Below, piece by piece: positions 1-64,000 of a DNA stretch of 64,000 nt (within the stretch, counting starts at the first letter, position 1; every line of letters begins with the position of its first letter). The stretch comes from an uncultured Candidatus Saccharibacteria bacterium (GTDB lineage: Bacteria; Patescibacteriota; Saccharimonadia; Saccharimonadales; UBA7683). Location: the NCBI GenBank assembly GCA_964632215.1, contig CAZWBG010000001.1, positions 313,336 through 377,335 on the forward strand, read 5' to 3'. The translations under genes and the position numbers were made by a program. The notes below the pieces were generated by a model. The model saw only the letters and a list, made by a program, of their open reading frames with translations. It did no database searches and had not been told where the DNA came from.

Positions 1-737
1 GGTATTTTCGCAGGATCATTCGTAATCCGCCAGCGCGCTGCTAAATCTCGATCCGAGTTCAGCTCTCTATGATTTGAAACTGTAAACTTAATTTTTACTG
101 GGTTCACAAATTCCATACCACGCGTGATTAGCTTATAGAAGTGATTTGAGTGATCAGATGTACGTATCTCGTATTCACTGAGGCCATTTTTCGTATCATA
201 AGCCAACTCGTTCGCCCTTAAAGACTGCATCTCTATTGGAAATTGATTTTTATCCGTTGGAAATTCTATCGACAATAATAATTGCATATCCTCTAGCGTA
301 TCAACGGACATATTTAGTAGTGCTTTTTTGAAGCTACTCAACAATGCTAGTATTTTGTCTTTGTCTGTGACCTTCTCCACCAAATTTTCAGTTAGATCGT
401 ATAGACCGTTTTTTGATCTAATAGTTAGCGCATTATTACTACTTGTTAAAACAGACCTGGTAATATTGAGCGCTTCGACCGAGTCGGCCTCCCAGTTTCT
501 CGACAGCAACGCAATATCAGCGTCGTACTCACCAGCTTTCCCGTTTTTTGATGTGTGTTCAGTCAACGGCTTAGTGGTCGTGCCAGTTGCAAATGACCCC
601 TGCATTCTCACATCTATATCATCAAAAATAGTCCGCGCTGTACTCAATGTCGTATCGATCCGATTTTTCTGTGTTTTAGTTAATACTAAACGCTTTATGA
701 AATCTTCAAAAATCGTATCAAATTTGGATCCGTTCAT
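1..737 (-). CDS. Pol-beta superfamily nucleotidyltransferase (SMODS/CD-NTase-like or MNT-like); C-terminus lies outside the window
   Basis: Absent from the ORF track because it runs off the window. Hand translation from ATG 737 gives 245 codons with no stop. An RBS GAGGTGG lies upstream and the start overlaps the upstream stop as ATGA. Sequence: MNGSKFDTIFEDFIKRL...RMQGSFATGTTTKP...GEYDADIALL. The GS...DxD pattern is the NTase catalytic signature. Confidence 0.6.
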   Translation of the reverse strand, partial: MNGSKFDTIFEDFIKRLVLTKTQKNRIDTTLSTARTIFDDIDVRMQGSFATGTTTKPLTEHTSKNGKAGEYDADIALLSRNWEADSVEALNITRSVLTSSNNALTIRSKNGLYDLTENLVEKVTDKDKILALLSSFKKALLNMSVDTLEDMQLLLSIEFPTDKNQFPIEMQSLRANELAYDTKNGLSEYEIRTSDHSNHFYKLITRGMEFVNPVKIKFTVSNHRELNSDRDLAARWRITNDPAKI

Positions 738-1240
738 GTCTTAATCCACCTCGTTATCGTGTTCCAACTCGATCTAATCGGATTTAGCCTACGACGGCAG
801 TCTTTTGCGTGCTTTTGTGATATATCTAAAGTATCGATGCGCCTACCTTTCGGGACTGGGTCGGATGAGTACCTCAGGGGTTCCGCCCATGCGTCACGAA
901 ACATCTGTTCCGTGTGCGTTCGAAAATTTTTCACAGCATACCGATAACTCACACCCATCCAATAGCTATCAACCTCCAGAATAGCTTGGTGATTAGACAT
1001 TTCAGTCTGGTTTTGGTGCATCAACGCGACCAACTCCAGTTTACGATCCTTATCGTCTTTAGGACGGCGGAGAATCATGTAGTAGAGTTCTTCTCTATCC
1101 GAGATAAGAGTTAAACCTTTCGAGTATAAGCTTCTTCTTTCATCCCTTCGCTTTGTATAATAACTGTAAATTACGCCAGCCAATGATGATCCAACTAATG
1201 CTGTCGCGAGTGATAGTAAAATAGTCTCTAGACTCGTCAT
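734..1240 (-). CDS. small membrane-anchored protein (single N-terminal TM helix), unknown function
   Basis: 168-aa ORF with hydrophobic N-terminus ILLSLATALVGSSLAGVIYSYY followed by KRRDERR. It has 4-nt overlaps with hsdS upstream and the NTase downstream, which suggests translational coupling. Confidence 0.55.
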   Translation of the reverse strand: MTSLETILLSLATALVGSSLAGVIYSYYTKRRDERRSLYSKGLTLISDREELYYMILRRPKDDKDRKLELVALMHQNQTEMSNHQAILEVDSYWMGVSYRYAVKNFRTHTEQMFRDAWAEPLRYSSDPVPKGRRIDTLDISQKHAKDCRRRLNPIRSSWNTITRWIKT

Positions 1241-2325
1241 ACAAACATCCTCTGCAAAAGCGCTTTTTTGAATTCCTTCGCGCTGGCTAGTTTGGCTTCT
1301 TCTAGTTTGATTTTGTCATCTAATGCGGATAGGAAGTCGGCGATTTTTTGCTGTTCTTCGTCTGACTGCACGGGTACTTTAAAATCTTGTAATGTTGAAA
1401 GTTTAATATAGGGCATCGAGCCTTGTTGTTTTTGTGACTCCGCAAAAGTCTGAAACGCCTCTTTCAGATAGATGAATAAATATTTTGCTGGAATCTTAAA
1501 ATCTTGCAGCACGTAAGTTCGCTGGTATGCTTCGAATTTTCCCTTGTAATACGTGCAAAGTCCCACTTCACCGTTACCCGCAATCATAATAGCTTCGCCA
1601 TCAAAGCTATATTCATCGCTATATGTATGTTCGCGGGCGCACGTAAAGAACGGATACTCTCCTTTTGGATTGCCTTGATTTACATCTTTCTTGCCTGTTT
1701 TTATCATAACAATATCTGCAAGCTCTTTCTCTTCCCAGTCAGGATACTGATTGCCATTTGCGTCCTTGAAGCGAAGCTTGCCAGAAAATAGCGCTTGCAT
1801 GACGCCTTTTTTGTACTCATGCATAGCAGCCACCTTGGTTTGGATAGAAGTCAATTTGCTGTCTACCCCCACCATGTAATCTGCAATTTTTTGCTGTTCA
1901 ACTTCACCAGGGACGCCAACTTTAATTTTCTCTATTGTTGATTTTGACAAACTCGGCACACCAGAAGCCTCATTCCATTTTTGCCAATTAATTTTCTGAA
2001 AAATTGCGTATAAAAACTCTGGCACTGAGTCTTTATAGCCACGCGTATAAAACAATGTATCGACTGTCCAGAACTTACCGGTTAAGAACTGGGGCTTATC
2101 AATTGTACCTTTACGGCCTATACCGATGCTTTTACCATCATAAAGATAGTCATTCACATACAGCATCAAGCCACCCGTGCCATAAACAGGTACTTCACCC
2201 TTGTTGAGATGCTTATAATCCCGACCACTACCAATCTCTAACATGTCACCAAGTTTTTTAATTTGCCATCCATCAGTAAATTGCGGAAAGCGAAGTTCTG
2301 GCTCTCTTTTAGGTATCAGGCTCAT
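1237..2325 (-). CDS. hsdS: type I restriction-modification specificity subunit HsdS
   Basis: 362 aa with two target-recognition halves. Each half ends in the conserved HsdS helix (QQKIADYMVGVDSKL...KKGVMQALF and QQKIADFLSALDDKIKLEE...KKALLQRMF). Confidence 0.85.
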   Translation of the reverse strand: MSLIPKREPELRFPQFTDGWQIKKLGDMLEIGSGRDYKHLNKGEVPVYGTGGLMLYVNDYLYDGKSIGIGRKGTIDKPQFLTGKFWTVDTLFYTRGYKDSVPEFLYAIFQKINWQKWNEASGVPSLSKSTIEKIKVGVPGEVEQQKIADYMVGVDSKLTSIQTKVAAMHEYKKGVMQALFSGKLRFKDANGNQYPDWEEKELADIVMIKTGKKDVNQGNPKGEYPFFTCAREHTYSDEYSFDGEAIMIAGNGEVGLCTYYKGKFEAYQRTYVLQDFKIPAKYLFIYLKEAFQTFAESQKQQGSMPYIKLSTLQDFKVPVQSDEEQQKIADFLSALDDKIKLEEAKLASAKEFKKALLQRMFV

Positions 2326-2993
2326 GTCGTGAATTCCTTCAATGTAGAGATCGTGTCGTCTAATATGAAGTTGTAAAACTCGTTAATTCTTATATTCGTA
2401 GGTATATATTTGCAGCCGGATACTCTCGACTCAACAAACTCCATTTTTTTGATGGTCAATCGAGGCACACTTACTGATAAGTCGAGCGCGTCATGCTTTC
2501 TATTATTCCATTCTTTAACAATCAAACTACTCCTGACTCTACCATTGTACTGTGGATTTTTACTCAAATAGGACTTAAGATTTCTAGAGGCACTACCACC
2601 TTGAGTAAAGGCAAGTATGAACCTGAGTGCTTCATATAGCTCTGCAGTGTCATTGATTACGTTATTCACACTTCGTCTCAGTGACATATTGCTCTGACTA
2701 ATCATATTATTATCGTAATATACTTCTTGCGTAAATCTATCTTCATATGCCTTAAGATGTAGCTCTTTTAGAATTTCTTTGTATATATCACCTGCGCTAG
2801 ATAAGGCTATTTCAACTTTACGAACCTTATAGTGTAAGGAGGTCACTTCCTGATAGTACTTATGACTTTTATCCAACGACCTAGGCACTAGTCTACTTGC
2901 ATAGTACGGCAGCCTTACTAGCACGCTATGGTTAATCGTAACAGCAAGAGAACGAACGGATTCTTTCTTACTTATTTTTGCGGAAATATCCAT
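2322..2993 (-). CDS. hypothetical protein embedded in the type I R-M operon
   Basis: 223-aa ORF, 4-nt overlap with hsdS. I recognise no motif. Confidence 0.5.
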   Translation of the reverse strand: MDISAKISKKESVRSLAVTINHSVLVRLPYYASRLVPRSLDKSHKYYQEVTSLHYKVRKVEIALSSAGDIYKEILKELHLKAYEDRFTQEVYYDNNMISQSNMSLRRSVNNVINDTAELYEALRFILAFTQGGSASRNLKSYLSKNPQYNGRVRSSLIVKEWNNRKHDALDLSVSVPRLTIKKMEFVESRVSGCKYIPTNIRINEFYNFILDDTISTLKEFTT

Positions 2994-3011
2994 AACCTCA
3001 AAACGGCAAGT

Positions 3012-3848
3012 CTATGCCGAGTCCTTTCGTATTACTTCATCCATAGTTTTACCGTTGGCATTTTTCCAGGTTGTCCAGGCGTTTATGTTACCGCCTACAC
3101 AGAATCCTCCAGCATGGTTAGGACTTTTGAAAGTAATGTTCTCGGTAAGCTCATAGTTATTATCTTCTCTCTGTTGAGCCTTTTCGGCCAGTAAAGATCG
3201 GCGCTCAGCTGAGGCGCTGGGATATCTGACAGGAAATAGCGGGCGTTCAGTACCATCAATAACGGAGCCAGCGAGTACCACAAACCGAGAACCCCTAAAC
3301 TGCGCCTTGGCGTCTGTTTTCCTAGTTTTACAGTACCAGACATCGCTTACATCGTCTTGTTTAGTTGAAAATAGACTGAAACCTAACGACTGAGCAATAA
3401 GTGCGATGTCTTCCAGAATCATCTGCAAGCTGTGGAGTTTGAATTCATGAATGTTGTTACGAGATGGAACAGTTTTATTGAGCACCTCCATAGCTGCGGT
3501 TGCTTTCGCCTTTTCTACTGCCAAAGATTCAAGATATTTAATATCACTTTTTTCGAGACTATTGGTAGTAGAGACTATTGCAACAGCCGTATCCCAGAAG
3601 TCTTTATTCTGGTCGTGATTCTTTACACGGTCATAAAAATTTTCTGCTTCGCCAATATAGACTTGGTTCTCGCCAGAATTAATAAGTAAGTATAGAGACG
3701 GTTGTCTTATCCTACTTTCATCCTTGATGTCGTTGAGTTTAATCCTCGGTACCACAAAAGCCTTAACTGCGCTTTCAGAAACCTCAATAATCCGTACCCC
3801 CTCAAGAGTGGCATCAGGCAGATACATTTGAATTAATCTAGGCATCAT
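3012..3848 (-). CDS. GIY-YIG-like nuclease family protein with DUF4357-like C-terminus
   Basis: N-terminal LYLLINSGENQVYIGEAENFYDRVKNHDQNKDFW is GIY-YIG-like. C-terminal FKSPNHAGGFCVGGNINAWTTWKNANGKT matches my memory of DUF4357. I moved the start to ATG 3848, which has AAAGGAA upstream. Confidence 0.6.
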   Translation of the reverse strand: MMPRLIQMYLPDATLEGVRIIEVSESAVKAFVVPRIKLNDIKDESRIRQPSLYLLINSGENQVYIGEAENFYDRVKNHDQNKDFWDTAVAIVSTTNSLEKSDIKYLESLAVEKAKATAAMEVLNKTVPSRNNIHEFKLHSLQMILEDIALIAQSLGFSLFSTKQDDVSDVWYCKTRKTDAKAQFRGSRFVVLAGSVIDGTERPLFPVRYPSASAERRSLLAEKAQQREDNNYELTENITFKSPNHAGGFCVGGNINAWTTWKNANGKTMDEVIRKDSA

Positions 3849-4689
3849 GCATTCCTTTTTCTTCGAGTTTCTTCTGCTGCTCTTCTTGCTCAATGAATGA
3901 TTTATACTGCCGTGTAGCAGCATCTATGAGCGCCTGTACACGTTTCTCTTTTGTTTTGCCCTCACTAATAAAGTGTGCATTCAGGTTTTCAAGATTTGCC
4001 AGGATTACCAATTGCTGGATAGTTGCGTAGTCACGCTGGTTCTTGCCACTCTTGGCAAGCCTTGGGCTTGCTTGGCGCCATTCGGCAGCCGTTTGCCCAA
4101 AGACAATTTTGTTAAGTATATCGGCTTCGTCAGTGTAGACAAAGATTTGCTTTGACTTAGTGATGTTTAACGCTGGCAGTAAATCATTCTTAATAGAATC
4201 AGTGTGTAAACGATAGTTAACGCGTGACAAGTAACGGTGTGAGTCCCATTCAATAATATGCTGTTCTTGAGCCTTGAGTCGCTGGAACTCAACGATAATC
4301 AACAGCTTAAACTCTGGGCTCAGCCAAGTACCGAACTCGAAGGCAATATCTCTATGCGCATAGGTACCACCATACCGTCCAGCCTTGGCAATAATTCCTT
4401 TGGCGTTTACAGATTTTATCCACTGCTTCGCAGACAAGGTAAACCGATTCAATCCGGCTTGGTTTTTAATTCCCTCGAATTCGAGGGAATTAAAGCTAGG
4501 GTTATTTAATTGTTCCCAAACACCAAGAAACTCAAGTGTGTTTTTGTTACGCAGCCAATTGTCTATAACTCTGTCTGCACCGTAAGTTTTTGCCATGTCT
4601 GTTAAATAGATATAATCTTCGCCGTTTATCTTGGCGACATTAATTGCGCCACCATTTACATCCATAGATAAGTTGTTAACTGGCGTCAT
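3838..4689 (-). CDS. KilA-N domain-containing protein
   Basis: Contains YIYLTDMAKTYG...GGTYAHRDIAFEFGTWLSPEFKLLII, typical of KilA-N/ORF6N DNA-binding proteins, which are often found between hsdM and hsdS. Confidence 0.7.
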   Translation of the reverse strand: MTPVNNLSMDVNGGAINVAKINGEDYIYLTDMAKTYGADRVIDNWLRNKNTLEFLGVWEQLNNPSFNSLEFEGIKNQAGLNRFTLSAKQWIKSVNAKGIIAKAGRYGGTYAHRDIAFEFGTWLSPEFKLLIIVEFQRLKAQEQHIIEWDSHRYLSRVNYRLHTDSIKNDLLPALNITKSKQIFVYTDEADILNKIVFGQTAAEWRQASPRLAKSGKNQRDYATIQQLVILANLENLNAHFISEGKTKEKRVQALIDAATRQYKSFIEQEEQQKKLEEKGMHDA

Positions 4690-6254
4690 CTTACATCTCC
4701 AAATGGTGACTCTATACCCAACTCATCGGTATACTTCTTGATCTGAGCGTCGAGTTTAGTGGAATCTTTGTCAATCTTGCGGATTTGAGCCACCACTTCG
4801 TCAAGGTCAATTTCTTCCTCTTCTTCGAACGTATCTACGTAGCGTGGGATATTGAGGTTATAGTCATTCTCAGCTATCTCTGCAAGCTTTGCCGCGTAAC
4901 TATACTTGTCTTCTGTTTTTCTTTCTTGATACGTTGTAATGATTTTATCGATATCTTCAGGACGCAGATGATTCTGATTTTTACCTTTTTCAAAATACTT
5001 ACTTGCATCAATGAAGAGGACATCTTCGGGATGTGTTCGACATTTTTTAAAGACCAGGATACTAGCCGGAATTGATGTACCGAAAAAGAGATTAGCCGGC
5101 AAGCCGATAACTGCATCAAGATAATTTTTCTGCTCAATTAAGAATTTACGAATATGACCTTCGGCTGCACCGCGAAAGAGTACACCATGCGGCATAACTA
5201 CTGCCATGGTGCCATTCTCATCAAGTTGGTAGATCATATGCTGAATGAAAGCATAGTCCGCTTTACTTGCTGGTGCTAGCTTTCCATACTGCGCAAAACG
5301 ATCATCGCTTAGGTGGATTGGGTTGGCTGACCAGTTGGCGCTAAAAGGAGGATTCGCCACTATGGCTTCAAAGCGAAACTCTGCGTGTTGTGGGTGCTCT
5401 AGTGTATCTTCTTGTTTGATATCAAAATCGCTGTAGTGTACATCATGTAAGATCATGTTCATACGGGCTAGGTTGTAAGTGGTGTTATTCAGCTCTTGTC
5501 CGAAGAAACGATCCACATGGCTAACATACTTTGCCACACGCAGTAAAAGTGAACCTGACCCACATGTTGGGTCATACACGTTCTTAAGTTCTTTCTTGCC
5601 TGCCGTGACCAATCGAGCGAGAATTTGTGAAACTTCTTGTGGAGTGTAAAATTCACCAGCTTTTTTACCCGCACCGCTCGCAAACTGCCCGATGAGATAC
5701 TCATATGCATCTCCCAGAACATCGATCTGGGAGTTCTCTAGCTGAAAGTCAATCTTATCCAAATGTAATAGAACTTTGGAGATGAGCTCATTACGAGCGC
5801 TAACCGTTTTACCAAGTCTACTGGCGTTCAGATCAAGCTCTGAGAAGAGCTTATCAAAGTCTTCCTCGCTATCTGTGCCCATCGTGCTAGATTCAATGCT
5901 ATTTAGAATTCTCTCAAGGTCTTCGTTCAAGTCTTCATTAGTTGCACTATGTAGTGCTACGTAGTGGAATAGCTCGTTGGGCTTCAGGAAATAACCAAGT
6001 TTATCTAGTGCTGCTTTTCTAACTTCTTCAATATACACATCAGCGTTCTGTAGGTTATCATTAATTCCTTCATAGGTGATATTATCGGCTTCTAGTAGTT
6101 CGTTCGCGTAGAGTTCAATCTTCTCAGAAAGATATTTATAAAAAATAAAACCCAAGATATAATCCCGGAATTCATCAGGATTCATCTTACCTCGAAGCTC
6201 ATTAGCAATATTCCAGAGCTGAGTTTGTAATTGTTTCTTTTGATCTTCTGACAT
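4686..6254 (-). CDS. hsdM: type I R-M N6-adenine DNA methyltransferase HsdM
   Basis: 522 aa with an HsdM N-terminal domain, AdoMet motif VYDPTCGSGSLL and catalytic NPPF (IVANPPFSANW). Confidence 0.9.
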   Translation of the reverse strand: MSEDQKKQLQTQLWNIANELRGKMNPDEFRDYILGFIFYKYLSEKIELYANELLEADNITYEGINDNLQNADVYIEEVRKAALDKLGYFLKPNELFHYVALHSATNEDLNEDLERILNSIESSTMGTDSEEDFDKLFSELDLNASRLGKTVSARNELISKVLLHLDKIDFQLENSQIDVLGDAYEYLIGQFASGAGKKAGEFYTPQEVSQILARLVTAGKKELKNVYDPTCGSGSLLLRVAKYVSHVDRFFGQELNNTTYNLARMNMILHDVHYSDFDIKQEDTLEHPQHAEFRFEAIVANPPFSANWSANPIHLSDDRFAQYGKLAPASKADYAFIQHMIYQLDENGTMAVVMPHGVLFRGAAEGHIRKFLIEQKNYLDAVIGLPANLFFGTSIPASILVFKKCRTHPEDVLFIDASKYFEKGKNQNHLRPEDIDKIITTYQERKTEDKYSYAAKLAEIAENDYNLNIPRYVDTFEEEEEIDLDEVVAQIRKIDKDSTKLDAQIKKYTDELGIESPFGDVR

Positions 6255-6452
6255 CTAGCCTCCAAATGCTAAATCCAGCATAGCATTTTTATATCTGTTT
6301 TGAAATTAAATCTAGATTAAAATTGGGGTTATTTTTTGTTTGTTGAGATCTGGTATACTTGGGTGTAGGTGAAGGAGCTTAAGTTAATTATGAGAATTTA
6401 GCATCCAATTTAATTTTTGAACCAATGTTTGTAACTGGAAAGGATGTTTTGT

Positions 6453-6512
6453 ATGGCAAAAGGTAAAGGTAAACCTGGCCGCGAAGTTAGAAAACCAAAG
6501 AAAGATAAGTAG
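6453..6512 (+). CDS. possible 19-aa lysine-rich small ORF (MAKGKGKPGREVRKPKKDK)
   Basis: ATG preceded by GGAAAGGA and followed within 45 nt by a strong terminator. Too short for any statistical support. Confidence 0.25.
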   Translation: MAKGKGKPGREVRKPKKDK

Positions 6513-6555
6513 CTCACCGCTATTTCAGTGTAGTCGCCTATTGAAGGTCGAAAAA

Positions 6556-6580
6556 CCCCGCTCGTACTGAGCGGGGTTTT
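6556..6580. terminator. intrinsic terminator hairpin (bidirectional, A-run/T-run flanked)
   Basis: CCCCGCTC-gtact-GAGCGGGG followed by TTTT and preceded by AAAAA. Confidence 0.7.
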
Positions 6581-6605
6581 ATATAAAAAACTAGGAGAAT
6601 AACAA

Positions 6606-6649
6606 GTTAAGACAGGAGACCGCGTGAGCACACGATCTCCTGTCTTAAC
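6606..6649. repeat. perfect 14-bp inverted repeat with a 16-nt spacer
   Basis: GTTAAGACAGGAGA (6606-6619) and TCTCCTGTCTTAAC (6636-6649). Confidence 0.8.
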
Positions 6650-6764
6650 TCATGATATATCTATCTATAAAAGTTCTTTGGAGTAAATTGATACTCAGCA
6701 CAGGCTATCTCCTAATTATACTATTTTTAGTATATAAAGTCAACTGCTCCAATACGCCGTGTCT

Positions 6765-7004
6765 TTAGCTCAATTGAGTAGGAAGGTAACTAGACTCAAA
6801 CTGCGAGTTAACGTCAGCTAGGCTAAAAAGAGTAAAGATGGTGGCACCAATCACAAAAATGATTGCTGCGATAACTAAAATAATCAGATTACGGCTTAAT
6901 CCCCACTTTTCTTCTTCTGATTTTATCACCTTCCTCGCTTTAGTTACCTTTGTAACTTTGGTGGACTTCGGGATATTTGCTGTTTTTGCCATAAGCCCTA
7001 TCAT
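6765..7004 (-). CDS. small membrane protein
   Basis: 79-aa ORF with a basic N-terminus and one TM helix (LIILVIAAIIFVIGATIFTLF). Confidence 0.4.
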   Translation of the reverse strand: MIGLMAKTANIPKSTKVTKVTKARKVIKSEEEKWGLSRNLIILVIAAIIFVIGATIFTLFSLADVNSQFESSYLPTQLS

Positions 7005-7061
7005 ACGCTTTTTACTAGAGAGGAGGCAAGCACTACAGCGAAACGCTCCACAAGTTCGACC

Positions 7062-7364
7062 CTAGGTTCTTGCAGAAAGTGGAATATAAGCTTTGCTTTT
7101 TTTGACCGATATATTAGACGATGGGGCTAGAGTAGTAAGTGGTAATGGCACCACTAACTCGTATGCGGGCAGTGCTTTATAGGCCAACGTAGGTACCTCG
7201 GTGGCGACTTGGGGAGGGGTAGGTGACGTGGGCACACTACCCTGCTGAGCCTCTGGGTGGTGCAAGCTGATAAATAAACTCAGCAGGAATGTTATCGCAG
7301 TTATAACCAGTACTCCATTGAGTATCTGATCTACGTACGTGTGTACATAATAATTCTTACGCAT
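7062..7364 (-). CDS. small membrane protein, Pro/Thr-rich tail
   Basis: 100-aa ORF with TM helix VLVITAITFLLSLFISL. Confidence 0.4.
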   Translation of the reverse strand: MRKNYYVHTYVDQILNGVLVITAITFLLSLFISLHHPEAQQGSVPTSPTPPQVATEVPTLAYKALPAYELVVPLPLTTLAPSSNISVKKSKAYIPLSART

Positions 7365-7476
7365 GCCTCGCCTCCCTGACTAATGCTCAGTCTAGCCCAT
7401 CTCGCAAAGAAGTTCTGTGAGCTATTTCACACCAAAGTATGATCTATCTCACGATCAAGACATGGCCTAGAGAAGA

Positions 7477-9303
7477 CTAGGTTTTGTTTTGACGCTTTCG
7501 CTTGTTTGGGTCAATTTCTCGTTTGCGTAGGCGCAAGTTTTTTGGAGTTACTTCTAATAGTTCATCATTTTCGATGAAATCGAGACACTGTTCTAGGCTC
7601 AGTGGTGTTGGTGGGGTCAGTTGGACTACACCGTCAGATGATGTGCTTCGCATATTGGTTAAATGCTTTTCTTTCACTACGTTGATATCCATGTCTTCAC
7701 CACGAGAGTTAAGCCCAACCACTTGGCCAGCATAAACTTTGACACCTGGGCCGATGAAACAAGTTCCACGAGCTTCGGCATTTTGCAGAGCGTAGGCAGT
7801 CGTTGTACCAGTCTCAAAAGCAATGAGTACACCGTTTCGCAGTTGCTGCAAAGCAGGACCCTGTGGTTGGTAACCAGTCGTTAAGCTATTCATAATAACG
7901 GTACCCTTGGTGTTGGTAATAAGAATGTTACGCAGACCCAGCAACGCACGAGTTGGTAGTTCGTAGATCAATTTTGTAGCACCCTGAGAAGTCGTAAACT
8001 GCTCTTTTAAGGTTGCTCGACGTGTCCCAAGCTCCATCTGAATTGCACCAGCATGTTCAGCTGGCACTTCAATAATAAGCTCTTCGACAGGCTCAAGTAT
8101 TTTGCCATCTTCTTCTTTAGTTACCACTTGTGGGCGGCCAACTTCAAATTCAAAGCCTTCGCGGCGCATAGTTTCTATAAGTACAGAAAGATGGAGTTCA
8201 CCTCGTCCAGCAACCAAGAAGCCAATACCGTCTTCTTCAACCCGCAGGCCAATATTAGTCTCTAATTCGCGCTTGAGACGTTCGCTAATTTGGCGAGAAG
8301 TTGTAAATTCGCCTTCCAGACCCTTAAATGGACCGGTATTAGGACCAAGGTACACTTGTAGAGTTGGCGCCTCTACCTCAAGTACTGGCAAGGCCTCGGG
8401 CTTTTCGCTATCTGCTACTGTTTCACCAATCTGGATATCCTTCAGACCAGTTAGTTGCACAATATCACCTGCAATACCACCTGGTACCTCAAACTTACTA
8501 ACACCGCGACTCATAAAGACTAGCTCTACTTTAGCTTTTGTAAAACTGCCGTCTTTTTTGCACACCGTTACTATTTGTCCGGCCGCAACTGCGCCCTGGC
8601 TAATACGACCAATGGCGTACTTACCCTTAAAACTGTCGTGTGCTAAGGCAGTCACGAGCATCTGGAAAGGAGCCTCGGCATTAACGCGTGGAGCAGGAAC
8701 TTCGTTCATAATCGCCTCAAAAATAGATTCAAGATCGCCAGCTTCGGTTGAGTCGGCTGGTGGTGTTGTCCAGGCTTTACCTTCACGGCCAATTGCATAG
8801 TAAACTGGGTAGTGCAGTTGGTCTTCGTGAACAGCTAACTCTAAAAAGAGGTCAGCTAGCTCGTCTTCTACTTCTGTAATACGACTACCTGGCTTGTCAA
8901 TCTTGTTAATAACGACGATCGGTTTAAGACCGCCAGCTAGAGCTTTGGTTAATACAAACTTAGTCTGTGGCATCGGACCCTCTTGAGCGTCTACAATCAA
9001 CAAACAGCCATCGGCCATGTTCAGTGTTCGCTCTACTTCACCAGAAAAATCGGCATGTCCTGGAGTATCGATGATATTAATGCGGTAATCGTTATGCTGA
9101 ACGGCGGTAACTTTGGCAGTAATGGTAATACCACGCTCTTTTTCTTGGTCGCCACTATCCATGATGAGCTCTTGAGTCATCTCAGCTTGGTTGTCGCGGA
9201 AAGTCTGTGATTGCTTAAGCAACCCATCAACCAAAGTAGTCTTACCATGGTCAACGTGAGCAATAATAGCAATATTACGAATTTTTTTTGGGTCTTGTTG
9301 CAT
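7477..9303 (-). CDS. typA: translational GTPase TypA/BipA
   Basis: Motifs [23 protein letters not shown] and NKID, with TypA-type C-terminal domains. Start moved to ATG 9303, which has GAGGAGG upstream. Confidence 0.9.
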
Positions 9304-9415
9304 AGAAAAAGCGCCTCCTCGGCGCACACTAGATACTAATATACGTTATAGCCCAGTATAACAGATCTGGAGACTTTTGGCTATAGCATATTGAATCAAG
9401 TGTGTGTAGGTTTGG

Positions 9416-9622
9416 TTAGTCTTCGATGTTGCGTAAAATTACAAAACTAATCATTACAATAGCAATGGCAGTACCGATACCAAGTACAAAATCTGGCCAC
9501 AGTTCAGTACCATAACCAAGCGTAAGTCCAATGCTCAAACCTGCCAGACCTACAATAGCCGTAAATATACCACCGCGGATACCGCTGAGCTCGGGTTTCT
9601 TTTGTTTTTTCTTGGTTGCCAT
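9416..9622 (-). CDS. small two-TM membrane protein
   Basis: 68-aa ORF with a basic N-terminus and two hydrophobic segments. Confidence 0.45.
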   Translation of the reverse strand: MATKKKQKKPELSGIRGGIFTAIVGLAGLSIGLTLGYGTELWPDFVLGIGTAIAIVMISFVILRNIED

Positions 9623-9715
9623 GTTTGTATTCCTTTTTTTAGGTTGTTAAAACTACATCGAATTATACGCTCTATCTGATGTGGTCGTCAAATCAAAAGG
9701 GTTTATACTAGGTGT

Positions 9716-10168
9716 ATGAGCGAACGAGCTCCCGAGAGTGAACCGTGCATAAAGGTATTCATTGCCTTTGAGGCGGTCTGCCCGAAGAGCGAAGACAGCT
9801 GGAAACAGGTACTTCGAGTACACCATGTCCTGGATCAAAGATTAAATGAAAACGGTAAAGCCTGGCAAACTAACCTATCACCACAACCAGAAGACGAGTT
9901 GCTAAGGGCAAGATTTGGACTGAAGTCAGTCCACACCTTCACAGAAGGGCAACAGGAAGACATTCTTGTCTACCTGCTTCTACAGCTAACTCACTGTCTT
10001 GAAGAAGAACACTTGCCTGCCTCTATTGAGACTGCAACTATGGGACTTCTTAATGTCCGAACTCACGATATCCGTATCTACCATGAAGACGAGACTATAC
10101 CGCAGTTTCAGCAAACACTCGAAGATTTTAGAAATGTCGACCCCGAAGCCTTTCCCGGGCAAGAATAA
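9716..10168 (+). CDS. hypothetical protein
   Basis: 150-aa ORF filling the gap before rarA. No recognised motif and the start is uncertain. Confidence 0.35.
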   Translation: MSERAPESEPCIKVFIAFEAVCPKSEDSWKQVLRVHHVLDQRLNENGKAWQTNLSPQPEDELLRARFGLKSVHTFTEGQQEDILVYLLLQLTHCLEEEHLPASIETATMGLLNVRTHDIRIYHEDETIPQFQQTLEDFRNVDPEAFPGQE

Positions 10169-10195
10169 GTGTAGCCGTGCGTTATAATAAAGGGT

Positions 10196-11434
10196 ATGGA
10201 GCAACCACTGGCCGAACGAATGCGGCCGAGAACACTGAAGGAGTTTATTGGACAAAATCATCTTACGAAACAAGGTGAGATTATTCGTGAGATCATCAGC
10301 AAGAAACAGCCAACTTCTCTTATTTTCTGGGGGCCACCAGGTAGTGGTAAGACAACACTGGCTCGTATTATCGCCAGTGAACTAGAAACAGATTTTGTAG
10401 AACTATCGGCCGTTACGGCTAGCAAGAAAGATGTGCTAGCCGTAATAGAAAGAGCTCGCCGCAATTGGGTTTCAACAGACCCACAAGATACCCAGACTGA
10501 CTTATATCAAACAGTTAATGAGGCTGCACCTCAATCCGAATCTAGTAAGCGGATGATTCTATTCGTAGATGAAATTCACCGTTTTAATAAGGCTCAACAA
10601 GACAGCTTTTTGCCACATGTCGAGAGTGGTCTGATTACTCTGATTGGCGCCACGACCGAAAACCCTAGTTTTGAGGTCATTACGCCACTACTTTCACGCT
10701 CCCGAGTGATAGTACTCCAACCGCACAACAAAGAAGATATGATCAGTATTATTAAGCGAGCACTCAAGCTAGAAAAAGCCAGCAAGCGCATTACACCCAC
10801 GGCGATTGATCTGCTGGCCGAGATGAGTGGCGGTGATGCCCGAATAGCCCTTTCTAATTTGGAGCTAGCCTTACAGCTGAGCAAGAAAGTAACGCCAGAA
10901 GTTATCAAAACAGCGGCCCAAAAACGCCTACCGGGCTATGACAAAGGGGGCGAATACCATTACAACTTGGTGAGTGCCTTTATAAAAAGTATGCGCGGCG
11001 GTGATGCCAGTGCTTCGCTTTATTATTTGGCTCGCATGTTGCAGGCTGGTGAAGATCCTAAGTTTGTAGCGCGACGAATGGTTATATTTGCCAGTGAAGA
11101 CATAGGTCTAGCAGGTAATGGTGCGCTCAATCTTGCGGTTTCAACTTTCTTGGCAGTTGAGCGAATTGGGATGCCCGAATGCCAATACAGCCTTTTTCAC
11201 TGTGCAGCAGCGCTTGCCAAGGCCGAAAAATCCCGCCAGCTAACTGATGCCATGAGCTTAGCACTACAAGCAGCTAAAGATTTCCCCGAAGCACCCGTGC
11301 CGCTACATCTGCGCAACGCTCCAACAAAGCTCATGAAGGACCTCGGCTACCAAAAAGGTACCAAATGGGAAGCTGGCTTTAAGCACCCCGAGGGCTTCCT
11401 GCCCGAAGAACTCGAAGATCTTAAACTATTTTAA
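10196..11434 (+). CDS. rarA: replication-associated recombination protein A (AAA+ ATPase)
   Basis: Contains PRTLKEFIGQNHL, Walker A GPPGSGKTT, Walker B FVDEIHRFNK and the MgsA C-terminal region YYLARML..GEDP. Confidence 0.9.
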   Translation: MEQPLAERMRPRTLKEFIGQNHLTKQGEIIREIISKKQPTSLIFWGPPGSGKTTLARIIASELETDFVELSAVTASKKDVLAVIERARRNWVSTDPQDTQTDLYQTVNEAAPQSESSKRMILFVDEIHRFNKAQQDSFLPHVESGLITLIGATTENPSFEVITPLLSRSRVIVLQPHNKEDMISIIKRALKLEKASKRITPTAIDLLAEMSGGDARIALSNLELALQLSKKVTPEVIKTAAQKRLPGYDKGGEYHYNLVSAFIKSMRGGDASASLYYLARMLQAGEDPKFVARRMVIFASEDIGLAGNGALNLAVSTFLAVERIGMPECQYSLFHCAAALAKAEKSRQLTDAMSLALQAAKDFPEAPVPLHLRNAPTKLMKDLGYQKGTKWEAGFKHPEGFLPEELEDLKLF

Positions 11435-11515
11435 TAATGTATGAGTGACTTTTTAGGTTCAATTCTGTATAATCAATCTGTTACGAAGTGCTAGTTACTG
11501 TCAGCACTGTCATGA

Positions 11516-11590
11516 TAGGGTGTGGCCAAGTGGTAAGGCGCCAGGTTCTGGTCCTGGTATTCGGGGGTTCGAATCCCTCCACCCTAGCCA
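11516..11590 (+). tRNA. tRNA-Gln(CTG), CCA encoded
   Basis: Hand-folded cloverleaf: acceptor TAGGGTG/CACCCTA with U1-A72, anticodon loop TTCTGGT, T-loop TTCGAAT. Confidence 0.85.
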
Positions 11591-11595
11591 TTCTA

Positions 11596-11624
11596 TTGAC
11601 AAATAGTAGTTCATATGATATTAT
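11596..11624 (+). promoter_or_regulatory. near-consensus sigma70 promoter TTGACA-17-TATTAT
   Basis: Located 6 nt after the tRNA-Gln 3' end. Followed by a leader hairpin AAGCGATT/AATCGCTT (11633-11653). Confidence 0.6.
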
Positions 11625-11688
11625 ACATTACTAAGCGATTCTAGAAATCGCTTGAACCGGGACAATCCGACTACCCAAGGAGAATACT

Positions 11689-12123
11689 GTGGATCTCGCC
11701 CTCATGGAAGAGAGCCTGAAGACTGCCCCCAGCCCTGGCGCAGCTGCTGCCATCTGGTGGACAACGGTCCTTCGGGACCCCAAGCACGACAACGGTGGTG
11801 ATGACCGAGCCAGCATGGTGAGCCAGATGATGGCTGACATGCTGACGCAGGAGAACCCCGTCGAAGCTGATGCCCTCGAGATCTTCGCTGGTTTCCTCAA
11901 AGAGGACATCGACAAACAAATCGAGGAAGGTCGAGAGGAGATCTCCATCGAAGTGGACTACCACCCCGACCGCATGCTCTCCGACTGCGCCGTGCGTGCC
12001 AACCTCAGGGTTCCCGAGATGGGATGGCCGTGGAAGACCCGCATGTGGGTCACTCCCAAGAGCGTCGAAGTCAGTTACGGCTACGGTGCCGAGGTCAAGA
12101 TCATCTGGGGCCAGGAGAGCTGA
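11689..12123 (+). CDS. hypothetical protein, GC-rich (cassette D)
   Basis: 144 aa, GTG start with AAGGAG upstream. Local G+C is 39/60 in 11701-11760 versus 18/60 in 12241-12300. All frames are open here, as expected for GC-rich DNA. Confidence 0.55.
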   Translation: MDLALMEESLKTAPSPGAAAAIWWTTVLRDPKHDNGGDDRASMVSQMMADMLTQENPVEADALEIFAGFLKEDIDKQIEEGREEISIEVDYHPDRMLSDCAVRANLRVPEMGWPWKTRMWVTPKSVEVSYGYGAEVKIIWGQES

Positions 12124-12155
12124 CACACTACCTGGGTAGTGGATCGAATCCAATC

Positions 12156-12207
12156 GGGTGCATGTGCCAAAGTTGAGCCTTCAAGCTCCTCTCTGTGCAC
12201 TGCACCC
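12156..12207 (+). other. long bipartite GGG...CCC RNA hairpin after the ORF stop
   Basis: GGGUGCA..UGCACCC outer stem encloses the inner hairpin UUGA-GCCU-UCAA. A CCUGG motif lies upstream at 12131-12135. This is the same layout as the hairpins that precede the hammerheads. Confidence 0.5.
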
Positions 12208-12238
12208 GAACTACCATGCATATTTGTAAGATTATTTT

Positions 12239-12261
12239 CAGAACAGAAGTTCTGTTTTTTT
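12239..12261 (+). terminator. intrinsic terminator
   Basis: CAGAAC-agaa-GTTCTG followed by T7. Confidence 0.75.
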
Positions 12262-12302
12262 ATTGGCTTAGATTAGCCTTGGTATCTGATATTATTGAAA
12301 CT

Positions 12303-12932
12303 ATGAATATTGAGTTTCTAGACGAATTCGACCCTGAACTAAGACAGCTTCTAACTAAGAATACTGCTCTTTGGCAGAAGGAAGTTGAGTCTCTATTGCC
12401 CGACAATCCTAAGCCAGCTCTTGTAAAGTTCGACAACGATTATCTGATCGAGGGTCATGGTACGGGTGGTTTCGCTGATACTGGTGATGTTTTGGTTCTT
12501 GCTTTTGATATAGATTATGCAGATAGAAACGAACAGTTAAGTAAACTTCGTGCTAGTTATCTTCATGAATCATATCACTTGGGTCAAGGATGGGTCGGCG
12601 ATATTTTGCTAGATCCAATCGCAGAAGCAATACTTGAAGGAGCCGCCACTGTCTTTGAAAGAGACAAGGCTGGAACCAACCCCGAATGGTCACAGTACTA
12701 CGAAAGAGAAGAAATGGTCACCTTGCTTGAGCAGGTGCTCGAACTTGACAGTGATTATGACCATCAAAAGTGGAAGTATCTTGATCCTGTATCTGGTAAG
12801 AGTCATCTACTTTATCGACTGGGTACATTTATAACCGATGAAGCACTGCGCAAAAACCCTGGTACTACTATCGAGATGCTCGCAGATAAAAGCGCGGATG
12901 AGATATTAGCTCTGAGCAACCTACATACTTAG
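12303..12932 (+). CDS. putative Zn-metalloprotease (HExxH; DUF2268-like)
   Basis: Contains LHESYHL (HExxH). Start moved to ATG 12303 because the track's N-terminal extension crosses the terminator at 12239-12261. Confidence 0.5.
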   Translation: MNIEFLDEFDPELRQLLTKNTALWQKEVESLLPDNPKPALVKFDNDYLIEGHGTGGFADTGDVLVLAFDIDYADRNEQLSKLRASYLHESYHLGQGWVGDILLDPIAEAILEGAATVFERDKAGTNPEWSQYYEREEMVTLLEQVLELDSDYDHQKWKYLDPVSGKSHLLYRLGTFITDEALRKNPGTTIEMLADKSADEILALSNLHT

Positions 12933-13015
12933 TTCATACTTTACGGGTACGGTATAATGAAAGTGTAGAAAATGCGTTTTTATTAAGCAATCAACTTAAA
13001 ACCATAGGAGATACT

Positions 13016-13378
13016 ATGAAATTAATCGGTGTAATGCTCGGATCAGATCAACCTAGGGTTCTCGGTAAATTTTATACGAAGATTTTTGGCGAACCAGGCT
13101 GGCAACAAGATGATTGGTATGGCTACGATATTGATGGTGGAACTCTCATGATAGGTGCGCACAGTGAGGTACATGGCAAAAATGATATGCCTGGGCGACA
13201 AATTATTAGCCTCGTGACCGAAGATGTTCCGACTGAATTTAAGCGTATTAAGGGGCTCGGCGCTAAAGTTGTCGCAGAGCCCTACAATCCAGATGAGAAT
13301 GATGAGAAGGCGTGGTTGGCTACATTTGCTGACCCCGATGGGAACTACCTTCAATTAGCAACCCCTTGGGAGAAATAA
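13016..13378 (+). CDS. VOC (glyoxalase/bleomycin-resistance fold) family protein
   Basis: 120 aa. The C-terminal FADPDGNYLQL is typical of the VOC fold. Confidence 0.6.
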   Translation: MKLIGVMLGSDQPRVLGKFYTKIFGEPGWQQDDWYGYDIDGGTLMIGAHSEVHGKNDMPGRQIISLVTEDVPTEFKRIKGLGAKVVAEPYNPDENDEKAWLATFADPDGNYLQLATPWEK

Positions 13379-13387
13379 GGAGACTTT

Positions 13388-13987
13388 ATGTTTACATTAC
13401 CAAAACTAGACTACGGCTACGATGCGCTGGGTAAATACATCAGCAAAGATATCATGGAACTACATCACTCCAAGCATCATCAGATTTACGTTGATAAGCT
13501 CAATGCAACGATTGAGCAAGCACCAGAACTTGAGGGGAAATCACTTGACGAGCTGCTAGGTAACCTCGACGCTGTGCCTGAAAATGTGCGTAAAGCTATC
13601 CGCAACTTTGGCGGTGGTCACTACAATCATACGCTGTTTTGGAAATTCCTCTCACCCGAAGGTGGGCAGGAGCCACTTGGCGAACTAGCCGATGCTATTA
13701 AGGCAAAATATGGTTCGTTCCAAGCGTTTACCGATGAATTTACCAAGGCTTCACTAGGAATCTTTGGTGCTGGTTGGGCATGGCTTCAACCAGATCTCAG
13801 TATTACTACTACACCAAACCAAGATACCCCCATTAATTTTGGTCAACCTGAGCCACTTTTGGGGCTTGATGTCTGGGAGCACGCCTACTACCTTGACTAC
13901 ACGTATAACCGAGCCGATTACGTATCCGCCTGGTGGCACGTTGCCAACTGGCACGAAGCCAGTGAAAGATTTAAAAAAGTCTCATAA
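13388..13987 (+). CDS. sodA: Fe/Mn superoxide dismutase
   Basis: Contains LPKLDYGYDAL...HHSKHH...GGGHYNHTLFW...DVWEHAYYLDY. Confidence 0.9.
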   Translation: MFTLPKLDYGYDALGKYISKDIMELHHSKHHQIYVDKLNATIEQAPELEGKSLDELLGNLDAVPENVRKAIRNFGGGHYNHTLFWKFLSPEGGQEPLGELADAIKAKYGSFQAFTDEFTKASLGIFGAGWAWLQPDLSITTTPNQDTPINFGQPEPLLGLDVWEHAYYLDYTYNRADYVSAWWHVANWHEASERFKKVS

Positions 13988-14028
13988 ACTTGTGCTAAAC
14001 TACTAGGTAATAAAAGGAGATAGATCTT

Positions 14029-14220
14029 ATGATGTTCATGGGAATAGTAATACTTGTGGTCTTACCTCTGTTTCTCGTAATTAGTGCTCGCATGGTAGCC
14101 CAAAGCGACGCCGGTCATAAACTCATTGGTACCATTGGACAGGTTATACTCTATGGAGTTGCAGCTCTTTGCGTACTCGGGCTGATTTCACTGATCTTCC
14201 AACTCGTACGTACTATGTAA
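14029..14220 (+). CDS. small two-TM membrane protein
   Basis: 63-aa hydrophobic ORF with AAGGAG upstream. Confidence 0.4.
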   Translation: MMFMGIVILVVLPLFLVISARMVAQSDAGHKLIGTIGQVILYGVAALCVLGLISLIFQLVRTM

Positions 14221-15799
14221 CCTTCTTATTAGGGATGTTTCTCGAGAATAACATAGTCAACACAGCCAGTACTACAACAGCAAAGAGTGAAAGCCTCAGA
14301 GCATTAACCTGTGAATCCGTATAAGCGCTTTCTATACCGGGAATATCACTATCCGGAACACCAACCGAGCTTGCATAAGCCGATACTTCTGAAACCGGAA
14401 CAATAGAGACTCCAGCCTGACTATTTTGCTGCACGTAGGTTTTAATTTGTGGTGGTAAGGTGCTACCTTGCACGTTCGTAACAAAAGAAGTTGTAAGTGT
14501 TGCGATAAGCACAGAACCAATTAAAGCAGTACCCAGTGAGGAGCCAAGATTCTGTGAGACACCCTGTAGGCCGCCAGCCTCGGCCGTCTGCCCCTCATCA
14601 ACTGCCGACATATTCACGTTACCAAGCTGTGAGGCAAGTAATCCGAGGCCACCACCAACAATAAACATTCCGATCAGAAAGAGGGTATCTTTGAGCTGAA
14701 TCGAAACTGCACCCACCAGGGCAACTGATCCAATTACCAACAGTGTCTGTCCGATACGGACGATCCTCCGCGGTGCCCATCTACCCGACAAGCGTGTACC
14801 AACAATAGAGAAGAGAATGACTGCAAATGAAAGGGGTAATATCTTAAGCCCTGTCTGCAAAGCATCATAGCCGAGCGTCATCTGTAAATATACTGGTACA
14901 ACAAAGAATATTGAGCCAATAATCATGTACTGAGATCCAAGTACGGCCAGACCACTTCTCAGCGGCTTAATACTGAGCATCGAAACCTTAAGGAGCGGAT
15001 TTTTATGTGCCGTTTCAAGTTTCTGTTGACGGGTGTAAAAGAGTCTCAGAATAATAATACCTGCAAGCATAAGATAAGCGACGATCGAGATACCGAACGG
15101 ATTAATATCATAGCCATTTATACTCGGAATAGCCCTGGGCTCCACCCACCCCCATACCTTACTTTGTAACATGCCGTAAACGAGTAGAATTAGACCACTC
15201 GCGGAAAGGACGACACTGGCAATATCAATCTTCTGTGCGACTTTCTTGGTTGCATCTTTGAGCACACCACTACAAAGTAACACACCTATCATAATGAACA
15301 CCTCTGCCAAGAACACGTAGCGCCAAGAGAGATAGGTCGTTACATATCCACCAATCAACGGGCCAACTGCAGCTGCCGCACCAGAGATACCACCAATTAC
15401 CGCATAGGCCACTACTCGGTCTTTGCCCTTATAGTTTGTTGCAACCAATGCTGCCACGGCCGGAATCACCAAAACTGCGCCAATGCCCTCTGTAAACGAC
15501 CAGCCTATCATGAGTACCGTAATATTTGGGCTTATGGCTGTGATAAAAGAACCGATACCATAGATAACTGAGCCGATCATAAAAGCGCGTTTACGCCCAA
15601 ATACATCACCCAGCTTACCACCCAAAAGCATGAATGCCGCCATAGTCAGTGCATAAAATGTAATGGCCGTCTGCATAGCTGTCACTGTGGTATCAAGATC
15701 ATTAACCACTGTTGATATCGAGACGTTCATGACGGTACTATCAAGAACCATCACAAACTGAGCAAGCGCTAGTAAGATAACGACATACCACTTCTTCAT
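14213..15799 (-). CDS. MFS transporter, DHA2 (EmrB/QacA-like, about 14 TM)
   Basis: 528 aa with the MFS motif GKLGDVFGRKR and many TM segments. Confidence 0.8.
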   Translation of the reverse strand: MKKWYVVILLALAQFVMVLDSTVMNVSISTVVNDLDTTVTAMQTAITFYALTMAAFMLLGGKLGDVFGRKRAFMIGSVIYGIGSFITAISPNITVLMIGWSFTEGIGAVLVIPAVAALVATNYKGKDRVVAYAVIGGISGAAAAVGPLIGGYVTTYLSWRYVFLAEVFIMIGVLLCSGVLKDATKKVAQKIDIASVVLSASGLILLVYGMLQSKVWGWVEPRAIPSINGYDINPFGISIVAYLMLAGIIILRLFYTRQQKLETAHKNPLLKVSMLSIKPLRSGLAVLGSQYMIIGSIFFVVPVYLQMTLGYDALQTGLKILPLSFAVILFSIVGTRLSGRWAPRRIVRIGQTLLVIGSVALVGAVSIQLKDTLFLIGMFIVGGGLGLLASQLGNVNMSAVDEGQTAEAGGLQGVSQNLGSSLGTALIGSVLIATLTTSFVTNVQGSTLPPQIKTYVQQNSQAGVSIVPVSEVSAYASSVGVPDSDIPGIESAYTDSQVNALRLSLFAVVVLAVLTMLFSRNIPNKKVT

Positions 15800-15898
15800 A
15801 CTTGCACTATAGCACGTGGTTAGCCGATGTTAAACACGCTACTCTAAAATCGTTCCTGGTCACAAGTTTAACGGTCGATTGAAGGCTATTTTGTTGGA

Positions 15899-16729
15899 TT
15901 AATTTTTTAGCGGAAGCTTTTGCTCAGCTAATCGGAAGGTTGCTATAGCAACTGGCATACCCAGTCCGAAGAGGGCAATAAGCGCCATAGCCTGCTGTAA
16001 TTCTGTCGGGTTGGTAGTTGTTTCTTTAATCACGATAGAAAAAGCATTAGCGGCCATATATACAATCGGTAGCGCCAGAAAAGCTTTGGTAGGCTTTTGA
16101 ATATAGTCTTTGTCTTTTGAACCATAATGTAGATATACCGAGATGATGCAGTAGAAAGTTAGAGTTGTGAGAAACCAGCCTATAAAATTATGGAACGGTA
16201 CGCCGAAATAGACGCCACCCGTTTCCCAGGTCCACCGCTGTTGCACATAGGAGGTAATCGGGTCGAATGCCATATCCCACATTGTCATAAATAAGGCCGC
16301 CAAGATTGGTACACCCAGCAACATCCAACCTTGTAACTTTTTGTACTGCGCCAAAATAATACGCGCCAATACGTAAGATATATATCCCATAGAAACGTAG
16401 CTAAATGTCACCAATGGTGGTACGCCACCTATTAGAAAACCATTAATCTCAGGGTTTGTATTGTAAAAATAATGCCCAAATATCTTGCCTGTATGTACAC
16501 CTATTACCTCTGCTGTAAATGAGGTGAGCATAATAATAGCAAAAATAATCAGTGTGTGCTTTTTACCGAAGAACATAAAGCTATGTAGCAAAGCAAAAGT
16601 GAACGGCAGCAAGAAGATGACAAATGATAAGCCTGGATTTTTAACAATATAGATGTTGGTTATAGCAATAATTATTAAGATAACCCAACAGATGAGTGTC
16701 ATAGGTGAGCTTTTTTTGATTTTTTTCAT
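15899..16729 (-). CDS. polytopic membrane protein (DUF422 / carotenoid-biosynthesis-like)
   Basis: 276 aa, 7-8 TM. GKIFGHYFY...GGVPPLV and FGVPFHNFIGWF resemble that family from memory. Confidence 0.45.
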   Translation of the reverse strand: MKKIKKSSPMTLICWVILIIIAITNIYIVKNPGLSFVIFLLPFTFALLHSFMFFGKKHTLIIFAIIMLTSFTAEVIGVHTGKIFGHYFYNTNPEINGFLIGGVPPLVTFSYVSMGYISYVLARIILAQYKKLQGWMLLGVPILAALFMTMWDMAFDPITSYVQQRWTWETGGVYFGVPFHNFIGWFLTTLTFYCIISVYLHYGSKDKDYIQKPTKAFLALPIVYMAANAFSIVIKETTTNPTELQQAMALIALFGLGMPVAIATFRLAEQKLPLKN

Positions 16730-17042
16730 AAAGTTCCCTTGAAAATTATTAAATGATGCTTATGGCAATAAGTGTAGCATATTTATCTACGCGTCTATTC
16801 ACCGTCTTGTAAATTCGTCTGTAGTAAACCTCTACATATAGTGCTTACGCTACCTATGGCACACCACCCCTAGTACATGTTGATAGAAAGTTAAAAAAGT
16901 AATAAAAAACTCTTTACAAACTGCTTATATGGTTGCTAGTATGGTGACAAGCTCAGGGAAACAAAAATCTAAAATAAAAAAGATCTTCCCACGGTGAGCG
17001 TTCCATCACCACAACAACTTATTATATTTAAAAGACGATCCC

Positions 17043-17067
17043 CAAGGGTCGTCTTTTATCTTCCCTG
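17043..17067. terminator. bidirectional intrinsic terminator downstream of trmD
   Basis: AGACGATCC-ccaa-GGGTCGTCT flanked by an A-run and a T-run. Confidence 0.65.
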
Positions 17068-17091
17068 AAGTTCAATCAGTATTTTATAAGT

Positions 17092-17733
17092 TTATTTATT
17101 TTCTTGGCGCCACTTAGCAATTTCGCTGTGGTTACCGCCCAATAACGTTTCGGGTACCTGCATACCGCGGAACTCTGCTGGCCGAGTATAATGCGGTGCT
17201 TCAACTGTTTCATCATCTTCTACAAAGCTTTCTATCTCAGCACTGGTTTCACCACCCAGAACTCCAGGCAACAACCGCACAACGCTATCTGCAATTATCA
17301 ACGCCGCCAGCTCACCACCAGTTAGTACGTAATGACCAATGCAGATCTGCTCGTCTACCACACTCATAATTCGCTCGTCGTAGCCCTCGTAGCGCCCACA
17401 AATGATTATGAGCCCGTGATCCGCCTTTGCATATCTATCGGCTACAGACTGCCTCCAGAGCGTGCCGCGTGGTGTTGCAAGCATCACTTTGGCGGTTGGA
17501 TCTTGAGATTTAGCATGCCCAACTGCTTTTATAAGCGGCTCCACCATCAAAACCATGCCGTCTCCCCCGCCGTAAGGTGTGTCATCTACTTGCTGGCGCG
17601 GACCAAGGCCAAAATCACGTAGTTGAATGATCGCAAACTCTGCTGCTTTAATATCTTGGGCTTTGTAAAGCATTGAGCTATTTAGGTAGCCCTCTACCAT
17701 TTCTGGAAATAATGTAATAATCTGTATTTTCAT
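17092..17733 (-). CDS. trmD: tRNA (guanine37-N1)-methyltransferase
   Basis: Contains ITLFPEM...DDTPYGGGDGMV...ICGRYEGYDER...YVLTGGE. Confidence 0.9.
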   Translation of the reverse strand: MKIQIITLFPEMVEGYLNSSMLYKAQDIKAAEFAIIQLRDFGLGPRQQVDDTPYGGGDGMVLMVEPLIKAVGHAKSQDPTAKVMLATPRGTLWRQSVADRYAKADHGLIIICGRYEGYDERIMSVVDEQICIGHYVLTGGELAALIIADSVVRLLPGVLGGETSAEIESFVEDDETVEAPHYTRPAEFRGMQVPETLLGGNHSEIAKWRQENK

Positions 17734-17755
17734 CTTATATACAGTGTAGCTTGTA

Positions 17756-17784
17756 TTGACATTTTTTACAATATCTGCTATAAT
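17756..17784 (+). promoter_or_regulatory. consensus sigma70 promoter TTGACA-17-TATAAT (cassette A)
   Basis: Exact consensus hexamers with a 17-nt spacer, divergent from trmD. Confidence 0.7.
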
Positions 17785-17788
17785 CCCA

Positions 17789-17863
17789 TTAATCTTTTGG
17801 AGTTTTCAGGAGATAGCACCGTGTGCGGAAATATAAGTACGCACCAAACAACCAGGAGAAGAT
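17789..17863 (+). promoter_or_regulatory. conserved 5' leader RNA, copy 1
   Basis: 17789-17852 is 64/64 identical to 18467-18530. It contains the hairpin GUGCG-N12-CGCAC and three GGAG-type boxes. Confidence 0.6.
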
Positions 17864-18262
17864 ATGTTGGATACAGTCACGGAGTCCATCGATCTCGCTG
17901 AAGTCACCCCGGAACAGGAAGTACGAATCAGTATTGATGACAAGCACGCCTTATTGTTTCGTATCGACCCCCCTTCCATCTTCGATGAAAGCTATGTTTT
18001 CGGTATTGAGATCTCACGTCTCAAGCTGATCATGGGTGCATCCGAAGGTCACGTCGGTGGCCAATTCATCGACCTCAATGAGGTCAATATGGATGACATA
18101 ATCGAGGTAGTGGGGTTCATCGTTCCGCCAAGTCCCCATACCAGTGTGCAGCGCAACCTGGAGATCGGAAGAAGCTTCTATATCACGGGCGTTGGCTACG
18201 AGTACCTTCGACAAGAGACGCGCGGAACCATCACCTCCATCGAGGTATATGAAAGGTTTTAG
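17864..18262 (+). CDS. small hypothetical protein, cassette A (paralog of 18542-18955)
   Basis: 132 aa with AGGAGAAG as RBS. Shares IEV..IVP.S..T.V...L..G......ITG.GY......G.I.SIEV with cassette B. Confidence 0.6.
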   Translation: MLDTVTESIDLAEVTPEQEVRISIDDKHALLFRIDPPSIFDESYVFGIEISRLKLIMGASEGHVGGQFIDLNEVNMDDIIEVVGFIVPPSPHTSVQRNLEIGRSFYITGVGYEYLRQETRGTITSIEVYERF

Positions 18263-18291
18263 ACTTCCTGTATACCTTTTCACCCTGGTTG

Positions 18292-18344
18292 GGGCAGTTG
18301 TATCTAAGTAGCACATTTGGTGCTAACAAACGATATGACTGCCC
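18292..18344 (+). other. 13-bp-stem bipartite hairpin preceding hammerhead 1
   Basis: GGGCAGUUGUAUC pairs with GAUAUGACUGCCC, enclosing the inner hairpin UAGCAC-AUUUG-GUGCUA. It covaries with copy 2. Confidence 0.7.
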
Positions 18345-18347
18345 AAA

Positions 18348-18402
18348 ATCACTTCAGTAATTGTGTAATTACTCTGATGAGTTCAAAAGAACGAAAAGTG
18401 AT
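18348..18402 (+). ncRNA. type III hammerhead ribozyme, copy 1
   Basis: AUCACUU C AGUAAUU-GUGU-AAUUACU CUGAUGA GUUC-AAAA-GAAC GAA AAGUGAU. All invariant core positions are present (C3-A9, G12-A14, A15.1-U16.1, C17, G10.1-C11.1). Predicted cleavage is between 18355 and 18356. Confidence 0.85.
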
Positions 18403-18432
18403 GTAAATGATTGATATGGTTTTCGGGTTATA

Positions 18433-18461
18433 TTGACTTATCTTGTAATATCTGCTATAAT
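18433..18461 (+). promoter_or_regulatory. sigma70 promoter TTGACT-17-TATAAT (cassette B)
   Basis: Starts 31 nt after hammerhead 1. There is no terminator between them. Confidence 0.65.
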
Positions 18462-18466
18462 TTAGC

Positions 18467-18541
18467 TTAATCTTTTGGAGTTTTCAGGAGATAGCACCGT
18501 GTGCGGAAATATAAGTACGCACCAAACAACTAGGAGAAATT
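18467..18541 (+). promoter_or_regulatory. conserved 5' leader RNA, copy 2
   Basis: Identical to copy 1 over 64 nt. Confidence 0.6.
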
Positions 18542-18955
18542 ATGCTGGCAACGCAGCAGGCTGTTGATCTTTCGACCTGCAACACGGATCAAGTTATACG
18601 TGTCGTATTCAGTGACAAAGACGGGTTCGGGTCCATCTTCGACTTGAGACTTAAGACACAAGACGACTCGTTCACCGTCAGCGATGACTACCTTACGGGG
18701 GTAGAAATTGCGGTTATTACGACCACCTTCGAAAGCATCGACCCTAAACCAGGTGGCCGCCACCTCAAGAGCAATGAAACCACACGCATGATCGAGGTCA
18801 CAGAGCTCATCGTTCCTGCGAGTGCCTACACCAACGTGTGTCGGCATCTAACAGTTGGTAACTCCTCTCTACCACTCATTACTGGCATAGGATACCTCAG
18901 GCTTGCAGACGAGATCCACGGATCCATTAAGAGCATTGAAGTCAGAGCAGCCTGA
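18542..18955 (+). CDS. small hypothetical protein, cassette B
   Basis: 137 aa. A diverged paralog of cassette A, at roughly one third identity by eye. Confidence 0.6.
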   Translation: MLATQQAVDLSTCNTDQVIRVVFSDKDGFGSIFDLRLKTQDDSFTVSDDYLTGVEIAVITTTFESIDPKPGGRHLKSNETTRMIEVTELIVPASAYTNVCRHLTVGNSSLPLITGIGYLRLADEIHGSIKSIEVRAA

Positions 18956-18980
18956 ACGCTCACAACATATCTCCTGGTCG

Positions 18981-19033
18981 GGGCAACCATGTCTAAACAG
19001 TACATTCGGTACTCGTAAACGATGTGGTTGCCC
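18981..19033 (+). other. 13-bp-stem bipartite hairpin preceding hammerhead 2
   Basis: GGGCAACCAUGUC pairs with GAUGUGGUUGCCC, enclosing the inner hairpin AGUAC-AUUCG-GUACU. Changes relative to copy 1 are compensatory. Confidence 0.7.
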
Positions 19034-19036
19034 AAA

Positions 19037-19091
19037 ATCACTTCAGTAATTGTGTAATTACTCTGATGAGTTCAAAAGAACGAAAAGTGAT
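19037..19091 (+). ncRNA. type III hammerhead ribozyme, copy 2
   Basis: Sequence identical to copy 1. Predicted cleavage is between 19044 and 19045. Confidence 0.85.
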
Positions 19092-19118
19092 GTGAGCACA
19101 AATTAGATAGAAACTAAA

Positions 19119-19145
19119 AGAACCCCGTAAGTGCAGGGTTCTTTT
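19119..19145. terminator. bidirectional intrinsic terminator (cassette B converging on the KH gene)
   Basis: AGAACCC-cgtaagtgca-GGGTTCT flanked by AAAA and TTTT. Confidence 0.6.
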
Positions 19146-19239
19146 ATCACATATAAAGCTCTCTAGTTTTCCTAGACTCGCAAGCGAGCTTTGGTTTTGT
19201 CATGTGTTTATTTTTGTTTGTCCGTGGTGAACATAAGAA

Positions 19240-19671
19240 TTATATATCAAGATCATCGAGGTCCGCAAGCTCTTTTCGAGTCTTTTCGGTTAGATTCTCT
19301 TCCTCGTTTTCCACAGTCTCATCTTGAAACTCCTCCACAGGCTTGTCATCAGTACTATCATCTGATGTAGTATCATCATCTTGAGCTACCGAATGGATAG
19401 GTGTAGTGGCACCACTGCCGCCATCACTATCAACAATCTTGAGGTTATAGCGAGCATCATTCTTTGTACCAAGCGCTCGTAGCAATGTGCGAATGCTCTG
19501 CGCCGTACCACCGCGCTTACCAATAACTCGGCCGAGATCGTCAGGAGCTACGGTAAGTGCCAAAAGTACACCTTTCTCATCAATAGTACGTTCGACAGAA
19601 ACTTCATCAGGGTTACTGACAAGAGCTTTTACTACAAATTCTACAAATTGCTGGTCAATGCTTGCTGACAT
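19240..19671 (-). CDS. KH-domain RNA-binding protein (KhpA/YlqC-like) with an acidic C-terminal tail
   Basis: Contains LGRVIGKRGGTAQSIRTLL, the GxxG KH motif. It sits directly downstream of rpsP, the conserved position. Confidence 0.8.
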   Translation of the reverse strand: MSASIDQQFVEFVVKALVSNPDEVSVERTIDEKGVLLALTVAPDDLGRVIGKRGGTAQSIRTLLRALGTKNDARYNLKIVDSDGGSGATTPIHSVAQDDDTTSDDSTDDKPVEEFQDETVENEEENLTEKTRKELADLDDLDI

Positions 19672-19772
19672 AAGGTCTCCTCTGTTAGATAACTTCTCAA
19701 TCTAGTGTAGCATAAAAATAAAAGCTGCCGAAAGATATACTCGGCAGCTCTACTATATTATGAAGTTCAGAT

Positions 19773-20282
19773 CTATTTCTTTGATTCTTTTTCTTCAGCT
19801 TCAGGCTTCTCTTCTGAAACTTCTTCTGTCTCTGGCTTAACTTCTGCCTCAGGAGCAACAACCTCTGCCGCAGGAGATTCGGCTACTTTAGCTGGAGTTT
19901 CTTCAACCACAACTTCTGTCACAACCTCAGCTGGAGTCTCGGCAACCTCTTCAACTACCTCTTCCTTGGGAATGTTTCGTCGAAGTTTTTCAGCATGCTT
20001 GATAGTCTTAGTCTTATCGGTTGCAGTCTTCTTAACCCAACCTGGTAGAGTAACTTTTTCTGATTCAAAAACACGTACCACACGGTCAGATGGTTGAGCG
20101 CCATGTGTTAGGTAATATTCAGCTTTTTCTTTATCAAGTGTGACTGCTTTAGTGTGCGGATCAAAACTACCTAAATTAGCTACTACACGGCCGCTGGTAG
20201 GCTGACGGTGAGATTCTTGTACGATTACTCGATATTGGGCGAGACCTTTACGGCCAACTCTTTGCATACGAATTGCTAACAT
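19773..20282 (-). CDS. rpsP: 30S ribosomal protein S16 (bS16) with an acidic C-terminal extension
   Basis: Begins MLAIRMQRVGRKGLAQYRVIV. Confidence 0.9.
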   Translation of the reverse strand: MLAIRMQRVGRKGLAQYRVIVQESHRQPTSGRVVANLGSFDPHTKAVTLDKEKAEYYLTHGAQPSDRVVRVFESEKVTLPGWVKKTATDKTKTIKHAEKLRRNIPKEEVVEEVAETPAEVVTEVVVEETPAKVAESPAAEVVAPEAEVKPETEEVSEEKPEAEEKESKK

Positions 20283-20334
20283 CTAAAAATTACTTCCCTT
20301 CGACAATATGAATTTAATAAAACAATCTTGAGTA

Positions 20335-20363
20335 ATTATACAGATGATGACCCCTAAAGTCAA
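20335..20363 (-). promoter_or_regulatory. sigma70 promoter TTGACT-17-TATAAT for rpsP
   Basis: Read on the minus strand. It starts 17 nt downstream of hammerhead 3. Confidence 0.6.
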
Positions 20364-20380
20364 CTGAGGTACACTACTTT

Positions 20381-20435
20381 GTCACTTTTCGCGTTTTTAC
20401 GCTCGTCAGAGTAACCGCACAGTTACTGAAGTGAC
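20381..20435 (-). ncRNA. type III hammerhead ribozyme, copy 3
   Basis: Minus strand: GUCACUU C AGUAACU-GUGC-GGUUACU CUGACGA GCGU-AAAA-ACGC GAA AAGUGAC. The core is intact (N7 = C is allowed). All three stems carry compensatory changes relative to copies 1 and 2. Cleavage falls after the C complementary to 20428. Confidence 0.8.
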
Positions 20436-20437
20436 AC

Positions 20438-20524
20438 GGGTTAGCGGAGAAAAAGATAATAGGGAGAGTCAGTATGAGCTGACATCGAATCCATATTATA
20501 GAACTTTTTCTACGACGCTACCCC
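20438..20524 (-). other. long imperfect GGG...CCC hairpin preceding hammerhead 3
   Basis: GGGGUAGCG pairs with CGCUAACCC, AGAAAAAG with CUUUUUCU, and AUAAUA with UAUUAU. CCUGG lies just upstream. Confidence 0.5.
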
Positions 20525-20587
20525 ATGACCTGGAATCTCCAGGGTTTTACTCGAGTTTAACGCTTCGAGCACGCGTAACGCCCTTAT

Positions 20588-20941
20588 CTAGGAGACTGTC
20601 TTGCTGTTGAGAATGATCTCTCGGACGACACCAGTTCTCCCATTGTTGATAAAAATGATACCGCCCACTCGGAATATCCGAGAGATAACGTTATGTTTAG
20701 GATATCGAGTGACAACACCATGTATGTCAGTGTCCGTCTGAATGGCAACACCGTTGATATTATCCCGAGCAATTTTCGGCTCCTTCACCGTGATGAAGTG
20801 CCAAGTTGAATTTTCCGTACACACGGTGACAACGTCACCGGGGTCAGTACTAGCGAAATCGAGTTCGACTTGACGTATACCATCTCGAACACGATTGTCC
20901 GAGAACCTTGCTACTCCGGATATCCCGCTATGTTCATCCAT
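20588..20941 (-). CDS. small hypothetical protein, cassette C
   Basis: 117 aa with GGAGAT as RBS. Only weak C-terminal resemblance to cassettes A and B. Confidence 0.55.
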   Translation of the reverse strand: MDEHSGISGVARFSDNRVRDGIRQVELDFASTDPGDVVTVCTENSTWHFITVKEPKIARDNINGVAIQTDTDIHGVVTRYPKHNVISRIFRVGGIIFINNGRTGVVREIILNSKTVS

Positions 20942-21019
20942 TGGATCTCCTGTCCAATAGTTATCTGTCAGCGTTTCTAACAGATATAAACATTCGCCGA
21001 ATGCGAATGTTCAATATAA

Positions 21020-21048
21020 ATAATACAATTTAAGTGTTATTGGGTCAA
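21020..21048 (-). promoter_or_regulatory. sigma70 promoter TTGACC-17-TATTAT (cassette C)
   Basis: Lies immediately after the rnc stop. Followed by a leader hairpin AACAUUCGC/GCGAAUGUU (20989-21011). Confidence 0.55.
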
Positions 21049-21049
21049 T

Positions 21050-21754
21050 TTATTTGGATTCGTAAAATTCAAGGGCTTCTTCGGCGGCTTTTTGTTGGGC
21101 AGCTTGTTTGCTGCTACCAGATCCTGAGCCTCGAAGCTGTGAGCCAATAAACACGCCAAGTGTAAAGATTTTGTCGTGATCAGGCCCGTCTTCAGAGAGC
21201 ACTTTGTACTGAGGCGTTTGATTGTCTTTCTCCTGCGCTACCTCTTGTAAGTAGCTCTTTGGGTCACGCCACGAGCCAGTTTCTAGAATTTGTGGCAAAG
21301 TAGCAATAATTTGAGCATCTATAAACAACTTGGCGTGGTCATAGCCTTTGTCTAGGTAAATAGCACCAACGACAGCCTCAAAACTATTGGCTAAAATCTG
21401 CTGACGGGCTCGATCGGTACCGCGTTTCTCTCCGCGGCTTAAACGGAGCATACTCTCGAAGTTCAATCTGGTAGCTGCCGCACCAATGCTCTCAGTTCGC
21501 ACTAAAGCACTGCGCCAGTTAGTTAAAATTCCCTCTGGCTCGGTGTAGGTTTTATACAAAAATTCGGTTACTACCAACTCCAGCACAGCATCACCAAGAA
21601 ACTCGAGACGCTCATTGTGTTCTTGAGCTGACTTTTTGTGTTCGTTAATGTAGCTACGATGCGTAAAAGCCTGCATTAACAGAGCGGGGTCTTCGAAGGT
21701 AAAGCCAAAATTGGCCTGGGCAAAGTCTTGGTAAGGTTGCGTATTAAGGTTCAT
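21050..21754 (-). CDS. rnc: ribonuclease III
   Basis: Contains NERLEFLGDAVLELV (the RNase III signature) and a C-terminal dsRBD. Confidence 0.9.
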   Translation of the reverse strand: MNLNTQPYQDFAQANFGFTFEDPALLMQAFTHRSYINEHKKSAQEHNERLEFLGDAVLELVVTEFLYKTYTEPEGILTNWRSALVRTESIGAAATRLNFESMLRLSRGEKRGTDRARQQILANSFEAVVGAIYLDKGYDHAKLFIDAQIIATLPQILETGSWRDPKSYLQEVAQEKDNQTPQYKVLSEDGPDHDKIFTLGVFIGSQLRGSGSGSSKQAAQQKAAEEALEFYESK

Positions 21755-21829
21755 GGTGTGTAGGTTTTTGGTTATCGACTATGGAACTCTTGCAACTTCA
21801 ATACTCGATAACCGAAAATCTCTCCTTTC

Positions 21830-22324
21830 TTATAGTTTATCCTGTCTAATTTGTTTCATGGCAAGTAACATTAACTTTTCAATACCTTCGTATTCAATCT
21901 TATCAAGCGCTTCATTAAACTTAAACCAGCTGATGCCATTCATCCATTCTTCTTTCACTAAATGGTCACTATCACCCAGGGCCTTCACTAAGAAAACGTG
22001 CATAGTCATGAGAATTAAGCTATTTTGGCGGCGGTAACGGAATTGAGTTTTACCTAAGTGGTTTAGGACTTTCATCTCCTGAAGTCCCGTTTCTTCATTA
22101 ATCTCACGCTCAGCAGTTTGCCGAGGAGTCTCACCAGGCTCAATATGACCTTTAGGAATAGTCCAGCGGTCTTTAGCATCTTGAGCAAGTAGGATTTCTA
22201 CGCCACCCTTGTCGTCGCGCCTAAATACCACACCACCGGCAGTCGTCTCGCGAACTACCTCTTGAATAGCAGGTTTGCGCTTGAAATACTTTTTAAATTT
22301 ATTGAATGGTTCTGGTGTTTTCAT
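21830..22324 (-). CDS. NUDIX hydrolase
   Basis: Nudix box GHIEPGETPRQTAEREINEETG. Confidence 0.8.
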   Translation of the reverse strand: MKTPEPFNKFKKYFKRKPAIQEVVRETTAGGVVFRRDDKGGVEILLAQDAKDRWTIPKGHIEPGETPRQTAEREINEETGLQEMKVLNHLGKTQFRYRRQNSLILMTMHVFLVKALGDSDHLVKEEWMNGISWFKFNEALDKIEYEGIEKLMLLAMKQIRQDKL

Positions 22325-22833
22325 ATTGTTCCACCTTTCTTCTCTTCTGCTAGAATTGCAGGCTCAGCCTCTTTGGCTGGTTTTTTAGATCTCTCACCTT
22401 CATCAGGATGATCTTTTCGCCAGGCAGTACCGAGTACGCCGTTGATAAACTTACTCGAATTCTCAGCTCCAAAGCCCTTGGCAAGCTCAACCGCTTCATT
22501 AATAGTTACCTTGGGCGGAATATCACTCTTTTTAATGTCAAATAGTTCATAGAAGGACAGTCGCAAAATAGCGTGGTCAATTCGTGAAACCTGGGTCAAT
22601 GGCCACTCTGGAGCGAGCGGCTGAATTCGGGCATCAAGCGTGTCTAAATTGTCTACAACTCCGCGAATCAACCCCTCTACAAAGGCGAGGTCTTCAATAG
22701 TATCTTTATAGCGTCCCAGATGACGCTCTATTAGCTCGTCAATATCTGGTATATCACCAGAACGGACACGAAAATCGTATTCGTAAATAGTCTGCAGGGC
22801 AACAATACGGCCCAAATGTCTATTAGAAGCCAT
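22321..22833 (-). CDS. nusB: transcription antitermination factor NusB
   Basis: Contains RIVALQTIYEYDF...INEAVELAKGFG...FINGVL. Confidence 0.85.
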   Translation of the reverse strand: MASNRHLGRIVALQTIYEYDFRVRSGDIPDIDELIERHLGRYKDTIEDLAFVEGLIRGVVDNLDTLDARIQPLAPEWPLTQVSRIDHAILRLSFYELFDIKKSDIPPKVTINEAVELAKGFGAENSSKFINGVLGTAWRKDHPDEGERSKKPAKEAEPAILAEEKKGGTI

Positions 22834-22947
22834 GCAGGACCCCCTTATTAACAGAAGTAAGTATCGGCAAGTGTGCTACATACATGGTTATATCTTACTC
22901 CTTTCTGATCGTTAATGTACAAAAACGCTTACGCTTTATAAAACGCC

Positions 22948-23115
22948 CTACGCTTTGGTGGTTTGTTCGACAGTCTTCTTTTTAGCACTTTCGCGCTTAG
23001 TCGTATAGACCTTAACTGGACTCTTACTGTTGACGACTCGTGCAAGCTCAAGTTGCAGGTGGCTACGGCGTAGACCAGTCTTGCGCTTTGAGGTTTGTTT
23101 CTTAGGTTTACCCAT
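22948..23115 (-). CDS. rpmF: 50S ribosomal protein L32 (bL32)
   Basis: Below the ORF-track size cutoff. Hand translation gives MGKPKKQTSKRKTGLRRSHLQLE... (55 aa). Confidence 0.75.
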   Translation of the reverse strand: MGKPKKQTSKRKTGLRRSHLQLELARVVNSKSPVKVYTTKRESAKKKTVEQTTKA

Positions 23116-23236
23116 AGTTAGAAAAACTCCTTACGGTTATTTATTGATTAACTTAGAGCTATTATACCGCATTAAACTCCAAAACTCAACTGACCTATAC
23201 TTGACAAAAAGCATAAGCCTTGCTATAATATAGAGT

Positions 23237-23656
23237 ATGGTAAAACCTACACATTCTACAGGATATGAATCAGTTACTACAGGTATTAAACCTGAACGGA
23301 ACCTCAAGGCAAGAGTTCTACTCACCGCACTTGGTGTCGGTGGACTCGGGCTATTCCTTGCGGCTACCGCTGGTGCTAGCCAAAATACTACACCTAAGGC
23401 TGAAGTGCCGATTTGTATAGTTCCGGTGGATGCAGGTACGCACAACTTTACGCTTGAATCTGGTATGGGTGTTAATGATCTTATACATAGCATTCGTGGC
23501 TCCGGTGCTGGCGAAGGCGACCCCTGCTGGAATGCAGCTGAGGCTATCGCTCAGGATGCACTTGATACTCAAGAAGCGATTGCTGGTCATAATCAAGCCC
23601 GTGCAGTGGGTGCAACAGTTATACTTCCTGATGTAATTGTACAAGTGGGTCGATAA
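23237..23656 (+). CDS. membrane-anchored or secreted hypothetical protein
   Basis: 139 aa with TM/signal anchor VLLTALGVGGLGLFLAATAGA. Confidence 0.5.
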   Translation: MVKPTHSTGYESVTTGIKPERNLKARVLLTALGVGGLGLFLAATAGASQNTTPKAEVPICIVPVDAGTHNFTLESGMGVNDLIHSIRGSGAGEGDPCWNAAEAIAQDALDTQEAIAGHNQARAVGATVILPDVIVQVGR

Positions 23657-23663
23657 CTACCCT

Positions 23664-23999
23664 ATGCATAGATTTAATACATTTCCTAACTCTAGTGCAC
23701 GCCGTAAATTCTCGACTGCTTCAGCTGCACTTGGAGCCATAACTGGCTCAGGGGAGAAATTCAGATAGCCAAAGCATGTCCAGATCATTGAACCCGAACT
23801 TGATGACCTAGAGTCTTTCGCACAAATAATTGACCTTACCGCGGAGCGTTACGCAAGACGCCCGGTCGAAGAACAACCGAGTTTACTTGGAAGAACAGCC
23901 TTGGCTATAGGTAAAAAAGCTATTGATATCTTTACACCACAAGCTGAATTCAACCAAGATAGTCAAGCGAACAACGACACGCACGAACTTCCCGCTTAA
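23664..23999 (+). pseudogene. possible 111-codon ORF interrupted by one in-frame TAG (23766-23768)
   Basis: The frame from ATG 23664 stays open to TAA 23997-23999 except at codon 35. The downstream 76 codons have no start codon of their own. Confidence 0.3.
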
Positions 24000-24054
24000 A
24001 TTAGGTTAACGTCCCAATACTATTTAACGAAAGTGATTTATCTTGCCCACCGAT

Positions 24055-24495
24055 ATGCGTGCGGAACAACCGACAATTGAAGAGCAAGAACTTTGGCAAA
24101 AAGTTGACTTACAAATAAGTCCCCTTCAACGTGCGCTGCATCTACCGAGAGAAGCATGGGATAAAGCACAACCTTGGGAGCAATTTAAAGAGAAGACCTC
24201 TAAGAAATTCAAGATAGCCCTTGGAGTGTATGCGGTAGGTATTGTAGCAATTTGTGGCGTCAAAGGTACCTTTATTTGGACTGAGATGATCGAGAAGGAT
24301 AACCAACAGTCAGAGCAGAAACACGCAGATGCTCGGCGTGCTGCATGTGCTCGAGAGATCGGCAACAGATATGTCTCGATATCCTTGCCGCGTGATCCAG
24401 TACGAATCGCTTCTGATTTAGAAATCTGCGTGCAAAGTGGAAGTAGCGGGATTATAGAAACACTCAACCAAGCTTCGGAAGATAGTGGTGACTAG
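24055..24495 (+). CDS. hypothetical single-TM protein
   Basis: ORF with TM helix IALGVYAVGIVAICGV. Start could be ATG 24055 or TTG 24043. Confidence 0.45.
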   Translation: MRAEQPTIEEQELWQKVDLQISPLQRALHLPREAWDKAQPWEQFKEKTSKKFKIALGVYAVGIVAICGVKGTFIWTEMIEKDNQQSEQKHADARRAACAREIGNRYVSISLPRDPVRIASDLEICVQSGSSGIIETLNQASEDSGD

Positions 24496-24513
24496 CCCTT
24501 ATTCGCTCACTTA

Positions 24514-27405
24514 TTAGACGACGAAGTTAATGATTTTTCGTGGAACGTAAATAGTCTTTTTAATCTGATTGCCTGCAAGATACGGGGCAATTTTTTCATT
24601 TTCTTGAGCAGTTTGTACGACAGATTCCTGAGTGGCATCAGCAGCGACCTCAATAGTGGCGCGTAGCTTACCGTTAACCTGCACCACTAGTTTGATGGTA
24701 TCGGTAGTCAAATCAGCCTCACTCCATTTTGGCCAGCTATCAACATGTACGCTTGAGCTGTGACCTAACTGCTGCCAAAGTTCGTCGGTAATATGCGGAG
24801 CAAACGGTGCGCTACAGGCTACAATTGCCTCGAGTGCCTGCTGCCAGACTTCGTCTTTTACGAGCGAATCCGTCTTCAGCTTATAGAGTTCATTAAGACT
24901 ACCCATAGCTGTAGCGATAGCGGTATTGTAGCGATTCTCTTCAATATCTTCAGTAATTTTTTTGACCATACGGCTTGTTAAGCGACGTAGCTCAGCTTGC
25001 GTAGTCGCATCTAGCTCATCTGCTTTGGCTTCTTGGTATTCTTGTACTAAATTCCAGAGCCGTGTTAGGAACCGAAATGCTCCTGGCACACCCTGTGGAT
25101 CCCACTTAGCACTAAATTCCAGCGGTGCTGCAAACATCAAATATGTTCTGAGCGCATCTGCTCCATAACCGCTTTCAATAATCTCCAACGGATCAATACC
25201 GTTACCTTTAGACTTAGAAAATGCACTACCATCACTGGCCATGACTTTGCCGTTGAAAAGCATCTGCCTGAACGGTTCGGGATTATCAACCAAGCCAATC
25301 TTAGTGAAGAAGCGGGCTACGAAGCGAGCATACAGCAAGTGAGCCGTGGCATGGTCGCCACCGTTGTAGAAATCGAATGGTGCCCATTTGTTGGCAAGTT
25401 CAGTTTCAAAGATCTTCTCCTGATTGTGCGGGTCGAGGTAGCGGTACATATACCAACTACTACAGATGTAGGTATCAAGCGTATCAGTCTCTCGCTCGGC
25501 TACCCCACCGCACTCTGGGCAATCTACTACAAGCCAATCTTTGGCTCTGGCTAGAGCACTGCGTCCATCGCCACTTGGCTGAAAGTCGGTCAACTCAGGT
25601 AGAACCACAGGCAGATCGGTATCTGGAATTAATACCGGCCCGCATTTTTCACAGTTAACGATTGGAATCGGTGCACCCCAGTACCTTTGACGGCTAATGC
25701 TCCAATCTCGCATTTTGTAATTCACTTTTTCCTGAGCAATTCCCTGTTTTACGAGATCTGCAACAATTGTCTCACGAGCCGCAGCAGATGAGACACCACT
25801 GTACTGTCCAGAATCAATAAGCAGACCATCACCTGAAAATGTTACCCCGCCAGTATTTAACCACTGCAAGATGTAAGGAAGTTCAGCTACTGGCCTAAGC
25901 GTCGGTAGTACATCAGCCCCAACCCATTGTGATTCAAAATCTTCATGAGCTTCGCGTTTTGTATCAACCTGCTCCAAGCTACCTAGCTCAAACAATAACA
26001 CCTGGGTGTAAATGTCTCTGTTGACGTCTTTGTGCTTTGCATAGAACTTGCTATTCATCTTGAGCGGTAGAGTGTCTATAAATTTTAGATCAGTATAGCC
26101 CGTTTCTTCTTCAATCTCTCGGCGAGCCGCAGCTACAACATCTTCGCCATCTTCAATACCCCCCATCACAAAGTTGTGCCAGTCAAATTTATTCCATTTA
26201 AGGGTAAGATACGTGCCGTCCGATGGATGCTTAATCAAACACATCACTACATTCCTGGTTGTATCTTTCTTGCCGATTTGAGGTGGATTTTCTTGGTCAA
26301 ATAACTCGGGTGCAACCACTTGCTTTATTGGCAGATCGAACTTCTTGGCAAATTCGTTATCACGTTCGTCGTGAGCTGGAACGGCCATGATGGCGCCAGT
26401 TCCGTAACCAGTTAGTACGTAGTCTGCAATCCAAACTGGAACCTCTTCGTTATTGACCGGATTGATGACATAGCTACCGGTGAAGACACCAGTTTTCTCT
26501 TTGTTCTCTTGGCGCTCTACTTCACTTTTTAACTGAGCTTGCTTAACGTACTCTTCTATTCCTGTCTTTTGCTCGGTTGTAGTGAGTTTTTCTACCAAGT
26601 GATGTTCGGGTGCAAGTACCAAGAAAGTGGCACCAAAGAGAGTATCTGGCCGAGTGGTGAAAACAGTTATGTTCTGAGTACTGTCTTTAATCTTAAAATC
26701 GACTTCGGCACCGATGCTGCGGCCGATCCAGTTCTTCTGGGCAAGCTTGACGCTTTCTGTCCAATTAAGATCGTCTATCGCCTCAAGTAGTTCATCGGCA
26801 TACTCAGTGATCTTAAAGAACCACTGTTTGACTTCTTTCTTCTCAACTAATGGATCATCCGGACCGTCGTGACGCCAACACTTGCCTTCAATAATCTGCT
26901 CATTCGCAAGCACCGTTTGACACTTGGTGCACCACCACTGCATACGGGCATCTTGATAAGCAAGATCATTGCGATACATCTCGCTAAAAATCCACTGTGT
27001 CCATTTATAGTATTCGGGCACAGAAGTTATGATTTCTTTCTCCCAGTCGTTGCTCCAACCCATCGCTTTGTACTGTTTATGATAGCTCGGGATAATAGTT
27101 GCCATACTCTCCTGCGGCGAGACACCAGCTTTAATAGCGTAGTTCTCGGCAGGTAAACCAAAAGAATCCCAGCCGATAGGGTGATAACTTTCGTAACCTT
27201 GCTGACGCTTAAAGCGAGCTTTTACATCGCTGATGGTGTAGTTCATAGCGTGACCAATATGAATACCAGCACCACTCGGATAGTTAAACATGCTCAGAGC
27301 CATATATTTTGGCTTATCGCTTTTTAAGTTGGCAGTGTAGACATTTGTCTCACTCCAAATAGCTTGCCATTTCGGTTCAATCTCTTTTGGGTTATATCGT
27401 CGCAT
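24514..27405 (-). CDS. leuS: leucine--tRNA ligase carrying an inserted Nudix domain
   Basis: HIGH motif (GIHIGHAMNY), CP1 editing motif TRPDTLFGATF, KMSKS-like FSKSKGN. Residues about 383-517 contain a complete Nudix box. Confidence 0.9.
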   Translation of the reverse strand: MRRYNPKEIEPKWQAIWSETNVYTANLKSDKPKYMALSMFNYPSGAGIHIGHAMNYTISDVKARFKRQQGYESYHPIGWDSFGLPAENYAIKAGVSPQESMATIIPSYHKQYKAMGWSNDWEKEIITSVPEYYKWTQWIFSEMYRNDLAYQDARMQWWCTKCQTVLANEQIIEGKCWRHDGPDDPLVEKKEVKQWFFKITEYADELLEAIDDLNWTESVKLAQKNWIGRSIGAEVDFKIKDSTQNITVFTTRPDTLFGATFLVLAPEHHLVEKLTTTEQKTGIEEYVKQAQLKSEVERQENKEKTGVFTGSYVINPVNNEEVPVWIADYVLTGYGTGAIMAVPAHDERDNEFAKKFDLPIKQVVAPELFDQENPPQIGKKDTTRNVVMCLIKHPSDGTYLTLKWNKFDWHNFVMGGIEDGEDVVAAARREIEEETGYTDLKFIDTLPLKMNSKFYAKHKDVNRDIYTQVLLFELGSLEQVDTKREAHEDFESQWVGADVLPTLRPVAELPYILQWLNTGGVTFSGDGLLIDSGQYSGVSSAAARETIVADLVKQGIAQEKVNYKMRDWSISRQRYWGAPIPIVNCEKCGPVLIPDTDLPVVLPELTDFQPSGDGRSALARAKDWLVVDCPECGGVAERETDTLDTYICSSWYMYRYLDPHNQEKIFETELANKWAPFDFYNGGDHATAHLLYARFVARFFTKIGLVDNPEPFRQMLFNGKVMASDGSAFSKSKGNGIDPLEIIESGYGADALRTYLMFAAPLEFSAKWDPQGVPGAFRFLTRLWNLVQEYQEAKADELDATTQAELRRLTSRMVKKITEDIEENRYNTAIATAMGSLNELYKLKTDSLVKDEVWQQALEAIVACSAPFAPHITDELWQQLGHSSSVHVDSWPKWSEADLTTDTIKLVVQVNGKLRATIEVAADATQESVVQTAQENEKIAPYLAGNQIKKTIYVPRKIINFVV

Positions 27406-27447
27406 ACTAACTAGTGTAACAGATTAGGATACTAGAATTCTACAACC

Positions 27448-28152
27448 CTATTCCAATTCGGTAATAACAGCTACGTTTGCAGCCTTTGCTAAAGCTCGTT
27501 GCCTACGAATTTTGCGACGTTCACGCTCACTCATACCACCCCAAATGCCAAACTTCTCACTATTACTAAGCGCATACTCCAGGCACTCTTCACGAACAAT
27601 ACAGCCCCTACAAACTTCTTTCGCTTCACGAGTACTTGCTCCTCTTTCGGGAAAGAAAAGAATAGGGTCAACTCCTAAGCAGTTTGAGTAGTCCTGCCAT
27701 ACCTTCTCATCCTCTTCTGATTTATTTGATTCTACGGTCGCAAAGGTCTTTGAGGTCTTTGAGAGCTTTGACTGTTTTTGCTTTGATGGCTTAGGCTCAT
27801 TAATCTCTGTCTGAAATTGTGGTACAGCGCCGGAACCGTAGAAATAATGACTCAATGAACCAACTGCGGCCTGTGTGTGCTCATTGGTTAAGTATTTTTC
27901 ATCATTCATGGCTTTTTGTAGAGCACGCTTTACACTTGCATTTGTTATCTGAGTTTTTGGATCGTCCTCAGGCGCGACTTCCAAAAAGGCCATGCACTCC
28001 GCAAGAACATGGATACTCTCCGGATCGTCAGCCCTAAGCAAGGCATCTGTAATTTGCCTCACGACCGCTAAGTCAGTAGTCGCCGATCTATGCTCTGCCT
28101 CCAAAGTAGTCGTTTCTCCATAGTTGATGCCATAAAGTATTTCTTTTGCCAT
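27448..28152 (-). CDS. WhiB-like (Wbl) Fe-S transcription factor with a 150-aa N-terminal extension
   Basis: C-terminal C-x25-C-x2-C-x5-C followed by GIWGG and the basic tail RRKIRRQR. Confidence 0.7.
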   Translation of the reverse strand: MAKEILYGINYGETTTLEAEHRSATTDLAVVRQITDALLRADDPESIHVLAECMAFLEVAPEDDPKTQITNASVKRALQKAMNDEKYLTNEHTQAAVGSLSHYFYGSGAVPQFQTEINEPKPSKQKQSKLSKTSKTFATVESNKSEEDEKVWQDYSNCLGVDPILFFPERGASTREAKEVCRGCIVREECLEYALSNSEKFGIWGGMSERERRKIRRQRALAKAANVAVITELE

Positions 28153-28241
28153 AGGACCCTCCTTTTTTAGCTTGCAGACAGTGTAGTCCTAAATTTAATA
28201 TTTGCCAAGCATAAGCATTTTATTATATAGATATACTTCAC

Positions 28242-29411
28242 ATGCCTCGACTTAAAAATGTTAAACTACGTGTAATGAAGCTACTGAGTAAAAGACAATT
28301 TACTGTCATGAACCGTGTAGAACTTTCCCGCGATGCGCTCCTGCATAATTTACGTCTGCTTACCAAAATAAGTGACGACAAAAGCTGCATACCCGTTCTT
28401 AAGGCCAATGCCTATGGACACGGGCTCGTAGAAGTCGTAAGAATACTTGCTAATTCAGGTGCAAAGCTCGTAGCAGTAGACGGCTACCACGAAGCGCTCA
28501 CCGTGCGTAAAACAAACACCCGACAGAGAATTTTGGTTATGGGAGCCATTGACCCTGCTAATTTTGCACAGCTACGCACTGAGCAAACTTCTTTCGTGGC
28601 ACACGATTTTGACTCGCTAGCAGGCTGGGCCGCAACCAGGCGAAAGGTTAATTTGCATTTAGAATTTAATACTGGCATGAATCGACAAGGTTTTAACGAA
28701 TCAGATTTACCACATATTATAGAGCTCATACATCAACATCCCCAGCTCAAAGTAGAGGGAATCATGAGCCACTTGGCTGATGCCGATAACGCTACGAGTG
28801 AAAGCTTTACTACGAAGCAGGCGCAACAATTTGATGCAATCGTGAAGATTTGTCTTGAGAACGGACTTACGCCCAAGTACATACACCTAGGCCAAAGTGC
28901 TGGGCTCACAAAAGTACATTCTTGTTATGCTAATGCTATCCGGCCAGGTATTGCCCTATATGGCATTAACCCACTCAGCAAGAATGATAAAAAATTTGAG
29001 AAACTTGAGCAGACGAAGCCAGTCCTAAGACTTATTAGTCGCGTTGGAGAAATACGCGAATTATCTGTTGGTGAAGGCATCAGCTACAACATCACCTACA
29101 AGGCAAGTCAGCCAACAAAGATTGCAGTTATTCCCCTAGGCTACTACGAAGCTCTTCCACGCACACTCAGTAATAAAGCAAAACTCTCCGTGAAAGGCGT
29201 ACCCTGCCCAATACTCGGTAGAGTTTGCATGAACCACACCATGATTGACGTAACAGGTCTTGAGGTTTCCGTTGGAGACGAAGTAGAAGTCATCAGTGAT
29301 CAGCGCAAGCAGCCCAATAGTCTACAGTCCCTGGCCGACCAAACTGGCCTACTCAACTATGAATTTATGGTACACATAAACTCCAGCATCCGCCGGGTTA
29401 TTATAGATTAG
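28242..29411 (+). CDS. alr: alanine racemase
   Basis: PLP site VLKANAYGHG and typical C-terminal barrel motifs. Confidence 0.85.
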   Translation: MPRLKNVKLRVMKLLSKRQFTVMNRVELSRDALLHNLRLLTKISDDKSCIPVLKANAYGHGLVEVVRILANSGAKLVAVDGYHEALTVRKTNTRQRILVMGAIDPANFAQLRTEQTSFVAHDFDSLAGWAATRRKVNLHLEFNTGMNRQGFNESDLPHIIELIHQHPQLKVEGIMSHLADADNATSESFTTKQAQQFDAIVKICLENGLTPKYIHLGQSAGLTKVHSCYANAIRPGIALYGINPLSKNDKKFEKLEQTKPVLRLISRVGEIRELSVGEGISYNITYKASQPTKIAVIPLGYYEALPRTLSNKAKLSVKGVPCPILGRVCMNHTMIDVTGLEVSVGDEVEVISDQRKQPNSLQSLADQTGLLNYEFMVHINSSIRRVIID

Positions 29412-30712
29412 TTTGCAGTCAGCACTTTTTTGAGAGTCTGCAGAATCTGCTCAAATTTTGTATCGTCTGATTCTAAGAGAGTCATGCGGAAGCCTGGAAC
29501 ATGACTATTGAAGCCAGTCGTGAGTGGTACGACACAGATACCCGTGCTAGCCATGAGTTGGTAGCAAAAACGTTTGTCAAACTCATCAGCCTTGATATTT
29601 TGTAGCTCACCATCCAGTAACTTTTGAGCCCCGGGGTTATCAGCTTTAAGATGCGGTAGCTGCTTAAGTAACCCTTCATCAAACGCGACTACCAAATAAA
29701 AAGCACCTTTCGGCTCTACAACCTGAACGCCTGGGATATTGTCAAGAATCTCTACTGCTTTTTGTGCCCGAACCTTGTAGTGGTCTCGCCGAACTTGAAG
29801 GTGGGGTTGGTAGCGCACATCGCTAAGAATTTTTGGCAAAACTGTTTGCGGCAATGTAGTTGAGCAGACTTCAATCATCTTTGCCTCTTCTATAGAACGA
29901 GCATAACGGGCAAAAGCTGGATCAGCATCAATATTATAGAACTCCACCCAGCCACAACGACTACCCGGCCACGGCACTTCCTTAGAAAGTCCTCGCATGA
30001 TCATAGTTGGCACACCATCTGCGAGCTGAGCCAGAGATGTAAAATCATCTGAATCATAAGCGAGGTTGGCGTAAATTTCATCTGCTACCAAATACAGATC
30101 GAATTCTTTAGCAAGACCTACAAACTCTTCCAGAATCTCTTTTGGATAAATCATTCCTGTCGGATTATCTGGGTTAATAATCAGAAGGCCCGCAATCTGT
30201 GGATTATACGTAACTTTGTTTCTGATATCAGCCATATCTGGTAGCCAGTTGTTATGCGGATCGAGGTTATAGGTTAGATGACGCGAACGAGCGTGAGCTC
30301 CCTCTACCGAAGAGTGTGTGGGATAAGCTGGGTTGGGGCCAAGCACTCGAGCAATCGGGTTGATCCAAGTGTGAATCTTAGTGATAGCATCGCCAAGTCC
30401 GTTGAAAAACAGAATATTCTCAGGCGAAAGTTCGACACCGTTTTCTTGACTACGAGTCTTTGCTAAGTATTCCCGAGCCTCAGGAAGACCTTTCGTCGGT
30501 GAATAAGCGTAGGAGTTGGACATGTTCTTAGCCTCATCGGCCACGATGTCGCGGATCCACTCCGGAATCTGCTCACCCTTTGCCACAGGGTCGCCTATAT
30601 TTTCCCAAATTATTTCTATACCTGTTTTTTCAAGCTTAGTTGCAAACTCAACAATACCCCTAATTTCGTACTGCAACTCGCCTGCACCAGGGTGGACAAT
30701 ATCAACTCGCAT
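29408..30712 (-). CDS. class I/II PLP-dependent aminotransferase (alanine/aspartate type)
   Basis: 434 aa with the PLP-lysine context RGLSKE. Confidence 0.75.
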   Translation of the reverse strand: MRVDIVHPGAGELQYEIRGIVEFATKLEKTGIEIIWENIGDPVAKGEQIPEWIRDIVADEAKNMSNSYAYSPTKGLPEAREYLAKTRSQENGVELSPENILFFNGLGDAITKIHTWINPIARVLGPNPAYPTHSSVEGAHARSRHLTYNLDPHNNWLPDMADIRNKVTYNPQIAGLLIINPDNPTGMIYPKEILEEFVGLAKEFDLYLVADEIYANLAYDSDDFTSLAQLADGVPTMIMRGLSKEVPWPGSRCGWVEFYNIDADPAFARYARSIEEAKMIEVCSTTLPQTVLPKILSDVRYQPHLQVRRDHYKVRAQKAVEILDNIPGVQVVEPKGAFYLVVAFDEGLLKQLPHLKADNPGAQKLLDGELQNIKADEFDKRFCYQLMASTGICVVPLTTGFNSHVPGFRMTLLESDDTKFEQILQTLKKVLTAN

Positions 30713-30713
30713 A

Positions 30714-31886
30714 TTAGAATTGCTTCAGATAATTAGTATTGAAACTTGTGATGATCTTTTGGTTAGATTGCCAACGAACTTCTGCATATTCAATCAACCT
30801 TTTGACTAGCTCCACGCTTGATACACCGGCTTGATGCCAGTTATGACGATAGAGATCACCCGGTAAGGGGTTGATTTCATTAAAGAATACTTCACTTGTC
30901 TTGTTATCAATTAGCATATCTACGCGAGCCGTACCACTGCAACCTACTGTCCTATAAACATTGAGACCCAGATTCACAGCGGAGTCATATATTTTCTTGG
31001 GCACATCAGCAGGAAGTTTGCTATAGCCCTGGGCGCCCTGCTTACCCTTGCCGCCTTTCTTGCCACCATTCATATACTTTGTCTCAAAATCGAAGAAATC
31101 TTCATCAGTAAGTAAGGGTTGCTCTAACAAGCCTGGAATCGGATCTTCATTCCCCATAATCGGCAGTGTCACCTCGATTAAGTTTTGGACGCCCTGCTCA
31201 ACAATGACCTTATTATCGTAGTGAGCGGCCACTTCTAAGGCGTTGGTGAGCTGTTCTTTACCGTCTACCTTGGTAATGCCGATGCTTGATCCGAGATGTG
31301 CAGGCTTTACGAATAACGGATACTTAAGTTCCTCAATCTTTTTTAAGATATTCTGATGACTACGCTCAAGATCACGAGAGTAAAACCATACCCATGGCGT
31401 GCTTGGTATCAGTGCCGACTGCGTTACTTGCTTAGAAAGCACCTTATCCATGGCTACAGCACTGGCTGCGACATCACACCCAACATAGGGAACATTAGCC
31501 ATCTCTAAAATACCCATTAAATCACCATCTTCTCCGTGAGTACCATGCATAGCAGGGAAAACTAGATCAATCTTTTTATATTTCTTACGCCCGGCAAGCT
31601 GACTTGATTTTACAAGTGTTAAGCCGTCGTCAAATAAAATATGTACTTTTGGGGCTTTGCGCATAAAATCTTCAATGCCACCACTTTGAAACAATGAAAT
31701 ATCCTTAAGTTTTTGATCCCAATACCAACTACCGTCCTTCGAGATATAAATAGCTTCTACCTGATAATCACCCGTTAACTCTAGCGGCTTTACAATACTG
31801 GCAAGCGCTGTGACGATAGAAACATCATGCTCGGTTGAACGTCCGCCAAAGATAACAGCGATAGTCTTCATGTCACTAGTATACAA
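30714..31886 (-). CDS. ddl: D-alanine--D-alanine ligase
   Basis: GGRSTEHDVS, the ATP-grasp motif and C-terminal FNEINPLPG. Confidence 0.85.
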   Translation of the reverse strand: MYTSDMKTIAVIFGGRSTEHDVSIVTALASIVKPLELTGDYQVEAIYISKDGSWYWDQKLKDISLFQSGGIEDFMRKAPKVHILFDDGLTLVKSSQLAGRKKYKKIDLVFPAMHGTHGEDGDLMGILEMANVPYVGCDVAASAVAMDKVLSKQVTQSALIPSTPWVWFYSRDLERSHQNILKKIEELKYPLFVKPAHLGSSIGITKVDGKEQLTNALEVAAHYDNKVIVEQGVQNLIEVTLPIMGNEDPIPGLLEQPLLTDEDFFDFETKYMNGGKKGGKGKQGAQGYSKLPADVPKKIYDSAVNLGLNVYRTVGCSGTARVDMLIDNKTSEVFFNEINPLPGDLYRHNWHQAGVSSVELVKRLIEYAEVRWQSNQKIITSFNTNYLKQF

Positions 31887-31896
31887 TTAATCACCT

Positions 31897-33336
31897 TTAA
31901 TTGTAATTATCTGTCCAGTCATTTTGCATAAGCACAAGGTCCCCAGCAGCAACCGAATGTTCAAGTCCTTGATAAAATCCCAACGGATCGGACTCTATCT
32001 TAATTTCCCCTGTAAACTTATGGGTCTGTAAATACCTACTGATGATATTTGTGGCAGAATTATCCATCAAGACCACCTTGTCTGGAGAGGCATCAATTAT
32101 TGCCTGAGCTATCTTCTCATGCACCGCATGGGTTTCCTCGCCCTGATCAACCAATCCCGGAGTAACGTAAATTTTGCGCTTAGCCTCGAGCTCAGACAGT
32201 AGCTTCAGCCCAGCAAGGATACCTTCAAGGTTGCCATTGTAGGTATCATCTATTACCCAAGCACCACCTAGCATAAAAGGCTGCATCCTATGCTCAAAAG
32301 GGATCGTCTTGGCGACACCACTCTCAACTTCACTCAAAGTTAGTCCAAGCTCAGCAGCAAGAGCCGCTACTAACCCAAGGGGAGCTACTTGGTGTCTTCC
32401 AAGCAATCCACTTTTGATATGCATTTTTCTGACACCATCTTTCATAACGAACGATACGCCTTCGATCGTCGTTTCAACTTTAGAAATCCTCCAGCCCAAT
32501 ACGCTATCCTCAGAAAAAGTTAGGTCTTTAGTTTGTATATATTTATGAATCAAAGATGAATCATAGGAAATGAATAGCTTGTCATTATTTATAAAATCCC
32601 TTAATGAGAAAAGGTCGCGAGCTAGTGTATCGAGTGTCTCGTAGTGATCTAGGTGGTTCGGCGCAAGGCCTGTAATAATCCCGTACTCTGGGTGCGTAGT
32701 TTGTGCGAAATGCTCAATATCTCCAGGTGCACCTTCACCATATTCAATTACTAAAATTTCTTCATCTCCCTTGAGTTTTGAGATAAATCTGGCGTGAGCT
32801 ATCGGTGTATTCATATTACCTGGGGTTATCGCAATGTTAAATTTCTCAGAAAGAACGGTTGCAAGCAACTCCTTCATCGTAGTTTTACCATAACTACCGG
32901 CTACAGCAATCTTAATTGCTCGGTGATTTTTAAATAGTTCTTTGCTCTTTGCAACGATTCTTTGCTGGCTTGGTTTGGCTATTAGCCCATAGGATAAGCC
33001 GATAGTAATCACTAAAATACCTATTGTTGACAAAGGTGATATAAGCACAAAGAGTACTATCGACATTAACATAGCTATACCACTCCAAGCACTTAATCCG
33101 ATATACACACCGAAGCCGATAGTTGTAAACCAGACAATATAAGTAAAAACTGCTAGCGACAGAGCTCTCTTGGTGAGTACTAACTTTTTACGGTGCATTA
33201 CTCTCAGCAAGTTTGGACTTCTACGAATCCATTCAATGAACTTTCGTTGATCATACTCAACCTGTTGCAACATATACACAGCGTAGAGTGGCATCTTAGG
33301 TGAAAATAATGATAGATAGAAAATTACGTCTTTCAT
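31897..33336 (-). CDS. Mur ligase family protein (MurF-like) with an N-terminal multi-TM domain
   Basis: About 125 hydrophobic N-terminal residues, then AVAGSYGKTTMKE and Mur ligase middle and C-terminal domains. Confidence 0.7.
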   Translation of the reverse strand: MKDVIFYLSLFSPKMPLYAVYMLQQVEYDQRKFIEWIRRSPNLLRVMHRKKLVLTKRALSLAVFTYIVWFTTIGFGVYIGLSAWSGIAMLMSIVLFVLISPLSTIGILVITIGLSYGLIAKPSQQRIVAKSKELFKNHRAIKIAVAGSYGKTTMKELLATVLSEKFNIAITPGNMNTPIAHARFISKLKGDEEILVIEYGEGAPGDIEHFAQTTHPEYGIITGLAPNHLDHYETLDTLARDLFSLRDFINNDKLFISYDSSLIHKYIQTKDLTFSEDSVLGWRISKVETTIEGVSFVMKDGVRKMHIKSGLLGRHQVAPLGLVAALAAELGLTLSEVESGVAKTIPFEHRMQPFMLGGAWVIDDTYNGNLEGILAGLKLLSELEAKRKIYVTPGLVDQGEETHAVHEKIAQAIIDASPDKVVLMDNSATNIISRYLQTHKFTGEIKIESDPLGFYQGLEHSVAAGDLVLMQNDWTDNYN

Positions 33337-34079
33337 AGTAAAAATTTCCTCATACTTTCTGCAACCTGTTGACTATCCCTTTGGTGAATCCAGTGATCTT
33401 GACCTGGAGTAACTATCAGTTTCGAGTCCGGTATCAGTGCAGCGAGTCTTTGACCCATCGAAGCTGGCGTATGACTATCCACCTCCCCGTATATTAGTAG
33501 TACAGGACACGTAATCTTCGGCGCATACGTCTGGATGTCGGTTATTAGAAGTTTATTAATTATCTTTTTATGAACTGGTCGAAGATCAGTGCTATAGTCA
33601 GACCCTACTTTCTTATATAGCTTGTTCTTTACGGATCTTGGCACGAGTTTACGCAGTGGCTTTACTCCATACCGTAATACTTGCTTGAGGAAGTGCTGAT
33701 CACTTCTGACGCCAGCAGATGCAAGCAGTACGAGTTTTTTAGGTTGTAATATCTTCTCACCAATCGCATAGATTTCGATCTGTCCACCCATAGAGTGGCC
33801 TACGAGTGAGTACTCTTTTATTCCGAGCTTTCCTAAGAATGAACTTAAAAAATGGGCATAGGAATTCAAATCTATTACCTCATCAGACTGTTGACTAGCA
33901 CCGAAGTTTGGTAGATCCAGTGCTATGCATCGGAAATTACTCTTCAATTCATCTATAAGAGCCGTGAATGTCATACCACTATCAAGCCACCCATGGACAA
34001 ATATAAGAACCGGGCCATTACCTTCATCGGTATATCGGATTGCAAGATTATCAGTTATGATTTCCTTGGCTTTAGGCAT
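33333..34079 (-). CDS. alpha/beta hydrolase
   Basis: HGW oxyanion region and nucleophile elbow GHSMGG. Confidence 0.75.
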   Translation of the reverse strand: MPKAKEIITDNLAIRYTDEGNGPVLIFVHGWLDSGMTFTALIDELKSNFRCIALDLPNFGASQQSDEVIDLNSYAHFLSSFLGKLGIKEYSLVGHSMGGQIEIYAIGEKILQPKKLVLLASAGVRSDQHFLKQVLRYGVKPLRKLVPRSVKNKLYKKVGSDYSTDLRPVHKKIINKLLITDIQTYAPKITCPVLLIYGEVDSHTPASMGQRLAALIPDSKLIVTPGQDHWIHQRDSQQVAESMRKFLL

Positions 34080-35343
34080 TTTTAAACTGGTTTTCTTTTA
34101 TGCGCAGCCAATGTCTGCTCTGACGGACAAGTTTTTCTACATCACGCTCAGAGTAGAGCAGCTCTTTGGTCACCTCTTCAGCAAAGACTCCGTTTTGCGA
34201 ACCTTTAATCAGTACTACGGTGCCTTTTTTAAGAAGTCTCAGGGCAACATCAGCCGCGTGATCTGGCGAAGGGCAACGCATGACTTTACAGCCTTTTTTC
34301 GCAGCAGCCGCTGCAAGATATTTGTTAGCGTCTTTACCAATTGTGATCACAACTTCAAGCTGCTTTGGATCACAATAACTACCCACTTCCTCATGGAGTT
34401 TTCTACTCTGATCTCCAAGTTCGTTCATCTGCCCAAGCACGGCAATTTTATTTGGTGCTTTTATCTCATAGAGCGTATCTAGCGCTGCTTTTACAGCTTC
34501 TGGACTTGCGTTGTAGGTATCGTCTAGTAAAGTGCTATCCTTAAGGCCTCTTAAAACCTGCATTCTGCCAGGTGCTGGCTCGAGCTTTGCCAGGCCCTCT
34601 TTAATCTCTGCCGTTGTTAGCTCAAGTTCATCAGCTATCAGTACGGCAGGTGCAGCTGCACTGGCATTATGAACACCCAGTAAAGAAATGTCTGCTTCAA
34701 TTTGTCCATCATTTTTAAGCGCAAAAACTACCCGCCGCTTCAAATCAGCCGTTAAACCTTTGGGCGCATAACGGCAATCGTAGTGCCCTTGACCATATGT
34801 CAGATAGTTTTTTACACGAGTGAGGTATTTTTTATCTACATCATCGGCATTCACGATAAGGGTCTCTACGAGGTTGTCTAGATATAGCTCCTCTTTGGCA
34901 ACCGCCTCTAAATCATGGAATTGCAGCATGTGTTCTGGTGCGATAGCGGTCAGTACCCCGTAATTAGCGTGCAGATATGGTTCAAAGGCTTGCATGTCGC
35001 CAGGCTTATCAGTACCAAGCTCCACGACAACTGCCGTAAATGGGTACGCTCCTTGTATTAATACTTCACTTCTTAAAAAAACTCTTAACCAACCAAACGG
35101 GTTGTAGAGCATTGGCATCTTCTCGCCAAAAAAGATTAGTGGCACGCTGGTAATCTCATTATAGTTACCGTCTTGCCACTGTATTTTTGCATGCTGAGCT
35201 AGCACCGTTGCGATTGCACTCTTTGTACTTGTCTTGCCAACACTTCCAGCCACTGCAATAACCAGCGGCTGATGCTTATCACGAAGCCGCCTTACTTGGT
35301 GCCATAGTAATCGTGCGATAACTGATTTGAAGTATGTCTTCAT
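34072..35343 (-). CDS. murF: UDP-MurNAc-tripeptide--D-Ala-D-Ala ligase (MurF-type)
   Basis: Contains AVAGSVGKTSTK, DDTYNASP and Mur ligase domains. Confidence 0.75.
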   Translation of the reverse strand: MKTYFKSVIARLLWHQVRRLRDKHQPLVIAVAGSVGKTSTKSAIATVLAQHAKIQWQDGNYNEITSVPLIFFGEKMPMLYNPFGWLRVFLRSEVLIQGAYPFTAVVVELGTDKPGDMQAFEPYLHANYGVLTAIAPEHMLQFHDLEAVAKEELYLDNLVETLIVNADDVDKKYLTRVKNYLTYGQGHYDCRYAPKGLTADLKRRVVFALKNDGQIEADISLLGVHNASAAAPAVLIADELELTTAEIKEGLAKLEPAPGRMQVLRGLKDSTLLDDTYNASPEAVKAALDTLYEIKAPNKIAVLGQMNELGDQSRKLHEEVGSYCDPKQLEVVITIGKDANKYLAAAAAKKGCKVMRCPSPDHAADVALRLLKKGTVVLIKGSQNGVFAEEVTKELLYSERDVEKLVRQSRHWLRIKENQFKNA

Positions 35344-35392
35344 TGGTTGTAAAAATCCTTTAGCCCACTCCTGGGATTATGGCGATTTGTAA

Positions 35393-35791
35393 CTAAGCTG
35401 CGAGCCCAAGATCAGCTAAGATGTCGGCGTTGCTCGAACGGTTATCTTTAATCCATTGCTTGGCATCATTCTGTTCCCAAAATGCCTCACCTTCATCTTC
35501 CAGCTTTTCAAGGCGCGTATAATAATCTGGCACTTCATAAAGATGGGCCAGGGCAATTTTAGCTGTAGATTCGAGATCGTCGCCTGTTACATTCGTTTGT
35601 TCGCAGGCAATCGCAAAAGTACAACCATGCTCAAGTTCTTCTTTCACTCCTTGCATGAACTCACCAAAATCAACTTCGTTCCAGTTTACGCCAATTGTAT
35701 CGCCAACTTCTTTAACCTCTTTTGCTGTCAGGTTATATTTTGCATACTTTCCGTCACGAATCTTCTGATAAAAGTCTACTGCTTGTGCCAT
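35393..35791 (-). CDS. hypothetical acidic protein
   Basis: 132-aa ORF with no recognised motif. Confidence 0.5.
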   Translation of the reverse strand: MAQAVDFYQKIRDGKYAKYNLTAKEVKEVGDTIGVNWNEVDFGEFMQGVKEELEHGCTFAIACEQTNVTGDDLESTAKIALAHLYEVPDYYTRLEKLEDEGEAFWEQNDAKQWIKDNRSSNADILADLGLAA

Positions 35792-35838
35792 ATTAATTTC
35801 CTTTCTAAAAAATCTAGTGGATTAACTCTGTAGAAATG

Positions 35839-35915
35839 TGGTGGAGATACAGGGACTCAAACCCTGGACCTCTGCCATGCCATGGCAGCGCTCTAATCAA
35901 CTGAGCTATATCCCC
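35839..35915 (-). tRNA. tRNA-Ala(GGC), CCA encoded
   Basis: The cloverleaf folds. The G3:U70 identity pair is present and the anticodon loop is ATGGCAT. Confidence 0.85.
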
Positions 35916-35949
35916 ACGTGGGCTGAACCCAACTATTATTATATCAGCT

Positions 35950-36399
35950 CTAGCCAGCAAGTTCACCGAGTTCGTCTTGCTCTTGTAGCGTAAATTGAAT
36001 AATCCTTCGACTCTGCCTACCAAGGCCCATCGGCATCACACCGCTCTGCATTTCAGCTAATATATCTGCGACCTTTTGGGTGCGTAGTAGCAATCGCTCT
36101 TGCTTCCAATTTTTATCATACAATCCAAATACATGACACTTCAGATTAGCGAAAACGTTATCTGCACGTATTTGGTTGAAACAATCCCATAATACTATAT
36201 GAGTAAGCTGAGTCATGGCGTAAGTACCGTTACCCACATTAGTTCCAATTGACTCAGCAGCTTGTTGAAAATCTTCCACATTAAGGTAGTCTCCTGTTGC
36301 TAGGGCTTCATTTAGAGATCTTGCGTGGCCAACATATCTTAGGTCTTCTGATATGACGAGATCGCCTCTTTGTGGTGGTCTTTCAAAACTTAACTTCAT
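35950..36399 (-). CDS. hypothetical protein
   Basis: Start moved to ATG 36399, which has GAGGTG 4 nt upstream. Confidence 0.5.
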   Translation of the reverse strand: MKLSFERPPQRGDLVISEDLRYVGHARSLNEALATGDYLNVEDFQQAAESIGTNVGNGTYAMTQLTHIVLWDCFNQIRADNVFANLKCHVFGLYDKNWKQERLLLRTQKVADILAEMQSGVMPMGLGRQSRRIIQFTLQEQDELGELAG

Positions 36400-36409
36400 A
36401 AACACCTCA

Positions 36410-37159
36410 CTACTGTTCACGAGCCCGTTGCTGCATGTCTGCTATGCAAAGTAAAGCCACCAGACTTTTAGGACCACAGTTAGAGAAACTATAAGAGTGC
36501 TCATGAAACTTGAAGGGATCAGCTACTATAAATGATTTTATAAGACTTCTCCCTTCTCTGTCGATAGATACAACGTCCGCAATAATACCTTGCTCAATAA
36601 GCATACCCATAGAAGGAGTATCGAGATGCGTAAATACCCGTTCCATAACACCTGCCATGCGCGACATAGCGCTACCTACATCCTTTGATCCATATTGTTT
36701 TCTTATTTCTGTTCTATTTTTCTCTATCCAACCTCGTAACGAAGGCTCTCTTTCTCCCGCGTATTCAATTGAGAAGGGAGGTATGTTTTTAAACAGTTCC
36801 TCCACCTGGTGGTCGCCAAGCGATCGCCGATTAGTAAGCATACCAGTCATTTCTTCAGTCCAGTCGCTCAGATCTTCGAGACGAGATTTGTTACTGTTAA
36901 AACCCAGCGCTCCTCCGATTATCTCGCGCTCACTTTTAACTGATGCCATCTCTCGACTTAATTCGTTCTCACTTACTTGAAGATCTTTATCTCTCTTGTA
37001 GAGTTCTTGGGCGAGACTATCAACCACTAGCTGGACTCGACTTGCTTGAACAGCTCCAATAGCAACATCCTTTTCATCCACAGCCAAGCCTTCGGGGAAT
37101 TCCGATGCAATAGTTGCTTTGTCCACCCAATCATAAATTAGATCGGTCTCTTTACTCAT
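36410..37159 (-). CDS. hypothetical protein
   Basis: 249-aa ORF with no recognised motif. Confidence 0.5.
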   Translation of the reverse strand: MSKETDLIYDWVDKATIASEFPEGLAVDEKDVAIGAVQASRVQLVVDSLAQELYKRDKDLQVSENELSREMASVKSEREIIGGALGFNSNKSRLEDLSDWTEEMTGMLTNRRSLGDHQVEELFKNIPPFSIEYAGEREPSLRGWIEKNRTEIRKQYGSKDVGSAMSRMAGVMERVFTHLDTPSMGMLIEQGIIADVVSIDREGRSLIKSFIVADPFKFHEHSYSFSNCGPKSLVALLCIADMQQRAREQ

Positions 37160-37198
37160 ATTATCTATATTATATCGTAAATATCCGATTTTTGCAAT

Positions 37199-37966
37199 TT
37201 ATTCTTCTCGCCTAGGAATATCCAGCGACCTCTTTAGCTCGGGGTCTGACGTTGTATAGAACTGAGCTGTAGACCAATATCCCATTGTGCGTAATCGCCT
37301 TTGTGACGTCATCACCATCATGCGCCTGTCATAACGCATTCCGGCAGTACCGTAATATTTTGACACAAGTCTCGTGTAGGCTATATCCTCACTCTCTGTG
37401 ATGAAGTCAGTTCGTGGAAACCCACCAGTTATATAGTAAGCCTCAGCAGTAGTTGCCATATTATGTCCTGGAGCAAAATAAAGAAGCCCTGGATCGGCAA
37501 ATCTAATAGCCCTTATAATTCTTGCTGCATTCTTTACGCGAGGTAAGACCATTATCTCAAAAAAAGTTGAGCCTCCATCACCACCTGAGATAGCTGGCCC
37601 CGAAACTAATGCTGTGTGTTTCTTTTTTAACTGATGACTCACTCTTGTAGCCCACCCAGGGAGTGCCTGCGTGTCACTATCAATCCGAGCTATATGCTCA
37701 GCACCCAACTCTTCCATGGCGTACCGAAAGCCAGTATCGGCAGCAGCACCAGTGCCCTGAACCTCTTCCGTCAGTAAGTGTAGTGTTGTGTTCCGGAAGT
37801 TTTTACTCACATCAAGAGCTACGCTAGCAGTTTCGTCCGTAGAGTTATTATCAACCACAATAACATCCAATGCCACGTCTTGAACCTCAAGACTCAGTAG
37901 AGAGCCAGCAATTCGTGATTGCTCGTTATAGGCTGGAATCACTACTGCTAGTCTTTTTTCTGCCAT
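37199..37966 (-). CDS. family 2 glycosyltransferase
   Basis: Contains VVIPAYNE, DNNSTDET and DSD. Confidence 0.75.
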   Translation of the reverse strand: MAEKRLAVVIPAYNEQSRIAGSLLSLEVQDVALDVIVVDNNSTDETASVALDVSKNFRNTTLHLLTEEVQGTGAAADTGFRYAMEELGAEHIARIDSDTQALPGWATRVSHQLKKKHTALVSGPAISGGDGGSTFFEIMVLPRVKNAARIIRAIRFADPGLLYFAPGHNMATTAEAYYITGGFPRTDFITESEDIAYTRLVSKYYGTAGMRYDRRMMVMTSQRRLRTMGYWSTAQFYTTSDPELKRSLDIPRREE

Positions 37967-37970
37967 AATC

Positions 37971-41076
<3,106 letters not shown>

Positions 41077-41077
<1 letters not shown>

Positions 41078-41946
41078 TACAAGTTTTCTCCCATATGCTG
41101 AAGCTTGGTAATGCGCTCGCTAATTGGTGGATGTGTACTGAAAAGTTTTGAGATCCGCTTACCCTTAAGTGGATTGGCAAAGAATAGATGGGCAGTGGAG
41201 CTATTTTGGCGTTTCATAATAGAGCCTGAGGCCTCAATCTTACGCAGAGCCGCAATGAGGGCATCGGGGTAACGCGTAAGCAGAGCACCGCTGGCATCAG
41301 CAAGATACTCCCGTTGACGCGATACTGCTAACTGTATCAAAAGCGCTACAATAGGCGCTAAAATTGCCAGTATAACCGCGACAATTGCAGCTATCGGACT
41401 AGTGTTATCTCTGTCTCCCCACCACATCATGCGTATCAAGAAGTCACTCAGTAGGCCAATAATTGAAACGCAGGCAAAAACTACCATCATAAGACGAATA
41501 TCGTAGTTTTGAATATGCCCTAACTCATGACCCACTACCGCCTCTAGTTCTGTATCATCAAGTGAATCAAGCAGCCCCTGAGTAACTGCTACGCTTGCGT
41601 GGTCTGGATTACGCCCAGTTGCAAAGGCATTGAGTGCAGCATCTGGCATGATGTAGACCTTCGGCATTGGTAGCCCTGCTGTAATTGCTAGATTCTCGAC
41701 AATTCGGTACAGTCGCGGATTATCCTTCTTCTCTATTGGCTTAGCACCGTTGAGAGCCAACGCCACTCGGCCAAACGTAAAGTAGCTGATGGCGCTATAA
41801 ATCAGTGCAAAAATTCCAATGACAAAAATGGAGCGAAAGTCACCAACGTAGAGACCATAGGCATACCCAATCACTCCCATAACGACAAGAAAGAGACTCA
41901 TGACAATAACTGTTTTTAACTTGTTGGCTGCAATTTGTGAATACAT
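41077..41946 (-). CDS. htpX: M48 zinc metalloprotease HtpX
   Basis: HELGHIQNYD plus 4 TM helices. Confidence 0.85.
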
Positions 41947-41969
41947 GAATGTGCTATCAGAAAACTATA

Positions 41970-42533
41970 TTAAAATTTTACGTCAACTGGCTTTTGAGCA
42001 GTTGCTGATTCAGCTTCATCAAGCTCAAAGAAGTCACGTTTTTTAAAGCCGAGGCTGTTGGCAAAAATATTGGTTGGGAAAACAGTAACCTTAATATTAA
42101 GTTCACGCACCGCACCATTGTAAAAACGGCGTGAGGCTTGAATCTTATCTTCAGTATCAACAAGTTCATCCTGCAACTGTAGGAAGTTTTGGTTTGCCTT
42201 TAGATCTGGGTTACTCTCAGCAACTGCAAAAACGCTTTTTAGGGCACCAGCAAGAGCATCTTCAGCCTGAGCAGTCTCTTTCACAGAACCGCCAGTAATG
42301 GCGCCAGCTCGCTCTGCTGCAACCTTCTCAAGTACATCAGCCTCGTGCTTAGCGTATCCCTTAACTGTATTCACGAGGTTAGGAATAAGATCAAGTCGTC
42401 GCTTAAGTTGCACGGTGATGTCGCTCCAAGCTTCTTCAACCCGAATATTTGTCTTAACTAAACCGTTATATGTTGCCCACAGCCAGATCAATAGCAGAAC
42501 AACTACTACCCCGATACCGATTAATATAAACAT
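41970..42533 (-). CDS. lemA: LemA family protein
   Basis: N-terminal TM helix and a LemA-type helical domain (YNGLV...RRFYNGAVRELN). Confidence 0.8.
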   Translation of the reverse strand: MFILIGIGVVVVLLLIWLWATYNGLVKTNIRVEEAWSDITVQLKRRLDLIPNLVNTVKGYAKHEADVLEKVAAERAGAITGGSVKETAQAEDALAGALKSVFAVAESNPDLKANQNFLQLQDELVDTEDKIQASRRFYNGAVRELNIKVTVFPTNIFANSLGFKKRDFFELDEAESATAQKPVDVKF

Positions 42534-42581
42534 GGTTACTTCTCCTTTTATAATACCCTTCTAGTATATCACCTAAGAAGC

Positions 42582-42602
42582 AAAAAACTCCCAGTTAGGA
42601 GT
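42582..42602 (-). terminator. intrinsic terminator; 22-nt block identical to 43171-43192
   Basis: Minus strand reads ACUCC-UAACUG-GGAGU followed by U6. Confidence 0.65.
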
Positions 42603-42720
42603 TCCTTGGACTGACCGATTCCTAGTATTGCTATCCACTCATCAAGAGTATCTGACCTGATTCGAAACTTAGTGCTACGACACAATATTCATCTTCAGTC
42701 AGAAAAGAATGATGTTGCTA

Positions 42721-43062
42721 CTAGACTGAGTCTTCTTCGGCCACTACTTGTGTTACAGAAAGGTTAGCAACTTGCTCGCTAAAGTGTCGGTCGAAAATTG
42801 CCTGGACTGCTGGCGTCAGAGGGTCTCGTCGGCTGGCTTCCAGAGCTTCCATATAGGCTACTCGTTCCTCTTCAGAGTAACTATAGTAAAGTTGTCCAGT
42901 AGCTGGGTCGTAGCTCCAAGGAGCTTGAAGCTCATCGGGGGTCACCTCTCCCTCGAGAACCTTAAGTATGGTTAGACCTTGAGGGTCACCTCCGAAGCAA
43001 CGCTGCCCCTGGGTCTCTTTGCCGTTTCTTGATTCTCCTGTAGTACCTGTGATTTCTGCCAT
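42721..43062 (-). CDS. hypothetical protein (GC-rich island)
   Basis: 113 aa with GGAGG as RBS. Confidence 0.5.
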   Translation of the reverse strand: MAEITGTTGESRNGKETQGQRCFGGDPQGLTILKVLEGEVTPDELQAPWSYDPATGQLYYSYSEEERVAYMEALEASRRDPLTPAVQAIFDRHFSEQVANLSVTQVVAEEDSV

Positions 43063-43171
43063 ATACTTTTACCTCCTATCCCTCAATCTTCTCACGCCTT
43101 AGTCTATTCGTCCACACCTAGCACTGCACAAAATCGAAAGCGTGTAGCTCCTGTATAGGTTATGAGCTTAC

Positions 43172-43192
43172 AAAAAACTCCCAGTTAGGAGT
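43172..43192 (-). terminator. intrinsic terminator, second copy
   Basis: Same hairpin and U-run as 42582-42602. Confidence 0.65.
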
Positions 43193-43236
43193 CTTTGTTA
43201 GGGTGGTCCATGATAATCAGGAAGTTATTAAAACAA

Positions 43237-43821
43237 CTAACTCTCAAGTCCCTGCTTGGCCAGCTGAGAAACCATGTCTCTTGCACCACCCTGAAGAGCT
43301 TCGTAAGGAGATAACCCATCTAGTTGCGGACTGCTCGCCACCCACCAGAACCACATTGTCCACGGATCTCGTGTAGGCGACAATGATCGATTCACATCTG
43401 CGAAGTCTTCAAGCATCTCCGGTGTGAACTGTATCTGAAACCGTGGGAGCAATAAGGCTCCATGGTCTTCGACCACTAGTAATCGCCCATCGACAACCAG
43501 ATCGTGAGCCTCATCACCGTCAACAACTTGATAGTCCCCACTACCCAGCAGCGTCTCGCGCAGCCGAGCCTGAAACATCTGACGGTCAGCAATCAGATCC
43601 TGCTCAAGCTGATCTCGGTCTGGCATTGGACGGACCCCTAATAGTACGTCCATCGACTCACCTTGCGGTACAAAAGACTCCGACCGACTCGGCTGTAGTA
43701 ACCGCTGAAGGAGACAACATGCCTCCTCACGAGCTAACTCCTGTAACCCAGCGTCAATCCCTAGTGAGATTCTGTCTGATAGATTAAGGTGATCTTCTTT
43801 GGCAAGTTCCATTGCTAGCAT
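43237..43821 (-). CDS. hypothetical protein with a DUF2384-like (Xre/MbcA/ParS antitoxin-type) C-terminus; paralog of 43934-44494
   Basis: C-terminal WFWWVASSPQLDGLSPYEALQGG. Shares HGALLLPRFQ with HGRLLLPVFQ in the paralog. The start was trimmed to remove the overlap and remains uncertain. Confidence 0.5.
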   Translation of the reverse strand: MLAMELAKEDHLNLSDRISLGIDAGLQELAREEACCLLQRLLQPSRSESFVPQGESMDVLLGVRPMPDRDQLEQDLIADRQMFQARLRETLLGSGDYQVVDGDEAHDLVVDGRLLVVEDHGALLLPRFQIQFTPEMLEDFADVNRSLSPTRDPWTMWFWWVASSPQLDGLSPYEALQGGARDMVSQLAKQGLES

Positions 43822-43933
43822 CCAGTCCGTGTAAGTGTCGTCAGTTATTAATATATAAAGAAGAGTAACAGAGATCGATAGTATCGGCAATTCTTCCCTA
43901 GACAGAGCCGAGGAAGCTGATACTCCTAGAGTA

Positions 43934-44494
43934 CTAAAGCTGACTAACTGAAAGACGGCTCGATGTTTTCGTTGCAAGCCTGAGTACATCTTCAGCCTCT
44001 TCAAGCGTCCCGCTGGAAACGATATCAGCACAGCTTCGTCCACCAAAGGTATCTCGAGATACAGACCACCAGTGAGCTAAAAACCATGAAGACCCCGTAA
44101 TCCCGATAGTTGTATTGGCCAGCTCCACGACAGATCGTAGGCGACCCATCTGTGACTCGCTATCATAAGGTTCGAACTGGAATACCGGTAACAGCAGTCG
44201 ACCATGTTCAGCTACTGAAACAATTCCGCCAGCATAATGTTCGGCCAGTATGTCCACATCCTCAAGAAGACAGGACACAAATCCTCCCTCGAGAATTTCT
44301 CGTCGCTTCTCATCCCACCGCTGTCGAACATTAGCTAAATACTCCTCGGGTGACGAACCTTCTTGGTCAAGGTATAGCCGAAACATCTCAGACTTCTTAA
44401 CCAAGCCCTCATCAATGGAGGGATCTACACCCCGCGAAATCCAGTCGTTAACTTCTGTTGATCGTTCAGTCAATTCGTGTGTTGTATTTTTCAT
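43934..44494 (-). CDS. hypothetical protein, paralog of 43237-43821
   Basis: Start at ATG 44494 with GGAG 8 nt upstream. C-terminal WFLAHWWSVSRDTFGGRSCADIV. Confidence 0.55.
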   Translation of the reverse strand: MKNTTHELTERSTEVNDWISRGVDPSIDEGLVKKSEMFRLYLDQEGSSPEEYLANVRQRWDEKRREILEGGFVSCLLEDVDILAEHYAGGIVSVAEHGRLLLPVFQFEPYDSESQMGRLRSVVELANTTIGITGSSWFLAHWWSVSRDTFGGRSCADIVSSGTLEEAEDVLRLATKTSSRLSVSQL

Positions 44495-44766
44495 ATAATA
44501 ACTCCGACAGCTCACCATAGCCAACACGGAGTACATGCAAAAAGGTGGCTGCTTTTAGTTAAATTACTCCTTCTTTGAGAATACTTGCGTCTTAACAAAG
44601 ATGCAAGAGGTGGGTATCTAATCAAATACACCCCAGTGAAGCCAACCCCTTCAGAAACAGAAACACCCCGACTGGCGTCGGGGTGGGTTCGAGTAAGACA
44701 CATTTGGTGCGCCATTAGCTATGAAAGTAAAACCTTACTTCTTAGACTATCAAGCTTCTTAATAGA

Positions 44767-45120
44767 TTAAGCTTCATCCGACTTATCAAGTACTGGTGCA
44801 AGATAGCCTATTGCGAAGTCACCAACTTCACCTGGCAACATTTCATCAAGCTCATCGGCAGTTCTGCCTTCCATACGTGATAGTAATTCTTCTGGGTCAC
44901 CAAATGCGTGCCTCAAAACTGTACTCATAGAAAATGAATTAACCTCTACTCCACGCTTCCGCATTTCTTCAAGAGTATCAACCGCAAACTGTGTGCCAGA
45001 AACTCCACCAGTGGCGTCAGCCAGCTCAGACATGCCACGAATCAAATCGTTTAATTCGTTATCCTCGCCTTGTTCAAAACTAGCCCGTAATATTTCCGGG
45101 CTCTTATTCTGGGTGCTCAT
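44767..45120 (-). CDS. hypothetical acidic protein
   Basis: 117-aa ORF. Confidence 0.5.
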   Translation of the reverse strand: MSTQNKSPEILRASFEQGEDNELNDLIRGMSELADATGGVSGTQFAVDTLEEMRKRGVEVNSFSMSTVLRHAFGDPEELLSRMEGRTADELDEMLPGEVGDFAIGYLAPVLDKSDEA

Positions 45121-45281
45121 ATAGAAGTATTATACAATGTTGTGCTACCTACTTCAACAAAAGAGGTTAAAACGCATTCGTACAACTATTAACATCTCTG
45201 TTAAACGACTAACTTTCTAACATTTTCGTCTCGTCTCCTCTTGCTAAGAATTTGAGATGTTAAAACCCGAAATTAACAGAT

Positions 45282-45304
45282 AAAAAAGAGCCCTATTCGG
45301 GCTC
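45282..45304 (-). terminator. intrinsic terminator
   Basis: GAGCCC-tattc-GGGCTC with a U-run on the minus strand. Confidence 0.65.
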
Positions 45305-45432
45305 AAAGTTGCGAATGGTGCACATTTACAGAATCTTCTCAAACTTTTTGATGCGCTAGTTTATGGTCAGTTGCTAGGTGCTCTTACCATCCTACCGAGT
45401 AACTTATCTGAGAACAAAGTGATCTATTGAAG

Positions 45433-46032
45433 TTATTTGCCGACATTCCCGGTTTCAATTGCTCCCGCCCGTGCATACCGGGCGACGATGACTCCCGACT
45501 TACCGACATGATTTTCAATGAGTTTAAATGTTCTTGGAGCTGCACCATCGCTAAAAAGTTTTTTTCCTTGACCAAGAATAATCGGATAGGTCATAAGACA
45601 TAGTTCGTCTACAAGATCGTTTGCAAGGAGTAACTGCACCAACTTACTGCTACCCCACACATGGAGGTTAGGACCGTTTGAGTTCTTCAACTTTGTAATG
45701 TCTTTAACGCTTCGCAGGAAAGTAGTGTTCTGCCAGTTCGTTTCGGTCTTTGTAGCCGATAAAACATACTTCATATTGTCATTTATAAATGGCCAAATTT
45801 GGTTATGCTTAGGCCAATAATCTGACCAGATCTCGAATGTATATCCCCCTAGTAAAAATTCAACATCAGCTTTGAGTGCTGGATTAGTTACCAGTTCTGC
45901 AGCGTCATCGTCCATAAATGGAGCTTGCCATCCTCCGAATTCGAATTTAGCTGTCTGATCTTCCTCCGGAGCGCCTGGTGCTTGCATGACGCCATCAATT
46001 GTTACAAATTCTAGGACAATAATTTTTCGCAT
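45433..46032 (-). CDS. dihydrofolate reductase family protein (RibD C-terminal domain type)
   Basis: Begins MRKIIVLEFVTIDGVMQAPG, which is typical of the family. Confidence 0.7.
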   Translation of the reverse strand: MRKIIVLEFVTIDGVMQAPGAPEEDQTAKFEFGGWQAPFMDDDAAELVTNPALKADVEFLLGGYTFEIWSDYWPKHNQIWPFINDNMKYVLSATKTETNWQNTTFLRSVKDITKLKNSNGPNLHVWGSSKLVQLLLANDLVDELCLMTYPIILGQGKKLFSDGAAPRTFKLIENHVGKSGVIVARYARAGAIETGNVGK

Positions 46033-46081
46033 GATACTCCTCCGTTTATAAACCTATAATAGGACTATAACGTATAGTATC

Positions 46082-46106
46082 AAAAAGAGACCTCGAGGTC
46101 TCTTTT
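46082..46106. terminator. perfect 18-nt palindrome terminator (bidirectional)
   Basis: AGAGACCTCGAGGTCTCT flanked by AAAA and TTTT. Confidence 0.65.
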
Positions 46107-46216
46107 ATTGTGCTTATACTTGGTGCGAGCAACAGATCACTTCTCAAATCTTCGCCCAGAGGTCAAAAGACTCCTGGATGCGCTATTCCAGTCGGACGTT
46201 CCGTCCGACTCGTAGC

Positions 46217-46675
46217 TCAGGCCACCTCATCTTCGTGCTCCTCGGCCATCTGTACGGCGATCAGCTTGAGAGCCATCGCTAGTTTCTGAACATCCGGTTG
46301 TGGTCGAGCGACACCCATCACAGGTACCTGGTTCCGCTTCGGTGGCTTCATCACTGAGTCCCTCGAAACTGCGTATAGCAGGCGGTTGAAGGTCTGGACG
46401 TCACCATGAGCGTTGTCAAACGCCCTCCCGTAGATTCGCTTCATGCGGAGAAAGGCTTTGCTGGCCCGATTCGGCAAGCTCTTGTCTTGGGTGCCGATAG
46501 TCTTCCAGTGCTCTCTGAGCTGTTCGTCGGTCAGATCCTCGGTAGGGCGGTAGTACTGGTGTACATCCAGCTGCTGGGCATGGGGAATCACCGCGAAGAG
46601 GGTCTGGCATATTTCCCAGGCATGCTTTAGTGTGTCGTGTCGCTCCCAGAAGCTGATGTAGGTGATGCGAGGCAT
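46217..46675 (-). CDS. hypothetical protein
   Basis: 152 aa, tightly packed behind 46678-47562. Confidence 0.5.
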   Translation of the reverse strand: MPRITYISFWERHDTLKHAWEICQTLFAVIPHAQQLDVHQYYRPTEDLTDEQLREHWKTIGTQDKSLPNRASKAFLRMKRIYGRAFDNAHGDVQTFNRLLYAVSRDSVMKPPKRNQVPVMGVARPQPDVQKLAMALKLIAVQMAEEHEDEVA

Positions 46676-46677
46676 GC

Positions 46678-47562
46678 TTAAGGGTGTAGTTTTCCGAGAG
46701 CTTTGGCTTGTTCACTCATTACCTCTAAAGCTGTTTCCAGCAAGTCCTTTTCGTCCTTCTGCGGATGCTTCGAGATACTCTCCGAGGGGGACGCCATGAT
46801 CGTCTGGATGGCAGTTGCAAGAACGGGGATGACCTGCTCTCTTGTTGCCTCGACCTCGGCCTCTTTTCGAATCATGTCTCGGTATGCTTCGAGTGATAGA
46901 GAGACTGATGATTTGAATCCGTACTCTTCACGGTATCGCTTGGCTTTGGAGAATTGCCTTGTCGAGAGGACAACCCAATAGACCACAGGTGCGCCAATCA
47001 AGAGCTTACGGACAATTAGCTGAGGACTGATGTCTTGACCAGCAGTTGCATCTTGAAACCAGAGTGCAAGCACAAGGCTTACGGCTAGTGCAATAGCGGT
47101 CGAAACGCACCACAGTAGGGCGCTCTTTCTGTATCGTTCCTGAGCTTCATCGAATGCGTGAAATAGGCCAGCTGCAGTCGCAGTTTTGAGTAGGGCAGTA
47201 ACGGTCTCTTCCTGACCCTTCACCTCAACTGCAACCGCCTGAGCCTCCTGCACTAGCGTAGCAGTCTCCTTCTCAAGTGTTTCTTGAGTGATCTGGGCCT
47301 GCTCCTGAGCCTTCTTTGCTTTCGTGATCTCCTCTTCGAGACTCTGCCGTCGGGTTTCTAGGTCAGCGTGAAGCTGTTCGACCTGAGCCCTCGACACGTC
47401 CGTCTTGTTGAAGTTAGCTTCGGTTTCTGATGCCTTTTGCGCACTACTGGAGACTGTCTGCTCGAGTTCGGTCTTGAGTTCTTCTATCCTGGCCTTCAAA
47501 TCAGCAACCTGCTGAACCTGGGTTTTCCAAAGTCGTTGTGCGTCTCGTGTAGTGGTACTCAT
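46678..47562 (-). CDS. coiled-coil protein with a central 2-TM hairpin
   Basis: The N-terminal 130 aa show a heptad-like E/K/Q-rich pattern, followed by two TM helices (LLWCVSTAIALAVSLVLALWF, LLIGAPVVYWVVL). Confidence 0.55.
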   Translation of the reverse strand: MSTTTRDAQRLWKTQVQQVADLKARIEELKTELEQTVSSSAQKASETEANFNKTDVSRAQVEQLHADLETRRQSLEEEITKAKKAQEQAQITQETLEKETATLVQEAQAVAVEVKGQEETVTALLKTATAAGLFHAFDEAQERYRKSALLWCVSTAIALAVSLVLALWFQDATAGQDISPQLIVRKLLIGAPVVYWVVLSTRQFSKAKRYREEYGFKSSVSLSLEAYRDMIRKEAEVEATREQVIPVLATAIQTIMASPSESISKHPQKDEKDLLETALEVMSEQAKALGKLHP

Positions 47563-47636
47563 CTTGAATACAATTGTGACTCTATGAATTCAGAAAGGCA
47601 AGCATAAGCATATTGTCGCCTGTCTCGTTCTATGAG

Positions 47637-47690
47637 TCACCGGTACACCCCACCCCTGGTAGGAAAATGGGAAAGAAGGTGTACCGGTGA
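47637..47690. repeat. perfect 13-bp inverted repeat TCACCGGTACACC / GGTGTACCGGTGA (28-nt spacer)
   Basis: A third copy of the TCACCGGTACA core lies at 47768-47778. All are upstream of the 47562 operon start. Confidence 0.75.
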
Positions 47691-47781
47691 CCGAAGAGAG
47701 GAGACAGCTCGAACCCTGATAACAGGGGTCGTAGTCCATCGGCAGATTCTCAAGTCAAGGCCGAACCTGTACCGGTGAACG

Positions 47782-47808
47782 CAAAACAGAGGTCTCTGAC
47801 CTCTGTTA
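47782..47808 (-). terminator. intrinsic terminator of tRNA-Gly
   Basis: ACAGAGGTC-N3-GACCTCTGT with a U-run on the minus strand. It mirrors 48249-48273. Confidence 0.7.
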
Positions 47809-47830
47809 GTAATAATGGTTATCGTTATCG

Positions 47831-47906
47831 TGGTGCGGGTAAGGAGACTCTAACTCCTGGCCTCTTCCTTGGCAAGGAAGCGCTCTAACAACTGAGCTAT
47901 ACCCGC
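47831..47906 (-). tRNA. tRNA-Gly(GCC), CCA encoded
   Basis: Cloverleaf with anticodon loop TTGCCAA. The T-loop is TTAGAGT and position 19 is U, which looks like a U19-A56 swap of the usual G19-C56 pair. Confidence 0.8.
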
Positions 47907-48015
47907 ATGTCAGGCGATATTATACGGAAAGTATCCGTTGTATTCAAGGTGTATGGTGTCTAAGGGCTAGTTTTGTTAAGATAAGAGCCGACGTATAATG
48001 CGTTTTATCAAATAT

Positions 48016-48089
48016 GGCGCCGTGGCCGAGTGGTTAGGCAGGGCTCTGCAAAAGCTCGTACACCGGTTCAAATCCGGTCGGTGCCTCCA
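48016..48089 (+). tRNA. tRNA-Cys(GCA)
   Basis: Acceptor GGCGCCG/CGGTGCC, anticodon loop CTGCAAA. Confidence 0.85.
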
Positions 48090-48135
48090 AATACAACTTT
48101 GCAAATCAGTAGGTTGTATCTATAATTTTTGATAC

Positions 48136-48224
48136 GGGCGAGTGGCGGAATTTGGTATACGCGGTGGACTTAAAATCCGCTGGTTGAATAAACCTTGAGG
48201 GTTCAAGTCCCTCCTCGCCCACCA
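48136..48224 (+). tRNA. tRNA-Leu(TAA), long variable arm
   Basis: Acceptor GGGCGAG/CTCGCCC, anticodon loop CTTAAAA. Confidence 0.85.
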
Positions 48225-48248
48225 ATGAGAATCAGTCTCAAACCCCTA

Positions 48249-48273
48249 ACAGAGGTCACAGACCTCTGTTTTG
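48249..48273 (+). terminator. intrinsic terminator of the tRNA-Cys/Leu unit
   Basis: ACAGAGGTC-aca-GACCTCTGT followed by TTTT. Confidence 0.7.
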
Positions 48274-48501
48274 CATGCTCCGATACACCCCAGCCCGCTT
48301 GAGATTTCAGCCGATACACACTCTTACCCCTGTTGAGGGTGCTTTAATCCTTACCTATCATAGGGTACGAGGTTTTTAGTTGCACTTAGTCACATTTGAA
48401 TTGCTGACTGCAACAGGTTACAGCATACCGCTATTCTATAACTTGTATTTCCATCATCTGTTAAAGGTCAGACCTTCCCAATCCCAAGTAAGTTATAATT
48501 A

Positions 48502-50646
48502 ATGGTAATGAAAAAGCTTTCTCTCAAACTAGAAAATACATACGGCATTCGAAAGCTAGAACACACTTTTAACTTTGAAGACCATAAGGCATACGCGATT
48601 TATGCCACAAATGGCTCAATGAAAACATCCTTCACTAAGACATTCAACGACCTTGGTGCAGGAAGAGCCTCTTCGGATCTTATCTTTCCCGAGAGAACTA
48701 CAGTTCGTGAAGTTATGGACGAGGCAGGAGAACTCGATGCAAGTAAGATTTTTGTAGTTGAACCTTACAACGAAGGCTACTCATCTGAGAAAACTTCTAC
48801 TCTGTTGGTAAACAAAGAACTCAAAGAACAATACGACAAGATATGGTCGGATATAAAAAGCCTTGAAGACGAGCTTTTAAAGAAACTAAAGAAACCATCA
48901 GGTCTGACAAAAGATATAGACGATGAGGTATCAAGAGTTTTTATTAGTACAGAAGGAAAGTTTCTAGAAGCAATTCAGCGTATAAATGGCGAGGTTAACG
49001 ATGGCAAAGCGCCAGTTTTTAGTGATGTTTCATACAAGATACTATTTCATGGCAAAGTCCTCAAAGTACTTGGAGACATACAGCCAGAACTCGGGGAATA
49101 CATAGCCCGATACAATGAATTAGTCGACGTTTCTAAATACTTCAAGAGAGGTGTCTTCAACCATACCAACGCTACAGTAATTGCCGATGCACTGGTAAAG
49201 AATGGTTTTTTTGATGCGTCACACACTGTTACATTGTCGGATGGCAGCAGTATTTCCAATAAGAATGAACTACAGGAAATTATTGAGAGCGAACTACAGG
49301 AGATACTAAAAGATGAGAAGTTGCGCAAAGCCTTCGATAAAATTGACAAAAAATTGACAGGAAATCAGGATTTAAAAGATTTCCGCGAATACATTACGGA
49401 ACACCCAGAGCTTATACCGGAGCTTGCTAATGTAGGTCATTTCAAACAGCGGGTCTGGGTTGATTACTTCAAGGTATGTCTAGCCGATTTTAATAATCTT
49501 GCTACCGCACACACTGATGCCAAGAAAGAACTCGACAGCATAAGAGAACGTGCTAATGAAGAGCGTACACGCTGGGCTGAGGTAGTTGAACTTTTCAACC
49601 AGAGGTTTGTGGTACCATTTACTCTTTCTGTAGATAACCAAGACGACGTAATACTTGATGATATTTTGCCGTCATTGAGTTTCACATTCAACGATGGCGA
49701 TAGCAAGCCTGTAAAGCGGGATGACCTTCTAAAAGTTCTTAGTACGGGAGAAAAGAAAGCACTCTATATTCTTAACATTTTGTTCGAAGTAGAAGCGCGA
49801 CTAGATTTAAAACAAGAAACTCTTATGATTGTTGACGATATAGCCGATTCGTTCGACTATAAAAATAAGTATGCAATCATTGAATATCTTAAAGATATTT
49901 CCGAGAAAGAAGGGTTCTATCAGATTATCCTCACGCATAATTTCGACTTCTTTAGAACCATTCAGTCTAGATACCCTGTTTCACGAGATTGTTGTTTTAT
50001 GGTCAATAAAGATGGTGTTGGAATAGAGCTGGTTAAGGCAGAGTATGTCGAAAACCCTTTCAAGTACTTCCTGAGTAACACGAAGGATGACGCAAAGCTA
50101 CTAGCCTTAGTTCCGTTTGTACGAAATGTAGTTGAGTACAATACCAGCGACACTACAAACTTTGACTTACTAACATCTACCCTTCACGTTAAGGACAATT
50201 CGAACACTGTAGCTGTGAGCGAAGTGAAGAGAATAATCAAAGAAGTTTTCGGCAAAGACATCACAGTTAATGATGATAGCAAGGCAGTAGCCAACCTGTT
50301 TATTGAGACTGCCGATGCTTTCGATAGGGACGGTAATCTTGGTCTTGAAGGGAAGATTGTAGTCTCGGTTGCAACTAGGCTAAAAGCCGAGATGTTTATG
50401 ATTAAAGAAATTAACGATGATGCTTTCGTGAAAGGTATCAACAGCAACCAGACCAGAGCGCTTGCAGATAAGTACACTACTGATAATTCTGACAAGGAAA
50501 GTGAAGTTGCAATTATCAAGAAGGTCAACTTAATTACGCCTCAGAACATACACCTAAACTCTTTTATGTATGAGCCAATCTTAGATATGTCCGACGATGA
50601 ACTTAAAGGTCTGTACGAACAGGTATCTGCTCTTCAAACAGTCTAG
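48502..50646 (+). CDS. AAA_13-type ABC/SMC-like ATPase, PrrC/RloC-like architecture
   Basis: Degenerate Walker A (YATNGSMKTSF), a long helical insert, signature LSTGEKKALYIL, Walker B LMIVDDIADSFD. The tail has VRNVVEY and HLNSFMY, which resemble the PrrC-family tail motifs. Confidence 0.65.
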   Translation: MVMKKLSLKLENTYGIRKLEHTFNFEDHKAYAIYATNGSMKTSFTKTFNDLGAGRASSDLIFPERTTVREVMDEAGELDASKIFVVEPYNEGYSSEKTSTLLVNKELKEQYDKIWSDIKSLEDELLKKLKKPSGLTKDIDDEVSRVFISTEGKFLEAIQRINGEVNDGKAPVFSDVSYKILFHGKVLKVLGDIQPELGEYIARYNELVDVSKYFKRGVFNHTNATVIADALVKNGFFDASHTVTLSDGSSISNKNELQEIIESELQEILKDEKLRKAFDKIDKKLTGNQDLKDFREYITEHPELIPELANVGHFKQRVWVDYFKVCLADFNNLATAHTDAKKELDSIRERANEERTRWAEVVELFNQRFVVPFTLSVDNQDDVILDDILPSLSFTFNDGDSKPVKRDDLLKVLSTGEKKALYILNILFEVEARLDLKQETLMIVDDIADSFDYKNKYAIIEYLKDISEKEGFYQIILTHNFDFFRTIQSRYPVSRDCCFMVNKDGVGIELVKAEYVENPFKYFLSNTKDDAKLLALVPFVRNVVEYNTSDTTNFDLLTSTLHVKDNSNTVAVSEVKRIIKEVFGKDITVNDDSKAVANLFIETADAFDRDGNLGLEGKIVVSVATRLKAEMFMIKEINDDAFVKGINSNQTRALADKYTTDNSDKESEVAIIKKVNLITPQNIHLNSFMYEPILDMSDDELKGLYEQVSALQTV

Positions 50647-50675
50647 ATCTAGTAAGGTGCAATAGAACGAGCTTG

Positions 50676-51842
50676 TTATGCGGCAATAGGAGCAGGCACA
50701 AAATACTCTTGGAGATGTTGGTTGTAACGAAAATACTCATAAAGTATGTTTTGCGTACGCTCTAGGCTAAGGTTTCCCTCTACAAGAAATAGCTTGTGCC
50801 TTTTACCAATCTTAGATCCAGGATCACGTCCCTTCATTACGATTTTATAATGAGCATCATATTCATCCAGACTAAACACTCTAACTGCTCCATCCACGTG
50901 GGAGATAGTTTCGCTAGCTTGGTCAAATACAAAGTGTGCAAATTTTTGAATGCAATACTTCTCTCCGAAGCCAGGCGTGATTTTTCCTTTAAAGCTTGGG
51001 TCGATCTTAGGCGTGAACTCTTCAATCGTAAATTGCCGAAGACCTTTGTCCATCATGTTGCTACGGAAGATTGTAAACGCCACAGGGTAGCTAGAAAAGT
51101 TATAGTTATCTGTACGATGAATTGTAAATAATTCTTTTTTGTCTACGCTCATCAGGATATTTTCGTTAAACGGCTTTCCGTGCCAATGGTCAGCCTCGAA
51201 AATATTTTGATAAAAACGAGGCTCTGTATACGATCTAAGGGGGTCCAGTCTTAGTTTTACGGCTAGACCATTCTTGATGCAATCAGAAAGAATTACCAGC
51301 ATGTCTACAAAGTTTGCTGAATAATATCTACGTAGAAATTGATGAGGGTAAATCAGCTTGTCGTTAGACACTATCAAGCCATGTTTCCTAAGTTCAAAAC
51401 TAGAAGACGATACATCAACTAGGAGATCGCTCTTATAGGCTAGTCCCAACTTATCCAGTAAATGAACGTCATCCAAGTTCTTAATGTTTTCGTCAATCTT
51501 TGGCATGTACGTAGAACATAGAATTACAACTAGCCACTTAGCCAGCAGGCTATTATCCAAGTGACCGTTCTTATCTTTGGCAAACCATAGAGCTTGACGT
51601 AGGCTTTCGTCAGTAACGCTTTCCTCGTGTATATCAGCTTGACCTAGCTTAGCTGAAATAATCGATATAAGACCCGAGTAATCTGTAGTTAGGCTATCTC
51701 CCTCGATGGCTTTTCCAGAATAAAACTGGATTAAGGTCATGGGGAGTAGATTTCTGTTGATAATATGTCGTGTTAAAGACTTAACAATTTTTATTGTTTC
51801 ATCTGAGTTCTTTAGATTGGTATACAGTTCATCTAGGCTCAT
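50676..51842 (-). CDS. hypothetical protein (388 aa), convergent with the ATPase
   Basis: Long low-GC ORF with no recognised motif. Confidence 0.55.
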   Translation of the reverse strand: MSLDELYTNLKNSDETIKIVKSLTRHIINRNLLPMTLIQFYSGKAIEGDSLTTDYSGLISIISAKLGQADIHEESVTDESLRQALWFAKDKNGHLDNSLLAKWLVVILCSTYMPKIDENIKNLDDVHLLDKLGLAYKSDLLVDVSSSSFELRKHGLIVSNDKLIYPHQFLRRYYSANFVDMLVILSDCIKNGLAVKLRLDPLRSYTEPRFYQNIFEADHWHGKPFNENILMSVDKKELFTIHRTDNYNFSSYPVAFTIFRSNMMDKGLRQFTIEEFTPKIDPSFKGKITPGFGEKYCIQKFAHFVFDQASETISHVDGAVRVFSLDEYDAHYKIVMKGRDPGSKIGKRHKLFLVEGNLSLERTQNILYEYFRYNQHLQEYFVPAPIAA

Positions 51843-51892
51843 ACATCAATTCTAAACCTACCGAGCTGAAAGCCGCCTGTTATTATTAGAGT

Positions 51893-52613
51893 ATGCCAGA
51901 TATAACAGAGCCTACAAAAGAAGAAGTAGAAGCCGTAATTGCAGGCGGAGATCTGAACAGCCTCCTAAATAAACAGGAGACTTCTTGGTTTGAATTCCGT
52001 GAAAAGCACTATGCAACCACCTCACCTGAGCCAGGTGGCTCCAAGGCAAAATACGAGCTTGCGAAAGACTGTTCCTCAATCGCCAATTCAGGAGGAGGTT
52101 ATATTTTTATTGGTCTCAAACCAGCGATAAGTGAAAGCTAAATGACCGAGTATGTTACCGCCGTTCCAGGAATTAAAAAGACGGACATCAACCTAACATC
52201 TTGGCGTGATTCGCTCATGCACGCATTAACGCCACGGTTTTCATTGGAAGATATAGAACACGGCTACATCGATATTGATGACTTCTCTGTAGTCCAAAAA
52301 GCAAAGCTTATCGAGCTACGTAAAATTATCCGTGAGACACTACCAGGTACAGACGAAGACCTTAAATGGGGTGCACCAGCCACGTTAGATAGAGACGGTA
52401 TGATCTTGGTAGTCTTTTCTGGCCATAAGCAACACATGAACTTAGTCTGTACACCAAGCACAAAAAAGCTTTTGAAAAAGATTTGGCAGATTTCGAAACT
52501 GGTAAGGGTTCAATTAAATTACCCTACGACAAGTCTTTACCTGAAGCCTTATCAAAAAAGTAGTAAAGTATCGAGCCGATGAGTACCGCAATCACGGTGT
52601 TAAGTGGATGTAG
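51893..52613 (+). pseudogene. composite pseudogene: AlbA_2 (Schlafen-type) N-terminal fragment fused to a DUF1801 remnant
   Basis: WFEFREK...IANSGGGYIFIG is AlbA_2-like. There is an in-frame TAA at 52139-52141. From about 52285 the sequence aligns to the intact DUF1801 paralog at 57582-57944. A frameshift sits in the A6 run 52462-52467. Confidence 0.6.
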
Positions 52614-52640
52614 ATATTAGTAGATAATATTTTCGTCGCT

Positions 52641-52730
52641 ATTACGTCTGGTTGGTTCAGGTATGGTGAGGCTACCACCTTCAGCTAACCATACAAAAAG
52701 TTCAAGTAAATTCTGTAGCTCCGCATCAAC
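52641..52730. repeat. intergenic repeat family, copy A
   Basis: Shares ...ccatacaaaaagttYaagtaWattctgtag... with copies B and C. The minus strand reads as a peptide remnant: DAELQNLLELFVWLAEGGSLTIPEPT. Confidence 0.6.
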
Positions 52731-52735
52731 TAAAG

Positions 52736-52759
52736 AATCCTGTCAAGCGCAGGATTTTT
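52736..52759 (+). terminator. intrinsic terminator
   Basis: AATCCTG-tcaagcg-CAGGATT followed by TTT. Confidence 0.6.
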
Positions 52760-52770
52760 AGTTGATCTTG

Positions 52771-52882
52771 GGCTGACGAGCCGCAAACTCCGTCAAGTGA
52801 TCCGCCCAGGCGGAGAACGGGTAGTTTGGCGAAGCGAGCACGCCATAGCGGAGGAGCGAAGCGCGTCTCCTTACCCGCACCA
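52771..52882 (+). other. GC-rich structured element ending in an 18-nt copy of the tRNA-Gly(GCC) 3' end
   Basis: 52865-52882 (GTCTCCTTACCCGCACCA) is identical to the T-stem, acceptor and CCA of the tRNA-Gly at 47831-47906, in the opposite orientation. Upstream ACGGGTA can pair with TACCCG(C). Several GC hairpins are present. Confidence 0.55.
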
Positions 52883-52895
52883 AGTAGGTCAATTC

Positions 52896-52916
52896 GGACA
52901 CTCCGGCGTCCTTTTT
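52896..52916 (+). terminator. probable intrinsic terminator
   Basis: GGACAC-tccg-GCGTCC followed by T5. Confidence 0.5.
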
Positions 52917-52975
52917 AGTGTTGTTAGCCTGTGTTAAAATTAGTTAGGATAAACTTAATAAAAAGGAGTATAGGA

Positions 52976-53365
52976 ATGGCTAAATATATCGATGGATTTG
53001 TACTTGTAGTGCCTAAAGGAAAAGAAGCTGAGTACCAAAAAATGGCAGAAGAAGGGCGAGATTCTTGGATGAAGCATGGTGCGCTTCAATACTTTGAATG
53101 TAGAGGTGATGATCTTAAACAGCAGGAAATGGGTGACCAAAAATCACGATCTTTTGAGGAGATGGCTGGCGCTAACGGGAATGAAAATGTCTGGTTTTCA
53201 TTCATTGTTTTCGAATCAAAAGAGCACCGCGATGAGGTAAACAAGAAAGTTATGGCTGAGATGGATGAATCATATAGCGATCAGACTGACTTTGAAATGC
53301 CGAACGATATGAAGAAAATGGCGTACGGAGGATTTGAAGTAGCAGTTGAAGGTCAAAAGGCTTAG
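52976..53365 (+). CDS. DUF1428 family protein
   Basis: Begins MAKYIDGFVLVVPKGKEAEYQKMAEE...HGALQYFEC. AAGGAG RBS. Confidence 0.65.
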   Translation: MAKYIDGFVLVVPKGKEAEYQKMAEEGRDSWMKHGALQYFECRGDDLKQQEMGDQKSRSFEEMAGANGNENVWFSFIVFESKEHRDEVNKKVMAEMDESYSDQTDFEMPNDMKKMAYGGFEVAVEGQKA

Positions 53366-53421
53366 TTTGCCGAACCTTTTCTGTACTTTGTCGCTTCCCA
53401 CCTAGCTTTGGGAGTATAAAA

Positions 53422-53480
53422 CTACCGCCTTCAACTACCCATACAAAAAGTTTAAGTATATTCTGTAGAGTTGCACCGAT
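53422..53480. repeat. intergenic repeat family, copy B
   Basis: ctaccgccttcaactacccatacaaaaagtttaagtatattctgtagagttgcaccgat. Confidence 0.6.
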
Positions 53481-53532
53481 TTAGTCAATCTGTCGAATAT
53501 GCCGTTAAGTGTGTTTTTGTTATTATAAGCAT

Positions 53533-53733
53533 ATGAATACACCATTACCAACAAGCATAGGACGGCCAGCAACGAGTGCACTTGAAGCTGCGAATATTAC
53601 TAGCCTTGAAGATTTAAGTAGAATGACCGAAAAAGAACTTGCAAATCTTCATGGTGTAGGACCGAAAGCAATTGGCATATTGAAGCAATGTTTAGATGAA
53701 AATAAAATGTGTCTACTAACGCTAAAAGTATGA
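53533..53733 (+). CDS. small helix-hairpin-helix DNA-binding protein
   Basis: LEDLSRMTEKELANLHGVGPKAIGIL is an HhH motif. Confidence 0.5.
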   Translation: MNTPLPTSIGRPATSALEAANITSLEDLSRMTEKELANLHGVGPKAIGILKQCLDENKMCLLTLKV

Positions 53734-53911
53734 AGCCTAAAAAAGCCGAGTTAAAGGAAAAGTTGTAGACGGACAGCCTGACGGTTACTGGGAGTGGTAT
53801 CGTCTTGATGGGATGCTAAAGCGTTCTGGCCACTTTAAATTAGGTGAAGCGATCGGTGAATGGACTACCTATAGTGATAAAGGCGAGGTTTATAAAGTAA
53901 CTAATAGATAA
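53730..53911 (+). pseudogene. MORN/YwqK-like repeat protein, frameshifted in the A6 run 53739-53744
   Basis: The downstream frame reads VVDGQPDGYWEWYRLDGMLKRSGHFKLGEAIGEWTTY. One extra A would join it to ATG 53730. Confidence 0.5.
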
Positions 53912-53926
53912 TCTTATTTTTTTATT

Positions 53927-54018
53927 ATTAGTCGGTTCGGGTAGTTTCAGTGAAGGTCGGTCTGCATCAATAATGATCCACTCAGAAAGTTTAAGTATAT
54001 TCTGTAGCTCCGCACCAA
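53927..54018. repeat. intergenic repeat family, copy C
   Basis: attagtcggttcgggtagtttcagtgaagg...cagaaagtttaagtatattctgtagctccgcacc. Confidence 0.6.
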
Positions 54019-54052
54019 TTTACTGCATAATCATTGGGTGCCTATTGGTTGG

Positions 54053-54910
54053 CTAGCCAAATAACGAAACTTGTTCTGGCTCTGGCTCAATCACTTTTAT
54101 CTCTTTGCTTAATTCCACTTTGAAGCCAGAAAGATCACTAAGCCAGAAACCATATAGCCGATCATTATTATCCAATACTAAATAGCGACCAACGATACCA
54201 CTAATTATTCCGGATATTGGGTTTTCTCCTATGGGTTTTATGCCTTTGTTTGGGTAGTTACCAAAGAAGAAGTGGTCTAGATTTGAGACTATCTCCTTAT
54301 CGGCTAGATCTAGACCTTTTAGAATGTTTGAGAATGTTTCTCGTTCGTTATCCTTGTTGAATGGCTCAGATAGAACCTTCTCTTTCTGTCTTTTGGTTAT
54401 GCTATTCTTTAACCCGCCGTTAATTAGCTCAGACTCAATTCTATGAGCTGCATTTGCATTTTCAAAAGTCCCAACAATACAGTAAAAAAGCGCACCCTGC
54501 TCAAACAGTCTTTCTAAACCTCTGCTATCTGACATTATCCCTGCCTTAGCCAGACCATCACCAAAGTAAGATATGTAAACTGAGTGTGGCTTGTTGTTGT
54601 AGTCTTGCTGTACGGCGGATATATCTGAGGTATTGTAAAAAGCCGGATTAAACCCAGTTCTTTGTCTACATTCAAAACAAGAGTCATACTTAATATCTAC
54701 TTCACGACTACCATCACATACGTGGTTTGTATGAGTTGTCACATCATACCAACCAACACAATATTTCTTACTTGGATCGGTAATAGCTAGGAGAATGAGT
54801 TCACCTTTGTTCAATACATACTTTTCAAGACTATGGTCTTCGTTCTCTAGTAGCACGTAAGCACTGGAGGAGTCGGTTATGGGGCGAGAAATAATAGTGA
54901 GTTTTGACAT
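54053..54910 (-). CDS. DUF2797-like protein
   Basis: Cys cluster C..C..C(FECRQ), then HSVYISYFGDGLAKAGIMS...FEQGA, as I remember for DUF2797. Confidence 0.45.
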   Translation of the reverse strand: MSKLTIISRPITDSSSAYVLLENEDHSLEKYVLNKGELILLAITDPSKKYCVGWYDVTTHTNHVCDGSREVDIKYDSCFECRQRTGFNPAFYNTSDISAVQQDYNNKPHSVYISYFGDGLAKAGIMSDSRGLERLFEQGALFYCIVGTFENANAAHRIESELINGGLKNSITKRQKEKVLSEPFNKDNERETFSNILKGLDLADKEIVSNLDHFFFGNYPNKGIKPIGENPISGIISGIVGRYLVLDNNDRLYGFWLSDLSGFKVELSKEIKVIEPEPEQVSLFG

Positions 54911-54962
54911 AGTTTAAGTATAGCTAATAAACAATTTTAGTTTGACTACTTGCTGGGACTTT

Positions 54963-55400
54963 TTAGTTCTTTTTTTCAGCCAATTCTTTAACTCGCTCCA
55001 GAGCTTTAGGGTAGTTGGCCTTAAAATATTCTTCCATTTCTGGCGGAACACCAAATACAACGGTTAACGCCGTAGTGCCGTCTTTCTCTGCAAGTGAGTA
55101 AGTTTCCTCACCGCCAGTCCACTCCTGGGCGCGTTCTCGCCTTCCCTCTTCCTGCGTATCTGCACTGTGTCTGAGTCGCAAAAATTCGCCTGGCACGAGC
55201 TTTTCGACCAAACTTGTTACGCCGTACCCACCGGCAGCAGAGATAAATTGTACTTCGTTGCCTTCTTTCAGATCACCGACCATGTATGTTTCAGGGTCAA
55301 TAATACTTGCCCATTCACGCAACGTTTCGTCTTGCCACAGAGTATCCCAAACTCTTTCTTTAGTGGCATGTATCTCAACTAGGAATTGCATTTCTTTCAT
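54963..55400 (-). CDS. SRPBCC (AHSA1/START-like) domain protein
   Basis: Contains IHATKERVWDTLWQDETLREW. Confidence 0.65.
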   Translation of the reverse strand: MKEMQFLVEIHATKERVWDTLWQDETLREWASIIDPETYMVGDLKEGNEVQFISAAGGYGVTSLVEKLVPGEFLRLRHSADTQEEGRRERAQEWTGGEETYSLAEKDGTTALTVVFGVPPEMEEYFKANYPKALERVKELAEKKN

Positions 55401-55551
55401 AGTTTTATTCTAGCTCAAGAATTACATTTGCACCATAAAGATTTTATCTAATAAGGGGTTTCGGTGTATTCCCCCCAGCGAGCTATCTCATACTTAACTT
55501 CGTGTAAAAACTAATCCGAGGTATTGCACCGCTTTTTGTTATTATGGGCGT

Positions 55552-55932
55552 ATGATTATCGCAGCTGTCATCGGTCTTTTTATTCTTATTAGCTTATCGG
55601 TATTTCAACTTCTATTGGCTCTTGGTTATCCTCTGGGTGAATTTGCCTGGGGTGGTCAACACAAAATACTGCCTAAAAAACTTCGGGTCGCTAGCATTTT
55701 CTCTATCGTTTTGTACATCGTGTTTACCCTATTCTTAGTAAGTAAAGCTGGTATCGTAAGCATCATCCCCGACTCACCACTCCTCACTATTGGTATGTGG
55801 GTATTCACTAGCTACTTCATATTAGGTATTTTCATGAACGCCATATCTCGCAGCAAGAAAGAACGGGCACTAATGACTCCAATAGCCTTATTACTAGCGG
55901 CTGTCTTTTTTGTCACAACCATAATATCCTGA
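55552..55932 (+). CDS. 4-TM membrane protein
   Basis: 126-aa hydrophobic ORF. Confidence 0.55.
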   Translation: MIIAAVIGLFILISLSVFQLLLALGYPLGEFAWGGQHKILPKKLRVASIFSIVLYIVFTLFLVSKAGIVSIIPDSPLLTIGMWVFTSYFILGIFMNAISRSKKERALMTPIALLLAAVFFVTTIIS

Positions 55933-56065
55933 GTTTTTGTGACTTTACCGTATAAACTATTTCCCTAGATTTTACCGACCTGCAAGTCTTCGCTTCCCCT
56001 ACTAGCACAGCTTCTGTCTCGGTTATGGTTGCGCTTACAGCGACAACAGAATAATATGAAGTAAT

Positions 56066-56761
56066 ATGGTAAGCCCCGAAGATCTCCCAATGAGCTTAGT
56101 TGAAGGTGCGGAAGCAATAGGAAGAAATTTGACTACTCCTGGTCAAGCCATTAGTGCTGCTGTAGATCAGCTCAATGTTGACCTTTTAGTGATTGGTTGC
56201 GAAGCCTCTGTTAGCATCGAGCCAATCACTGGATCATGGGGCTCAACATCCTTACGCCAAAATACACCACCATTCTCACGAGCAGTTCGTGCCGCAACAC
56301 GAGCTATCATTCGGCGCGAAGATCAGCAGAACACAACAACTGAGCCACAGTTTCGCCCGATATCAGACGGCCTCATCGAACAAGCAATGAGGGATACAAC
56401 AGAGGGCGCGACCTGGATTGATTCGAATGCAATCACTTTTCGCGAGCACATAGCAAGACAAAATGCTCTCTTAATGGGTAGTATGATCCTGGGACTGGAA
56501 AATGGTGGGTATAAACCCAAAGCTATCAGACGAGATGTGCGTAGTGAGTTTGACGAGATACTAGACGGACTATGGACAAGGGGCTCGTATAGTAGCTTCT
56601 CAGAATCTCGTGTTGTGGCTGCAATTATGCGTCTATCCGGTGTTAGAAACCCCTTGAGCACTGCGCATACATTCAGACGTACTTTTAGTTTTGCAAGAGA
56701 ATATGGAGCAGGACTAGCCTTTACGAGACTACTCCCAGACAGACTAGCGGCCGAAATCTAG
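56066..56761 (+). CDS. hypothetical protein
   Basis: 231-aa ORF with no recognised motif. Confidence 0.5.
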   Translation: MVSPEDLPMSLVEGAEAIGRNLTTPGQAISAAVDQLNVDLLVIGCEASVSIEPITGSWGSTSLRQNTPPFSRAVRAATRAIIRREDQQNTTTEPQFRPISDGLIEQAMRDTTEGATWIDSNAITFREHIARQNALLMGSMILGLENGGYKPKAIRRDVRSEFDEILDGLWTRGSYSSFSESRVVAAIMRLSGVRNPLSTAHTFRRTFSFAREYGAGLAFTRLLPDRLAAEI

Positions 56762-57073
56762 ATAGCCTCGATTGAAATATAACCCGTTACACATACCGAC
56801 ACACAAGGCATCCGTCAGGCAAGGCGCCACTGTCTATGCGGCACCCGCCCCTGAAACAACTACAGGTGGTGAATCCAATATTGGCGACAAGGTAATTAAC
56901 CGTGTGATTGAGACCACCCCTCTTGAGGTTCGCTATCTACTGAAACACATGCCGCCTCAACCTAAAGAAGAGAGCCGCTTAGGCATACTTTTTCTGACCT
57001 TGACTCAGCTCTGCGTGGTGAGTAGATGATGATTTTCTGCTAAAATAAGAACTACTAAGGCAAAGGAGGCATC

Positions 57074-57574
57074 ATGACATCAGTACAAAAAATAACACCA
57101 AGTCTTTGGTTCGAGACAAACTGTGAGGAAGCGATAAACTATTACGTATCTGTGTTCCCTAACTCTAAGATTGAGACGATTCAGTATTATCCTGAAGGAG
57201 CAACCGAAGGCCCAATGGCAGGCATGGCTGGCAAGGTACTAACAGGTGTGTTCGAACTTGAGGGTCAGCGTTTCATGGCGTTGGATGGTGGCCCTATTTT
57301 TAAATTTAATGAGGCGGTCTCGTTTGTGGTGGATTGTGCAACTCAAGAAGAGATTGACCATTATTGGGAAAAGCTCTCTGCCGTACCCGAAGCCGAACAA
57401 TGTGGCTGGTGCAAAGATAAGTACGGTGTTTCATGGCAGATTATCCCAACTGCTCTAGGCGAGATGATGGGTGACGAAGATCCAGAAAAAGTGGCACGCG
57501 TCACCGAAGCATTCCTCAGCATGAAAAAGTTTGATATTGCAAAACTTAGAGACGCATACGAGAACAAGCTGTAG
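57074..57574 (+). CDS. VOC family protein, PhnB / 3-demethylubiquinone-methyltransferase-like domain
   Basis: Contains ITPSLWFETNCEEAINYYVSVFPNSKI and CGWCKDKYGVSWQI. Confidence 0.7.
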   Translation: MTSVQKITPSLWFETNCEEAINYYVSVFPNSKIETIQYYPEGATEGPMAGMAGKVLTGVFELEGQRFMALDGGPIFKFNEAVSFVVDCATQEEIDHYWEKLSAVPEAEQCGWCKDKYGVSWQIIPTALGEMMGDEDPEKVARVTEAFLSMKKFDIAKLRDAYENKL

Positions 57575-57581
57575 ATTTCGT

Positions 57582-57944
57582 ATGGCGAAAACAGATTTTA
57601 AGACAATAGACGAATACATCACTACTTTTCCTAAAGAGGTTCAGGTCACTTTAGAAACGGTCAGACAAACTATCCACAAGGCCGTACCCGAGGCCGAAGA
57701 GGTGATAAGTTATCAAATACCAGCGTTCAAATACCATGGGTTCATCCTTTATTTTAGTGGCTACGCAAACCACTTCTCTATTTCTTCTCCGCCACCAACG
57801 CTTGATGTTTTCAAAGACGAACTAGCTAACTATAAAGTCTCAAAGAGTACCGTTCAATTCCCCTACGACCAGCCAGTTCCGAAAGAGCTGATTAGTAAGA
57901 TTGCAAAATATCGAGCCCAGGAAAACCTCAAGAAAGCAAAATAA
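57582..57944 (+). CDS. DUF1801 (YdhG-like) protein, intact
   Basis: Begins MAKTDFKTIDEYITTFPKEVQVTLETVRQTI. Start moved to ATG 57582. Confidence 0.65.
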   Translation: MAKTDFKTIDEYITTFPKEVQVTLETVRQTIHKAVPEAEEVISYQIPAFKYHGFILYFSGYANHFSISSPPPTLDVFKDELANYKVSKSTVQFPYDQPVPKELISKIAKYRAQENLKKAK

Positions 57945-57963
57945 TAGTCATTAGGAGTAGTAT

Positions 57964-58545
57964 CTACCGTAAAATCTTAGTAACGGTCTTTTGCAAGACA
58001 GGTACTAAATCACTTTCAAACCACGGATTTTTACTTTGCCACCTAAAGTTAAGTGGCGAAGGATGAACGAGTGGAAAATACGTAGGTAAATAATCCTCAT
58101 ATGACTGCACGGTGAGCGTTAGGTTCACTTTTGCCGCTGCACCTAGGTAGTACTTTTGTGCGTAACCTCCTATGAGAATAATTAGCTGTACATCAGGCAT
58201 ATGAGCCAATATTTGAGAATGCCACTTTGCAGCAAAATATTTACGTGGTGGCAAGTCTCCATGCACGCCTTTTCCTGGGTAGAAAAAGTCCATCGGTATC
58301 AGTGCAATCAGCTCTGGATCGTAAAACTGGGCATCAGTCACCCCAAGCCATGAACGCAGCTTAATACCACTTGCATCCTTCCAGGGAGTACCACTCTCCT
58401 GCGCCTTTCTACCTGGCGCCTGCCCGATAATTACAATTTTGGAGTGCTCAGAAGCAGTATATAAAGGCTGGTAACCTAGGGTCTTCGCCTGCGCATCGGA
58501 GGGGTCGTCAATTATTGCTTTACGGATTTTTTCTAGATTGGTCAT
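57964..58545 (-). CDS. uracil-DNA glycosylase family protein
   Basis: Motif A variant IIGQAPG and motif B HPSPLN. Confidence 0.7.
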   Translation of the reverse strand: MTNLEKIRKAIIDDPSDAQAKTLGYQPLYTASEHSKIVIIGQAPGRKAQESGTPWKDASGIKLRSWLGVTDAQFYDPELIALIPMDFFYPGKGVHGDLPPRKYFAAKWHSQILAHMPDVQLIILIGGYAQKYYLGAAAKVNLTLTVQSYEDYLPTYFPLVHPSPLNFRWQSKNPWFESDLVPVLQKTVTKILR

Positions 58546-58595
58546 ATAGTACTTCTTATTATATTACACCTCTCTTATCTGTGTTTTACAAAGTA

Positions 58596-59213
58596 CTACT
58601 GATGTAAGTCGCGAATTATACCAGGAGCGCGCCACAGACCTCCAGCAATGCCCCTGACATGGTCTCTGGCGGATGTCCGTTGCACTGCAATACCATCCTT
58701 AAACATATATTCAACAGGTACCCTCTGATCGTCGGCTGGTATAGCATGGACAATTCGCAGTCTCTGCGCAGTAGTTAAGTCTTCCGTGTTAATAGATTCT
58801 ACGGATTCTACAAAAGCTGGGCTTGGTCCTTCACTGGGGCGAACTAACGCAGCATGCTCTAGCTCACCCGGCTCACCTACCTGCAACCAACCGCTTAAGA
58901 GCAGTGCGTAGAGATCAGCCTCAGGATTGCGCCTTACCACCTCGCAGAACGTATTGAGTGTAAGGCTCGCACCAGCGCTTGCGCCAATCAGGGTATAGCG
59001 CCCATACTTGCGGAGTCCTTGTTCAGTCTGCTCAACCTCACGCTCTCTTAGCTGTGAGAATGTCGGGCCCTCATGCCATGATATTTTGGCATGCATCATA
59101 CGCAGACCTCGTACCCGAAGTGCACCCATTAGAAATAGTTCCGGAGTTCCGACGCCTGTACGTTCCAAGCCATTATGATAGCGAGCGTAAATTGGAGGTT
59201 CTCTCTCACTCAT
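58596..59213 (-). CDS. hypothetical protein, possible alpha/beta hydrolase (GASAG)
   Basis: 205-aa ORF that is more GC-rich than its neighbours. Confidence 0.45.
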   Translation of the reverse strand: MSEREPPIYARYHNGLERTGVGTPELFLMGALRVRGLRMMHAKISWHEGPTFSQLREREVEQTEQGLRKYGRYTLIGASAGASLTLNTFCEVVRRNPEADLYALLLSGWLQVGEPGELEHAALVRPSEGPSPAFVESVESINTEDLTTAQRLRIVHAIPADDQRVPVEYMFKDGIAVQRTSARDHVRGIAGGLWRAPGIIRDLHQ

Positions 59214-59303
59214 CGTAATCTATATAATAAAATATCTATAACTTATACACAAGTCTATGCGTCCACTGACCACCTTCTAACATTTATTTGATATACTCTA
59301 CTC

Positions 59304-59879
59304 ATGACTGAATTTGACCCAAGAACTAAAGAAAAGACCCGTGAGCCAATCGTTATTGAACGAGCAGTACCTGAAGACGCAGAATCCCTTGTACGACTCA
59401 AGCGTGATGGGTGGCTTGCAGCCTACACCAGTGAAGAGCACGGGGTTACAACTGAAGATATTCAGAAAAAATTCCCAGAAGATGCCATCCCGACTGCAAT
59501 TGAAAACTGGCAAAAAGGTTTAGCGAATGAAAAAGAAGATGGCGAACGAGCAACCTTCGTAGCCCGTCTCAACGGCAAAGTAGTAGGCTTTACCTCACCA
59601 CATACTGAAAATGGGCAGCGCCGAGTCGGTCAGCTCTACGTTGCACCAGATGAATGGGGCAAGGGTATCGGTAGCCAGCTTCTACAAAAAACGTTGGACT
59701 GGCACGGGCCAGAAGAACCTGTTTATCTACACGTGCTGAGCCACAATGAAAATGCAATCCGATTATACGAACAGTTCGGATTCCAAAAAACTGGCGTAGA
59801 ATTCCCGGAAGAATTCGATAAAGCACAAGGCATAAAGTTACTAGCTGAAATTGAAATGGTACGCCAACCAAAGGCTTGA
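59304..59879 (+). CDS. GNAT family N-acetyltransferase
   Basis: Motif A VGQLYVAPDEWGKGIGSQLL. Confidence 0.75.
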   Translation: MTEFDPRTKEKTREPIVIERAVPEDAESLVRLKRDGWLAAYTSEEHGVTTEDIQKKFPEDAIPTAIENWQKGLANEKEDGERATFVARLNGKVVGFTSPHTENGQRRVGQLYVAPDEWGKGIGSQLLQKTLDWHGPEEPVYLHVLSHNENAIRLYEQFGFQKTGVEFPEEFDKAQGIKLLAEIEMVRQPKA

Positions 59880-60020
59880 AAAGTAGGTCGATATCAGATA
59901 TGATACTTAGGTTCACAGCTCTTTAGTTCATCGTCTGCGAAACAGTGTCAGCAGATAAGCAGAGACCAGACCGTTCGACACTTGCGGCATAAAATAAGTC
60001 GTGTAGAAATCTCAAAATGT

Positions 60021-60096
60021 GGCTCTTTAGCTCAGTTGGTAGAGCAGAGGCTTGAAGAGCCTTGTGTCCCCAGTTCAAGTCTGGGAGGAGCCACCA
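60021..60096 (+). tRNA. tRNA-Phe(GAA)
   Basis: Cloverleaf with anticodon loop TTGAAGA. Followed by the terminator AAACCCGGA/TCCGGGTTT at 60101-60127. Confidence 0.85.
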
Positions 60097-60283
60097 CAAT
60101 AAACCCGGAATCCGGGTTTTTATTTTTGCAATCAAAAAAGGTTTGAATGGAGTCCCGTTTGGCATACCTAAAGTATCTTATTCAAACCCGAGCCTGAAGC
60201 GAGATATTTAATCTGTAAAACTATCCCGTTACCCTAGAAATACCTCCGTATATGTGCTATTATCATCTGGTACTTTTAGACAC

Positions 60284-60360
60284 GGGCGCTTAGCTCAGTT
60301 GGCTAGAGCATCTCGTTTACACCGAGAGGGTCGGGGGTTCGAGTCCCTCAGCGCCCACCA
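60284..60360 (+). tRNA. tRNA-Val(TAC)
   Basis: Acceptor GGGCGCT/AGCGCCC, anticodon loop TTTACAC. Confidence 0.85.
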
Positions 60361-60507
60361 CTAAATGTAGTTACCTCAGCATTTTAGTAGAAGTACCAAT
60401 TCAACAAACAAAACGTAGTGACTTTGTTGGATTGAGAGGAGACATTATGAAGAGTGTAGGCTTTTAGTCTTTAGACTAAAACTGAAACTTGAAATAAATG
60501 TCGACGA

Positions 60508-60595
60508 GCGCGAGTGGCGGAATTGGTAGACGCGTCAGCTTGAGGGGCTGGTGCCCGCTTAGGGCGTGGAGGTTCAAGTCCTCTCTCGCGCACCA
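60508..60595 (+). tRNA. tRNA-Leu(GAG), long variable arm
   Basis: Acceptor GCGCGAG/CTCGCGC, anticodon loop TTGAGGG. Confidence 0.85.
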
Positions 60596-60661
60596 CATAG
60601 ATATATTAACAACTCGAAGAAGTGCAGACCGAGAATGAACTTCGGAGATAAGCACCTATAT

Positions 60662-60739
60662 GGCGGATGTAGCTCAGTTGGTTAGAGCGCCGGGTTGTGG
60701 TTCCGGAGGTCGTGGGTTCAATCCCCATCATTCGCCCCA
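60662..60739 (+). tRNA. tRNA-His(GTG) with encoded G-1
   Basis: Anticodon loop TTGTGGT. An extra 5' G sits opposite discriminator C. Followed by the terminator AAGACCTC-ttcg-GAGGTCTT at 60756-60778. Confidence 0.85.
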
Positions 60740-60795
60740 AGCATTTGCATAACAAAAGACCTCTTCGGAGGTCTTTTTATTTGTATAATATCCAT

Positions 60796-61335
60796 ATGCT
60801 AGGACGACTAATTTTAGTATCAGGGATATCGGGCGCAGGAAAGACAACGCTCATTCGTTACGCCTTAGAGAACTCAGCAAACCTTATTTATTTAATAACG
60901 TTTACCACTCGGCCCCAAAGGCTGGGCGAGGAAGACTCGTTGGAGTACAGATTCATCACCGCCGATAAGTACGAAGAGGTAAGGTTATACTCCAAGAAGT
61001 GGGACCACACAGAATATAAAGGTTTTAACTATGGGGCTAATGTTGAGCTTATACGGCAAAGATTAGCCCAAGGAACTAATATAATTTGCTCCATAGCACC
61101 TGACATTGACACCATAAATAGCATGAAGCACCTATACGGCATAGAGCCTGTGCTACTATGGATCGACACACCTGCGTTGGTCGCACAGCAACGAACCACG
61201 GGTGACAGCATCAGGTCCTCTCGCGATGACGACAACTCAGTAAAACAATATTTTAAGTATTTTTTTACACCAAAAGGTGAGCTCGATAAAGACTACACTA
61301 ATTTCTTGGTAATGTTGGAAGAGTTACTAAAATGA
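60796..61335 (+). CDS. guanylate kinase-like P-loop kinase
   Basis: GISGAGKTTL and TTRPQRLGEEDSLEYRF. Start moved to ATG 60796 because the track's start overlaps tRNA-His. Confidence 0.65.
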   Translation: MLGRLILVSGISGAGKTTLIRYALENSANLIYLITFTTRPQRLGEEDSLEYRFITADKYEEVRLYSKKWDHTEYKGFNYGANVELIRQRLAQGTNIICSIAPDIDTINSMKHLYGIEPVLLWIDTPALVAQQRTTGDSIRSSRDDDNSVKQYFKYFFTPKGELDKDYTNFLVMLEELLK

Positions 61336-61411
61336 CAGTTCAAACTTTGCTTACTACCTCGACCCAAGTTAGGAATCGATCAAACTGATCTGTTTTTTTA
61401 TTTGGGAAACT

Positions 61412-63043
61412 TTAGGTGCGAGGGAGGTGGGCACCGAGGTGATCCATATCGTATTCGTGACGAAGTTCACGCAGTTGGTCTTCTTTGGTAACATTTATCT
61501 TCACACCAGGATTCAGTACGTTGAATGGATCAAATATCTTCTTTACCGCGGTGAAGATCTTGTAAATTTCAGGGCCATACAGCCGAGGTAGATATGGCGC
61601 ACGTAGACGGCCATCATTGTGCTCACCTGCCGTACTACCACCCATTTGCACTATCATCTCATAATACTCGTCCATAATCTTGAAAACCTTCTGGCGATCA
61701 CCCACCTTGGCAAGATCCAAGAAAGGCTGCAGGTGCAAATTGGCATCACCAGCGTGCCCCCATACTGCAGCATCGAGATCATACTTTTTGAATATTTCGT
61801 AGATGCGTTTAACAAAGTTTTCAAACTGGTCATGCGGTACCACACCATCTTCTATAATTGGTAGGGCTTTTTTAGTTCCTTCGCTGTGCGCAATTACCGC
61901 AGCGGCTGAATGGCGGATCTTCCAAAGCTCTTCACGCTCAGCGTAATCACTGGTAATCTGAAAATCTTGAGTAACTTTACGCAGAATTTTGCTTAACTTC
62001 TTCGCTTTTTTGGCTTGGATATTACGGCCAAGATCATCAAATTCAATAAGTAGCAGCACTTCTGGGAAAGGTTGTTCTATAAGCCCCTTAAGTTGATTTG
62101 GGTAGTGCTTTTCAATAAAGTCTAGTAAGTGCCGATCTACCATCTCAATTGTAGCCGGAGCCAATTTTAGAACATCAGGCACTACGTCGTTGGCATCACC
62201 GATATGCTGGAAGCCCGCTACAACCAAAGTTCGGTTCACATTGTTCGGTACAACCCTCAACGCTGCCTCGGTTACTACACCGAGTGTACCCTGCGATCCA
62301 ACAAAAAGAGGTGTAAGATCAAAACTGCCATCAGAGCGTTTCACATCAGCTAAGTCATAACCAGCCGAATTCTTACTTACATTCTTATGCATTGTGCCAA
62401 TAAGGTCTTGGTTGTCGCTCAGTAGACCATCCAACTGGCGATAAATTTCACCCTCAAATGTTGAAAGACCTTTCTTCTGATTCAAGCCACGCTTACTTAG
62501 TCGCTCTGTTTGAATCAGCTCACCATTGGCCAACACTATTTGCAACCCGGAAGTATACGCCCGAGTATCACCGTATTTAACCGTACGTTCACCAGAGGTA
62601 TTATTAGCCACAGCACCACCTAAAGTAGCGTAATCAATCGAACTTGGATAAGGTGGCAAAAATCTACCGTGAGTCTTTATGGTATCTTGGAAGTTTCGAT
62701 AATTAAGCCCTGGCTGAACCCGAGCAAAGTTTTTGCGAGTATCAAGCTCCAGAAGCTTGTTCATATGAGCTGGGAAAACTAACACAATACCGCTACCAAT
62801 AGCTGCCCCAGCCTGATCACTACCGGCACCACGAGCAGTAATAGGAATACCTTTACCGCGGGCTGCCAATTGCCATGAAAAGCGAGCAATCTTGCGTACA
62901 TCGTCAGTGTTACGTGGATATACAACAATTTGTGGCATCACCTCAAACACACCACCATCAGTGCTGAAGAACTTCCGAACTGATGGTGTGGTAACAACCT
63001 CACCCGTAATGTGTTCACGCAAATAGTCTGCAACTTTACTCAT
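61412..63043 (-). CDS. FAD-binding oxidoreductase (GlcD / D-lactate dehydrogenase family)
   Basis: FAD_binding_4-type N-terminal domain (GAGSD..G) and a C-terminal FAD-oxidase domain. Start at ATG 63043 with a GGAGGG RBS. Confidence 0.8.
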   Translation of the reverse strand: MSKVADYLREHITGEVVTTPSVRKFFSTDGGVFEVMPQIVVYPRNTDDVRKIARFSWQLAARGKGIPITARGAGSDQAGAAIGSGIVLVFPAHMNKLLELDTRKNFARVQPGLNYRNFQDTIKTHGRFLPPYPSSIDYATLGGAVANNTSGERTVKYGDTRAYTSGLQIVLANGELIQTERLSKRGLNQKKGLSTFEGEIYRQLDGLLSDNQDLIGTMHKNVSKNSAGYDLADVKRSDGSFDLTPLFVGSQGTLGVVTEAALRVVPNNVNRTLVVAGFQHIGDANDVVPDVLKLAPATIEMVDRHLLDFIEKHYPNQLKGLIEQPFPEVLLLIEFDDLGRNIQAKKAKKLSKILRKVTQDFQITSDYAEREELWKIRHSAAAVIAHSEGTKKALPIIEDGVVPHDQFENFVKRIYEIFKKYDLDAAVWGHAGDANLHLQPFLDLAKVGDRQKVFKIMDEYYEMIVQMGGSTAGEHNDGRLRAPYLPRLYGPEIYKIFTAVKKIFDPFNVLNPGVKINVTKEDQLRELRHEYDMDHLGAHLPRT

Positions 63044-63138
63044 TGTTCCCTCCAAGAGTTGTAATCATATGCATTATCATACCATAAAAAGTAGCCTGTT
63101 GAGTCTCGTGTTCGTCATAGATCGGTAAAGAATGGAAA

Positions 63139-63789
63139 CTAAATTTCTTTAGTGGTGCCGCTTTTAAGCGGGATAAATTTTACGCCAAATTTTTCCATAA
63201 CTTCAGGCAGCTTTGCATATATTGCCTCACGTGCACTTTCGTTCCAATGCCAATCATGGAGAGGAATAACGATTTCTGGACGATCTTTCATTGATTCAAT
63301 CATTTTAGCAAACCCTACTACGGCACCCCATGGACCACCATTAACTGCAGCCGCAAGGATCCTGGCACCGTGCGAACTAGCCAAGCTCTGACAGTCGCCA
63401 CTTATAAGTAAATCACCGAAGAGAACATAGCTAGTATGCTCCGGCTGTTCATCGAACCAAGGGGATAAATCGGCATGCTTGGAGTCAACGAATTGGATGT
63501 CTTCATCATCGCTAGCAGTAGAACCTTCGATCCCAATGGCCTTAAGCTGGTCTATCGCCTGTTGAGTCCCCTGCCATTTTGCACCCGGAGAGGCCTGAGC
63601 CACTACTTTTGCGAAGTCTTCATTCAGGTGGTCGGGGTGATTGTGTGTTATCACTACAGCGTGTATTCCCGAGAAGTTTATACCTTTCACCTTCTCATCT
63701 TGCCAACTATAGATCCCTGGATCAACAAGAATCTTCTTGCCATTACTTTCAATCAACAAACACGAATGTACTAACTTGGTTATTTCCAT
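63139..63789 (-). CDS. MBL-fold metallo-hydrolase
   Basis: ITHNHPDH is the HxHxDH motif. Confidence 0.75.
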   Translation of the reverse strand: MEITKLVHSCLLIESNGKKILVDPGIYSWQDEKVKGINFSGIHAVVITHNHPDHLNEDFAKVVAQASPGAKWQGTQQAIDQLKAIGIEGSTASDDEDIQFVDSKHADLSPWFDEQPEHTSYVLFGDLLISGDCQSLASSHGARILAAAVNGGPWGAVVGFAKMIESMKDRPEIVIPLHDWHWNESAREAIYAKLPEVMEKFGVKFIPLKSGTTKEI

Positions 63790-63842
63790 AGTTTCATAAT
63801 AGCAAAAACAGCCCGATGATTACACGAGCCGTTTGGTTATTT

Positions 63843-63929
63843 TGGTGCCGCAGAGAGGACTTGAACCTCCACAGGATTACTCCCACTGACTCCTGAAGCC
63901 AGCGTGTCTACCAATTCCACCACTGCGGC
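63843..63929 (-). tRNA. tRNA-Leu(CAG), long variable arm
   Basis: Acceptor GCCGCAG/CTGCGGC, anticodon loop TTCAGGA. Confidence 0.85.
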
Positions 63930-64000
63930 ATAAATTATAAGGTTTTTAGTAGTTTAGTGTCATGCTTGGACGGAATCTGACGCGCTTGGTGTCTACGATT

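Follow-up and report, generated by a model that had tools for sequence, protein, structure and literature searches.

The window analysed here, a stretch of 64,000 nucleotides (64 kb) from a Saccharibacteria-type genome, carries three small stand-alone genes, the hammerhead cassettes A, B and C, among housekeeping genes that Pfam matches identify as rnc, rpsP, KH, trmD, NUDIX, nusB, LeuRS and similar genes. The order of genes and cassettes, and the elements that the original prediction had placed between 17756 and 21048, were all recovered at the positions given for them (Table 1). No reverse transcriptase, integrase or transposase adjoins the locus among the neighbouring genes checked, and these neighbours do not make up a prophage or integrase-associated context. 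The remark that rimM and rplS are missing, with the cassettes filling the gaps, stands in its first part, both genes being absent from the interval; the cassettes did not replace either gene, since both are also missing there in related cassette-free genomes, and their absence from the interval is, to judge from the genomes compared, typical of the lineage.

Table 1. Genes and cassette elements of the hammerhead locus (positions in the window)
Feature	Position	Strand	Basis or remark
trmD	17092-17733	-	Pfam
Promoter of cassette A, P(A), TTGACA-17-TATAAT, TG-extended	17756-17784	+	12/12 match; 82% identical to P(B)
Leader A, two conserved hairpins and AGGAG Shine-Dalgarno sequence	17785-17863	+	95% identical to leader B
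ORF A, 132 aa, orphan cargo protein	17864-18262	+	32% identical to ORF B
3' hairpin A, 13-bp stem and apical hairpin, no U-tract	18292-18344	+	consensus fold, compensatory changes
HH1, type III; predicted cleavage after C18355	18348-18402	+	76.4 bits, family covariance model
Promoter of cassette B, P(B), TTGACT-17-TATAAT	18433-18461	+	11/12 match
Leader B	18462-18541	+	95% identical to leader A
ORF B, 137 aa, paralogue of ORF A	18542-18955	+	sequence comparison
3' hairpin B	18981-19033	+	consensus fold; z = -4.85
HH2, type III, identical to HH1; predicted cleavage after C19044	19037-19091	+	42.8 bits, RF00008; 75.4 bits, family model
Bidirectional intrinsic terminator, common to cassette B and KH gene; edge of KH/trmD slot	19115-19146	both	
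KH gene	19240-19671	-	Pfam
rpsP	19773-20282	-	Pfam
rpsP promoter, TTGACT-17-TATAAT	20335-20363	-	11/12 match; conserved in relatives
HH3, type III, CUGACGA core; predicted cleavage after C20428	20380-20436	-	68.6 bits; inverted repeats
Cassette C structured 3' UTR, abutting HH3	20437-20526	-	MFE -29.7, z = -3.96
ORF C, 117 aa, orphan cargo protein	20588-20941	-	27% identical homologue in L085
Leader C, 5'-proximal hairpin 21013-20987 and AGGAG Shine-Dalgarno sequence	20942-21019	-	
Promoter of cassette C, TTGACC-17-TATTAT	21020-21048	-	10/12 match; starts 1 nt past rnc stop codon
rnc	21050-21754	-	Pfam

The best four sigma-70 matches between 17000 and 21900 belong to the three cassettes and to rpsP, whose promoter in relatives lies immediately 3' of the rnc stop codon. 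Repeat analysis of the window places the promoter, from -35 to -10, within the unit repeated between cassettes A and B, and the hairpins of leader A are retained, with compensatory changes, in a related locus, L066. Folding of the 90 nt 5' of HH1 gives z = -4.4. In cassettes A and C no intrinsic terminator, that is, a G+C-rich hairpin followed by a U-tract, was found downstream of the stop codon on the coding strand as far as the next promoter, the sequence that follows the hairpins being AAAAUCAC or GUGUCAC rather than a U-tract. The terminator of cassette B comes only after HH2, about 20 nt on, and its position is conserved in four related loci.

The three hammerheads lie within 2.1 kb, one per ORF, and each has a complete core (CUGAYGA...GAAA), an A15.1-U16.1 pair, C17 and type III topology. 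HH1 and HH2 read CUGAUGA...GAAA with UC at the cleavage site; HH3 reads CUGACGA, differing at variable position 7. All three possess the nucleotides that define a hammerhead core (C3-U4-G5-A6-N7-G8-A9, G12-A13-A14, A15.1-U16.1 and an H17 other than G) as well as three helices, stems I and II capped and stem III open, with covariation support. The Rfam model RF00008 scored HH2 at 42.8 bits and a partial match to HH1 at 29.1 bits, neither reaching the gathering score of 48.5, and missed HH3 in a search of the region; about 15 relatives similarly remain below the gathering threshold. A family-specific covariance model, R1, built from 83 relatives, recovers HH1, HH2 and HH3 with E values from 4e-21 to 1e-18 and nothing beyond them in the 64 kb window. 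Among these 83 sequences, in the selection of which stems II and III played no part, 96.5% of pair cells are paired, as against 34-43% in slid controls, and two-sided changes occur in 299 cells, as against 73 in shuffles, affecting 12 of the 17 pairs. HH3 shows compensatory changes in stems I and II, comparison of cassettes A and B with L066 recovers all three hammerhead helices, and a 17-mer common to the hammerheads occurs three times where 0.33 occurrences would be expected. As far as comparative sequence can tell, the hammerheads are real and under selection.

Detectable homologues of the window ORFs occur only in other Saccharibacteria contigs, at 27-35% identity. ORF A has a single homologue outside the window, P0124 in L066, and no match in Pfam, PHROG, PADLOC or PDB; a PHROG match is likewise absent for all three cargos. 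Both the ORF A/B homologue in L066 and the ORF C homologue in L085 retain promoter, leader hairpins, 3' hairpin and hammerhead, with compensatory changes, the latter being followed by a hairpin and then a CUGACGA hammerhead, and linkage of cargo and hammerhead is conserved across this range of protein identity. Relatives bearing the same ORFs stripped of ribozymes, the outcome against which the original prediction had been set, are not what we find, since the ORF homologues in other genomes retain the hammerhead. The hammerheads are evidently linked physically to the 3' end of single small ORFs. Comparison of synteny shows clean presence or absence at two slots, rnc/rpsP and KH/trmD, where related genomes either lack the cassettes or carry other inserts, and the same cargo and hammerhead type is also found in a different slot. 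Because the two slots are empty or otherwise filled in relatives, the cassettes have been gained, lost and moved, and both observations agree with the earlier suggestion of a mobile or duplicating unit.

A pattern scan of metagenomes and phage contigs brought in about 110 more hammerheads of the same stereotyped subtype, with a 7-bp stem I and a 4-nt UGYG-like loop, a 4-bp stem II with an AAAA loop, and a stem III of 5-6 bp; phage contigs elsewhere carry this subtype too. By the family statistics, which rest on one sequence pattern (AAAA in loop II) and on crude ORF calls, the hammerheads share a strand with the upstream ORF and almost all follow it at about 100-130 nt, where the spacing of stop codon and core is most frequent (about 110 members). 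The 90 nt 5' of the family hammerheads fold with a median MFE of -35 kcal/mol and a median z of -4.3, z falling below -2 in 88% of these regions versus 11% of controls, and the structure stops a median of 2 nt short of stem III. The 107 upstream cargo ORFs are almost all singletons; most are orphans, and many are GC-rich. Different cargos have leaders and 3' modules in common, and the occurrence of these around unrelated proteins fits standard expression signals surrounding variable genes.

There is, in our estimate, about an even chance that these are autonomous, horizontally exchangeable accessory-gene cassettes with a portable, ribozyme-defined mRNA 3' end. Each unit would have a consensus promoter of its own and a structured leader, then a small cargo ORF, then a highly stable hairpin free of a U-tract and a type III hammerhead, which would cleave the transcript about 8 nt beyond the hairpin. 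Since, with type III topology, the upstream RNA retains just the 5' strand of stem III, the cargo mRNA would have a discrete end, being freed as a monocistronic RNA with a 3' hairpin and a short tail bearing a 2',3'-cyclic phosphate, and the 5'-OH downstream fragment would keep the ribozyme body and any read-through RNA. The cargo end would be the same whether the next element is another cassette, a housekeeping promoter, a convergent gene or a terminator, and the hairpin-hammerhead pair would act as a portable, context-independent 3'-end signal, by which a cassette could fit the tight intergenic slots of a small genome with its cargo message uncoupled from its neighbours. We infer cleavage in vivo, a stabilising effect of the new end on the message, and selection for this function. 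In favour of the explanation count the lack of terminator-like sites from ORF A to P(B) and from ORF C to the rpsP promoter, their presence behind only 8% of the family hammerheads (4.5% background), and the promoter-like sites that lie close behind part of the family. Counting against it, L064 carries in the same slot an analogous GC-rich cassette that has a long 3' hairpin and a terminator and is without a hammerhead.

The original prediction had cast the ribozymes as transcript insulators or 3'-end makers. A ribozyme-made 3' end for the upstream message would be compatible with every context, and insulation fits only some. Ordinary intrinsic terminators follow HH2 and the L085 hammerhead within 20-100 nt, so that insulation from the next promoter cannot be the general role, and with a terminator so close downstream the ribozyme at these two sites would not be needed merely for ending the RNA. 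Hammerhead cleavage leaves RNA polymerase running, and downstream genes would therefore still receive read-through transcription.

The juxtaposition with promoters could nevertheless mean that the hammerhead serves the downstream RNA, either trimming read-through transcripts to a standard 5' context or creating a 5'-OH at which a 5'-to-3' exonuclease could enter and remove or terminate read-through. As predicted, HH1 and HH3 lie just before strong promoters, 30 nt from P(B) and 16 nt from the rpsP promoter, with no terminator-like site in either gap; 20 of 109 family members have a promoter-like site 7-46 nt 3' of the hammerhead (3% background), and tandem co-oriented cassettes occur at no fewer than seven loci. 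We consider this role unlikely, because a convergent gene faces the hammerhead in half of the family (37 versus 37), often ending within 15 nt of it, terminators come after some hammerheads, and the main transcripts of downstream genes, which have their own promoters, would never include the ribozyme. RiboJ, a synthetic ribozyme insulator in the 5' UTR, standardises the downstream message and likewise combines a self-cleaving hammerhead with an adjacent hairpin for neighbour-independent expression (cleavage in the cassettes being predicted), but in the cassettes conservation ties the hammerhead to the hairpin and ORF upstream of it and to nothing downstream. The hammerhead might instead lower or conditionally tune cargo expression, by detaching a protective terminator or under modulation by a factor that binds the hairpin or leader, as exemplified by the glmS ribozyme and the 3'-UTR hammerheads of mammalian CLEC2 genes. 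The terminator hairpin 3' of HH2 and of the L085 hammerhead would indeed be lost on cleavage, and the conserved leader hairpins could bind a regulator; yet a much stronger hairpin stays at the new cargo 3' end in 88% of the family, and the ribozyme, stereotyped and minimal in geometry, has no aptamer-like extension, which makes tuning decidedly improbable.

A part for the hammerhead in cassette mobility or copying, defining the end of an RNA intermediate or, in tandem arrays, freeing a unit-length RNA with 5'-OH and cyclic-phosphate ends for circularisation in the manner of retrozymes and viroid-like RNAs, appears quite unlikely, even though the same slots are filled or empty in relatives and the same cargo and hammerhead type recurs in different slots. 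HH1 and HH2, 689 nt apart, do flank cassette B, with similar tandems elsewhere, but cassette C and the L066 and L085 cassettes have one hammerhead each, and the A/B repeat unit contains the untranscribed promoter, which indicates duplication at the DNA level; nor does the locus adjoin any of the enzymes looked for, namely reverse transcriptase, integrase and transposase. In RAGATH-10-type relatives a 12-13-nt leader motif could pair with the complementary stretch that immediately precedes the hammerhead, and such pairing would hold the two RNA ends close to each other; in the window cassettes, however, leader-to-tail complementarity is not significant (z = -2.1, -0.1 and -1.3). At other bacterial clusters, Perreault et al. 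sought circular or spliced products and found none (PMC3088659).

Arrangements of this kind are already known. Small non-conserved ORFs flanked by hammerheads were described in 2011 by Perreault et al. (PMC3088659), bacterial hammerheads have been proposed to process transcripts into single-gene mRNAs (PMC3088659), and what clustered hammerheads do in bacteria and prophages is still described as an open question (PMC3088659; review PMC6155905). The 2011 clusters similarly have closely spaced hammerheads, each by one small gene of varying identity, whereas here the context is housekeeping and chromosomal, integrase and prophage genes are absent nearby, and every gene comes with a consensus promoter of its own, a conserved leader, an obligatory 3' hairpin and a single 3' hammerhead. 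Core, three helices, open stem III and H17 cleavage site are those of the type III hammerhead described by RF00008; sub-threshold scores, the missed HH3 and a very stereotyped subtype set the cassette hammerheads apart.

RAGATH-10 (RF03147) leaders, most RAGATH motifs being uncharacterised (PMC11061315), are present in related metagenome cassettes (L184, 51.6 bits; L174, 46.9; L087, 42.7; gathering score 41.2), 450-600 nt 5' of the hammerhead, whose strand they share, and in the same layout of leader, ORF, hairpin and hammerhead. The window leaders have two different conserved hairpins, and the RAGATH-10 model gave no match at E <= 10 between 17000 and 21800. Integron gene cassettes are also variable single ORFs with a conserved structured boundary element, but that identity was rejected, each cassette having a promoter matching at 10-12 of 12 positions, no integrase among the neighbours and no attC-type site. 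Tandem hammerheads able to delimit a unit-length RNA recall retrozymes; the cassettes, however, are protein-coding and mostly have a single hammerhead, and a retrozyme or viroid-like unit does not describe them, two flanking hammerheads occurring only at cassette B and the promoter lying inside the A/B repeat. Phage morons are independent promoter-gene-terminator units inserted among conserved genes, and the cassettes resemble them as autonomous single-gene units of foreign base composition that vary between relatives, but their 3' boundary is a ribozyme with a hairpin, not just a terminator, and their host is a cellular chromosome.

On a broader and rather doubtful reading, Saccharibacteria, other Patescibacteria and some phages would draw on a common stock of exchangeable expression cassettes, each set between standard RNA modules. 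The cargo would be ORFs of foreign origin, many of them GC-rich, with no fewer than one anti-defence (Tad4-domain) family among them, and the modules a leader, such as RAGATH-10 or the two-hairpin form of the window, together with the hairpin-hammerhead 3' module. Pairing of leader and tail of the RAGATH-10 type would close the processed message into a panhandle, and the ribozyme-defined end would let cassettes insert beside essential housekeeping operons, or in the gaps separating them, with no polar effect. On this view RNA signals, and not a recombinase site, would define the gene-cassette system.

The KH-domain protein gene (KH), rpsP and the three small ORFs A, B and C are all located between trmD and rnc (table), and direct re-reading confirmed the original prediction that the small ORFs belong to hammerhead cassettes, with the coordinates proposed for them and with the first and third hammerheads (HH1 and HH3) placed just before promoters. 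An AGGAG ribosome-binding site stands in front of each of the three ORFs, a long hairpin and, behind it, a hammerhead of type III come after each, and the four best sigma-70 matches of the region are the three cassette promoters (12/12, 11/12 and 10/12) and that of rpsP (11/12). From the 3' end of HH1 to the promoter of cassette B there are 30 nt, and from that of HH3 to the rpsP promoter 16 nt, a terminator being absent from both gaps; a bidirectional terminator is located after HH2. The promoter of cassette A overlaps, back to back and on the other strand (window 17734-17790), a weaker promoter-like trmD site, TTGTAA-17-TACACT, which ends 9 nt ahead of the trmD start, and the two may be competing or co-regulated. 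Separating rpsP from KH, which are usually regarded as one operon, is a terminator-like hairpin with a U-tract (19721-19751, minus strand). In S16 (169 aa) and the KH protein (143 aa) alike, the C-terminus runs on into a long, acidic tail of low complexity, and the Pfam domains take up only residues 8-65 and 7-79, respectively; relatives show comparable tails that vary in length. Candidatus Saccharibacteria, Saccharimonadales and Nomurabacteria are the names borne by the best S16 homologues, on which the assignment of the window to a Saccharibacteria-type (Patescibacteria) genome partly rests.

Coordinates of the features discussed (L-numbers denote related metagenome or phage loci)
Feature	Locus	Position	Strand	Remark
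trmD	window	17092-17733	-	
ORF A	window	17864-18262	+	
HH1	window	18348-18402	+	type III; all core positions present
ORF B	window	18542-18955	+	
HH2	window	19037-19091	+	type III; all core positions present
KH gene	window	19240-19671	-	
rpsP	window	19773-20282	-	
HH3	window	20380-20436	-	type III; all core positions present
ORF C	window	20588-20941	-	
rnc	window	21050-21754	-	
~55-nt element	window	19148-19200	-	terminator 19115-19146 next
~55-nt element	L064	9690-9790		
~55-nt element	L085	~1040-1100		
~55-nt element	L062	~9240-9320		
~55-nt element	L066	~9350-9420		
Beyond KH element/terminator	window			two A-family cassettes
Beyond KH element/terminator	L066			A-family cassette
Beyond KH element/terminator	L085			C-family cassette
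Beyond KH element/terminator	L064			GC-rich 144-aa cassette, hairpin, no hammerhead; GIY-YIG gene
Beyond KH element/terminator	L062			nothing
TTGACY sites	window	21046-21052, 20358-20363, 17753-17761		
TTGACY site	L066	10578-10584		
TTGACY site	L062	~9405-9415		
RAGATH-10 leader	L184	8843-8928	-	
RAGATH-10 leader	L174	203-284	+	
RAGATH-10 leader	L087	4392-4468	-	
RAGATH-10-type leaders	L075, L081, L172, L176, L096, L133 and others			
Tad4 cargo family	L101	upstream of 1137		
Tad4 cargo family	L139	upstream of 1047-1097		
Tad4 cargo family	L075, L106, L129, L172			

Relative to HH1 and HH2, stems I and II of HH3 carry compensatory changes, and its variable position 7 is a C. At its gathering thresholds Rfam reports zero ribozymes in the window, the three hammerheads falling below threshold or being missed, and cassettes of this kind are therefore probably under-annotated in candidate-phyla genomes. 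R1, a covariance model built from 83 related hammerheads, gives all three 69-76 bits and finds no further copy in the 64 kb. A scan of a genome-contig collection, of which the source genome is not a member, with the 17-mer TCACTTCAGTAAYTGTG returned 57 matches, all by chance and none with a hammerhead core after it.

The wider family emerged from a pattern scan with CTGAYGAGNNNAAAANNNCGAAAAG, which gave matches on 7 phage contigs and on at least 120 stretches of metagenome sequence; among the matches listed, nearly all are true hammerheads of one geometry and about 110 are relatives of the window locus. Stems I, II and III measure 7, 4 and 5-6 bp, stem I being capped by a 4-nt loop and stem II by AAAA, and there is strong covariation in all three helices, including the two that were unused in sequence selection. 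Among the matches listed, the spacing between stop codon and ribozyme core has its peak at 100-130 nt, the 90 nt 5' of the ribozyme have a median z of -4.3 (z < -2 in 88%, as against 11% of controls), and this structured region stops a median of 2 nt ahead of stem III. The small ORFs carried as cargo are, again among the matches listed, almost all mutually unrelated, in about 80% of cases without a Pfam domain, and usually richer in GC than their locus, the median difference being 6.5 points. Different cargos nevertheless share leaders and 3' modules. One cargo family shows the Pfam domain of Tad4, a type I Thoeris inhibitor, in 3 of its 6 members (best E = 3.9e-19), and its member in L139 lies in a chromosome-like context, with tRNA genes on one side and Ddl and Mur ligase genes on the other.

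Many loci of the family are chromosomal and carry homologues of housekeeping genes of the window (Ddl, Mur ligases, MgsA, FAD oxidase); names retrieved for some include Saccharibacteria oral taxon 955, Patescibacteria and one Verrucomicrobiae MAG, and one locus clusters with the named genome of oral taxon 955. The same hammerhead subtype occurs on AT-rich phage contigs (L068-L073 from IMG/VR, 27-28% GC; L067, L071, L126), about 230 nt 3' of a small gene ending in an SSB-like tail, DDLPF, with co-directional neighbours. On the 254-kb contig Ga0193752_1000027 (L147) the cargo is a DUF4419 protein (E = 7e-57) and a protein encoded nearby bears the NCBI name Verrucomicrobiae bacterium, so that, unless this contig is mis-binned, the cassette type extends beyond Patescibacteria.

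In the window itself, the proteins of ORFs A and B share 32% identity, as against DNA identities of 82% for their promoters, 95% for their leaders and 86% for their hairpin-hammerhead regions, and since the repeat includes the untranscribed promoter, it points to duplication at the level of DNA. Searched against an index of 5.8 billion proteins, ORFs A and C retrieved only themselves; A, B and C gave no match in Pfam, PHROG, PADLOC or PDB, nor by tblastn in phages, and AlphaFold models of cargo proteins were unusable (pLDDT 44 and 36). An exhaustive profile search yielded one outside homologue of A and B, P0124, in a Saccharibacteria assembly (L066); another match, P0125, was rejected as a low-complexity false match. 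The P0124 gene is divergent from trmD, as in the window, and its cassette has in common with A and B the promoter, both hairpins of the leader, the 13-bp hairpin at the 3' end and the hammerhead, with compensatory changes in 12 of 38 pairs of the 3' module and 4 of 16 of the leader. For ORF C a single homologue was detected (27% identity, contig L085); a hairpin and a hammerhead of the CUGACGA type come after it, and it occupies the slot downstream of KH, unlike the rnc/rpsP position in the window. Rather than appearing as the same ORFs without ribozymes, the outcome that would have spoken against the original prediction, the homologues in L066 and L085 both keep the hammerhead, and for this reason we consider that cargo and ribozyme travel together. 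The L066 cargo has 62% GC against 43.5%, and a foreign origin is clearer for such relatives than for the window, because the window cargos are only modestly rich (47-51% against 44%).

Comparison of related genomes at both slots, the rnc|rpsP and KH|trmD gaps, bears out the expectation that cassettes are variably present, absent or exchanged. In L066 and L064 the conserved rpsP promoter stands 0-25 nt after the rnc stop codon; in L062 this slot holds a different, 241-aa ORF without a ribozyme, and in the window it is filled exactly by cassette C, counted from the cassette promoter to a point 16 nt beyond HH3. All five Saccharibacteria loci, with cassettes or not, share an almost unchanged element downstream of KH, AAAGCUCGCUUGCGAGUCU..AGAGAGCUUUAUAUGUG, about 55 nt long and possibly a small RNA or a 3'-UTR element. 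In the four loci whose aligned stretch extends so far, the next feature is always an intrinsic terminator; for L085 the alignment ends too early, and a terminator-like hairpin adjoins the element. What lies beyond varies from locus to locus (table). The unit in L064 (9854-10288, minus strand; flanks 9640-10400) combines a promoter, an ORF of 66% GC where the locus has 42%, a long hairpin at the 3' end and, after it, a terminator, and its 144-aa product matches phrog_8937, of unknown function (E = 1.4e-16). The suggestion that cassettes fill gaps left by rimM and rplS did not hold: both genes are absent from the interval in all genomes compared, and the cassettes are therefore no replacement. 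A -35-like hexamer, TTGACY, lies exactly at the cassette junctions of both slots and, in cassette-free relatives, at the matching empty sites, where it comes straight after the stop codon of rnc in one slot and ahead of trmD, as GTATTGACA, in the other; promoter capture or a favoured point of insertion may account for this. After HH2 and after the L066 hammerhead a consistent second copy is missing, and because of this no target-site duplication is claimed.

Whatever the cargo, type III topology would place the cut at the 5' edge of the ribozyme, so that the cargo RNA would retain the strong hairpin and some 8-12 nt with a 2',3'-cyclic phosphate at the end, while the ribozyme body would leave on the downstream 5'-OH fragment. 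Every cargo message would thus acquire an identical protected end, whatever follows, and on sequence grounds we give about even chances to the hairpin-hammerhead module being a maker of 3' ends. Such a role fits co-directional, convergent (37 of each among the matches listed) and terminator-followed contexts alike, and the predicted protected cargo 3' end is the only feature constant across the family. Against it, ordinary terminators follow HH2 and the L085 hammerhead, the L064 cassette manages without a ribozyme, and RNA polymerase is not stopped by cleavage. The original prediction also saw the ribozymes as insulators, cutting read-through RNA so that the downstream message starts only at its own promoter. 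This part stands in that a hammerhead precedes a promoter in 20 of 109 cases among the matches listed, against a background of 3%, but the context, real as it is, remains that of a minority, convergent and terminator-followed hammerheads occurring too. Roles in mobility or circular RNA, or in the tuning of expression, are further rivals to the making of 3' ends.

RAGATH-10, an Rfam motif, forms the 5' leader of many related cassettes, and these leaders contain UUGACAAGCAGAC, the reverse complement of GUCUGCUUGUCA located just 5' of the hammerhead; this complementarity predicts a panhandle that would join the two ends of the processed message. Such pairing has z < -3 in about 19 RAGATH-10-type cassettes among the matches listed and does not reach significance in the cassettes of the window.

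Hammerheads in bacteria were found in 2010-2011. In 2011 they were described on the flanks of single small ORFs that are not conserved, in bacteria and in prophages, and were suggested to cut transcripts into single-gene mRNAs (PMC3088659), a role that a 2017 review still treated as an open question (PMC6155905); RAGATH motifs, most of them uncharacterised, are defined by the same gene neighbourhood (PMC11061315). In the literature searched, we found no paper tying hammerheads to the biology of Saccharibacteria or Patescibacteria. In contrast to the 2011 examples, the units described here are chromosomal and lie between housekeeping genes; every unit has a promoter of its own and a conserved leader, and ends on the 3' side in an obligatory hairpin and one hammerhead only. 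The window locus and its relatives thus turn a loose association of hammerheads with small unknown ORFs into a defined architecture, one that supplies exact predicted cleavage sites, which in the window fall after 18355, 19044 and 20428, as well as clean genomes for comparison that lack the cassettes, and a prediction that is simple and falsifiable, namely that the cargo message would end in a hairpin-protected, cyclic-phosphate 3' end.

Follow-up and report, generated by a model that had tools for sequence, protein, structure and literature searches.

Small orphan genes in hammerhead-ribozyme cassettes of a Saccharibacteria chromosome

Three small ORFs, here called A, B and C, lie in the window analysed, a 64,000-nucleotide (64 kb) stretch of the genome of an uncultured Candidatus Saccharibacteria bacterium. 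Each belongs to a cassette with the order sigma-70-like consensus promoter, two-hairpin leader with a Shine–Dalgarno sequence, ORF, stable 3' hairpin and type III hammerhead ribozyme. Cassette A, on the plus strand, begins with a promoter (17756..17784; TTGACA-17-TATAAT with TG upstream) that matches 12 of 12 consensus positions, followed by a leader (17790..17863) in which the second of two hairpins, GUGCGG-AAAUAUAAGUA-CGCAC, precedes the Shine–Dalgarno sequence AGGAGA. ORF A (17864-18262) is then succeeded by a strong 3' hairpin (18292..18344; fold z-score -3.85) and by the hammerhead (18346..18404; predicted cleavage after C18355). Cassette B follows on the same strand with a promoter matching 11 of 12 positions (18433..18461; TTGACT-17-TATAAT, TG upstream), a leader (18467..18541), ORF B (18542-18955), a strong 3' hairpin (18981..19033) and a hammerhead (19035..19093; predicted cleavage after C19044). 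The two leaders are 95% identical over 82 nt, the differences between the two 3' hairpins are compensatory, and the hammerheads, each scoring 75.2 bits with R1, our custom covariance model for hammerheads, are identical at 59/59 positions, with predicted cleavage sites 689 nt apart. A hairpin and T runs (19115..19146), common to the end of the A-B array and the convergent KH gene, probably form a bidirectional terminator; the terminator scan lists this element for the minus strand, and the sequence suggests that the plus strand uses it too.

Cassette C is encoded on the minus strand. Its candidate promoter, tentatively assigned, matches 10 of 12 consensus positions (21020..21048; TTGACC-17-TATTAT), and its leader (20942..21012; fold z-score -4.47) again has two hairpins and AGGAGA, the first hairpin perhaps also serving as the rnc terminator. 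ORF C (20588-20941) is followed by a structured 3'UTR of several hairpins (20438..20587; fold z-scores -3.9 and -4.5) and by a hammerhead of the CUGACGAG variant (20379..20437; 67.7 bits with R1; predicted cleavage after C20428), directly downstream of which lies a promoter-like site for rpsP (20335..20363; 11 of 12 consensus positions). The preliminary description had placed all three ORFs in cassettes running from promoter to hammerhead, and this was borne out by the three promoter matches and three hammerhead cores, where 0.12 matches to the core pattern would be expected by chance. Searching the 64 kb window with R1 revealed no hammerhead besides these three; Rfam RF00008 gave scores of 42.8 and 29.1, below its gathering threshold of 48.5, and did not match hammerhead C.

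The products of ORFs A and B are soluble, acidic proteins of 132 and 137 aa (pI 4.4 and 4.9, respectively) which had been proposed to be paralogous. Indeed, they align by BLASTP over 131 residues with 32% identity (E=3e-17), and the C-terminal pattern quoted in support of the proposal lies within this alignment. The same description had grouped ORF C with them on the basis of a loosely similar tail, and here the results differ: BLASTP gave no match of C against A and only E=0.6 against B, and profile–profile comparison of C with A/B gave a probability of 0.7%, so the tail is not supported as homology and the 117 aa, neutral-pI product of ORF C belongs to a second, separate orphan family. A hydrophobic stretch of 19 residues is present in none of the three proteins, in agreement with the stated absence of a transmembrane helix. 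Nor could any of them be assigned to a known family, as had been surmised, with no explanatory match in Pfam, PHROGs, PADLOC, NCBIfam or PDB sequences and no Foldseek match accounting for either orphan family. Among 1.84 billion representatives searched exhaustively with HMMER there were only three true A/B members, the third (P0003) being a called gene in the syntenic trmD/KH slot of another Saccharibacteria MAG. The C family has at least nine members, none with a Pfam domain, and a profile built without ORF C recovers ORF C (E=2.6e-6) and nothing else. Whereas the structure model for the A family was unusable (pLDDT 39), the AlphaFold2 model for the C family (pLDDT 67, pTM 0.62) contains seven strands, from which an all-beta fold is predicted with moderate confidence; Foldseek searches with this model returned nothing at E below 0.04 or TM above 0.4. 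C-family cassettes occupy different positions, rnc/rpsP in the window, trmD/KH in loci L028 and L039, and a site beside an HTH gene in L131. A hammerhead is present in all five C-family loci with enough 3' sequence, starting about 84 nt past the stop codon in the three complete P0010 loci.

The ORFs were also said to be richer in G+C than neighbouring genes, and the 30 G+C counted in 18541-18600 are as described. The enrichment is clear for A and B, which are GC3 outliers (0.609 and 0.580), but only marginal for C (0.483), the 65 ORFs of the window having a mean GC3 of 0.420 (sd 0.068). Another GC-rich island, in which Pfam finds no match, adjoins a tRNA gene at 46217-47562. Long antisense ORFs occur at 18014-18316 and 18530-18847. 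GC-rich sequence is poor in stop codons, and it could be argued from this, from the antisense ORFs and from the greater A–B nucleotide identity of the flanking RNA elements (88% and 77.5%, against 46.5% for the ORFs) that the frames are accidental openings in a structured non-coding RNA which is itself the functional product. Such an explanation appears scarcely credible, and a non-coding reading is largely refuted by the properties of the ORFs. A and B retain their protein similarity despite so low a nucleotide identity, GC shows codon-position periodicity (GC3 > GC1 > GC2), the Shine–Dalgarno sequence stands at the correct spacing before each ORF, and the reading frame persists in L001 and in nine members of the C family. 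Conservation as coding sequence, which the preliminary description had left to be checked, is reflected in dN/dS values below 1 (0.24-0.60 among C-family members and, with synonymous sites close to saturation, about 0.5 between A and B) and in an excess of third-position changes (40 of the 71 differences between the L028 and L127 ORFs). We conclude that A, B and C are very probably real cargo proteins of hammerhead-terminated cassettes.

The cassette layout is widespread in Saccharibacteria and carries fast-changing, GC-rich genes found almost nowhere else. At least 118 genome stretches, chiefly of Saccharibacteria, contain the hammerhead subclass, which follows highly diverse ORFs there, about 88% of them orphans. 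The 101 cargo ORFs cluster into 81 singletons and 14 small clusters, and only about 12 have any Pfam match; ordinary-looking cargo of membrane or cell-surface type comprises four GT2 cellulose-synthase-like proteins, four DUF350 proteins and one MFS transporter, and one further ORF matches the Thoeris inhibitor Tad4. Tandem arrays are found in L012, L052, L067 and L080 as well. Within the literature library searched, no paper linked hammerheads to Saccharibacteria, Patescibacteria or TM7. Across loci the GC3 of the cargo is 0.715, against 0.483 for neighbouring genes, the cargo being higher in 84 of 95 comparisons (p=6e-16); the L001 cargo reaches 0.79 at a locus with a GC of 0.43.

Variation of the cargo is apparent at the trmD/KH slot, where promoter, leader and ribozyme are kept across genomes and the ORF varies, some genomes holding A-type genes and others genes of C type. 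The promoters and leaders of the window, L001, L028 and L039 are orthologous although their ORFs do not all belong to one family, and the leader is conserved in these four genomes with compensatory changes in its hairpins. L028 and L127 have identical trmD genes (100%) and yet their ORFs differ with dS=0.62, although this divergence is mosaic and also touches other poorly constrained stretches nearby, and so is no proof of selection on the ORF. One explanation for such variation, combined with the high GC3 of the cargo relative to its surroundings and the occurrence of the second GC-rich island beside a tRNA gene, is that cargo genes are recent horizontal gains from donors of high GC content, for example the actinobacteria that serve Saccharibacteria as hosts, or their phages, the GC-richness being a donor signature and the hammerhead cassette a mere landing or insulation site for foreign genes. 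We consider this origin unlikely. Among about 15 billion proteins no homologue of the A/B or C family was found beyond Saccharibacteria-type contexts, and only seven hammerheads of the subclass were found in 2.9 million viral contigs, all seven of them in phages of low GC content, where the context differs. Moreover, the step in composition falls at the boundaries of ORF and 3' hairpin, the promoter, leader and hammerhead being AT-rich and orthologous across genomes.

A further feature of the cassettes is the predicted pairing of the two mRNA ends. The whole-mRNA partition function for cassette A predicts base pairs between a 3'UTR segment, UUUUCACCCUGGUUG (18277..18291), and that mRNA's ribosome-binding region, CAACCAGGAGAAGA, with probabilities of 0.43-1.0, and of at least 0.93 in an 8-bp core (leader -16 to -9); in L001 an A to G change in the leader is accompanied by a U to C change in the 3'UTR. 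In cassette B the segment UCUCCUGGUCG (18970..18980) has the Shine–Dalgarno region CAACUAGGAGA as its predicted partner, with probabilities of 0.53-1.0 (at least 0.92 for nine of ten pairs) with a 75-nt leader and weaker pairing with a 60-nt leader. Predicted pairs of this kind have probabilities close to 1, accompanied by compensatory changes, in five cassettes (A, B, L001, L028 and L039); folding predicts none in cassette C. More generally, 5'–3' complementarity of at least 9 nt occurs in 34% of cassettes, against 3.5% of non-self pairs, with covariation, whereas pairing that involves the ribosome-binding site is only weakly above chimeric controls among 68 cassettes (mean 3.3 versus 1.5 nt; at least 6 nt in 16 cassettes versus 9 controls). 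The preliminary description had expected abundant, tightly controlled products. Abundance may be a wrong expectation, as the predicted masking of the Shine–Dalgarno sequence in A and B points to translation that is restrained or stored and not just to a high yield.

Masking of the ribosome-binding site in these five cassettes, together with the strong promoters, raises the question of whether the transcripts are mRNAs of the hok type: A, B and C, harmful when made, would then act as toxins or arrest growth, and 5'–3' fold-back would keep the full-length mRNA inert, translation starting only after 3' trimming or another trigger. In L028 and L039 only a few nucleotides separate the masking segment from the 3' end that the ribozyme is predicted to make, and trimming there could take the segment away. 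In A and B, by contrast, it lies upstream of the strong hairpin and would therefore be protected from trimming. At 117-137 aa, soluble and lacking a hydrophobic segment, the proteins are unlike type I toxins; neither an antisense RNA nor a partner gene was identified, and A and B are tandem paralogues and not a toxin–antidote pair. This explanation is accordingly thought improbable.

The identical hammerheads of the A-B array, with no plus-strand terminator in the 689 nt between them, allow yet another explanation, that the cassettes represent, or descend from, units that move or circularise as RNA and take the ORFs with them. Two cuts would free a 689-nt RNA ending in a 5'-OH and a 2',3'-cyclic phosphate, and its ligation could yield a circle; the other tandem arrays, the several slots used by C-family cassettes and the helix joining 5' and 3' ends in many cassettes are consistent with this. 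Most cassettes, however, combine one hammerhead with a promoter of their own, which would make the 5' end a triphosphate, and neither a reverse transcriptase nor an integrase was found among the neighbours. Perreault et al. searched for circles and for spliced RNAs made from bacterial hammerheads in tandem, without detecting either (PMC3088659), which also argues against circularisation, and we regard such an origin as very unlikely.

The explanation we favour on balance is that A, B and C are variable orphan cargo of ribozyme-terminated, end-paired mRNAs; every functional step beyond the anatomy of the cassette we infer. The hammerhead would cut the nascent transcript just past the hairpin to leave a defined mRNA 3' end with a 2',3'-cyclic phosphate, thereby supplying a 3' end without an intrinsic terminator and parting A from B, and C from rpsP. 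The partner of the 3'UTR segment would then be the ribosome-binding region, replaced in other cassettes by the 5' terminus of the leader, and their pairing would give a closed, nuclease-resistant and translationally restrained mRNA. A 3' hairpin of the same kind is present in nearly all related cassettes. The variable part of such a unit is the cargo, with alleles that differ strongly even among otherwise identical strains. A, B and C are best read as small, soluble, fast-evolving and strain-variable accessory proteins restricted to the lineage. Because slot cargo and alleles vary between genomes and strains, they may be factors under diversifying or frequency-dependent selection, for example binding or inhibitor proteins in epibiont conflict. 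That the cargo acts in conflicts of the epibiont with its host bacterium or with phages is a doubtful proposition and the weakest step, resting on the one Tad4 match, on orphan status and on analogy with hammerhead-flanked prophage genes, which include the anti-restriction gene ardA (PMC3088659); the ordinary-looking membrane or cell-surface cargo speaks against it.

The closest precedent is that of Perreault et al. (2011), in which hammerheads flank individual variable prophage genes, as in the triple hammerhead around ardA of Agrobacterium tumefaciens (PMC3088659). There, as here, single genes of inconstant identity are bracketed, sometimes in tandem, and a role in single-gene mRNA processing was proposed. 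The cassettes described here differ in lying amid the core genes trmD, KH, rpsP and rnc and neither within a prophage nor near an integrase, in having their own consensus promoter, conserved leader, strong 3' hairpin and 5'UTR-complementary 3'UTR segment, and in carrying cargo that is strongly GC3-enriched and nearly all orphan. For the icaR mRNA of Staphylococcus aureus, control of translation by 3'UTR/Shine–Dalgarno pairing has been shown experimentally (Ruiz de los Mozos et al., 2013; PMC3868564). In a similar manner, a pyrimidine-rich anti-Shine–Dalgarno 3'UTR segment is predicted here to pair with the ribosome-binding site of its own mRNA, but many cargo genes unrelated to one another have the motif, next to a hammerhead, and icaR has no ribozyme. 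With hok/sok type I toxin mRNAs the cassettes share a long-range 5'–3' helix, here predicted, that closes the mRNA and masks translation signals, and a 3' end whose position could control activation; they differ in a 3' end that a ribozyme would set, in proteins that are not small hydrophobic peptides and in that no antisense RNA was found. Like integron gene cassettes, they form arrays of single, highly diverse ORFs that are largely orphans, with a structured, imperfect inverted repeat behind each one, and the content of a fixed slot varies between strains, yet they have their own promoters and end in a hammerhead instead of attC, with no integrase or attI in the neighbourhood examined. Finally, the type III hammerhead and a tandem spacing of about 0.5-1 kb are reminiscent of retrozymes and viroid-like circular RNAs, from which these cassettes are set apart by being DNA-encoded in a bacterial chromosome and protein-coding, with their own promoters and usually one ribozyme each.

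ORFs A (17864-18262, + strand, 132 aa), B (18542-18955, + strand, 137 aa) and C (20588-20941, - strand, 117 aa) lie exactly where the preliminary description had placed them. They are surrounded by housekeeping genes, namely trmD (17092-17733, -), a KhpA-type KH-domain gene recognized by a Pfam match (19240-19671, -), rpsP (19773-20282, -) and rnc (21050-21754, -), the last followed by a NUDIX gene and nusB, and the same neighbours are found at the syntenic loci of related genomes (L001, L028, L039 and L127-L130). The nearest relatives of the source genome are Saccharibacteria metagenome-assembled genomes (MAGs). Two of the neighbouring products have tails that vary among related genomes: the S16 protein encoded by rpsP (169 aa in total) ends in a long, low-complexity C-terminal extension with many E, A, P and V residues, and the KH protein has an acidic D/E/T-rich tail.

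On present evidence, A, B and C are genes. A full HMMER search with a profile of A and B against 1.84 billion representatives retrieved one new member, P0003 (132 aa, E=6.6e-11), a called gene located in the trmD/KH interval of a Saccharibacteria MAG and surrounded by the same promoter, leader, hairpin and hammerhead as in the window; a second protein from this search, P0004, was rejected as a spurious repeat protein. Other routes to A/B relatives yielded the query itself only (word-index search), no relatives in metagenome contigs (pattern scan with tblastn confirmation) and three chance matches only (scan of metagenomes for the leader pattern). ORF C used as sole query found no relatives, two hammerhead-linked ORFs of other genomes resemble it, and a profile of seven proteins of the C family from which ORF C had been left out recovers ORF C alone, at E=2.6e-6. 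A hammerhead is present at all five C-family loci with enough downstream sequence. Estimates of dN/dS range from 0.24 to 0.60 among C-family members and are about 0.5 for A against B, a pair in which synonymous sites are near saturation. Two C-family alleles, those of L028 and L127, differ at 71 sites, of which 40 are third codon positions. The outcome that would have told against the preliminary description, ORFs not conserved as coding sequence, is thus not what is seen, given the recovery of P0003 and the C-family members, the ratios below 1 and the third-position excess.

That description had also treated A, B and C as one family of unknown function, a view which stands for the ORFs themselves, for the paralogy of A and B and for the lack of a known family, and fails for the inclusion of C. 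A and B share 32% identity (BLASTP, E=3e-17), with the proposed C-terminal pattern present in the alignment, whereas C shows no relation to either by BLASTP and a profile-profile probability of only 0.7% by hhalign; the single family is therefore rejected in favour of two. None of the three proteins contains a hydrophobic 19-residue stretch; the predicted pI is acidic for A (4.4) and B (4.9) and neutral for C. Pfam, PHROGs, PADLOC, NCBIfam and PDB sequences all lack an explanatory match: the best Pfam match for A is not significant (E=0.24) and there is none for B or C, the families found by PHROGs, PADLOC and NCBIfam scans of 101 cargo ORFs (those upstream of a hammerhead, including A, B and C) do not account for these three, and PDB profile searches had no match for A/B and none better than E=0.22 for C. 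An AlphaFold2 model of A from two sequences is unusable (pLDDT 39). That of the C family, from a seven-sequence alignment, is a moderate model with seven beta strands (pLDDT 67, pTM 0.62), for which the best Foldseek matches in PDB and BFVD have E values of 0.05-0.3 and TM scores of 0.2-0.4; many of these weak matches are to Sm/LSm proteins and generic small barrels, too weak for fold assignment (a small beta-barrel fold would call for a TM score above 0.5). A/B and C are new orphan protein families.

Each ORF is the cargo of its own cassette. The promoters match the sigma-70 consensus at 12 of 12 positions for A (a perfect TTGACA-17-TATAAT), 11 of 12 for B and 10 of 12 for C, and the leaders of A and B, 95% identical over 82 nt, each contain two hairpins and an AGGAGA Shine-Dalgarno sequence. 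A strong hairpin lies 3' of each stop codon, with compensatory differences between A and B, and is followed by a type III hammerhead (A, 18346-18404, +; B, 19035-19093, +; C, 20379-20437, -). The hammerhead core pattern occurs three times in the window against 0.12 expected. The catalytic core of hammerheads comprises CUGANGA and GAAA, an A15.1-U16.1 pair and a non-G nucleotide at the cleavage site; CUGA(U/C)GA, GAAA, the A-U pair and C17 are present in all three. The type III form has three helices about this core, helix III being the open one, and covariation supports the base pairs. Across 100 related hammerheads, 92.4% of cells are paired compared with 34-44% in slid controls, and 13 of 18 pairs show changes on both sides. 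Helices II and III covary without having been selected for pairing, helix II being 99.8% paired though not a selection criterion, while the pairing percentage of helix I is not independent evidence because helix I pairing served as a filter in choosing the 100 sequences. The Rfam model RF00008 (Hammerhead_3) scores B at 42.8 and A at 29.1 bits, below its gathering threshold of 48.5, and does not match C; R1, a covariance model of this subclass built from the 100 sequences, scores A and B at 75.2 bits each and C at 67.7, and finds no further hammerhead in the 64-kb window. No RNA family besides the hammerhead has an Rfam match at E<=1 in 17500-21300. Between cassettes A and B, nucleotide identity is 88% in the promoter and leader, 77.5% in the 3'UTR with its ribozyme and 46.5% in the ORFs, and the ribozymes themselves are identical at 59 of 59 positions.

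Two further elements adjoin these cassettes. A promoter-like site for rpsP (TTGACT-17-TATAAT, 20335-20363, -) begins only 16 nt past hammerhead C, so that this ribozyme may protect the ribosomal-protein operon against transcription running on from cassette C. Three genomes (window 19150-19195, L028 at about 3990-4050, L039 at about 6283-6335) share a conserved non-coding block, CACATATAAAGCTCTCTAG...CTAGACTCGCAAGCGAGCTT, in the stretch that separates the cassette terminator from the 3' end of the convergent KH gene; this block may be a small RNA or else belong to a 3'UTR of the KH/rpsP operon.

Partition functions were computed for complete predicted mRNAs, which run from the leader to the cleavage site; these folds supersede leader/3'UTR energies from duplexfold, which are uninformative because that method ignores intramolecular structure. 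Pairing of the ribosome-binding region with the 3'UTR is predicted as near-certain in five of the six cassettes folded (A, B, L001, L028 and L039), and none is predicted for cassette C. In cassette A the predicted partners are CAACCAGGAGAAGA and UUUUCACCCUGGUUG (18277-18291), in cassette B CAACUAGGAGA and UCUCCUGGUCG (18970-18980), and in L001 CAGCCAG and CUGGCUG, a leader A-to-G change being matched by a U-to-C change in the 3'UTR. In L028 and L039 the Shine-Dalgarno sequence and AUG are predicted to pair with the segment between hairpin and hammerhead, again with matched changes. More broadly, exact complementarity of at least 9 nt between the last ~30 nt before helix III and the cassette's own 5' region is found in 34% of cassettes, compared with 3.5% of non-self pairs. 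In one subclass (L019, L043, L045, L048, L049, L073, L075, L077, L086, L101, L106 and L114) a leader motif, UUGACAAGCAGAC, placed after a sigma-70-like promoter and then a first hairpin, CUUUGUNGAG...CUCCAAAG, is complementary to GUCUGCUUGUCA, which lies 2-4 nt ahead of helix III of the hammerhead; covariation of these motifs from one cassette to another implies a helix that encloses the whole ORF. Masking of the ribosome-binding site is only weakly positive in 68 cassettes compared with chimeric controls, and for this reason we predict it for the cassettes located between trmD and the KH gene and for a subset of others, not universally.

The anatomy of the cassettes is shown by these analyses, and from it we infer a course of expression in which transcription would begin at the strong promoter and ribosomes could load while the message is still being made. 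The hammerhead would then cleave the nascent RNA, leaving a 3' end with a cyclic phosphate just beyond a stable hairpin and freeing the polymerase's downstream RNA, which would be the next cassette in the case of A and the rpsP promoter region in the case of C. The completed message may finally fold closed, so that both ends are protected and further initiation is restrained. Such a layout argues for tightly limited or stored expression over a simply abundant product, and the abundance proposed in the preliminary description is doubtful.

A survey of one genome per GTDB species found the hammerhead subclass in at least 118 genome stretches. Among the loci listed, 57 of 80 are Saccharibacteria according to their record titles, and most others are unclassified or from other Patescibacteria. 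Among the matches listed, nearly all hammerheads are well-formed type III, and a same-strand ORF usually ends ~100-130 nt upstream of the core, with a strong hairpin between. The 101 cargo ORFs among these matches fall into 81 singletons and 14 small clusters, and only about 12 have a Pfam match: four GT2 cellulose-synthase-like proteins, four DUF350 proteins, one MFS transporter, one DUF4419 protein, one match to the Thoeris inhibitor Tad4 and one iPGM, which is probably unlinked. The same hammerhead subclass was found in only seven viral contigs. A phage origin of the cassettes was considered and rejected, as all seven viral hammerheads are in low-GC phages and follow a non-coding stretch rather than a cargo ORF. 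In these IMG/VR contigs (L120-L126; GC 0.27-0.37) the hammerhead comes after a terminator and ~200 nt of non-coding sequence, preceded in L120 and L124 by a second, partial core that resembles a hammerhead.

Codon use that is GC-rich compared with the surroundings had been noted for A, B and C, and is borne out for A and B by GC3 values of 0.61 and 0.58, and only marginally for C (0.48), against a mean of 0.42 (sd 0.07) for 65 ORFs of the window. Among the matches listed, cargo ORFs have a mean GC3 of 0.715 versus 0.483 for other long ORFs of the same loci and exceed them in 84 of 95 cases (Wilcoxon p=6e-16), so that A and B, with their modest excess, are a local instance of a strong general rule. 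Three causes of the excess can be envisaged: biased gene conversion at a recombination hotspot, with which the tract boundaries between L028 and L127 agree; selection for mRNA stability; and foreign origin, which is disfavoured because no outside homolog was found. Elsewhere in the window, a second GC-rich island (46217-47562, -) adjoins a tRNA gene (47834-47906) and contains two ORFs of 152 and 294 aa (GC3 0.70 and 0.52) lacking a Pfam match. A hairpin-plus-T terminator of the ordinary kind, without a hammerhead, closes this island, and upstream of it there is a long hairpin (about 47690-47630). GC content reaches its highest value per kilobase in the window (0.51) around 11631-12153, by another tRNA gene (11516-11587), where overlapping ORFs at 11671-12153 (-) and 11689-12123 (+), with GC3 of about 0.62, have no convincing Pfam match.

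The slot between trmD and the KH gene is occupied by a cassette in the window, L001, L028, L039 and L127-L130. Its promoter and leader are orthologous across all of these, with a conserved GUGCGG...CGCAC leader hairpin and compensatory changes in the first leader hairpin. The gene that occupies the slot differs, however: the window and L001 have one of A type there, and L028, L039 and L127-L130 one of C type. The C-type cassette lies elsewhere in the window, in the rnc/rpsP interval, and in a further locus, L131, it adjoins an HTH gene. Between L028 and L127, trmD is 100% identical (dS=0) while the cassette ORFs share 74% protein identity with dS=0.62, the divergence setting in at the ORF and ending at the hammerhead. 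The simplest reading is recombinational exchange of diverged alleles, although the comparison is mosaic and nearby loosely constrained stretches differ too. Targeted hypermutation of the kind produced by a diversity-generating retroelement (DGR) is excluded because the substitution spectrum is unbiased, not adenine-specific, and enriched at third codon positions, and in addition no template-like repeat besides the paralogous cassettes was found in 17000-21500 and no reverse transcriptase among the neighbours of a syntenic locus. Over L028 1600-5000, trmD and the 1.7 kb upstream of it are 100% identical to L127, and the differences lie in discrete patches (the cassette ORF with its hairpin, the post-hammerhead spacer, the acidic C-terminal tail of the KH protein, the KH-rpsP spacer and the S16 tail), a pattern that suggests patchwork recombination or chimeric assembly. 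In its behaviour the cargo resembles a set of accessory genes that vary from strain to strain.

By analogy with ardA, a hammerhead-flanked prophage gene (PMC3088659), and given one Tad4-like cargo, we favour for such a gene set a role in conflict with hosts or phages, tentatively and at less than even odds. A bolder and separate idea is that the cassettes form a dedicated system for long-lived, masked messages whose cargo acts in or on the host, in the strongest version with mRNAs or cassettes being transferred to the host and translated there. High-GC Actinobacteria are known hosts of cultivated Saccharibacteria, and cargo codons are GC-ending, as is typical of such bacteria, against the AT-ending codons of the epibiont itself. 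These host-like codons, the predicted sealing of the mRNA ends by hairpin, cyclic phosphate and 5'-3' pairing, and a hypervariable orphan cargo reminiscent of effector repertoires all prompt the idea, which we nevertheless regard as very improbable.

The gene regulation and parasitism genes of Saccharibacteria and other ultrasmall epibionts, with their tiny genomes, are to our knowledge largely unknown, and we know of no settled answer to the biological role of bacterial hammerheads, a question open since 2011. If the present reading is true, an entire class of bacterial mRNAs, in well over a hundred species, routinely receives its 3' ends from a natural self-cleaving ribozyme, which would supply a concrete and testable answer to that question. 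The ribozyme would also be a sequence tag for strain-variable orphan genes, which are the strongest candidates for factors in host interaction or anti-defence. A, B and C are three of these, and their small, well-defined locus beside trmD would be accessible to manipulation in the Saccharibacteria strains for which genetics is now possible. The cargo GC3 excess (+0.23) is an unexplained compositional anomaly, worth study in itself.

As an architecture the cassette is general and open to testing, and it is apparently undescribed: in the library of papers searched, none links hammerheads with Saccharibacteria, Patescibacteria or TM7, which is not proof of novelty. Type I toxins are small hydrophobic peptides of ~60 aa or less, to which proteins of 117-137 aa without a hydrophobic 19-residue stretch are a poor fit; the 5'-3' fold-back predicted in A, B, L001, L028 and L039 (not C, and only weakly above controls across 68 cassettes) would resemble that of hok-type mRNAs. 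Integron cassettes consist of promoterless ORFs expressed from a common promoter, Pc, with attC sites, the IntI integrase and attI. The cassettes described here share their array-of-orphans logic but each has its own promoter and a 3' hairpin followed by a hammerhead, and no integrase was found among the annotated neighbours of a syntenic locus. Pairing between 3'UTR and ribosome-binding site, as predicted for the present cassettes, is known from icaR of Staphylococcus aureus (PMC3868564). The closest precedent is provided by the hammerheads that flank variable single genes, including ardA, in bacterial prophages (Perreault 2011; PMC3088659). In both cases single flanked genes vary in identity (81 of the 101 cargo ORFs among the matches listed here are singletons), yet the present cassettes differ in having chromosomal housekeeping genes as neighbours rather than a prophage or integrase neighbourhood, and in their private promoters and conserved leaders, their predicted 5'-3' pairing and their GC3-rich orphan cargo.

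Follow-up and report, generated by a model that had tools for sequence, protein, structure and literature searches.

A sense-strand RNA hairpin preceding predicted type III hammerhead ribozymes in a Saccharibacteria chromosome and its possible role at mRNA 3' ends

Introduction

Hammerhead ribozymes of prophages are described as type III motifs that lie in intergenic regions after single small genes of varying identity, with a proposed role in cutting transcripts into gene-length mRNAs, according to the passages of Perreault et al. 2011 (PMC3088659) on which we draw. The same passages call the biological role of most bacterial hammerheads still unclear. The window analysed here, a stretch of 64,000 nucleotides from an uncultured Candidatus Saccharibacteria bacterium (contig CAZWBG010000001.1), holds gene cassettes that resemble the prophage arrangement of PMC3088659 in that putative type III hammerheads follow individual small genes. 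Unlike the setting given in those passages, the window cassettes lie in a CPR chromosome, within the housekeeping cluster rnc-rpsP-KH-trmD and away from any phage genes, and each gene has a promoter of its own. They also have a long hairpin, conserved or analogous, 10-12 nt before the predicted cut and a strand complementary to the ribosome-binding site (anti-RBS strand), neither of which appears in the passages of PMC3088659 used here. Our literature searches returned no report joining the hammerhead with Saccharibacteria, CPR or TM7.

Stem-loops that stabilise 3' ends are known from REP hairpins, from the cry1A 'positive retroregulator' and from T7 sites, where RNase III leaves hairpins at the 3' end. 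The hairpin described here is like them in that the mature 3' end would carry a stable stem-loop to stall 3'-to-5' exonucleases, and its bipartite helix with an internal loop loosely resembles that of T7 R1.1. It is unlike them in that the end would be made by a ribozyme predicted to act in cis, and not by termination or RNase III, and would carry a 2',3'-cyclic phosphate. Type I toxin mRNAs are inhibited by folding back on themselves, through fbi/tac in hok and through a long-distance interaction in aapA1. As predicted for our cassettes, a small stand-alone gene has its ribosome-binding site hidden by a helix between the 5' and 3' ends, and 3' processing is part of the logic; however, the products of the window ORFs, at 117-144 aa, are no short peptides, and we identified no antisense RNA. 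Pairing between untranslated regions is also found in the icaR mRNA of Staphylococcus aureus, in which the 3'UTR motif UCCCCUG pairs with the Shine-Dalgarno sequence (PMC3868564), and in the hbs mRNA of Bacillus subtilis, which has a 5'-3' UTR helix of 14 bp (PMC5737220). The likeness is in the predicted pairing of CCUGG with CCAGGAG (7-9 bp) and in a 14-nt anti-RBS strand of sister cassettes, but the window motif, predicted from sequence, abuts a long hairpin and a ribozyme and recurs in several unrelated cassettes.

Results

Cassette A has a predicted promoter on the forward strand (17756..17784; TTGACA-17-TATAAT with a TG extension, 12/12 consensus), which is repeated (repeat D6) at cassette B (18433..18461, forward strand, 11/12 consensus). 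ORF A (17864..18262, forward strand) is an orphan of 132 aa, and ORF B (18542..18955, forward strand, 137 aa) is 32% identical to it. ORF C (20588..20941, reverse strand, 117 aa) belongs to a second family of orphans, with relatives among the ORFs of the loci L002 and L023, and ORF D (11689..12123, forward strand, 144 aa) matches phrog_8937 and has 60% GC versus 44% in the window. When compared with 5.8 billion proteins, ORF A matched itself alone, the homologue search with ORF C returned the query protein alone, and nothing in Pfam, PHROG, PADLOC or NCBIfam matched ORFs A, B and C. A HMMER profile search with A and B retrieved P0124 as the one true relative, besides a single spurious low-complexity protein, and the AlphaFold model of ORF A (pLDDT 35) was unusable. 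Exact-protein look-ups of ORFs A and B gave no contigs, and the same-species contigs end at the repeated hammerhead, so that no strain variation could be read from them. The viral collection contained no relative of ORF D and no match to the hammerhead pattern.

The cassettes are situated at strain-variable hotspots (trmD|KH and rnc|rpsP), where the gene found at a given site differs between close relatives, and divergence is far greater in the cassette ORFs than in the flanks and UTRs. In the L002/L023 species, ORF alleles with no more than 48% identity share one and the same hairpin. As read from the sequence, the cassette layout appears to be a strong own promoter, a structured 5'UTR, an orphan ORF, an anti-RBS strand, a long hairpin and a type III hammerhead. 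Between hammerhead B and the convergent KH gene lies a terminator-like palindrome, AAAAGAACCCCGUAAGUGCAGGGUUCUUUUAU (19115..19146), which the terminator scan calls on the minus strand only and which, in our reading, probably terminates the plus strand (cassette B) as well.

The 53-nt element, present on the forward strand in cassette A (copy 1, 18292..18344) and cassette B (copy 2, 18981..19033), is a presumably transcribed, sense-strand RNA hairpin. The preliminary description had claimed that both copies fold into a 13-bp outer stem and an inner hairpin, and this fold, with two G-U pairs in each copy, was reproduced with z-scores of about -6: copy 1, in which a 4x6 internal loop separates the outer stem from a 6-bp inner hairpin, had a free energy of -26.8 kcal/mol (z = -6.4) and copy 2 one of -26.1 kcal/mol (z = -6.2), the inner hairpins being of 5-6 bp, and 0/200 shuffles were equally stable. 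Changes compensated on the partner strand had also been claimed; between the copies, outer pairs 6 and 7 are altered on both sides, pairs 8-11 one-sidedly via G-U, and one inner pair shows a compensated change from C-G to U-A. A third, independent homologue from another Saccharibacteria genome (L041, 3419-3474) keeps 13/13 outer pairs. Across the 13 outer pairs of A, B and L041, which are the alignable copies (n=3, two of them paralogues in one genome), every cell with letters on both sides is paired, with four two-sided changes and five one-sided ones via G-U, compared to just 33-50% of cells in controls with slid partners. The compensatory changes together with the conservation support the view that the RNA is functional.

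The sense strand is more stable than the antisense strand because of the G-U pairs (-28.2 vs -23.4 and -27.8 vs -23.1 kcal/mol), and as these pairs are available on the sense strand only, the element is one of RNA. A covariance model of the A/B hairpin (R2) scored 72.6 bits on the sense and 20.7 bits on the antisense strand of copy 1, 71.3 bits on copy 2, and overall 60-73 bits on the sense strand and about 20 bits on the antisense. A search of 200 kb of related loci with R2 yielded no copies beyond these, and no curated Rfam family matched 18284-18346 or 18973-19035 at E <= 5.

Equivalents of the hairpin had been claimed for cassettes C and D as well, and hairpins do occur there in the same position: a long imperfect one of 87 nt in C (20438..20524, reverse strand, z = -4.5), with a small local hairpin (CCUGG-AGAUU-CCAGG; 20528..20542, reverse strand) in front of it, and one in D (12156..12207, forward strand, z = -5.6), which is more stable as antisense (-32.6 vs -27.5 kcal/mol for sense). 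Both are missed by R2 at E <= 10 and are positional analogues of the A/B hairpins, without demonstrable homology. A single alignable family of the C, D and L002-type hairpins was dropped, as R2 gave no additional copies in the related loci. The placement of the hairpin directly upstream of each hammerhead was confirmed in A, B and C, but the D hairpin is followed by an intrinsic terminator (12239-12261) and no hammerhead. Cassette D, with a hairpin, a predicted 5'-3' helix and a terminator but no ribozyme, suggests that the role of the hairpin is not tied to the ribozyme.

Type III hammerheads were predicted at 18347..18404 (A) and, identical to it, at 19036..19093 (B), both on the forward strand, and at 20379..20436 (C) on the reverse strand, with cuts predicted after C18355, C19044 and the C at 20428. 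A model built on the three-helix structure with stems I and II looped and III open (R1) scored 84.6, 84.6 and 77.7 bits on them and 68.8-84.6 bits on CPR-type copies, a range that includes 12 training copies. The core CUGANGA...GAAA (CUGAUGA...GAAA in A), with A15.1-U16.1, occurs in all three and in L041, position 17 at the cleavage site being a nucleotide other than G, namely C (A in L041), and stems I and III have compensatory changes between the window and L041. With RF00008, A and B scored 29.1 and 42.8 bits, both below the gathering score of 48.5, and the Rfam search in gathering mode gave no RF00008 match; the short 4-bp stem II with its 4-nt loop is penalised as a deletion. On the basis of core and helices, the window elements appear to be type III hammerheads, for which self-cleavage is predicted. 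Hammerhead C adjoins the rpsP promoter (20363..20335) on the upstream side.

The distance from the hairpin end to the predicted cut is 11 nt in A, B and L041, 10 nt in C, and 10-12 nt in L001, L006 and L008. Among related CPR hammerheads of other genomes, 9/12 are preceded, within about 45 nt, by a very stable, unrelated hairpin, the best 70-nt fold there ranking in the lowest 0.6% of its locus background; the hairpin is 2-6 nt from hammerhead stem III in 7/12 cases and 20-75 nt away from the hammerhead in L002, L013 and L017. The L002-type hairpin resembles the A/B/L041 geometry (12 bp, loop, 5 bp), and the hairpins ahead of related hammerheads have no common sequence or loop motif. The recurrence of unrelated strong hairpins before related hammerheads supports a functional RNA. 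The suggestion that the hairpin becomes the 3'-terminal structure after cleavage fits this geometry, with the sense strand, no U tract and a constant 10-12 nt to the cut in A, B, C, L041, L001, L006 and L008, the self-cleavage itself being a prediction.

A CCUGG motif precedes all four hairpins, as the preliminary description had it, against a window base rate of 0.0008 per nt per strand (about 0.03 per 35 nt). However, the motif does not stand by itself. The folds of A, B, L041 and D predict that it pairs at long range with the Shine-Dalgarno region of its own mRNA and so makes up one strand of a helix, which is new here. In the full-transcript fold of mRNA A, CAACCAGG (17849..17856, forward strand), overlapping the Shine-Dalgarno AGGAG at 17854-17858, pairs with CCUGGUUG (18284..18291, forward strand), which holds CCUGG, with a probability of 0.94-1.0. 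In mRNA B, ACUAGGAGA (18529..18537, forward strand, including the Shine-Dalgarno) pairs with the CCUGG-bearing UCUCCUGGU (18970..18978, forward strand) with a probability of about 1.0. For cassette D a pairing probability of 0.7-1.0 is predicted between a 5'UTR strand with the Shine-Dalgarno AAGGAG (11665..11682, forward strand) and a 3'UTR strand containing CCUGG (12128..12144, forward strand), and the helix predicted in L041 has a probability of about 1 and an A-U to G-C compensation. These folds of A, B, L041 and D thus have a predicted 3'UTR motif complementary to the own Shine-Dalgarno, as in icaR. The hairpin and the closing helix are 0-3 nt apart. In the sister cassette family, the L023 and L050 alleles have a perfect 14-nt complement of the Shine-Dalgarno and AUG between hairpin and hammerhead. 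Compared with shuffled RBS windows, the duplex energy gave p values of 0.016 (A), 0.07 (B), 0.03 (L041), 0.004 (L023) and 0.10 (D); the complementarity was not significant in C, L008, L012, L016, L001 and L017, and the closing helix is therefore not universal.

Discussion

We put the probability at about 0.5 that the hairpin is a 3'-terminal exonuclease block and a clamp of a ribozyme-trimmed mRNA closed end to end. This reading builds on the structure of the hairpin, its compensated conservation and sense specificity, the fixed distance to the cut and the complementarity to the ribosome-binding site. The hammerhead would cut 10-12 nt past the hairpin and discard all RNA downstream, which would leave an mRNA with a very stable 3' stem-loop, followed by a short tail with a 2',3'-cyclic phosphate at its end. 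The terminal hairpin would then block 3'-to-5' exonucleases and clamp the adjoining closing helix of CCUGG with CCAGG/Shine-Dalgarno, and the processed message would be closed end to end, long-lived and partly masked at its ribosome-binding site; self-cleavage in vivo, stabilisation and an effect on translation are the steps that we infer. In A and B the anti-RBS strand is on the 5' side of the hairpin and would be shielded by it from trimming, while in the L002 type the strand is on the 3' side, so that trimming back to the hairpin would remove it. A terminator hairpin lies about 25 nt after hammerhead B and a terminator follows the D hairpin, and a dedicated 3' stabiliser therefore looks partly redundant.

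A wider form of this reading, which we offer tentatively and consider doubtful, is that the promoter and structured 5'UTR together with the anti-RBS strand, hairpin and hammerhead are a portable CPR expression frame, in which hyper-variable orphan ORFs would be exchanged at fixed hotspots, and ribozyme and hairpin would make an exonuclease-resistant panhandle mRNA with its ribosome-binding site masked until a signal or 3' trimming. In a more radical variant, the two identical hammerheads on either side of the 689-nt unit B (cuts after 18355 and 19044) could set the unit free with a 5'-OH and a cyclic phosphate at its ends, which stem III would hold together for closure into a circular mRNA.

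Another explanation, which has something in its favour and which we still regard as unlikely, is that a protein recognises or processes the hairpin, which would be either a T7 R1.1-type RNase III signal or a site for an RNA-binding protein such as the cassette product or the neighbouring KH protein. The bipartite geometry (13 bp, asymmetric 4x6 internal loop, 6 bp) is kept in A, B and L041 and is similar in the L002 type, the internal-loop sequences UCUAA and AAACGAU are the same in A and B, and the D hairpin is present without a hammerhead. Two stems of 13 + 6 bp with a 4x6 loop are a loose fit to the approximately two helical turns of stacked dsRNA of the T7 R1.1 type. A ribozyme 11 nt away would make cleavage by RNase III superfluous. 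The lack of a shared sequence or loop motif among the hairpins before related hammerheads argues against a protein site, and a cognate pair of product and RNA is hard to reconcile with one L002/L023 hairpin serving such divergent alleles.

The short spacing to stem III in 7/12 cases would also suit a folding insulator that stops the ORF or the anti-RBS strand from mispairing with the hammerhead, and for a few shuffled hairpins the predicted folding cost of the hammerhead climbs to 7-8 kcal/mol. Nevertheless, we think such a role quite improbable. In the thermodynamic model the cost was 1.4, 2.0 and 2.4 kcal/mol for the wild type, 0.9, 2.3 and 0.4 kcal/mol with the hairpin deleted and on average 2.1, 2.4 and 2.6 kcal/mol with it shuffled, and deletion thus left the cost unchanged or lower. 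In addition, D has the hairpin without a ribozyme, and 19 bp upheld by compensatory changes exceed the needs of insulation.

The variable hotspots with different genes at the same site in close relatives, and ORFs far more diverged than their flanks, might instead suggest a DNA element, namely a cruciform or an attC-like single-strand recombination site bounding mobile cassettes. We rejected the attC and cruciform readings as very improbable: the G-U pairs are good on the sense strand only and leave A-C mismatches on the other, no R''/L'' or L'/R' boxes with a GTTRRRY/RYYYAAC core were found in 18284-18347 or 18973-19036, no recombinase domain and no integrase, transposase or reverse transcriptase was among the ORFs scanned (9.7-24 kb), and the empty and filled sites have other junctions. 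A transcription terminator or attenuator, which a strong, GC-rich stem where an ORF ends might suggest, is scarcely credible and was rejected, as no U tract follows (tails AAAAUCAC in A and B, GUGUCAC in C and GAACUACC in D) and tails such as AAAAUCAC, GUGUCACU and GAACUACC are not those of intrinsic terminators, the terminator scan did not call the hairpins, canonical U-tract terminators are in use nearby, and if transcription ended at the hairpin, the conserved ribozyme farther downstream would serve no purpose.

Cassette ORFs that outpace the divergence of their UTRs at strain-variable hotspots seem to point to diversifying selection in this episymbiont lineage. The setting of the ribozyme is simple, repeated and testable, with one promoter, ORF, hairpin and cut in a Saccharibacteria-like chromosome of very small genome size. 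If it is true that the hairpin is a stabilising 3' end produced by self-cleavage, these cassettes would offer a clear example from nature of bacterial mRNAs whose 3' ends are set by a ribozyme, and one in which the 3' end made by the ribozyme would be coupled with 5'-3' masking of the ribosome-binding site.

Results

Both 53-nt regions upstream of the hammerheads of cassettes A and B (18292-18344 and 18981-19033) fold as the preliminary description claimed, into an outer stem of 13 bp and, past an asymmetric internal loop, an inner hairpin of 5-6 bp. Their energies are -26.8 and -26.1 kcal/mol (z = -6.4 and -6.2; 0 of 200 shuffles were as stable), and a scan of the entire window ranks them with its strongest local folds. 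Two G-U pairs in each make the plus strand about 5 kcal/mol more stable than the minus strand. Very stable intergenic hairpins were also seen at 6601-6660 (-37 kcal/mol per 60 nt) and 47636-47695 (-33), the latter near tRNA genes and including CCCCUGG.

ORF A and ORF B (32% identity) have almost no relatives, and when 1.8 billion representatives were searched with a profile, P0124 was the one real match. Its gene occupies the corresponding chromosomal site in a different Saccharibacteria MAG (locus L041), adjoining trmD and on the opposite strand. Downstream of it come CCUGG, a hairpin at 3419-3474 and a hammerhead at 3476-3533 that scores 68.8 bits, with 11 nt from the hairpin end to the cleavage site as in A and B. 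Conservation in a homologous locus had been proposed as a check on the structure, and L041 retains the pairing with compensatory changes. In the alignment of A, B and L041, the only three alignable hairpins, the outer helix is paired in every cell with letters on both sides; 4 of its 13 pairs are changed on both sides and five on one side via G-U, and two pairs of the inner helix are compensated. As a control the 3' partners were shifted by 1-3 columns, and just 33-50% of the cells then paired. R2, the covariance model of these hairpins, scores 60-73 bits on the sense strand versus about 20 bits on the antisense strand. The hairpin is sense-strand RNA selected for pairing. It matches no Rfam family, and R2 found no further copies over 200 kb of related loci, cassettes C and D and all other hammerhead-adjacent hairpins included, so A, B and L041 form one small family and the remaining hairpins are analogues.

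By core-motif scan the window has three hammerheads, of which two are on the plus strand and the third is on the minus strand. Rfam recognised two as type III (42.8 and 29.1 bits), neither reaching the gathering score of 48.5, and R1, a covariance model built on 12 CPR-type copies from genome and metagenome scans, scored the window hammerheads at 77.7-84.6 bits. The predicted cuts fall 3' of C18355, C19044 and, on the minus strand, the C at 20428. A near-consensus rpsP promoter (20335-20363, minus strand) begins only about 15 nt past hammerhead C, so the ribozyme keeps the cassette transcript apart from the ribosomal-protein operon. Cassette B (18356-19044) is bracketed by a pair of identical hammerheads at a distance of 689 nt. 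Read-through from promoter A would free this unit with 5'-OH and cyclic-phosphate ends, which stem III could bring close to each other, a geometry that is the same as in circularising hammerhead RNAs. A metagenome contig (L014) likewise carries identical hammerheads at 643-706 and 1319-1382, 676 nt apart and with identical upstream sequence; this pair scores 24 bits with R1 and is unrelated to the CPR type; it may represent a tandem repeat or else a circular hammerhead element.

Upstream of each of 12 distinct CPR-type hammerheads, the most stable 70-nt fold whose end lies no more than about 45 nt away was ranked against every 70-nt window of that locus. Nine of the 12 upstream folds were in the lowest 0.6% of the locus background and one more was at 1.2%; cassette C escaped detection only through the length of its hairpin, 87 nt. 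Downstream controls were unremarkable except for a few strong terminator-like folds. The hammerhead-adjacent hairpins have no common sequence, and their association with the hammerhead is real, being positional and structural rather than sequence-based. The distance to the predicted cleavage site is short and fixed, with the hairpin 3' end 10-12 nt from it in A, B, C, L041 and the related loci L001, L006 and L008; the hairpin is farther away in L002, L013 and L017.

Every cassette is a unit in which a near-consensus promoter of its own and a structured 5'UTR precede an orphan ORF, followed by a hairpin and a hammerhead; transcription start sites were guessed via promoter matches. Identity between A and B is 88.6% over the promoter and 5'UTR, 60.9% over the ORF nucleotides (32% for amino acids), 72% over CCUGG and the hairpin, where every outer-stem change preserves a pair, and 100% over the hammerhead. 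Among strains of another species carrying a sister cassette family (L002, L023 and L050), KH is 98% identical in nucleotide sequence, trmD 96% and the cassette UTRs 93-94%, and the ORF reaches only 48% at the protein level. The cassette ORFs (17864-18955 in the window; L002, L023 and L050) diverge far faster than the UTRs and the neighbouring housekeeping genes, a pattern that suggests diversifying selection or allele swapping. Both ORF families are served by the same type of 5'UTR, which has two common hairpins (17791-17848; L041 2923-2985; L002), one of them at the extreme 5' end; the second covaries between the window (GUGCG...CGCAC) and L041 (GCGCG...CGCGC).

Predicted transcripts of roughly 565 nt, running from about +1 up to the cleavage site, were folded thermodynamically over their full length. 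In A, B and L041 the CCUGG stretch is predicted to pair with CCAGG/AGGAG of the ribosome-binding region with a probability of 0.94-1.0. The predicted closing helix joins 17849-17856 with 18284-18291 in A, 18529-18537 with 18970-18978 in B (with a U-G pair where B reads CUAGG) and CAGCCAG with CUGGCUG in L041 (with A-U to G-C compensation); in D, 11665-11682 would pair with 12128-12144, covering AAGGAG. The sister family has UCAUAGGAUUCUCC within the 21-nt spacer separating hairpin from hammerhead, which in two of three alleles is perfectly complementary over 14 nt to GGAGAAUCCUAUGA (Shine-Dalgarno plus AUG) and in the third has one mismatch. Against shuffled ribosome-binding windows, which keep mononucleotide content only, duplex energy gave p = 0.004-0.03 for L023, A and L041 and p = 0.06-0.12 for B, L006, D and L002, and no signal in C, L008, L012, L016, L001 and L017. 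The closing helix is therefore frequent and not universal. In cassette C, CCUGG forms a small local hairpin (20542..20528) instead. Per 35 nt of the window, CCTGG has a base rate of about 0.03. A strand complementary to the ribosome-binding site is shown to adjoin the hairpin.

Cassettes C and D do have the hairpins ascribed to them (20524..20438, minus strand, z = -4.5; 12156-12207, z = -5.6), but no hammerhead follows that of D by Rfam, core-motif scan or R1. An ordinary terminator (12239-12261) follows instead, and the D hairpin is more stable on the antisense strand. That D has the hairpin and the closing helix, with a terminator replacing the ribozyme, speaks for a hairpin that serves the mRNA rather than the ribozyme. 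Cassette D (11516-12262) has 60% GC versus 44% for the window, matches PHROG 8937, lies directly 3' of a tRNA gene (11516-11587) and looks like foreign, possibly phage-derived DNA.

The window is part of a CPR bacterial chromosome, with rnc, rpsP, the KH-domain gene and trmD all on the minus strand and its nearest relatives among MAGs that carry the label Candidatus Saccharibacteria or Nomurabacteria. The trmD-KH gap (17734-19100 in the window; loci L021-L059) is a strain-variable hotspot whose contents differ from one close relative to the next. Nothing occupies it in L040, L031 and L043; it holds a Fic gene in L033 and L034 and, in L042, an unrelated small gene ending in a plain terminator, and one or two hammerhead cassettes occupy it in the window, L002/L021, L023, L050, L004 and L041, the last also having an acetyltransferase gene between the cassette gene and KH. 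In L034, UAUAUGUGA is repeated on both sides of the Fic insert. A conserved structured element, AAGCUCGCUUGCGAGUCUAGGAAAACUAGAGAGCUU, stands just past the KH gene and ahead of its terminator (19155-19191, minus strand), with near-identical sequence in L040, L031, L034 and L042. Other units of ORF, hairpin and hammerhead occur at a second hotspot, bounded by topA and a sigma-like gene (L006, L008, L012 and L016). Elsewhere in the window, a 47-nt direct repeat (family D3; three copies within 52672-54007, spaced 750 and 539 nt) may be another array of repeated units.

Discussion

We infer all functional steps of the mechanism proposed here. Hammerhead self-cleavage would trim the transcript, so that the hairpin becomes the 3'-terminal structure, trailed by some 11 nt with a cyclic phosphate at the end. 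There it would block 3' exonucleases, and it could stack beside the 5'-3' helix. A protein or RNase III site was also weighed as the role of the hairpin. Had it been a folding insulator for the ribozyme, its loss should have made the hammerhead costlier to form, but deletion or shuffling does not raise the predicted cost (wild type 1.4-2.4, deleted 0.4-2.3, shuffled means 2.1-2.6 kcal/mol); this thermodynamic test agrees with cassette D that the hairpin serves the mRNA. A DNA recombination site was considered as well, and no gene for an integrase, transposase or reverse transcriptase lies near the window cassettes. As for a terminator, the hairpin has no terminator features.

Perreault et al. 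(PMC3088659) found prophage hammerheads flanking single genes and proposed that transcripts are processed to gene-length mRNAs, with the function left open. Pairing between 5' and 3' UTRs is documented in icaR (PMC3868564) and hbs (PMC5737220), where it masks the Shine-Dalgarno sequence or protects the leader. In the literature we found no report of Saccharibacteria hammerheads, nor of any bacterial hammerhead linked to a conserved hairpin or an anti-RBS strand. We class the module as joining three known kinds, the 3' stabilising stem-loop, the ribozyme-processed mRNA and 5'-3' UTR pairing, in a new combination. Its outcome would be a closed, stable mRNA with the ribosome-binding site masked.
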